A stretch of 26,432 bases of DNA from positions 1-26,432 of IMG/VR virus record IMGVR_UViG_3300017658_000239. The stretch is one strand, 5' to 3'. A program made the position numbers and the translations under genes. The notes beneath the pieces were generated by a model. That model was not told where the DNA came from. It was given only the letters and a program-made list of their open reading frames with translations, and did not search any database. Position 1 is the stretch's first letter. Every line of letters begins with the position of its first letter. Shown here one piece after another: positions 1 through 26,432 of the stretch. Source of the stretch: a virus (lineage: Duplodnaviria; Caudoviricetes).

Positions 1-1260
1 TCAGGCGGTCCGCTTCCCGCCCTCAATCACCTTAAGGCCTCGACTTGCAGGCAACTTGCAGGCAAACAGGGGTCTAAAGGTGCATTTTTGAAGTTCCTCG
101 ATCACCCGTTCCGTGGCTTGCATGCAATCCTGCAGGTATTCCGGATCGAACGATTCGTAGGCGTTCGCCGTCCGCTTCTCGTCGTGCCCGAGCCAGACAT
201 CGCGCTGTTCCTTCGGCACTGGCGGCTTCTCCCTGCGCACCATCGTCGCCATGAAATGGCGAATCGTTCCCGGCGTGAAATTCGGGATATCGCAGTCGGC
301 GGCATGTCTGACGAACGTCCGCTTGATCGCGTCGATCGGTTCGCCGTCCCACATCATCGGCGCCTCGGTAGCTCCTTCCTCATTCGCCCATAGGTCGAGC
401 CAGCCACGCAGGTTGTCGGTCAGTCGGATCTTCGGCCGGTACTTGATCGTCTGCCGGCGTCCAGGCGGGTTGAGGTCGACCGTGCCGAATCGCCGGTTGA
501 CGGTGCGCTCGTTGTCGCGGAAGTCGATGACCGTTTGCGGCCGCGCCCAGGTGTTCAGCGCGAGGATGACGAACCGGAAAAGGTTCTCCTTACGCTTGTC
601 GATCGCGTCGATGAACTTGCCGAACTCCTCGAATGTCGGCAGCCAATCCCGCGGCGTCGGCTCCGGCACGTCGATCAGCTCGGCAACGCGCGCCGCCTGC
701 GTCACCACGTCCGGCGCCATGTCAAGGAGTTGGACCTCGCGCTTGTTGCCGAGCTCGTCGGTGATGACGGCGATTTTCTTTCCAAACCGGAACGATGCCG
801 AAACGACGGAGAGCACGCGAGCGATGTAGGCGGCGGAATGGCTGTGCTTCTCGCGCGACCAACGCATGAACTCGCGTTGGCGAATCGGACCGAAGTCGGC
901 GACGGTCATCGGAGCGTTGAGCCTGAGTTGCGCCTCGAATTGCTCCCATATCGCAATAGCGCGAAAAGCCTGGTCGCCGGACGGCTTCGCCTTCACGTCG
1001 TTCTCGTAATAGTGATCCAGCGCCCGGATCACCGTCACGACTTCAGGCGAACGGTTGCCGACAACAGCGCCGGCGCCCGCCATCTTGATCAGGCGGGTTT
1101 TGGCTTCTTCGAGTATTTCTGTCTTAAGTGAGCGTCGAGGAGTCTGTCGGCTTCCTCGGTCATACCAGTAGGCGTAGAGGACGGGGGTGCCGTGGGCGCG
1201 CCCGACCCAATATCCCCCATATTCGAAGAGCTTTTCCGGGGATAACTTCTTTCTCGGCAC
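1..1260 (-). CDS. int: Tyrosine recombinase / phage integrase
   Basis: 419 aa. Catalytic-type motifs TWARP (R), TIRH, WLGH and a C-terminal Y (ANAYES). GTG start preceded by AAGGAAG. Located at the prophage end. Confidence 0.92.
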   Translation of the reverse strand: MPRKKLSPEKLFEYGGYWVGRAHGTPVLYAYWYDRGSRQTPRRSLKTEILEEAKTRLIKMAGAGAVVGNRSPEVVTVIRALDHYYENDVKAKPSGDQAFRAIAIWEQFEAQLRLNAPMTVADFGPIRQREFMRWSREKHSHSAAYIARVLSVVSASFRFGKKIAVITDELGNKREVQLLDMAPDVVTQAARVAELIDVPEPTPRDWLPTFEEFGKFIDAIDKRKENLFRFVILALNTWARPQTVIDFRDNERTVNRRFGTVDLNPPGRRQTIKYRPKIRLTDNLRGWLDLWANEEGATEAPMMWDGEPIDAIKRTFVRHAADCDIPNFTPGTIRHFMATMVRREKPPVPKEQRDVWLGHDEKRTANAYESFDPEYLQDCMQATERVIEELQKCTFRPLFACKLPASRGLKVIEGGKRTA

Positions 1261-1517
1261 TTCACTTCCTTGCTTTCCAGATACGCGGCGATGGCGTCAG
1301 GGCGGTAGAGAACGACACCCTTCTTCCCTGGCAGATATGCGATCTCGCCGTTCTGGCGCGCCTTGCGCAATTCGCGCGGCCCGACGAGCAGGGAATATCG
1401 CTCACAAACTTCCTGCTCTGTCAAAAGCTCGTCGAAGCTCGACAGCTTCGGAGCCTCGCCCATATCTGCATCGGAAGGCGCCACGCTAGGCGCGTGAGTG
1501 AGTTGCCGCCGTTCCAT
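1089..1517 (-). CDS. Excisionase-like DNA-binding protein
   Basis: LLTEQEVCERY...LRKARQNGEIAYL...VLYRPDAIAAYLE resembles an Xis/MerR-type HTH. ATG at 1517 is coupled to the upstream stop (TGATG). Lies directly upstream of int and overlaps it by 172 nt. Confidence 0.7.
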   Translation of the reverse strand: MERRQLTHAPSVAPSDADMGEAPKLSSFDELLTEQEVCERYSLLVGPRELRKARQNGEIAYLPGKKGVVLYRPDAIAAYLESKEVKCRERSYPRKSSSNMGDIGSGAPTAPPSSTPTGMTEEADRLLDAHLRQKYSKKPKPA

Positions 1518-2002
1518 CAGTCGTCGTATCCCTGGAGCCAACGACGATATCGGCCGTCGACGGCGTCGAACTCGCGCGCCGCGCGATCGTCGTGATCCAG
1601 CATCTTGCGGCTGACGACGCCGCAGGTCTCGCGCAACCAGTCGGCCGCTTCATCCGCCGACGAGGTATCGGAGAAGGTCCAGAAGCCGCGTTCCGAGCAC
1701 ATGATGGCAGCGCGGCGCGCCAACGGCCCGCCCTTAAGATCGGGCTCAACCTGAGAAGTAGGTCCGCAGGTCAACTCCTCAGGATCCTGCGCGTTACTTT
1801 TTGCCGTCTCGTTTGAGGCGAGCGAAGTCACTTCCTCGACCGTCGGCGCAATGCCCGGCACCGGCGCAACGACGTCGATCACGACCTCGTCGCCCTCGAT
1901 GCGGACGCGCCATGCTTCGCAGTCGCCGACGGCATCGCCGAGCAGGGCCTCGACGGCTTCCCGGATTGGGAAGGCGAAGCGGTGGACGATCTGGGGCGTC
2001 AT
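1517..2002 (-). CDS. Phage hypothetical protein
   Basis: 161 aa, coupled at both ends. C-terminal block AAIMCSERGFWTF...WLRETCGVVSRKMLD looks like a folded phage domain. Confidence 0.75.
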   Translation of the reverse strand: MTPQIVHRFAFPIREAVEALLGDAVGDCEAWRVRIEGDEVVIDVVAPVPGIAPTVEEVTSLASNETAKSNAQDPEELTCGPTSQVEPDLKGGPLARRAAIMCSERGFWTFSDTSSADEAADWLRETCGVVSRKMLDHDDRAAREFDAVDGRYRRWLQGYDD

Positions 2003-2181
2003 GGCCGACGCTCCATCGAAAGGTCCGGCTTGCTGTTCCAGTCGAGCTTGTCGATTTCGTACAGCGCGTCCTCGATGTGGTCGGACCTGCCGTTGTGCTG
2101 GCAGCGCTCAAGCGCCTGACGGGCGATCCGTAAGGCTTTTTGGAGCGCAACAATGCGCTGCTTGTCGGATTTCGTGCTCAA
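1999..2181 (-). CDS. Small hypothetical protein (60 aa)
   Basis: TTG start at 2181 overlaps the upstream stop (TTGA) and has a GAGGAGG SD. MSTKSDKQRIVALQKALRIARQALERC... Confidence 0.7.
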   Translation of the reverse strand: MSTKSDKQRIVALQKALRIARQALERCQHNGRSDHIEDALYEIDKLDWNSKPDLSMERRP

Positions 2182-2510
2182 AGCCCTACCTCCTCTAGAA
2201 ACGCGTCGAGGCCTTCGGGCTTCTCCGGGGTCAGGAAGAACGGCTTGATCTCGCGGTCCCACTGCCCGGCGATCATCGCGCCCCATCGGTCACGGATATC
2301 GTGCATGCGCTGCGCCTTGAGCACGTCGCCTGTGCGGGTGATTCTACGATCCCACTTTCGGTATTCGCGCCAGCAGCGGCGATGTTCGCTGCGGACATCC
2401 GCCGGCAACGTGCGGAAGCACTTGCCGCAGACGACTTCGCTACCGTGCTCCTCTGCCTTGAAGGTGCGGCGGCAACGTGGGTTGATGCAGGGGATGCGTA
2501 GCTCGCTCAT
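2178..2510 (-). CDS. Putative zinc-finger hypothetical protein
   Basis: 110 aa with CINPRC and CGKC motifs. Coupled to both neighbours. Confidence 0.75.
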   Translation of the reverse strand: MSELRIPCINPRCRRTFKAEEHGSEVVCGKCFRTLPADVRSEHRRCWREYRKWDRRITRTGDVLKAQRMHDIRDRWGAMIAGQWDREIKPFFLTPEKPEGLDAFLEEVGL

Positions 2511-2878
2511 GCCATGCCCGCCTTCCGCAAATGGTGCAGGATCGTGGTGTGATCCCGGTCGAAAACGAGAGCGAGTTGGGTGAGCGACAGGTGCGGCTTT
2601 GACATCTTCACGGCCGCGACGGCATCACGGCGAGCGGTCGACCAATCCAGCCGGTGGCGCTTGCCGATGATGTCTTCGAAGGTCAGCCCATGCCAGGCCG
2701 CAACGCGCGCGATGATCTCGCGGGCTGGCGATTCCGGCAAAGGCTCCGGGCACAGTTCGAGACGGATGCCAAGACGCGGCATCGGTGGCCGCGACGGCGC
2801 CGGCAGCTTCACCACTCGCGATGCTGCTATCCGGCGCGCGCCGCGCATGGTGTTGGCGTAAGAGGCGATGAGCATCAT
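2507..2878 (-). CDS. DnaA C-terminal (domain IV)-like HTH protein
   Basis: IIARVAAWHGLTFEDIIGKRH...ARR...LSLTQLALVFDRDHTTILH matches the DnaA domain IV signature (SLxxIGxxFGGRDHTTVxH). No AAA+ domain. Confidence 0.85.
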   Translation of the reverse strand: MMLIASYANTMRGARRIAASRVVKLPAPSRPPMPRLGIRLELCPEPLPESPAREIIARVAAWHGLTFEDIIGKRHRLDWSTARRDAVAAVKMSKPHLSLTQLALVFDRDHTTILHHLRKAGMA

Positions 2879-3342
2879 GCACCGCCCTTCGGTGCTGGCA
2901 GGAGCGGCTGCATCGTGCCTGTCTCGTAAGCAGCCGCAATGCGCGGACGCACATGCTCAGATACCGAATGCCCGTCCGGCATCTGGATATGGGCGAGGAA
3001 CGCATCCTCGAACGTCTCGATACCGCTCTCGATGCTCTCCAGCTTCGCCTTGATGCACAGAAACAGCGCGCGCCAGCGGGAGCGGCAGGCCTGTTCCCAG
3101 GCCGCCATGGCGGAATCGACCGTGCGCGTCTTCCCGCGATCCGTCATGATGAACCGCTTATCCATCTGGCTCGGAAGCGGCAGGTGGAAGACGATGCGAC
3201 GGCCGCCCATCTCGAACACCAGAATGGCGCGGGTAGCTTCCTCGAATATTCCGAAGCCGGCGGCCCTGTGCTTGCGGAGAAGCCCGTCGATCTCGCCCTT
3301 GGTTTTGGAAACGGCGACGTTTGTCGTTGCGGCATAGGCCAT
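2875..3342 (-). CDS. Conserved phage hypothetical protein
   Basis: ATG at 3342 (TGATG coupling). MAYAATTNVAVSKTKGEI...RWRALFLCIKAKLESIESGIETFEDAFLAHI, 155 aa. Confidence 0.8.
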   Translation of the reverse strand: MAYAATTNVAVSKTKGEIDGLLRKHRAAGFGIFEEATRAILVFEMGGRRIVFHLPLPSQMDKRFIMTDRGKTRTVDSAMAAWEQACRSRWRALFLCIKAKLESIESGIETFEDAFLAHIQMPDGHSVSEHVRPRIAAAYETGTMQPLLPAPKGGA

Positions 3343-3911
3343 CACATCACCACCGTGATTTTCTCGGCCGCCTGATTGGCGCGCCGCTTGTCCCAGGGAT
3401 TTCGTCGATTGTTCGACTGCTGCTTCATGGTCGCCCAACGGCAGTTGCCAGGCTCATAGTTGCCGTCGTTGTCGGGATAGCGATCGAGCGTGGTGCCTTC
3501 CGGCCGCTCACCCATGTCGGCGAGGAAATTCAGGAAGGACGATCTCCAGCGCTCGCACATGGTGATCCCTCGCCCGCCATAGGCCGGGTAGTGATCATCA
3601 CGCGGATTGAAGCAACGCTGCTTGGCAGAATCCCAAGACTTATAGGCCGGCGTTCCCACCTTGCCGTGAATGAAGTTCTCGGCATGACCTTTCGCGAGGT
3701 TCGCATTGCCAACGGCGCGCTGATGACAGCCGCACGATTTCGTGTGACCGCTGATCAGCTTGTAGCCGGCAACCGCCGGCCGCTCTCCGCATTCGCACCG
3801 GCAGCGCCAGATGGCTTTCCGGTTCTTGTCGGTGCGGACGTAGCCTATGACGGTCAGCTTACCGAAGATGAGGCCGGTCAGGTCCAGCCGGTTGTGAGCT
3901 TTCTCAACCAT
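3342..3911 (-). CDS. HNH-type homing endonuclease-like protein
   Basis: Motifs DLTG..FGKLTV, WRCRCECG, TKSCGC, YGGRGITMCERW, TLDRYPDNDGNYEPGNCRWATMKQQSNNRR. Likely start is the ATG at 3911. Confidence 0.88.
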   Translation of the reverse strand: MVEKAHNRLDLTGLIFGKLTVIGYVRTDKNRKAIWRCRCECGERPAVAGYKLISGHTKSCGCHQRAVGNANLAKGHAENFIHGKVGTPAYKSWDSAKQRCFNPRDDHYPAYGGRGITMCERWRSSFLNFLADMGERPEGTTLDRYPDNDGNYEPGNCRWATMKQQSNNRRNPWDKRRANQAAEKITVVM

Positions 3912-4137
3912 TGGCCCGACCCTCCCTCGATGGTGGCCGGCGGCGCAGCATGTATCCGGCACCGGACGCGCCAATGATCGGCTGGCCTTGGCTACGCAGC
4001 TCGTCGACGTAGCGGTAGATGGTGCGAACCGAGACGCCGAGCTTATTGGCGATCTCGTCGGCCGTCGTCATCCGCTTGCTCATCATGCGAAGGATCGACT
4101 TCCTGACCTTCGCCTGGCGTTCGCAGACCTTGCACAT
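3904..4137 (-). CDS. Stand-alone winged-HTH (HTH_11/YafY N-terminal-like) protein
   Basis: TADEIANKLGVSVRTIYRYVDELRSQGQPIIGASGAGYML, 77 aa, N-terminal CxxC. Confidence 0.82.
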   Translation of the reverse strand: MCKVCERQAKVRKSILRMMSKRMTTADEIANKLGVSVRTIYRYVDELRSQGQPIIGASGAGYMLRRRPPSREGRANG

Positions 4138-4841
4138 CAGCCCGCCTCCCGCAGCGATGCGGCCGACGAGAACTTCACGTCCTCGCTGAACTCGCTCTTG
4201 TCGATGACCCAGCGCAGGTATCCCGGATCCTGCCGTGCGATCTCGCTGAACAGCTTGCCGCGATGCTTGTTGCCGCCCGGAAAGCGGAGAAGGCGGATCG
4301 GGTTGGCGCTGATGTCGAGCAACTGTTCGACGGTGTGCGTCTCCAAAAGCTTGAGCAGGATATGGGCGGTGACCCAGGTATCGGGACCGGCGCGGTGGCT
4401 AGGCATCGCGCGCTCGTCGTCATGCGGCACAAGGCCAAGCTCGTACCGGATCGAACCGTTGGAGTGTCCCTGCAGGTCGGGCCAGATCACGCGCGCGGCC
4501 TTCAGCGTGCAGATGTACGGCTTTTGCGTCTTCAGGAATCGGCTATCGAACTGCCAGTTGTGGGCGCAGAAGATGTCAGCGCCACTCGACACCTGCGCAC
4601 GCACCTCATCGGGATCGGCGCCGAACCGGCACTCGTCTTCCGTTATGTGGTGCACCGCCATCGCCGGGAAACCGATCGGCATGCCGGGATTGACGACATA
4701 GGCCTGCGGGCCATGTTCGATCTGCCAGCCGTCGGGGAACAGGCGGACATCGGTCCAGCCGATCTCGACCATCTCGGCGGGATCGTCGATGCCGGTCGTT
4801 TCGGTGTCGATGACTCGGATGAGGGTGAAGGGGTCAGCCAC
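4137..4841 (-). CDS. DEDDh 3'-5' exonuclease, exonuclease X-like
   Basis: Motifs IDTETTG, AMAVHHIT, AHNWQFD, ICTLKAAR, SHRAGPD. ExoX-like C-terminus FPGGNKHRGKLFSEI...DPGYLRWV. GTG start at 4841 with GAAGGAGG SD. Confidence 0.9.
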   Translation of the reverse strand: MADPFTLIRVIDTETTGIDDPAEMVEIGWTDVRLFPDGWQIEHGPQAYVVNPGMPIGFPAMAVHHITEDECRFGADPDEVRAQVSSGADIFCAHNWQFDSRFLKTQKPYICTLKAARVIWPDLQGHSNGSIRYELGLVPHDDERAMPSHRAGPDTWVTAHILLKLLETHTVEQLLDISANPIRLLRFPGGNKHRGKLFSEIARQDPGYLRWVIDKSEFSEDVKFSSAASLREAG

Positions 4842-5109
4842 GTTCGCCTCCTTCGAAGCGGACGGCGCGCTCATACGCTTCAACCTCCGAAAGACCGGTG
4901 AAGCGGTCGAGGCCGTAAGATGAGCAGTTGCCGATGGAATAATGGACGTTGAAGCCAAGCGGGCCGAGATGGATTCCCATCTCACCGCCATAAACATCAT
5001 CGTGGCGAAACAAACCGAACGCCCACGGCCACAGCCAAAGATGCAGGCTAAAGCCGAGCGATCGGCAATTGCGCCAATGCCAGCCGGGTTGAGGATATTG
5101 GCCCGACAT
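4834..5109 (-). CDS. Hypothetical protein (Trp/Gly-rich, 91 aa)
   Basis: Fills the gap in the coupled operon and overlaps both neighbours. Confidence 0.65.
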   Translation of the reverse strand: MSGQYPQPGWHWRNCRSLGFSLHLWLWPWAFGLFRHDDVYGGEMGIHLGPLGFNVHYSIGNCSSYGLDRFTGLSEVEAYERAVRFEGGERG

Positions 5110-5480
5110 CAGTCATCCTCCCCGTTGAACTCGACCTCGTCGAAGTCGGGATCGTGCGGCGGCGCGATGTAGCGCTGCGGCGTGTAATAGGGCCGGTTGA
5201 TCCGCATGACCGATTCCTCGTCGGTCAGCGTGAAAGAGAAGATCGACGGCCCGCCGTACCAGTGGGTTGTCCACTTCTCGATGGTGACGACCGGCTGGCC
5301 GCCATCTTCCGCCGGCTGCGCCACGGTGATCGTCGGGACATCGACGCGGAGCATCTTGGCGCCGAACCGTTCTTCTTCGCGGACACGGCCGGCATGCTTG
5401 CGATGGCCCATGATCTCGACGACGGCCCACTCGTACTCTGGCGCGGCCTCGACGGTCGGCTGTTCGGTCTGGCCGTCCAT
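5109..5480 (-). CDS. Conserved phage hypothetical protein
   Basis: EWAVVEIMGHRKHAGRVREEERFGAKMLRVDVP...YGGPSIFS with an acidic tail. TGATG-coupled. Confidence 0.8.
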   Translation of the reverse strand: MDGQTEQPTVEAAPEYEWAVVEIMGHRKHAGRVREEERFGAKMLRVDVPTITVAQPAEDGGQPVVTIEKWTTHWYGGPSIFSFTLTDEESVMRINRPYYTPQRYIAPPHDPDFDEVEFNGEDD

Positions 5481-6157
5481 CAGAAGCTCTCCGGCATCGC
5501 GGTTGCAGGGAGCGGATCAGCCGAGGCCGGAGCCGTCGGCGGAACCTTGGCGAGGTGCACGCGGGCTTCCGGCAGCGCGCCGACAGCGTGCAGGTGGCGG
5601 AACAGCGCCAGCGTGGCGCGCGTGTCGCCCTTGGCCGAATGGGCGTCGTCGATGACCAGGCCGAGATGCGCAGCGCAGTCGGTCAGCTTCGGGAAGCCAC
5701 GGCCACCGCCTGCCTTCTTGACGCCCAGCGCCATGGCGGCGCGCATCGTGCAAATATTGGGCGTCTGATCGAACAGATCGGGCAAGCCAGCCCGGCGCAG
5801 TTCGGAGCGCATGGCCTTGGTGTCAAACTGGGCGTTATGGGCGACAACGACGTAGCCGGCCGTGACGATGGTTACGTAGGCGTCGAGCACCACGCCAATC
5901 GGCGTTCCGTTCTCTTCCAAGAACTGCGTCGTCAGGCCGTTCACGTCGCCGGCTTCGGCGGGCATCTCCCAGCCGTCGGGCTTCACGTAGAGGTCGATCT
6001 CGTCTTCCTCTTCCAGCTCGTCATTGAGCAGAATGGCGTTGAAATGCGCCAGGCGCGGCTGCCGGGGATCATCGGCGGGGATCGGAGCGCCGGTGTCAGG
6101 ATCCTTGAACAGGAAAAGGCCGGTCGTCTCGGTGTCAAAGATGCAATATTTGGACAT
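5480..6157 (-). CDS. DEDDh 3'-5' exonuclease (DnaQ/epsilon-like)
   Basis: Motifs IFDTETTG, VNGLT, VAHNAQFD, ICTM, PKL, AHSAKGD. AAAGGAG SD. Confidence 0.92.
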   Translation of the reverse strand: MSKYCIFDTETTGLFLFKDPDTGAPIPADDPRQPRLAHFNAILLNDELEEEDEIDLYVKPDGWEMPAEAGDVNGLTTQFLEENGTPIGVVLDAYVTIVTAGYVVVAHNAQFDTKAMRSELRRAGLPDLFDQTPNICTMRAAMALGVKKAGGGRGFPKLTDCAAHLGLVIDDAHSAKGDTRATLALFRHLHAVGALPEARVHLAKVPPTAPASADPLPATAMPESF

Positions 6158-6158
6158 T

Positions 6159-6299
6159 TCAGGCTCCTTTCAGGACCTTGACTTTGAGGATGCGGATGCC
6201 GGGATGCATGTCGCGCGCCTGGTCGCGGGCGACGTTCGGCGTCGGGGCGGGAATGTCGACGGTCGTGCCGCCGGCCAGGAACACGCGGAACGTGGTCAA
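6159..6299 (-). CDS. Small hypothetical protein (46 aa), absent from the ORF track
   Basis: TTG start overlapping the upstream stop, GGGAGG SD. MTTFRVFLAGGTTVDIPAPTPNVARDQARDMHPGIRILKVKVLKGA. Ends immediately before the exonuclease ATG. Confidence 0.7.
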   Translation of the reverse strand: MTTFRVFLAGGTTVDIPAPTPNVARDQARDMHPGIRILKVKVLKGA

Positions 6300-6643
6300 G
6301 ACCGCCTCCCTGCCCGCTTCCCAAGCGTGTCGATGATGACGGCCGTCGTACCTTCCGGCATCGGGAGAGGGTCGATCTCGGCGAAGTCCGGATCGGCGGC
6401 CGTGAATACCTTTCCGGCAGCCTCCAGCGCGGCGATGGAAAGCCTCGTCTTCGCGGCCTCGTTCTGGATGCGAAGCTCTTCGGCCACCAGGTCGGAGAGA
6501 CGTTCGCGCGCAGCCTCAAGGCTGTTCTCGATAGCCATGGCCGTCTTGTCCGGATCGATACCGGTCAACCGTGGTGGTTCCGGCCGGATTTCTTCCGGCG
6601 TCAGGCTCACGATCTCGCGGGTGAGTGGAGAGTACCAGGCCAC
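6296..6643 (-). CDS. Hypothetical coiled-coil protein
   Basis: 115 aa, GTG start 3 nt after the recT stop with a GAGGA SD. Heptad-like central helix. Confidence 0.7.
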   Translation of the reverse strand: MAWYSPLTREIVSLTPEEIRPEPPRLTGIDPDKTAMAIENSLEAARERLSDLVAEELRIQNEAAKTRLSIAALEAAGKVFTAADPDFAEIDPLPMPEGTTAVIIDTLGKRAGRRS

Positions 6644-6646
6644 GGC

Positions 6647-7759
6647 CTATTCCTCCCCGTCTTCTTCGCCCGGCTCGCGGTCTTCCGCTTCGCCAGTGTC
6701 GAAACCGTCGAGGTAGGCGGCCATCAGACGCTCGTCGGAGCGGTATTCCTTCGGCACCGCCTTGCGGCTCATGCCGCGCTCGCGCGCCTCGGCGCCACGC
6801 CGGCGTGCCGTTGCGATAGGGTTGCCGTCATCCGACTGGGGGACGGGATCGGATGACGGCTTGGCGGCCTTGCCCTCGGGAGAGGCTTTGCCGCCCTCGG
6901 CACCGGAGGAGGCATCCGGGTCCGATTTCTGTTCGTGTTCGATGACCTCGCCGGTGTCTGGGTCGGCATCGACGGGATCGTCGGCGATCTGGTCGAGACG
7001 GTCGGCGAGCGAGCGCGGGCGCTTCTCCTGCGCATCCTCCTTCGCCCCCTTCATGTCGTAGAGCTCATCGTCCCGGCGGATCAGGTCATCCAGGTCCGTC
7101 GACATCGGCAGAACCTTGGAATGACGCTTGGCGACCGTCTTCCGCGCCATCTCCGCCCAGTCAGTCGACCACGGTGTTGACTTGATGTAGCCGGCCTTGA
7201 ACGCCTTCCAGCCATCGGAGCGGTCGCGGATCGAGTTGATCTCGTCGGCGGACATCACCTCGTATGACTTCGTGCCATCCTTCAGGACGCATACCGAATA
7301 GGCGCCGACCGGCTCGCCGCGCGGTGCCTTGAGATCGTAGGTGTGATTGATCTGGGGAGCATCGCCGAGCTGGAACTGGAAGAAATCGTTCTCGAAAACG
7401 ACATGGGCGTCCCAAGTCGAAATCTCCCCGCTGTTGCGGGCCTTCTTGCGGACACCGGCAATCATCGGCTGCCAGGTGATGGAAAAGCTCTGGCCCTTCT
7501 TGCGGAGCACCAGTGCGCCCTCGCGGCCGTCGGGCAGCAACCCGTCCTGCGCCGCCTTCATCGAGGCGTTGAACAGTTCCTTGCGCGGAGCCTGCAAGAG
7601 TTGCGGGTTGTTCTGGATCGCGGTCATGACGACGCGGGCGAACCGCTCGACCGGGATATGGGCTGGAAGGACAGCCTTGAACTGGTCGCCCATGCGCTCG
7701 AACTGGTCGCGAACGACGGCGATCTCGCGCGAACCTTCCGATTTCGTGAGTGCGTTCAT
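6647..7759 (-). CDS. recT: RecT-family single-strand annealing protein
   Basis: FKAVLPAHIPVERFARVVMTAIQNNPQL, AAQDGLLPDGREGALV, PWSTDWAEMARKTVAKRHSKVLPMS. CAGGAG SD. Confidence 0.93.
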   Translation of the reverse strand: MNALTKSEGSREIAVVRDQFERMGDQFKAVLPAHIPVERFARVVMTAIQNNPQLLQAPRKELFNASMKAAQDGLLPDGREGALVLRKKGQSFSITWQPMIAGVRKKARNSGEISTWDAHVVFENDFFQFQLGDAPQINHTYDLKAPRGEPVGAYSVCVLKDGTKSYEVMSADEINSIRDRSDGWKAFKAGYIKSTPWSTDWAEMARKTVAKRHSKVLPMSTDLDDLIRRDDELYDMKGAKEDAQEKRPRSLADRLDQIADDPVDADPDTGEVIEHEQKSDPDASSGAEGGKASPEGKAAKPSSDPVPQSDDGNPIATARRRGAEARERGMSRKAVPKEYRSDERLMAAYLDGFDTGEAEDREPGEEDGEE

Positions 7760-7787
7760 CGCAAATGTCTCCTGTTGCCGCTGGCGA

Positions 7788-8597
7788 TCAGCGGAGTTGG
7801 GCCTTGGTGTCCTGGAAGATTTCGACGCCCGAAAGCGGCGCCGTGTCGCGATTGGCGCGGATATGGGCGCGGATAGCCTTCTCGATCACGTCGATGCCGA
7901 TGTGGGCGCGCAGCGGGCCGTTCAGGTCGACCTTGCTGATATCGACGATGCGGAAGCCCCAGTTCTTCCGCTCTCCGATCGTCCCGGCTTCGGTGCGCAC
8001 CGGCCCGGTGCCGGCGCCGAGCGCCTGAGCTTCGAGGTGCTTGGCCTTGTGTTCGGCCTTGAGGGCATCCTGCAGCGCGACATCGGCGACGATCTCGCTG
8101 GTGCTGGCGGCGGCCTCGTCGAGCTTGCGCTCGGCTTCCTGCCGGGCGGCTTCGGCCTTTGCGGCGGCTTCGGCGGCTGCCTTGCGGCGCTGCTCGTCGG
8201 CGTAGGCGCCGGCCAGGCTTTCAGCGGCGTTGCTGATGCGGGTGCAGCGATCGTTCAGGCTTCCCTGCGCCGGATTGGCGTTGACGCCGAACAGCTTGTT
8301 CCACTCGGCCAGTTCTTCACGGATCGGCCCGACGATCTCATCCCGCCGCTCGCGGACGCGCTTGGCGATCTTCTTCGCGTCGAGCCCGATCTTCACCCAG
8401 GTATCGCGCTCGTTGTCGTTAGCGATCTTGCCCTCGGCGAGCCCGTCCTTTGCCGCGTTGGCGCGGGCTGCGATGGCCTCGACCTCGGCGATCAGGTCTT
8501 GGTGCTCCGAGACGAACAGCACCGACACAGGCGGCTTGTTGTGGCCAAGGCCGGCATCGGCCGGACCAACGATAGAAGGGGCGTCAGAAACGCGCAT
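7788..8597 (-). CDS. Phage coiled-coil protein of the recombination module
   Basis: 269 aa with an Ala/Glu-rich coiled coil and a C-terminal ...WGFRIVD...LSGVEIFQD block. Lies between the exonuclease and recT. Confidence 0.8.
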   Translation of the reverse strand: MRVSDAPSIVGPADAGLGHNKPPVSVLFVSEHQDLIAEVEAIAARANAAKDGLAEGKIANDNERDTWVKIGLDAKKIAKRVRERRDEIVGPIREELAEWNKLFGVNANPAQGSLNDRCTRISNAAESLAGAYADEQRRKAAAEAAAKAEAARQEAERKLDEAAASTSEIVADVALQDALKAEHKAKHLEAQALGAGTGPVRTEAGTIGERKNWGFRIVDISKVDLNGPLRAHIGIDVIEKAIRAHIRANRDTAPLSGVEIFQDTKAQLR

Positions 8598-9531
8598 CGG
8601 GGTTCTCCTTCGGGGTGATACGGAGCGAGCGCGACTTCACAGGCTGGCCGTTCAGGCCAGTCCGCACGGACGTGCGCGCCGAGATATTCCAGTTCGCGGT
8701 GAAGCCAGCCTCGGAAGAGCCGAGGGCATGCAGAATGCGGGGGCGCGTCTCGTCGATGGCTTTGCCGGTAGCGGCATGACGCTCACGAACGTCGACGAAG
8801 TAGCCAGCTAAATCGTCGAGCCCGCCGACGCCGGTCAGGTCCTTCCGGTCCGGCATGCTGTCCCGGTAGACCTCGGCAATGGCCGCACCGTCCCGGTTCC
8901 AATCGATGCTGGGCTCGATGCCCTCGTCGACCATTCGCCAGAACTCGCGGACCTCGCGGCGCAAGCGGTGCATGACGCGCTCGTTGAGCGGGACGTCGAC
9001 GATCTGCAGGTCGATGCCGCGGCCGATGACCATGACGGCCACGCAAGCCCAAGCGGCGCCGGTGGCGGTCGCTTCCACGATCGCCTGCACGGCAATCCAG
9101 AGCGGCAACAGGATCTCGCCCGTCTCGGCGTCAATCCATTCGCGCCGAAACTTGTCGTCGGCGACGGTCTTCACCTGGATGATGCCGGTTCCGAAGATGT
9201 CCGGACGTGTCGCGAATGCGTCCGGCGTGGCGCCGATGCGGTCCTCGACCATGCGGTAGTAGGCGTTGTCGCGGTGATATTCGATCTGCCAGTCCGGGCG
9301 ATCCTCGCGCAGCATCTCGATTACGACCGGCTCAAGCAGGCGTCCGCGGCGCAGGACCGGGTTGTCAGCATCGTCGGACGCGACACGGCCGGACTTCTCC
9401 GCCCACAGGCCATAGGCCGTGGTGTAAGGGTGGACGCCGAGCAATGCGCCGGCAACCGAGGCGGTCACGTCCTGTTTGCGCGCGGCGAGCCACGCGGTGC
9501 GGTCGGCGGGGCGGATGATCTGGACCGACAT
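8584..9531 (-). CDS. YqaJ/lambda-exonuclease family protein
   Basis: WLAARKQDVTAS, TAYGLWAEKSG, RRGRLLEP, GATPDA, IIQVKT (QxK variant of PD-ExK). Confidence 0.9.
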   Translation of the reverse strand: MSVQIIRPADRTAWLAARKQDVTASVAGALLGVHPYTTAYGLWAEKSGRVASDDADNPVLRRGRLLEPVVIEMLREDRPDWQIEYHRDNAYYRMVEDRIGATPDAFATRPDIFGTGIIQVKTVADDKFRREWIDAETGEILLPLWIAVQAIVEATATGAAWACVAVMVIGRGIDLQIVDVPLNERVMHRLRREVREFWRMVDEGIEPSIDWNRDGAAIAEVYRDSMPDRKDLTGVGGLDDLAGYFVDVRERHAATGKAIDETRPRILHALGSSEAGFTANWNISARTSVRTGLNGQPVKSRSLRITPKENPDARF

Positions 9532-10127
9532 TAGTCGATCCCTTCCGCACAGTGCCGCGAACGAGGATCGAAGCGAGCCGAATGCCAGTTCTGTGCATTT
9601 TCCTGGATGCGCTTTCGCGCGCGGCTATCAAGCAATACCCCCGACAATGACCCGATCAGTAGTGATAAGTCTTTGTCTCGGTAACCTTTCCTTCGCCACT
9701 GGCTAATGATCGGGGCAGAGCATGACGAACAGAGAACGTCAGGGCCTTGGTATAGCTCTCCATTTTCGCGGTCAAGAAATACGACAAGTTTAGGGGCAAG
9801 AAATATCTGCCATTCTACATGCAGGCGATATTGGTTGGTTTTATGAAGCCTGCCACATACACAGCACATAACTAGGCGTCGATACGCAATCGCATCAATA
9901 CATTCATACGCTAAGTAGAGTTGCCCCGCTTTCCCTTGAACAAATGCGCAGTAGAACGCATCGGGGACTGCCTCCCTGACCTCAAGACTGCCCCGGTGGC
10001 CCTCGCTGTAAAAGTCGTCGAGTTCCGTAAAAATCTGCTCACTGTCCAAATGGACGAAACGAGGGTCCTGGATGAGGACAGAGTGCATTTCTTGCCGGGT
10101 GAGGATGGCGTTGTCAGGGAGGCGCAT
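9531..10127 (-). CDS. Low-GC hypothetical protein with two CxxC motifs
   Basis: 198 aa with CCVC and CSSC. Hand-counted GC is 29/60 (9721-9780) and 26/60 (9781-9840), clearly below the flanks. Confidence 0.7.
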   Translation of the reverse strand: MRLPDNAILTRQEMHSVLIQDPRFVHLDSEQIFTELDDFYSEGHRGSLEVREAVPDAFYCAFVQGKAGQLYLAYECIDAIAYRRLVMCCVCGRLHKTNQYRLHVEWQIFLAPKLVVFLDRENGELYQGPDVLCSSCSAPIISQWRRKGYRDKDLSLLIGSLSGVLLDSRARKRIQENAQNWHSARFDPRSRHCAEGID

Positions 10128-10129
10128 CG

Positions 10130-10399
10130 TCAGGCTCCGAGCGCCAGAGGCGAGCCGAGAGCCGTCTGACCGGCTGTATCCAGACTGCCAGGAGAGGCCT
10201 GCCGCAGGTGGCGCTGTACCTCGAGTTCCATTCGGACCGTCTCAACGATACCCGTCGCTAGCTTTGCGACCGCATTTGCGCGCGTCGGGTTCGACGTGCC
10301 GTTCCTGATGGCGTCGATCTCGTCGAATATTGCATCACGAAGGCCGGCGCTGGTCCGATTGACGGGAGATGCTGTAACTTCTGTCGGCTTTTTCGCCAT
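10130..10399 (-). CDS. Small helical phage protein
   Basis: Likely ATG at 10399 (GAAGGA/TAGGA upstream). LRDAIFDEIDAIRNG...ANAVAKLATGIVETVRMELE. Confidence 0.75.
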   Translation of the reverse strand: MAKKPTEVTASPVNRTSAGLRDAIFDEIDAIRNGTSNPTRANAVAKLATGIVETVRMELEVQRHLRQASPGSLDTAGQTALGSPLALGA

Positions 10400-10480
10400 T
10401 GTCCTAAGTCCTTCTATCGCCGCTTGAGTTGAGGCCGATGTGGTGGGCGAGGTCACAGGCCTGACCCGTATCCCGGGTGT

Positions 10481-10735
10481 TCAGATCGATGTCGGATGGC
10501 TGACTGGCGCACCCGGCTGTCGGCTCTCGATCAGCGCAAACAGCCGGTCGAAGTTGGCGTCGGGCATGCGGAGCACTTCGCGGAACGGGTTCTCGACGAA
10601 GGCCGCAAGTTGCATCCGTTCGGATGCTTCCGGCTCGCCCCAGTTCTCGTCGATCACGCCGGCGGCGCGCAGGTCGTCGACCTCGATGCTGGTCAGGATG
10701 CGCAGGGCGTTGTGGAAACGGCTGGCCGGGGTCAT
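10481..10735 (-). CDS. Hypothetical protein (84 aa)
   Basis: ATG at 10735 with TGATG coupling. MTPASRFHNALRILTSIE...FDRLFALIESRQP. The longer track ORF would cross the PL promoter. Confidence 0.7.
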   Translation of the reverse strand: MTPASRFHNALRILTSIEVDDLRAAGVIDENWGEPEASERMQLAAFVENPFREVLRMPDANFDRLFALIESRQPGAPVSHPTSI

Positions 10736-10881
10736 CAGCGCACCCACGCCATCATGCTCATGGCCGCCAGCGTGATGACCGGCGGCAGCACGAAGACCAC
10801 GATCAGGCACTTCGCGAATTCGCTGATCATGCCGCCGAGGGCATCGATGAACTCGTCGCGTTCCGGCGTTGGCTGGGGCAT
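10735..10881 (-). CDS. Small putative membrane protein (48 aa), first gene of the PL operon
   Basis: AAAGGAG SD. MPQPTPERDEFIDALGGMISEFAKCLIVVFVLPPVITLAAMSMMAWVR, with a hydrophobic C-terminal helix. Confidence 0.75.
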   Translation of the reverse strand: MPQPTPERDEFIDALGGMISEFAKCLIVVFVLPPVITLAAMSMMAWVR

Positions 10882-10899
10882 CGGATATCTCCTTTGCCA

Positions 10900-10973
10900 C
10901 GGATATTATGCGCAAACGGATTTCCGTCAAGCAAAAAAATGCGCAAACGGATTTTTGATTATGCGCATAATCA
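10900..10973 (-). promoter_or_regulatory. PL promoter with OL operators
   Basis: Minus strand reads CTTGAC-N17-TAATAT. ATGCGCAAACGGAT occurs at 10908-10921 and 10939-10952. Perfect 18-bp palindrome TGATTATGCGCATAATCA at 10956-10973. Confidence 0.85.
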
Positions 10974-11238
10974 GGCCTGCTCGCGCGCGGAAACGCCGAA
11001 TCTCGACCGTTGGAGTTTGTTTGAGACGTTGGAGACGGCATGAGCCGTAGCGCTAGCTACGGCGAACATGCCGCGCGACATCAACGTTGGAGGTTGAGTA
11101 CTACCTCTACGGAATCACCAAGTACGTCTAACGTAGAGCTCTATGTTTGGAGATTATCCAATCCGCGCAGGCGCACCATGCGAGAGCGCGCGCGGGTAGA
11201 CCGCGCGCTCACTGTCGTCAAGCCGAATCATTCGACAG

Positions 11239-11258
11239 GTTCGCAGTTCGTTCTTGAC
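11239..11258 (+). promoter_or_regulatory. Candidate alphaproteobacterial LexA box abutting a -35 element
   Basis: GTTC-GCAGTTC-GTTC at 11239-11253 overlaps CTTGAC at 11253-11258. No strong -10 is seen at canonical spacing. Confidence 0.6.
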
Positions 11259-11307
11259 TCTTTCGCTGAAGGAAGCTTTTCCTATTTCTCGCGAAAGGGC
11301 AGCGGGA

Positions 11308-11547
11308 ATGGCGATCAATCATCAAATTCGACCGAAATATCTATCCCGAAATGACGAGATCATTGCGCGACTGCGAGAATCGGCCGGCGCGGCTGCGCCA
11401 CTGGATCAGAAGATGGTTGTGAAACGAAAGGCGGCCGAACTCTCTACCGCGATGGCTCTACTTCACGGCGGAGATTGGCGGGTTGAGATTGATCATGATG
11501 ACGGCTTCGTAGTGGTTCGGCGCCGTTCGCGGCCAGAGCAGATTTGA
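11308..11547 (+). CDS. Small protein convergent with the repressor (candidate antirepressor)
   Basis: 79 aa from the ATG at 11308, MAINHQIRPK...RKAAELSTAMALLHGGDWRVEIDHDDGFVVVRRR. Overlaps the repressor 3' end by 104 nt. The function is inferred. Confidence 0.6.
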   Translation: MAINHQIRPKYLSRNDEIIARLRESAGAAAPLDQKMVVKRKAAELSTAMALLHGGDWRVEIDHDDGFVVVRRRSRPEQI

Positions 11548-11830
11548 TGTTCTTGATCAGAAATCGAACATCTTCGTCGGTCAGGCCGGATATCCTTGAA
11601 AAGAAATATTCGACTTCGGCTTCTTCCCGGACCGGCTGATCTTTAGGCACATCACCAACGATAGTTTCGTAAATCCCGTTGATGATGTCCCTGTTGGGGC
11701 CTTCAGGCTCCGCTGTGCCCGTATACCAACGATGCACGGTTGATTGCGACACGCCAATCCGACGCGCGAGCTCGCCCTGGTTCTCGCCCCCAAGCCGCAT
11801 AATCTCGCGAATTTTATCCTGCATATTCAT
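11444..11830 (-). CDS. XRE-family phage repressor (CI-like, no S24 peptidase domain)
   Basis: NQGELARRIGVSQSTVHRWYTGTAEP HTH. Divergent from cro. Only 128 aa. Confidence 0.88.
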   Translation of the reverse strand: MNMQDKIREIMRLGGENQGELARRIGVSQSTVHRWYTGTAEPEGPNRDIINGIYETIVGDVPKDQPVREEAEVEYFFSRISGLTDEDVRFLIKNIKSALAANGAEPLRSRHHDQSQPANLRREVEPSR

Positions 11831-11839
11831 GGTGCCGGG

Positions 11840-11923
11840 ACGCTAAATCCGTCGGCGGATGTCAGCAAATCCGATCACGGATAAATATCCGCTTGACGGA
11901 AATCCGTTTGCGCATAATATCCG
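11840..11923. promoter_or_regulatory. PRM/PR divergent promoters with three OR operators
   Basis: PR on +: CTTGAC 11892-11897, N17, TAATAT 11915-11920. PRM on -: TTGCTG 11868-11863, N17, TAGCGT 11845-11840. Operators: ATCCG-TCGG-CGGAT 11847-11860, ATCCG-ATCA-CGGAT 11869-11882, ATCCG-TTTG-CGCAT 11902-11915. Confidence 0.85.
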
Positions 11924-11927
11924 CACC

Positions 11928-12155
11928 ATGACTGCAATTCGCCATATTCGCAAAACGGTCTTCGGTGTGAACCAAGCCGAGTTCGCCGCAATAGCAGGCG
12001 TAGCCCAGGCAACGGTTTCGCGCTGGGAGAATGGCGTCTCTCTCTCTCTCGACGAGATGAAGGCCATCCGTGATGCCGCGAAAGAGCGCGGCATTGAGTG
12101 GCATGACCGTTGGTTCTTTGAGGCCCCTGCTACAGCGGAAGGGGACCAATCATGA
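11928..12155 (+). CDS. Cro-like XRE HTH regulator
   Basis: MTAIRHIRKTVFGVNQAEFAAIAGVAQATVSRWENG, 75 aa. The ATG lies 7 nt after the PR -10 with no SD, so the mRNA is likely leaderless. Confidence 0.88.
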   Translation: MTAIRHIRKTVFGVNQAEFAAIAGVAQATVSRWENGVSLSLDEMKAIRDAAKERGIEWHDRWFFEAPATAEGDQS

Positions 12156-12370
12156 TATCGCGCATCCTCCCATGCGCCGTGGTGGGCCACGTATTCGGTT
12201 CTGCGTCCGTGGCCCACCTTCCCGTTTCCGTCTCATCGCTCGTCTCCGTTGATCGCGTGTCCAGCGCTGATCAGGAGAATGGCGATGTTCGATTCCAAAA
12301 ACATGGAATCTTGCTCCACGGGGGTGGATTCATGCTCCAGGGCGAGAAGGGCGGTGCGCATCATGTCTAG
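12152..12370 (+). CDS. Possible hypothetical protein
   Basis: ATGA-coupled to cro with a GAAGGGGA SD, but has low-complexity composition and overlaps the next gene. Confidence 0.35.
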   Translation: MISRILPCAVVGHVFGSASVAHLPVSVSSLVSVDRVSSADQENGDVRFQKHGILLHGGGFMLQGEKGGAHHV

Positions 12371-12731
12371 CGTAGCCATCGCCCATGGCTTGACGCGTGA
12401 CGTCGGCGATCTGCTGGCGCCATCGTCATCGGGCAAGATCAAGCTTGATCTCATCTATCGCGAATTGTCGAAGCGATTGCCTCGCATCAGCCGGCGCCGT
12501 GTGCGAGCGCTGTTCTTTGGTGAGGCCGCCCGCGTCGATTACGAGGAAATGCACGCGCTCAAGGAGTTGCGGGCCGAAGAGGAAGCACGTCGTGCCAAGC
12601 TTAAACTCGCCGCCACGGCGAACCTTCTGGCAGCGCATCTTGCCGCGGAAGGCGCGCCGCTGGATAGCCACCAAATCAGCGCTCTCTGCCGCATCGCTGG
12701 CACTCTGGGTGTATCCGGAGCTGCCGAATGA
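12285..12731 (+). CDS. CII-position DNA-binding regulator (putative)
   Basis: AGGAG SD before the ATG at 12285 (alternative ATG at 12364 is out of frame-checked range, start uncertain). ISRRRVRALFFGEAARVDYEEM is an HTH-like segment. Located after cro. Confidence 0.65.
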   Translation: MFDSKNMESCSTGVDSCSRARRAVRIMSSVAIAHGLTRDVGDLLAPSSSGKIKLDLIYRELSKRLPRISRRRVRALFFGEAARVDYEEMHALKELRAEEEARRAKLKLAATANLLAAHLAAEGAPLDSHQISALCRIAGTLGVSGAAE

Positions 12732-13285
12732 CCCAGCCAACGAAACCATGGCAGGACAGGACGCCAGCGGAGAAGCTGGAAGCCGTCAGGGTCCATATTC
12801 TAGCGGGCACCGCGTACCAGGCGGTTGCGGACGCCCTTGGCGCCCCAAGTAAAGGCAGCATCGCCAGCGTCGTCACCAGGCTGCGAGAGTTGGGCGCGCT
12901 GCCACCGGCGCCGACGAAAGAGCAGGTAGGCGCGATCAATGGCGCCATATCCAGCGTCACCGCCAAGGTTCGGCGCCTCCATGCCGATCACCTGCACGTC
13001 GGCAACATCGCCAACAAGGCCGAGAGCCGCAAAGCCGATCCGGAACTGAAGGTCCAGCGCGCGCTCGCGTTTGATCCTCTCCCCGGTGTCGAGCCGGTGC
13101 CGTTCGTTCCGAACACAGGCTGCAAGTGGCCGGTCGACGGCATCGAAGGCAACGGCCTGCTCGTATGCGGCGCGCCGCGCGACGGCCGCACCTACTGCGA
13201 GGCCCACAAGCGCCTTGCCTATCTCCCTCCCCCGATCCGCATCCGCAACAGAACCGCCGTTCGGGCGGTGGAAAGGCTGCACTGA
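12728..13285 (+). CDS. GcrA-family cell-cycle regulator-like protein
   Basis: N-terminal HTH YQAVADALGAPSKGSIASVVTRL and C-terminal CKWPV...CGAP...YCEAHKRLAY, matching the GcrA CxWP...CG...YCxxH...AY signature. Confidence 0.88.
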   Translation: MTQPTKPWQDRTPAEKLEAVRVHILAGTAYQAVADALGAPSKGSIASVVTRLRELGALPPAPTKEQVGAINGAISSVTAKVRRLHADHLHVGNIANKAESRKADPELKVQRALAFDPLPGVEPVPFVPNTGCKWPVDGIEGNGLLVCGAPRDGRTYCEAHKRLAYLPPPIRIRNRTAVRAVERLH

Positions 13286-13286
13286 C

Positions 13287-13790
13287 ATGGCCCGCGTTCT
13301 TGAAGGCAGAAACCGTGCGACCGCCGACGAGGCGGCCAGCTTCGTCGACGAGTTCGACCGGCTGGAACAGGAACGCGAGCGCAAGCTCGACGAGATCGAC
13401 GCTGAATTCAAGGCGAAGAAGCGCGAGGTCAACGCGAAGATCAACGCCGACCAGAAGAGCCTGCTCACCGATGCCAAGAAGGTCGGCGTGAAGAAGGGCG
13501 TCATTCGCGCGCTCGCCGATCCGCAGAAGCGCCGCCGCAAGGCCCAGGAAGACCTGGAGCGCGCCAACGAGAAGGCCGACGAGGCGATCACCGCGCTCGA
13601 GGCCGAGGATCAGGACTTCGCGAAGGATATCCGCAAGGCACTCGGCGACGACTTCGCCGGCCTGCCGCTCGGCCAGGCGGCCGTTGAGCGCGAGGAAGCG
13701 GAACCGAAGCAGGATCCTGCCACTGCGGCCATCGTCGATGCCTTCGCCAAGGGCGAGGCCAAGAAGGCGGCCAAGGCCGCGAAGCACTGA
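13287..13790 (+). CDS. GapR (DUF2312)-like nucleoid-associated protein (putative)
   Basis: SFVDEFDRLEQER...INADQKSLLTDAKKVGVKKGVIRAL resembles the GapR helices (IERxERLEEEK...DIKxxYAEAKxxGFDxKxLR) with an insertion. ATG at 13287. Confidence 0.55.
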   Translation: MARVLEGRNRATADEAASFVDEFDRLEQERERKLDEIDAEFKAKKREVNAKINADQKSLLTDAKKVGVKKGVIRALADPQKRRRKAQEDLERANEKADEAITALEAEDQDFAKDIRKALGDDFAGLPLGQAAVEREEAEPKQDPATAAIVDAFAKGEAKKAAKAAKH

Positions 13791-13930
13791 ATCCCGAGGC
13801 AACGAGCGGTTGCCGGTGACTCGTCCAGGCTGAAAGGACGGCGGAACCGGACGCGGGCCAGCCCAAGCGGGATGAGGCTGGGATCGAACGCCTGATCGAA
13901 ACAAGCGTGACAGCTCGGAGAGACGGCACC
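13791..13930 (+). ncRNA. Candidate structured intergenic RNA
   Basis: 157-nt gap in an otherwise overlapping operon, with multiple complementary stems and two possible loop pairings (see findings). Confidence 0.5.
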
Positions 13931-13947
13931 CTAACGAGGAGCTTCCG

Positions 13948-14553
13948 ATGCTTGTTTTGGGATTGGACATAGCCACGTCCACCGGCGTGTGTTGGATGGA
14001 CACTGCCTTGCCACCATCGCAGTGGCGCTGCCTTGCGATTGAATCGGAAGGTGAGTTTCAGGAGGACAGGACGGGCGACCTCGCCCTTTACCTCAACGAG
14101 GAGTTCGCGATCCGTCGCCCCGATTTCGTGGCCATCGAGATGCCGCGCCGCGACGTCGCCGCCCATCCCAAGCAGGTGTTCGATCCGAAGACCGGCAAGA
14201 TGAAGACCATCCACACGGTCAACGCGGACCAGCTCTTGCTGCCGGCGCTGGCCGCCGCCGCCGCTTCGGTATGCGACCTCGCCGGCGTGCCATGGGGCTG
14301 CGTCCACCAGAAGACGTGGCGGTCGATCTACTTCGGCAAGGGCTTCAAGCCGGCCGGCGACGACTGGAAAGCCCCAGCAATCGATGCGGCGCTCCAGCAG
14401 GATATACCGCTGCCGGAGACGAAGAAGGCGCAGCGGGACGCCGCCGAAGCGGTCGGGATCGCCGCCGCATGGTTCAAGTGCTCGCAGGTCCCCGCCCGTC
14501 ACCATAAGGCCTTCGTCCAGTTGCAGGCCCTTCACCGGAGGGTCGCAGCATGA
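13948..14553 (+). CDS. RuvC-like Holliday junction resolvase (phage type)
   Basis: LVLGLDIATSTG, FVAIEMP, KTWR...FGKG, RDAAEAVGIA. GAGGAG SD. Confidence 0.8.
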   Translation: MLVLGLDIATSTGVCWMDTALPPSQWRCLAIESEGEFQEDRTGDLALYLNEEFAIRRPDFVAIEMPRRDVAAHPKQVFDPKTGKMKTIHTVNADQLLLPALAAAAASVCDLAGVPWGCVHQKTWRSIYFGKGFKPAGDDWKAPAIDAALQQDIPLPETKKAQRDAAEAVGIAAAWFKCSQVPARHHKAFVQLQALHRRVAA

Positions 14554-14657
14554 ACAGTCGGCCAATCCACTCGCTATTCTGCGCCTTCGCCATCGGGGTT
14601 CTGATCGCCTCGATCACCGTTGTGATCTTCGCCACGGTCGGAGGCTTCGGGCCATGA
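14550..14657 (+). CDS. Small single-TM peptide (35 aa), absent from the ORF track
   Basis: ATGA-coupled at both ends with a GGAGG SD. MNSRPIHSLFCAFAIGVLIASITVVIFATVGGFGP. Confidence 0.7.
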   Translation: MNSRPIHSLFCAFAIGVLIASITVVIFATVGGFGP

Positions 14658-15388
14658 TCGTGACCTTCCATTCGACAGGCGGCAACAACCGCATCAATGT
14701 TCTGCATCCTGCATGGGACGGCATCCCCTTCAACGTTGCCGATAGCCTACAGGACTTCGCAAGCCGGCTCTTCCGCGACCCGGACGCCAGCGGCATCCTG
14801 CACTGCCACCTTTCCGACATGGCGGCCCAGATCGTCAGTTCGATCCGCCTCGGGAACGTGAAGAACTGCCTGCTCGTCACCGTCCCCGACGACGGCGACA
14901 TAGGCCGCGCTTCCCAGCGGCGCGGCGATATCCTGCTCGCCGGTGCCGATGACGCCCAGCCATGCAGCATCGACGAGCGTGAACTTGTGCTGCGCATGAA
15001 GGCGATAGCCGGTCGTGGCGATTACATCGACCACCTGCACATCGCCCTGCCCTCGCACTCGATATTCGATTTCGAGACTGGCCAGATCGAAACACGGGAC
15101 GGCCGGAGCATCCGCGTAACGCCGACTGAATCGGCGATCCTGGTCGATCTGGCCCGGCGGCCCGGCGAGACGCGCACCAAGCAACAGATTATGGACGCGA
15201 TCTATGGTGGCGAGGACGAGCCGGAGATGAAGATCATCGACGTGCTGGTGTGCAAGCTTCGCCGCAAGATCATCGAGGCGACTGGCGGGGTCGACGTCGT
15301 CCAGACGATCTGGGGCCGTGGCTATCAGTTCGTGCCTGACGGCTTCCAGCCTGTGTATCGCCCGAACCGCTGGAGGGCGGCGCGGTGA
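14654..15388 (+). CDS. CtrA-like OmpR-family regulator with a degenerate receiver domain
   Basis: IYGGEDEPEMKIIDVLVCKLRRKI...VQTIWGRGY closely matches the CtrA segment [24 protein letters not shown]...IETVWGRGY. Receiver remnants AGADD and ELVLRMKAI are present. ATG at 14654 with GGAGG SD. Confidence 0.88.
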   Translation: MIVTFHSTGGNNRINVLHPAWDGIPFNVADSLQDFASRLFRDPDASGILHCHLSDMAAQIVSSIRLGNVKNCLLVTVPDDGDIGRASQRRGDILLAGADDAQPCSIDERELVLRMKAIAGRGDYIDHLHIALPSHSIFDFETGQIETRDGRSIRVTPTESAILVDLARRPGETRTKQQIMDAIYGGEDEPEMKIIDVLVCKLRRKIIEATGGVDVVQTIWGRGYQFVPDGFQPVYRPNRWRAAR

Positions 15389-15873
15389 GCCAAGATCGAC
15401 CAATTCGCGACATTCTTGCCGAGGCCATGAGACGCGAACGGCTCGGCCTTACCCGGCCATTATGGTCAGACTGGTGTCGCTTCGACAATGAAGGCGGTCC
15501 CGAGCAGTGGCGTCTGCGCGCTGATCACCTGATCCGCCTGCTCGCCACCGAGGGCATGACCGTCTCCCGCGCCGGCGAAGCATCCGTGCCGATCCCGGCA
15601 CCGACGTCGCCGGTGTTCTGGCGCTATCACATGGACGGCAACAAGTCGGAGCGGATGCTCCGTATGGCGGGCGACAAGATTGAGGTCATCCGCGTCGTCG
15701 ACGGTGTTGAGACCGTCCAGATGACCTTTGCCATCGGCGAAGCGCATGACGCCGCGGGCGCGCTGCTGCTCGGCGACAAGGAAACCGCCAAGCGCCAAGG
15801 CATCTTCACCATGCTCTCGGCGGCGCTGGAAGCCTATCGGCTCGACGTCGCTGTCATGGGGCCGAGGCAATGA
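15385..15873 (+). CDS. Hypothetical protein
   Basis: 162 aa, GTGA-coupled, GGAGG SD. Confidence 0.75.
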   Translation: MSQDRPIRDILAEAMRRERLGLTRPLWSDWCRFDNEGGPEQWRLRADHLIRLLATEGMTVSRAGEASVPIPAPTSPVFWRYHMDGNKSERMLRMAGDKIEVIRVVDGVETVQMTFAIGEAHDAAGALLLGDKETAKRQGIFTMLSAALEAYRLDVAVMGPRQ

Positions 15874-16061
15874 CCGGCCCTCTTTCCGATCTCGGCCAGG
15901 ATTGGGCCGACCTCGCCGACCACATCGCCGACTGGTCCGTCGATCTCCTGCGCCGAGCACGCGACCAACTCGCCGGCGGGCTCGACCGCGCCGCGATGCG
16001 CGACATCGAAGGCGCCAGAGACTGGCGCGACCTCACCACGAAACGGAGTAGAGCAGAATGA
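15870..16061 (+). CDS. Hypothetical protein (63 aa)
   Basis: ATGA-coupled at both ends. Confidence 0.65.
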   Translation: MTGPLSDLGQDWADLADHIADWSVDLLRRARDQLAGGLDRAAMRDIEGARDWRDLTTKRSRAE

Positions 16062-16297
16062 AAAATCGGCTCTCCGATCTCAATAATCACCTGTTCGCGC
16101 AGATCGAGCGCCTTTCCGACGAGGACTTGACGCCAGAACAGATCGACCGCGAAGCCAAGCGCGGCGAAGCGATTGTCGCCGTTGCCGATCAGATCATCCG
16201 CAATGCTGCCCTTTCCATACAGGCGGCAAAACTCGTCGCCGAATACGGCGGAAACCCTGAACCTCACCTTCCCCAGATCGAGGGCAAGAAGGAATGA
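16058..16297 (+). CDS. Small helical phage protein adjacent to the HNH gene
   Basis: MKNRLSDLNNHLFAQIERLSDEDL...AIVAVADQII, a pattern I recall recurring next to phage HNH genes. Confidence 0.8.
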   Translation: MKNRLSDLNNHLFAQIERLSDEDLTPEQIDREAKRGEAIVAVADQIIRNAALSIQAAKLVAEYGGNPEPHLPQIEGKKE

Positions 16298-17097
16298 GGC
16301 GCCCTCCGATCATCTACAGCGATAGCGAGATGCGGTGGCTGGAAGACAACCGGATGATGGTCATCAGCGACTATCACCGCGCCTTCGTCGCCGCATTTGG
16401 ACGGGCTGACATTGAGGCCGCCCACCTTCATGCACTGCGGAAGCGCAAGGGATGGAAGGTTGGTCGCGATCCCGTCCGCTACAAAGGCCGCCGCTTAAAG
16501 TACGCCGACACCGAGATTGCATGGTTGCGGGAGAACTGCACCCTGCCGATCCAAGAATATCACCGCGAGTTCCTCGCAAAGTTTGGCCGGGATGACACGA
16601 CGGCTGCGATGCTGCACGGCCTGCGGAAGCGCGAAGGCTGGAAGACGGGCCGAACCGGCCAGTTCGGCAAAGGTCATGTTCCATGGACCGCTGGTCGCAA
16701 GCTACCCTACAATGCCGGCACTGCGCGCACACAGTTCAAGAAGGGTAATGTTGCGCACAACTACCGCGGACCTGGCCATGAATCGGTTGATAAAGACGGC
16801 TACGTCTGGATTGTAATCGACCAACCGAACCCATGGACCGGCGCTTCCACGTGGCGCGTCCATAAGCACCGTTGGCTTTGGGAACAGAAGCACGGTCCCG
16901 TGCCAGACGGCTTCGCCCTAAAATGCCTCGGCGACAAATCGAATACCGATCCGTCCAACTGGAAACTGGTCTCGAAGGGGTTGTTGCCGCGCCTGAACGG
17001 CAAATCGGGCCGAAGCTACGACCACGCTCCCGCCGAGTTGAAACCGACGATTATGGCGGTTGCCGAGCTTGAACACGCATCGCGGAGGTCGCGATGA
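16294..17097 (+). CDS. HNH endonuclease-like protein with a duplicated N-terminal domain
   Basis: Two roughly 60-aa repeats (Y..E..WL..N.....YHR.F...FGR.D.....LH.LRKR.GWK.GR), then FGKGHVPW/TQFKKG and KHRWLWEQKHGPVP...GDKSNTDPSNW. Confidence 0.85.
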   Translation: MRRPPIIYSDSEMRWLEDNRMMVISDYHRAFVAAFGRADIEAAHLHALRKRKGWKVGRDPVRYKGRRLKYADTEIAWLRENCTLPIQEYHREFLAKFGRDDTTAAMLHGLRKREGWKTGRTGQFGKGHVPWTAGRKLPYNAGTARTQFKKGNVAHNYRGPGHESVDKDGYVWIVIDQPNPWTGASTWRVHKHRWLWEQKHGPVPDGFALKCLGDKSNTDPSNWKLVSKGLLPRLNGKSGRSYDHAPAELKPTIMAVAELEHASRRSR

Positions 17098-17453
17098 CAC
17101 AGCTTGGCCTATTCGACGCTCTGCATGCGCAGCCCGTCATCCTGCCCGTCGATGCCGACGGTCCTGTGATCCAAGGCGATATCGACGAGTTTCTGCACCT
17201 CCCGCATCCGCGCATGGTTTGGAACCGCGCGGAGATCGAACTTCACCGGCATACGAACGGTCTGTGGATGTGGTCGACAAGCTGGCACTGCAATGAGGCC
17301 GGCAGCGGGTACCGCGTCGGGCCGAAGTGGGGAAAGTTCGCTGAAACTCGCGACGACGCCCTGTTCTACGCAATCCGCGAAATCACCGATCGAATATCCG
17401 GCATCGACAGTGCCGACGCAAAGCAAATCCTCACATGGTTGGCATCTCTATGA
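17094..17453 (+). CDS. Hypothetical protein
   Basis: 119 aa, coupled, GGAGG SD. Begins MTQLGLFD. Confidence 0.75.
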   Translation: MTQLGLFDALHAQPVILPVDADGPVIQGDIDEFLHLPHPRMVWNRAEIELHRHTNGLWMWSTSWHCNEAGSGYRVGPKWGKFAETRDDALFYAIREITDRISGIDSADAKQILTWLASL

Positions 17454-17641
17454 TCATCGCTGCCCTCGAAACCCGGATCGCCAAGATCGAGGCGGACATC
17501 GCCAAGGAAACGGCGAGCATCGAAGCCGCTATCGCCGCCCGTCAGATTGGCGACGGTTGCTGGCACACCCGTCATCGCCTCGAAACTCAACTCCGTGCGA
17601 CCCTCGCTCTCCGCGATGTGATCAACGAGGTGCAGCCGTGA
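17450..17641 (+). CDS. Hypothetical protein (63 aa)
   Basis: ATG at 17450 (ATGA coupling). Coiled-coil-like. Confidence 0.65.
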   Translation: MIIAALETRIAKIEADIAKETASIEAAIAARQIGDGCWHTRHRLETQLRATLALRDVINEVQP

Positions 17642-20190
17642 GCTCCTATCTCGACTTCCTCCGCGCGAAGATGAAGGTCGCCCCAGCGACAGGCTTCGAT
17701 GTCGATGACGCCGATATCAATCCCGACTTGGCTCCCCATTGCCGCGCCATCGTGAAATGGGCGCTTCAGGGTGGCCGGCGCGGCATCTTCGCCGCCTTCG
17801 GCCTGCACAAGACATCGATCCAGCTAGAGTTGATGCGCCTGATCGGCAAGTTCATCGGCGGCCGTCGGCTGATCGTGTTGCCGCTGGGCGTTCGGCATGA
17901 GTTCTTCGACGAGGTCAAAGAGCGATTCCACGGCGAGTTCGCCATCGAGCTCCGTTTCGTCCGCCGCGACGATGAGGTGACAGACGATGATGTCATCCAC
18001 ATCGCGAACTACGAGAGCGTGCGCGACGGCAAGCTCGACCCTCGCCAGTTCGTCGCGGCATCGCTCGACGAGGCGGCCGTCCTTCGCGGCTACGGCACCA
18101 AGACGTATCAGACGTTCCTGCCGCTGTTCGAAGGCGTCCGCTTCAAATTCGTCGCTACGGCCACGCCATCGCCGAACCGGACCAAGGAACTGATCCACTA
18201 CGCCGGATTCCTGCAGGTCATGGACACCGGCCAGGCGCTGACGCGCTTCTTCCAACGCAACAGCGAGAAGGCGAACGAACTCACCCTATACCCGCACAAA
18301 GAGGACGAATTCTGGCTATGGGTGAATAGCTGGGCGGTCTTCCTGCAATCGCCGGCCGATCTGGGTTTTCCCGATGACGGGTACGTCCTGCCGGAAATGA
18401 CCGTGAACTGGCATGAGGTGCCAACCGACCATACGGCAGCGGGCGTCGATCGCGACGGACAGGGCCTGCTGATCAACGATCCCGGTGCCAGTGTCGTGCA
18501 TGCAGCGCGCGAGAAGCGGGTGAGCATGGATGCCCGCATCGCCAAGATGGTCGACCTGCTCGCCGAGGCTCCCGGTCAGCATTGTGTGCTCTGGCACCAT
18601 CTCGAGGATGAGCGCCGTGCCATAGAGGAAGCGGTGCCCGGTGTCCGCTCAATCTTCGGATCGCAGTTGCTCGATACCAATGAGGAGAACGCCGTCGGCT
18701 TCAAGAACGGCGAGTTCCAGCATCTGGCCACGAAACCGGAAATGTCCGGCGCGGGCTCGAATTTCCAGAAGCATTGCGCCTGGGAAATCTTCGTCGGCAT
18801 CGACGCCAAGTTCCACGACTTCATCCAGGCCATCTACCGCGTCGTGCGCTTCGGGCAGAAGCGGGAATGCCGGATCGACATCATCTATTCGGAAGCCGAG
18901 CGCGGCACCCGGCGCATCCTCGAGGAGAAGTGGGCCGAGCATGACCGCATGATGGAGCGGATGACGGAGATCATCCGGAAGTATGGTCTGGGGCGACTGC
19001 CTCTTGAATCGGTCCTGAAACGCTCCATCGGCGTCGAGCGACAGGTAGAGGAGGGCGAGTATTTCCGCATTGCCCATAACGATTGCGTCGACGAAGCGGG
19101 ACGCGCCGATGCCGACAGCGTTGGTCTGATCATCACGTCGATCCCGTTCAGCAACCACTACGAATACACGGCCAGCTATAATGACTTCGGCCATACCGAC
19201 GACAACGGGCACTTCTGGAGGCAGATGGATTTCCTCACCCCGGAGCTCTTCCGGATCCTGAAGCCCGGCCGCATCTACGCCTGCCACGTCAAGGATCGCA
19301 TCCTGTTCGGCAATGTCACCGGCGCAGGCCTGCCAACTGTCTCCCCCTTCCATGCCGAGGCCATTTTCCATGGCCTGAAACACGGCTTCGACTACTGCGG
19401 CATGATCACGGTCGACACCGATGTCGTCACCGAGAACAACGGCAACTACCGGCTCGGCTATACGGAGATGCTGAAGGACGGCAGCAAGATGGGCGTCGGG
19501 TCGCCCGAATATGTGCTGCTGTTCCACAAGCCCCAAACGGACCGGACGAAGGGCTATGCCGACGAGCGGGTTAGCAAGAGCCGCGAGGAATACAGCCTCG
19601 CGCGCTGGCAGCTTGACGCGCATGCCCACTGGCGCTCCAGCGGCAATCGACTGCTGACGCGCGAGGAGTGGGCGCAGATACCGCCGCGCGCGGTGCCGAA
19701 GGCCTTCCGCGCCTACAGCGAGGCCACGGTCTACGATCACGAGGAAACCGTTGCCATCGGCGAGGTCCTGCAATCGAAGGACCGGCTGCCGACCGAATAC
19801 ATGGCGTTGGCGCCCGTCTCGCATTCCCCGTGGATATGGTCGGACGTGGTGCGCATGCTCACGCTCAACGGCAGCCAGTCCAGCCGGAACGTCGAGAAGC
19901 ATATCTGCCCGCTCCAGTTCGACATCGTCGACCGCCTGATCGACCGGTATTCGAACCCGGGCGATGTCGTCTACGACCCGTTCGGCGGGCTGATGACCGT
20001 TCCCTACCGCGCCATCGCCAAGGGCCGGTACGGGATGGCGTCCGAACTCAACGACGTGTCGTTCAAGGACGGCGTCTACTACTGCCGCGAGGCCGAGGCA
20101 AAGCGGAATGTACCGAGCCTGTTCGACCTGCTGGAGGCTCCGTCGATCGAGCCGAGCATCGACGACCTGACCTCGGAGGCGGCGCAATGA
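17638..20190 (+). CDS. SF2/SNF2-like helicase fused to a beta-class N4/N6 DNA methyltransferase
   Basis: GTG at 17638 with GAGGTG SD. Helicase motifs FGLHKT, LDEA, ATATPSPN, QAIYRVVRFGQ. MTase motif IV ITSIPF lies before motif I VYDPFGGLMT, with HICPLQ between. 850 aa. Confidence 0.9.
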   Translation: MSSYLDFLRAKMKVAPATGFDVDDADINPDLAPHCRAIVKWALQGGRRGIFAAFGLHKTSIQLELMRLIGKFIGGRRLIVLPLGVRHEFFDEVKERFHGEFAIELRFVRRDDEVTDDDVIHIANYESVRDGKLDPRQFVAASLDEAAVLRGYGTKTYQTFLPLFEGVRFKFVATATPSPNRTKELIHYAGFLQVMDTGQALTRFFQRNSEKANELTLYPHKEDEFWLWVNSWAVFLQSPADLGFPDDGYVLPEMTVNWHEVPTDHTAAGVDRDGQGLLINDPGASVVHAAREKRVSMDARIAKMVDLLAEAPGQHCVLWHHLEDERRAIEEAVPGVRSIFGSQLLDTNEENAVGFKNGEFQHLATKPEMSGAGSNFQKHCAWEIFVGIDAKFHDFIQAIYRVVRFGQKRECRIDIIYSEAERGTRRILEEKWAEHDRMMERMTEIIRKYGLGRLPLESVLKRSIGVERQVEEGEYFRIAHNDCVDEAGRADADSVGLIITSIPFSNHYEYTASYNDFGHTDDNGHFWRQMDFLTPELFRILKPGRIYACHVKDRILFGNVTGAGLPTVSPFHAEAIFHGLKHGFDYCGMITVDTDVVTENNGNYRLGYTEMLKDGSKMGVGSPEYVLLFHKPQTDRTKGYADERVSKSREEYSLARWQLDAHAHWRSSGNRLLTREEWAQIPPRAVPKAFRAYSEATVYDHEETVAIGEVLQSKDRLPTEYMALAPVSHSPWIWSDVVRMLTLNGSQSSRNVEKHICPLQFDIVDRLIDRYSNPGDVVYDPFGGLMTVPYRAIAKGRYGMASELNDVSFKDGVYYCREAEAKRNVPSLFDLLEAPSIEPSIDDLTSEAAQ

Positions 20191-20480
20191 ACGAACCTCG
20201 CGTCCGCGCGGTCCCGGTCTTCAACGGCTGGGAAGGCCACTTCAAGAAGATGCACAAGGCCGGCTGGTTCCCGGTCGAGGTGAACGGCATCGCGCAGCTA
20301 TTCCCCAGCGAGGCCGAGGCGAAGGTCGCCGCCTATGAGGCGATGACCCGGCACCACTTCGGCGACGGCATCCTGCGCGACGGCGAGACGATGAGCGCCG
20401 AGCGATCGCAGGCCGAGGCGCTGTTCGGCAAGGTGTTCCCCGGCAAGGGCCGGAAGCCGGTTGAGGTGGTGCGGCGCTGA
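20187..20480 (+). CDS. Hypothetical protein (97 aa)
   Basis: ATG at 20187 (ATGA coupling), GGAGG SD. Confidence 0.7.
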   Translation: MNEPRVRAVPVFNGWEGHFKKMHKAGWFPVEVNGIAQLFPSEAEAKVAAYEAMTRHHFGDGILRDGETMSAERSQAEALFGKVFPGKGRKPVEVVRR

Positions 20481-20481
20481 C

Positions 20482-22728
20482 ATGGCATCCTCCGACTTCA
20501 ACGTGCCAATCGAGCAGGTTGCCCTCCGCGTCCTGCCGGAATTCATGGGAGAGCCGAACAAGGCTCTCTCTTCGCGTTCCGAGCTTCGCTGGGGCAAGAA
20601 CGGCAGCCTGTCGGTCGACCTGACCAAACAGACCTGGCACGATCATGAAGACCAGACCGGCGGCGGCGTGCTCGACCTCCTTCAATCCTTCCGGGGCTAC
20701 ACCAAGCATGAGGCCGTCGAGTGGTTGCAGGACGAGGGCTTTCTCGAGCGCAAGGCCAATCCGAACGGCGCCGCCAACGGCTCTTCGCCGCAGGGCAAGT
20801 TCGCCGGATTCATGGATGATTGGCCGGTTGCCGCCTTCGAATACTTCGATGACCGCGGCCGCCTCGCCTATGAAGTCCTGAAATTCGCCAAGACGGCCCC
20901 GCGCCGCTACATGCAGCGCCGCAAGCACCCGGCCGGCAAGGGCTGGATATGGGGACTGCAGGGCGGCACCTACGGGCAGGTGAAGTCCGGCGACTGGTTC
21001 AAGGCCAAGGAGGGCAAGCACTATCAGGCCGAAGAGACGTTCGACGATGCCGTGCGCTGGCTCTACCGCCGCGACGAGGTCCTGAAGGCGAAGGCCGACG
21101 GCGTCACCGTCTATCTCTGCGAGGGTGAGAAGGACGTCGAGACGCTGCGCAGTTGGGGCCTCACTGCCACCACGAATGCCGGCGGCGCCAAATACTGGAC
21201 CGACGCGTTCGATGCCGATCTCGCCGGCGCCGACGTCATCATCCTGCCAGATAACGACGAGCCCGGCCGGTCCCGCGCCCAGCTCCGCGGCGCCGGCCTG
21301 TTCGGCAAGGCGAAGTCGGTGCGCGTGCTCGACATCGCCGCGCATTGGGACGGCGCGCCCGAAAAGTCCGATGTCACCGATTGGAAGGAGGCGACGGGCG
21401 CCGACGGCGAGAAATTCCGGTACCTCGCCGGCAAGGCCAAGCCATGGCATCCAGAGCGGACACGCGCCTTCGGCGCCTATTACCACGACGAGATCGACGG
21501 CCCAGGCCTTCAACTCGACTACATCATCGACGGCTGGTTCGCGACACGCGGCCGCTCCGTGCTGGGCGGGCCATCAGGATCCGGCAAATCCTTCCTCGCC
21601 CTCCATGCCGCATACTGCATCGCGCGCGGCGTCGATTTCTTCGGCCACCATGTCGAGCAAGGCGGCGTCATCTATCAGGCCGGCGAAGGCGGGACCGGCC
21701 TGAAAAAGCGTCAGCGGGCCTACGTGAAGCACTTCAAAGTCGAGAACGCTGACGATCTGCCCATCGTTGTCCTGCCCGCCAAGGTCGACCTGTTCAGCAA
21801 GGACGGCGATACCGATCGTCTGATCGACGCCATCAAACAGGCGCGCCTCACGATGACAGCCCCGCTGCGCGCCGTCTTCATCGACACGCTCGCCACCGCC
21901 ACGATCGGTGCAGACGAGAACAGCGGCAAAGACATGGGCTACGTGCTCGCCAACATCGCCCGCATCGAGGAAGAGTGCGGCGTCCATGTCTGCCTGGTCC
22001 ACCACATGAACGCCGACGGCAAGAAGCTGCGCGGCCACACCTCGATCCATGCCAACGTCGATACCGTGGTGCAGGTCGTTTGCGACGAGAACACCAAGAT
22101 CAGGACCGCGACCCTGAAAAAGCAGAAGGATGACGAAGACGGGCTGTCCGTCCGGTTCTCCCTGGCATCGGTCGCCGTCGGCTACAACGAGAAAGCCGGC
22201 CGAGACATCACATCATGCGTCGTGCTGTCGGTCAGCGAGAAGGAGCAATTGAAGGCTGAGAAGGAAAAATTCGGCTTCGAGGTGCGGCCATCGGAAGAGG
22301 CGCTTCTGATACCGATGTTCAAGGCCATCGAGAAATACGGCAAGTTCGTCACCTCGGAGGCGGATGGTCCGGTCGAGGCGGTCGGCAAGCATATCGTCGA
22401 CTTCAGCTATTTCCTCGACGTCGCCGTCGAGATGGACGCCTCGAGCGATGAGAAGTCCGCGGCGCGGGAGCGCATCCGGAAAGCCTTCGACCGCAACACC
22501 AAGTTCCTGGTCAAGGCTGGGGTCATCGTCTTCAAGCGCATCAGCGACAAGACGGCCGTGGTGTGGTGGACCGGCAAGCCGATTCGAGGCTTCCCGCACA
22601 CCTTCCCCGAACATATGCGGGATCGGACAAATCCCGGACAAAACCAGGACATTTCCTGGACAAATCCCGCCGCGCCTCTTTCTGCGGGCATGGCGGAAAT
22701 GATCGACAGCGGGGAATCTCTGCTGTGA
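20482..22728 (+). CDS. Primase-helicase (TOPRIM + RepA/AAA_25-type SF4 helicase)
   Basis: TOPRIM motifs YLCEGEKD and IILPDND. Walker A GPSGSGKS, Walker B VFIDT, plus LVHH and LRGHTS. ATG at 20482 with GAGGTG SD. Confidence 0.92.
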   Translation: MASSDFNVPIEQVALRVLPEFMGEPNKALSSRSELRWGKNGSLSVDLTKQTWHDHEDQTGGGVLDLLQSFRGYTKHEAVEWLQDEGFLERKANPNGAANGSSPQGKFAGFMDDWPVAAFEYFDDRGRLAYEVLKFAKTAPRRYMQRRKHPAGKGWIWGLQGGTYGQVKSGDWFKAKEGKHYQAEETFDDAVRWLYRRDEVLKAKADGVTVYLCEGEKDVETLRSWGLTATTNAGGAKYWTDAFDADLAGADVIILPDNDEPGRSRAQLRGAGLFGKAKSVRVLDIAAHWDGAPEKSDVTDWKEATGADGEKFRYLAGKAKPWHPERTRAFGAYYHDEIDGPGLQLDYIIDGWFATRGRSVLGGPSGSGKSFLALHAAYCIARGVDFFGHHVEQGGVIYQAGEGGTGLKKRQRAYVKHFKVENADDLPIVVLPAKVDLFSKDGDTDRLIDAIKQARLTMTAPLRAVFIDTLATATIGADENSGKDMGYVLANIARIEEECGVHVCLVHHMNADGKKLRGHTSIHANVDTVVQVVCDENTKIRTATLKKQKDDEDGLSVRFSLASVAVGYNEKAGRDITSCVVLSVSEKEQLKAEKEKFGFEVRPSEEALLIPMFKAIEKYGKFVTSEADGPVEAVGKHIVDFSYFLDVAVEMDASSDEKSAARERIRKAFDRNTKFLVKAGVIVFKRISDKTAVVWWTGKPIRGFPHTFPEHMRDRTNPGQNQDISWTNPAAPLSAGMAEMIDSGESLL
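22625..22672 (+). repeat. Four 11-bp GGACA tandem repeats (iteron-like array A)
   Basis: GGACAAATCCC GGACAAAACCA GGACATTTCCT GGACAAATCCC GCCG, inside the 3' end of the primase-helicase gene. Confidence 0.85.
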
Positions 22729-23174
22729 TCGAGGTGCCCGAACACGTCCGGCGGATGTGCGACGAATTCGGCATCACCATCGTGCCGAAGCACACATATC
22801 CGGCGCCGGGAGAGACGCGCGCGGTCGCCACCATCGACCGCATCTGGCGCAAGCATGGCGAGGAACACCTCCGTCTCGTGCTCACCACACTCGTGGAAAC
22901 GGCCAACAACAAGATCCTGCTCGACGAGATCGGGCTATGGATGGCCTCCGACATGGTGCTGAAATGCCGGTCCATCATCGAAGAGCGCGCCGGCGAGTGG
23001 CTTGAGCTCTGGGACGCCATGCCGGCCGGCGATCTCCAGTTCGTCAGCCAGGAGCTTCGCGGCCATGTTTCGCAGCGCGCCGCCCTTGGTGGTATGATCT
23101 ACGAGCGCATCTATCGACGGTTCGGTCCATTCGCCGATCAGTTGAACCTCTTCGATGACCTGAGGCCGAAATGA
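22725..23174 (+). CDS. Conserved phage hypothetical protein
   Basis: GTG at 22725 (GTGA coupling), 149 aa, ends QLNLFDDLRPK. Confidence 0.8.
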   Translation: MIEVPEHVRRMCDEFGITIVPKHTYPAPGETRAVATIDRIWRKHGEEHLRLVLTTLVETANNKILLDEIGLWMASDMVLKCRSIIEERAGEWLELWDAMPAGDLQFVSQELRGHVSQRAALGGMIYERIYRRFGPFADQLNLFDDLRPK

Positions 23175-23932
23175 ACATCAGGGTGATCAAGGACCTGCTC
23201 ATCGACGCCGTGCGCCTCGACAGGGAGACGCATGAGCATGTCGGTCCCGCTCATCTGCGTGCGCAGCAGCTTGCCTACGCCCATGATTTTCAGGATATGG
23301 CCGGCTGGGGCCGCACACCGGGCGACAAGAAATGCCAGCTCGACAGCGACGACGGTGACCCCTACCGCGCCCTGCGGCTGGCGTTCTGGGAGCAGTACGA
23401 CCGCGACCCCTCCCCCGCCGAGATATCCCGCGCCCAGGCCGTGCACGGCTGGATCAGGCTCGTCGATGACGAAAAGGACCGTCGCGCCCTCATCGGCTGG
23501 CTGCATTCCAAGGCTGGAGGCAAATCCTTCCGCCGCTGGTGCAAGCAGGTCGAAGGCATCAGCCAGACCACTGGTTTGAAGCGGAAAGACCGCGCTTTGT
23601 TGCAGATACAGGAAAATATTCCCGGCGATGTGGTACTGCATGACTTCGACAAGCCGCTTGAGGACTTGCTGTTTGCCAACGAAATCGGCGATGTTTCAGC
23701 CACAATCGCAACAGGTGCGGACGAAGGGATAGACCACTGGTCCGCCGCCGATGCCAAGCCCGAGGTTCACGTCCAGCATATCGGCAGTCGACGAGAGGTC
23801 GAGGTGCCCCGATCCGAGATGACCTGGGCCGAAAAGCAGAACGCCCGAAGGCGCCAGCGAGAGGCAGCCAAGCGCAAGAAAATGGCCGATGCCGATGGTC
23901 TTGTCCATGATGGCAGAAAAGCCAGTGTGTAA
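23171..23932 (+). CDS. Putative late-gene regulator (Q-position protein)
   Basis: 253 aa with WIRLVDDEKDRRALIGWL...GKSFRRWCKQVEGIS, an HTH-like segment. Function is inferred from position only. Confidence 0.55.
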   Translation: MNIRVIKDLLIDAVRLDRETHEHVGPAHLRAQQLAYAHDFQDMAGWGRTPGDKKCQLDSDDGDPYRALRLAFWEQYDRDPSPAEISRAQAVHGWIRLVDDEKDRRALIGWLHSKAGGKSFRRWCKQVEGISQTTGLKRKDRALLQIQENIPGDVVLHDFDKPLEDLLFANEIGDVSATIATGADEGIDHWSAADAKPEVHVQHIGSRREVEVPRSEMTWAEKQNARRRQREAAKRKKMADADGLVHDGRKASV

Positions 23933-24368
23933 GATCGACGGCTGTGAAAAGCCCAAGTTCTCGAGAGGATGGTGCCGAGCCCACTACGCGCGCTGGTATC
24001 GTCATGGGAACCCGACAGATGGGAAGCGTCGGTCACCGAACGGCGAGCCGGAACGCTACCTGCGTGACGTCGTGTTGCCATACGCGGGTGAAGAATGCCT
24101 GTTCTGGCCGTTCACGAGAACGGGCCGCAAAGATAGCTGGGGCGGTCACGGGCGCGGATATGCGCAGATGCGTCAGGGCCGCAAGATGGTCAGCGTTCCG
24201 CGAATAGTCTGCGAGCACGTTAACGGTGAGGCTCCCGACAAGGACTGTGGCCACACCTGCGGCAATGGGCACCTAGGCTGCGTCAACCCCGCTCATATGA
24301 CTTGGCTGACACGTCGCGAACTGATCGGCATGGCGATCGAGCGGGGCACTCACAGCTTCTGCCGGTAG
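23907..24368 (+). CDS. His-Me finger (HNH/His-Cys box-like) protein with an N-terminal zinc finger
   Basis: CKIDGC...GWCRAHYARWYRHG, ECLFWPF, GYA, RIVCEHVNG, HTCGNGHLGCVNPAH. Start uncertain (23889/23907/23910). Confidence 0.8.
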   Translation: MMAEKPVCKIDGCEKPKFSRGWCRAHYARWYRHGNPTDGKRRSPNGEPERYLRDVVLPYAGEECLFWPFTRTGRKDSWGGHGRGYAQMRQGRKMVSVPRIVCEHVNGEAPDKDCGHTCGNGHLGCVNPAHMTWLTRRELIGMAIERGTHSFCR

Positions 24369-24412
24369 CCTGAATCCGCCGCGCTCTAGAATCTTGTCAA
24401 GGGAAAAGAACC

Positions 24413-24460
24413 GGACAAAACCCGGACATTTACGGGACATTTCCGGGACAAATCCCGCCG
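24413..24460 (+). repeat. Four 11-bp GGACA tandem repeats (iteron-like array B)
   Basis: GGACAAAACCC GGACATTTACG GGACATTTCCG GGACAAATCCC GCCG, intergenic, upstream of terS. Confidence 0.85.
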
Positions 24461-24625
24461 TGGCGTTTTTGGCGAAAAAACCGTGGTACGCATAACGCGG
24501 CCCTCGCGCGCGTAAACGCTAACCTTGATCTGTTGTGCCACCGGGGCCGGCGCCCACCAGGGCGACCGGCCTACAGCGCACGGCATCGACAGGTAGAGCA
24601 CTACATAGGCAGGAATCTCCATTTC

Positions 24626-25123
24626 GTGGCTGAAAAGAAGAAGCTCGGCAGACCGTCGACATATTCGCCCGAGATCGCTGCCCGTATCTGCACCGAAATC
24701 GCGTCGGGAAAGTCGCTCCGCAAGGTCTGTACCCTGAAGGATATGCCGTCGATGCCGACGGTGTTCCTCTGGATCGCAAAGCACGACGAGTTTTCTAAGC
24801 AGTATGCGCGCGCGCAGGCGGATCGTGTTGTCGCCTGGTCGGAAGAGATCGTCGAGATCGCCGACAACTCCAAGGCCGAAACGAACAGGGTCAAGCTTCG
24901 CGTGGACACGCGCAGGTGGCTGATGTCGAAGATGGACCCGAAGAAGTACGGGGACCGTCAGGAGCATCGCCATACCGGCCCGACCGGTGGCCCGATCCAG
25001 ACCGTCGACATCACGAAGCTGAAGGGCATGACGAACGAGGAGCTTGAGCTACTTGAACGCGCCCTTGTCCAGATTGGCATTGTTGACGGCGATCCGGCTG
25101 GAGAAGGAGAACCGGAGGAGTGA
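24626..25123 (+). CDS. terS: Terminase small subunit (Sf6 gp1-like)
   Basis: GRPSTYSPEIAARIC..IASGKSLRKVC...MPS..TVFLW...F..QYARA...KLRVDTRRWLMSKMDPKKYG. GTG at 24626. Confidence 0.92.
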   Translation: MAEKKKLGRPSTYSPEIAARICTEIASGKSLRKVCTLKDMPSMPTVFLWIAKHDEFSKQYARAQADRVVAWSEEIVEIADNSKAETNRVKLRVDTRRWLMSKMDPKKYGDRQEHRHTGPTGGPIQTVDITKLKGMTNEELELLERALVQIGIVDGDPAGEGEPEE

Positions 25124-26432
25124 GGCCGATCGTGCGCAAGAGCGGAAAGAGCTTCTTTCGTCGCACTTGGCCTTCACCACTCGATTCTTCCTCGAAAAGG
25201 AAGGCCAGCCCTTCACAGTCGCGCCGTTCCATCCCGTCATGTGCGGCACCCTCGACAGGGTGTTCGCTGGCGAGATCAAGCGGCTGATCATCAACATCCC
25301 GCCAGGTTACGGTAAGACCGAACTGGCGGTGATCAACTTCATAGCCAGAGGCTTCGCGATCAACCCGCGCGCCCGGTTCATCCATGCGAGCTATGCCGAG
25401 CCGTTGGCGCTCGACAACTCGACAAAGGTCAAGGACGTCATCAACCTGCCGGGCTACCAGGCCCATTGGCAGGTTTCGATGCGGCCGGACACCAATGCCA
25501 AGGGTCTATGGCGCACCACGGCTGGCGGGCATCTGCGCGCTGCGGCGGCCGGTCAGCCGATCACCGGATTCCGTGCCGGCATCCTGGCCGAGCCGGGTTT
25601 CACCGGCGCCCTGATCATCGACGATCCGCTGAAGCCCGACGACGCCTCGTCGGACACGATGCGGAAATTCATCAATGCGCGGTGGGAGAACACCTTCAAG
25701 TCGCGTCTCGCGCATGAGGATGTGCCTGTCATCGTCATCATGCAGCGTTTGCATGTCGACGACTTCGTTGCTCACCTGCTGGAGAAGAGCGGCGAGCATT
25801 GGCATATGCTCAAGCTGCCCGTGCTGATCGATGGTGAGGGCGAAGCGCCGGCCGGCGATGTGGAACTGATCCCCCATGGCCTGCCAAACGGACCGTTGTG
25901 GGAACAGAAGCATTCGCTGCCGCAGATCAAGGTGCTTCAAGCGGCACCGCACGTCTATGCCGGTCAATACGCCCAGGAGCCGACCGTCGAGGGCGGCAAC
26001 CTGTTCAAGCCTGGGTTGCTGCCTCGATACGAGGAAGTGCCGAAACTGGTTTGGCGGGCGATTTACGCCGACACCGCGCAGAAGACGAAAGAGCGCAACG
26101 ATTACACCGTGTTTGAGCACTGGGGACAGGGCGTCGACGGCAAGGCCTACTTGTTGGAGGTGGTGCGCGGCCGGTTCGAAGCGCCGGAACTCGAAAAGAC
26201 GGCGAAAGCGCTCTGGACGAAGTGCCGCGGCAAGGAATGGCCGACCGAGCGGTACGGCTTCATGCGTAAGATGGTCATCGAGGACAAGGTGTCAGGCACG
26301 GGTCTGATCCAGTCGCTTGGCCGCGCCTCCATACCGGTGGTGGCGCTGCAGCGCGACAAGGATAAGTACACCCGTGCCCTCGACGTCGTGCCAGCGGCTG
26401 CGGCCGGCCTTGTGTGCCTGCCGAAGTCGGCG
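25053..26432 (+). CDS. terL: Terminase large subunit (partial, runs off the window; start approximate)
   Basis: Frame is open from 25032 to the window end. Walker A LIINIPPGYGKT, Walker B LIIDDP, IMQRLH, nuclease ADTAQK...NDY and IEDKVSG. Consistent with a headful-packaging type. Missing from the ORF track because it has no stop codon in the window. Confidence 0.95.
   Translation, partial: MNAPLSRLALLTAIRLEKENRRSEADRAQERKELLSSHLAFTTRFFLEKEGQPFTVAPFHPVMCGTLDRVFAGEIKRLIINIPPGYGKTELAVINFIARGFAINPRARFIHASYAEPLALDNSTKVKDVINLPGYQAHWQVSMRPDTNAKGLWRTTAGGHLRAAAAGQPITGFRAGILAEPGFTGALIIDDPLKPDDASSDTMRKFINARWENTFKSRLAHEDVPVIVIMQRLHVDDFVAHLLEKSGEHWHMLKLPVLIDGEGEAPAGDVELIPHGLPNGPLWEQKHSLPQIKVLQAAPHVYAGQYAQEPTVEGGNLFKPGLLPRYEEVPKLVWRAIYADTAQKTKERNDYTVFEHWGQGVDGKAYLLEVVRGRFEAPELEKTAKALWTKCRGKEWPTERYGFMRKMVIEDKVSGTGLIQSLGRASIPVVALQRDKDKYTRALDVVPAAAAGLVCLPKSA

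Follow-up and report, generated by a model that had tools for sequence, protein, structure and literature searches.

A CtrA-derived atypical response regulator without a phosphorylation pocket in a clade of temperate phages

CtrA of Alphaproteobacteria, as described by the NCBIfam model NF045991, couples a receiver domain to an OmpR-type winged helix. In S. meliloti, it mostly activates, represses minCD and binds the pilA1 and flaA promoters; its proteolysis requires the last three residues, its stabilisation arrests and kills the cells, and its depletion also halts the cell cycle (PMC4433202). Atypical OmpR/PhoB regulators such as ChxR, HP1043 and GlnR combine a winged helix with a degenerate receiver that keeps the alpha4-beta5-alpha5 face, and act without phosphorylation (PMC3960148, PMC12632262). 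These proteins are chromosomal and control their own regulons, and the word "phage" occurs zero times in the available part of a pseudo-receiver review (PMC12632262). That phages read CtrA and carry GcrA is already known. Phage copies of host cell-cycle factors, including GcrA of phiCbK and the CcrM-like methylases of Sinorhizobium phages, have been proposed to shift the state of the host (PMC3556154, PMC9437464), and the available parts of both papers mention analogs of GcrA and CcrM as well as CtrA-binding sites in phages, but no phage-encoded CtrA. Proteins labelled "ctrA" in GenBank from the Roseobacter phages RDJL Phi1 and Phi2, which are lytic and infect another host order, carry the CtrA recognition helix (44% over residues 143-229 of our query) but consist of the DNA-binding domain only, with a different C-terminal part and no receiver. 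A phage ctrA is absent from the available main text of PMC8224337, PMC5730936, PMC8601537 and PMC3070671, and a full-text search, covering main texts and a minority of subscription papers, returned no paper on a phage-encoded full-length or pseudo-receiver CtrA.

Here, we describe P0001, a real, conserved, CtrA-derived atypical OmpR-type response regulator of a clade of temperate phages. Its gene lies in the window, by which we mean the whole stretch of DNA analysed (a virus record of 26432 bases); it covers the left portion of the genome of a lambdoid temperate phage whose host is likely a Mesorhizobium-like soil bacterium (Table 1). Like CtrA, P0001 has a receiver followed by an OmpR-type winged helix, is of equal length, and shares the recognition helix, the adjacent loop and the wing. 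Unlike CtrA, it is phage-borne and additional to the host ctrA, has a basic tail, lacks Asp51, the acidic triad, Ser79, Tyr98 and Lys101, and is only 28% identical to host CtrAs overall (13% over CtrA residues 1-90, 43% over 91-118 and 49% over the DNA-binding domain). It resembles ChxR, HP1043 and GlnR in architecture but differs from them in being phage-borne and in carrying the reading head of an essential host regulator. As with the phage GcrA and CcrM analogs, it is a phage copy of a host cell-cycle factor, and a GcrA homolog is present here too.

Table 1. Coordinates of P0001, its domains and neighbouring features in the window
Feature	Position	Strand	Basis or remark
Integrase	1-1260		
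Exonucleases and RecT/YqaJ		-	
cI-like HTH gene	11444-11830	-	
Promoter-like site before cro	11893..11920	+	Inferred driver of the operon holding the P0001 gene
cro-like HTH gene	11931-12155	+	
GcrA homolog	12728..13285	+	PF07750 E 1e-9, above cut-off; 11/14 related loci
GapR-like gene	13278..13790	+	Weak family match; same operon as the P0001 gene
P0001 gene, CtrA-derived atypical response regulator, 244 aa	14654..15388	+	NCBIfam best model CtrA NF045991
Pseudo-receiver domain, residues 1-123	14654..15022	+	AlphaFold fold, receiver match
His50 codon, at or beside CtrA Asp51 position	14801..14803	+	hhalign His50; MAFFT Leu49
alpha4-beta5-alpha5 face, residues 94-121	14933..15016	+	Invariant L94 G97 A98 D99 D100 Q102 E110 R114 R121
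OmpR-type winged-helix DNA-binding domain, residues 128-230	15035..15343	+	PF00486 E 4e-17
CtrA-type loop and recognition helix, residues 184-206 (CtrA 179-201)	15203..15271	+	Identity to host CtrAs
Basic C-terminal tail ending in Arg	15344..15385	+	Replaces Ala-ending CtrA tail
Conserved gene of unknown function	15385..15873	+	Overlaps P0001 stop codon; 13/14 related loci

The reading frame proposed in the initial annotation is real: GGAGG stands 10-14 bases before the ATG, homologs begin at the same Met, and all of the motifs quoted from the protein were found in it. A longer start at 14384 was ruled out because homologs start at 14654, as was a decaying pseudogene, since the frame is intact and dN/dS is well below 1 in the six measurable pairs. 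A contig of a sequencing run, which may be the window's own source sample, spans 14431-15806 without difference. CtrA was the best NCBIfam model for P0001, at 96 bits with the next model 40 bits lower, and also for the 8 other family members tested; the score of P0001 is below the NF045991 cut-off of 350 bits. In Pfam, only Trans_reg_C was matched (62 bits vs a cut-off of 26), with no PF00072 match in the receiver region. A profile matched host receivers over residues 3-122 (E 2e-11), and an AlphaFold model built on 52 relatives (pLDDT 91) places residues 1-123 in a five-stranded receiver fold, with Z 12-13 to solved receivers (FixJ 1d5w: Z 13.2, rmsd 2.5, 115 aligned), while the modelled winged helix reaches Z 14 to the CadC and ToxR domains.

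The predicted receiver fold is thus kept while all of the phosphorylation residues are missing from P0001. We compared 66 family sequences, comprising 52 relatives and 14 sequences from IMG/VR that partly overlap. The initial annotation had described Asp51 as replaced by His; the loss itself stands, with neither Asp nor Glu in any of the 66 sequences in either register, but the identity of the replacing residue depends on the aligner (Table 1). It had also reported that the N-terminal acidic residues were gone and the conserved KPF replaced, and both observations hold: the triad position reads Ser7-Thr8-gap, and Cys104 stands at CtrA Lys101. By MAFFT, P0001 further has Val77 for Ser79 and Ala101 for Tyr98. 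Across the family, Glu7, Ser/Thr79, Tyr98 and Lys101 are each found in 0/66 sequences, and Asp8 and Asp9 are retained in 3 and 6, respectively. The pocket is equally absent in 49 representatives at 50% identity, collected with an N-terminal profile (E up to 7e-16). His50 is unlikely to be a substitute acceptor because this residue is not conserved (His 24, Arg 21 and Trp 13 of 66).

The alpha4-beta5-alpha5 face, through which OmpR/PhoB proteins dimerise (PMC12632262), has been preserved. The equivalents of CtrA G94, D96, D97, E107, R111 and R118 occur in 66/66 family sequences and in 47-49 of the 49 distant representatives. Identity over this face is 43% to CtrA and 43% to other OmpR proteins; on these alignments, its invariant residues are generic to OmpR and not CtrA-specific. 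Seven further receiver residues, Q33, S37, R41, D42, P43, N71 and Q102, are conserved in the family and not in CtrA.

Kinship with CtrA is concentrated in the DNA-reading part. Over CtrA residues 179-201, P0001 averages 75% identity to 80 host CtrAs and 33% to 20 other OmpR proteins; against L119, 17 of 23 residues are identical in this region and 6 of 9 (67%) in the wing. The earlier description of a nearly CtrA-identical DNA-recognition region is therefore accurate for residues 179-201 and the wing, and does not extend to the whole DNA-binding domain or protein. The strict helix pattern was found in 59/66 family sequences, 28/44 full-length distant representatives and 0/20 other OmpR proteins; the 80 host CtrAs were taken from GTDB by this pattern, so their own count is by construction, and the matches listed in that GTDB scan included host ctrA genes and no P0001-family loci. 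Lys188, Ile189, Asp191, Val192, Cys195, Lys196 and Arg198 are kept in 61-66 of 66 sequences, whereas position 193, otherwise an invariant Phe, holds Leu in P0001; of the 66 sequences, 40 have Leu and 19 have Phe here. The loop before the helix, which varies across the OmpR family (PMC3960148), is CtrA-like (E184 in 61, P185 in 60 and D183 in 52 of 66). The P0001 family has a remodelled helix at 155-165, ahead of the recognition loop, and remodelled positions 172-177, all of them invariant in the 80 host CtrAs; with this helix changed, activation may be lost. P0001 keeps the equivalents of Thr168 and Thr170, whose role in CtrA has been considered elsewhere (bioRxiv 10.1101/739516). By the defining tests, P0001 is not a member of CtrA, yet it probably acts at the sites of CtrA.

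The C-terminal tail has also changed. P0001 ends in Ala-Ala-Arg and so is without a C-terminal Ala-type ClpXP tag. The last residue is Arg in 39/66 family proteins, with Ala-Ala in 1, as compared with Ala in 63/80 host CtrAs, and the last 12 residues carry a charge of +2.7 in the family vs -1.4 in host CtrAs.

The best NCBIfam model, the DNA-binding domain and joint trees and the helix pattern agree on the CtrA kinship of the DNA-binding half, and the alignment and phylogeny that had been suggested as a check group the family with CtrA and not with generic OmpR regulators; assignment to the latter was ruled out by the best model, the tree placement and the absence of the helix pattern from other OmpR proteins. 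All trees were quick searches without bootstrap. In a tree computed from 105 rows and 156 columns, all 30 rows of the family group as a single clade (SH-aLRT 100) that falls inside the CtrA group (95-96). When the outgroup was enlarged by host paralogs, the tree of the DNA-binding domain placed the family sister to CtrA at 95 (LG+G4), and the same grouping was obtained under a mixture model with 34 rows at 86 (range in that analysis, 86-89). The receiver alone was not placed with CtrA in free trees; the constrained grouping was more likely and was not rejected (p-AU 0.67). Intermediates with partly CtrA-like receivers exist (P0216, P0263). Taken at the sequence level, the family descends from the CtrA lineage, inside or sister to CtrA, and these trees leave room for a chimeric origin. 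The family comprises at least 49 clusters at 50% identity in one monophyletic group. By a crude Nei-Gojobori estimate near saturation, dN/dS in six pairs was 0.12-0.31 for residues 1-93, 0.03-0.16 for residues 94-121 and 0.04-0.35 for the third part, and three further pairs were almost without synonymous change in the receiver; these ratios indicate purifying selection on the family. In the comparison of L004 with L006 and L007, the receiver halves are identical at synonymous sites and the DNA-binding halves differ at 51%, a pattern pointing to recombination within the gene.

Named sources of family proteins are Mesorhizobium, Aminobacter and Aquamicrobium, the rest being Rhizobiales. Fifteen family loci were found in IMG/VR, in records of 24-68 kb, while among 50,697 cultured phage records no match covered 80% of P0001. 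At least 4 of 400 genomes of G001's family carry the gene (ten candidates were scored per genome, with one genome unscored); in all four, it sits among phage genes, and all four keep their own ctrA above the NF045991 cut-off. A GapR-like gene led to 22 IMG/VR loci, of which 15 contain both the family gene and the downstream gene at 15385, one (L266) contains a divergent family gene without the latter, and six contain neither. Four of these six share the recombination, GapR-like and primase genes. Because these four sister phages share the early operon but not the CtrA-like gene, the latter is accessory to one phage branch. In the sister phage L261, an unrelated weak Trans_reg_C protein occupies the corresponding stretch, hinting at a slot for a phage-internal regulator.

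Further analysis revealed other CtrA-like sequences in IMG/VR records. Among 25 full-length CtrA-like IMG/VR frames, 11 keep Asp at position 51 and 6 have Glu (L014, L016, L019, L028, L029, L046), as do three proteins of acetic acid bacteria (P0069, P0081, P0085). Replacement of Asp51 by Glu is the phosphomimetic change of laboratory alleles. Eight records (L038, L043, L044, L049, L054, L061, L067, L069) contain only the 3' end of a canonical ctrA, from about residue 173 on, in five cases right at a record terminus, which suggests prophages with ctrA as their integration site. Many others (L032, L037, L039, L041, L042, L047, L048 and most of L052-L080) encode short receiver-less proteins whose CtrA-type helix is often preceded by a coiled coil or a Cys-rich N-terminus.

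The rightward operon runs in the order cro, a cII-like frame, GcrA, the GapR-like gene, a RuvC-like gene, a 35-codon frame that overlaps the start of the P0001 gene, and P0001 itself; it closes with a primase-helicase, followed by both terminase genes. The GapR-like gene is present in 14/14 related loci, with a PF10073 match in 5/11 aligned members (best E 7e-5) and none in the window's own copy. No plus-strand promoter-like site was found from 11920 up to the P0001 gene. Since the P0001 gene follows cro within the operon and has no promoter-like site of its own, we infer that it is an early lytic gene, silent in the prophage state. A role in removing pilus or flagellum receptors from lysogens, as first envisaged, fits this arrangement poorly. 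The downstream gene at 15385 travels with the family gene, as judged from gene neighbourhoods and cluster counts; its relatives fall into 38 protein clusters, and weak ones also occur in phages without the CtrA-like gene. Neither Pfam nor PHROG matched its product, and the fold comparison gave nothing clear (best Z 6.2, to a beta-meander).

Several other features of the window were recorded. A 33-bp inverted duplicate (10900-10932 and 11892-11924) flanks cI, each copy holding an identical promoter-like site, and forms a lambda-like PL/PR pair. A DnaA C-terminal HTH protein (PF08299; 2507-2878, minus strand) and a helicase-methylase fusion (17638-20190, plus strand) are present in 3/14 and 5/14 relatives, respectively. 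A conserved non-coding element with GC-rich inverted arms lies between cI and the leftward promoter (10980-11240, plus strand) and contains the motif AACGTAGAGCTCTA at 11130. Its nhmmer model matched 13/14 family sequences, most of which are in the model itself; its consensus fold shows little covariation, and Rfam had no match anywhere in the window, this element included. No match came from the four sister phages that lack the CtrA-like gene, though their loci might not extend over this region. A related leader precedes the terminase genes (24505-24605) in the window and 7 relatives.

The window contains no TTAA-N7-TTAA site even with one mismatch, as had been noted; this had been taken as a sign of host targets, but 0.75 such sites are expected by chance, so the window alone is uninformative. 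The absence was upheld across ten family phage records (629 kb), which hold 0 perfect CtrA boxes and 9 one-mismatch boxes whose positions are not shared; the 80 host ctrA loci (1379 kb) hold 14 perfect boxes. If the helix still reads CtrA boxes, its targets would lie in the host, because the phage genomes are without perfect boxes. Active avoidance was not supported, as TTAA occurs at its Markov expectation (66 observed vs 58), and a reversed-pattern control (38 sites) was unfair because AATT is over-represented. GGACA repeats, four each at an 11-bp period, lie at 22624-22670 in the 3' end of the primase gene and at 24401-24458 before the late operon, and similar arrays occur in most relatives. 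An 11-bp spacing is typical of OmpR-type sites. The arrays also occur in G414, whose helix is divergent, and their spacing varies with the type of primase more than with that of the helix; they were considered as a P0001 target and judged more likely to be replication iterons.

We tentatively propose, with a confidence slightly short of even, that P0001 is a phosphorylation-independent, always-on dimer that binds to CtrA boxes of the host early in lytic growth and acts like unregulated CtrA. Made after induction or infection, the protein would dimerise without ChpT and may escape CpdR/RcdA/ClpXP turnover. With the CtrA loop beside the helix retained, it would act at host promoters in the manner of CtrA freed from regulation, together with the GcrA and GapR-like proteins of the phage. 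The CtrA regulon would then be expected to lose its coupling to the cell cycle, and the host to stop cycling and dividing during phage replication. ChxR provides a precedent for phosphorylation-free dimers and DNA binding (PMC3960148). Depletion and stabilisation of CtrA both stop the cell cycle in S. meliloti, and therefore a change in either direction is expected to halt host division. The initial annotation had suggested that host replication could be stopped, and a stop through the origin is a Caulobacter feature; the carriers are Mesorhizobium, Aminobacter and Aquamicrobium, and the S. meliloti origin is described, in the available part of PMC4433202, as having no CtrA motifs and not being bound by CtrA, so that origin silencing is not expected in these hosts. 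Against always-on reading of CtrA boxes stand the replacement of Phe193 by Leu in most of the family, the strict helix in only 28 of the 44 distant members, the remodelled 155-165 helix, the unrelated regulator of L261 and the position of the receiver alone outside CtrA in the free tree.

Part of this evidence fits a phage-internal transcription factor, an old ctrA capture that now reads the phage's own sites with incidental effects on the host, which we consider rather unlikely. Recognition helices are altered in 16/44 distant members and clearly different in L017, L020 and L266, other winged-helix genes occupy this stretch in sister phages, and the GGACA arrays before the late operon and in the primase end have the period of OmpR-type sites. 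However, the phages show neither enrichment nor positional conservation of any CtrA-like site, GGACA is unlike TTAA and its arrays vary less with helix type than with primase type, sister phages manage without the gene, and most members retain the host-specific helix.

P0001 might instead be dominant-negative, filling CtrA boxes without activating or trapping host CtrA in inactive heterodimers, and thereby mimic CtrA depletion; we regard this as unlikely. The outcome would be a division block with ongoing replication and loss of flagella and pili. The operon neighbours GcrA and GapR are S-phase factors, and a surface helix invariant in host CtrA is remodelled in the family. When CtrA is depleted in S. 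meliloti, replication is no longer coupled to division and minCD goes up (PMC4433202). Such a state would suit a phage, and pseudo-receiver heterodimers are known (PMC12632262). On the other side, the equal identity of the dimer face to CtrA and to other OmpR proteins gives nothing in favour of CtrA-specific pairing, and the CtrA loop beside the helix has been retained although it is variable in the OmpR family. It is very improbable that P0001 serves chiefly as a decoy or scaffold that binds a host or phage partner through a new pseudo-receiver surface, with DNA binding secondary: the conserved non-CtrA receiver residues and the tight linkage with the gene at 15385 would fit, but in most pairs constraint on the DNA-binding domain equals that on the receiver, and the linkage is broken both by weak relatives of that gene in phages without the CtrA-like gene and by L266.

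Returning to the always-on dimer, a wider reading is possible, though we hold it with considerable doubt: temperate phages of one clade, 52-68 kb in size and infecting Mesorhizobium-like bacteria, may carry an early-operon cell-cycle takeover cassette with which they seize the host CtrA regulon, made up of GcrA, a GapR-like protein and a CtrA that is switch-free and resistant to degradation. In the same reading, phages of Alphaproteobacteria may repeatedly have disconnected CtrA from its phosphorelay, taking three routes seen here, namely Asp51 to Glu, a dead receiver and receiver loss. In rhizobia, bacteroid differentiation is accompanied by CtrA loss. The family offers a natural series of CtrA variants for dissecting the surfaces used in DNA reading, activation and turnover, and may provide a tool for cell-cycle arrest of rhizobia. 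If true, a phage with its own unregulated CtrA would represent a direct hijack of an essential bacterial cell-cycle regulator.
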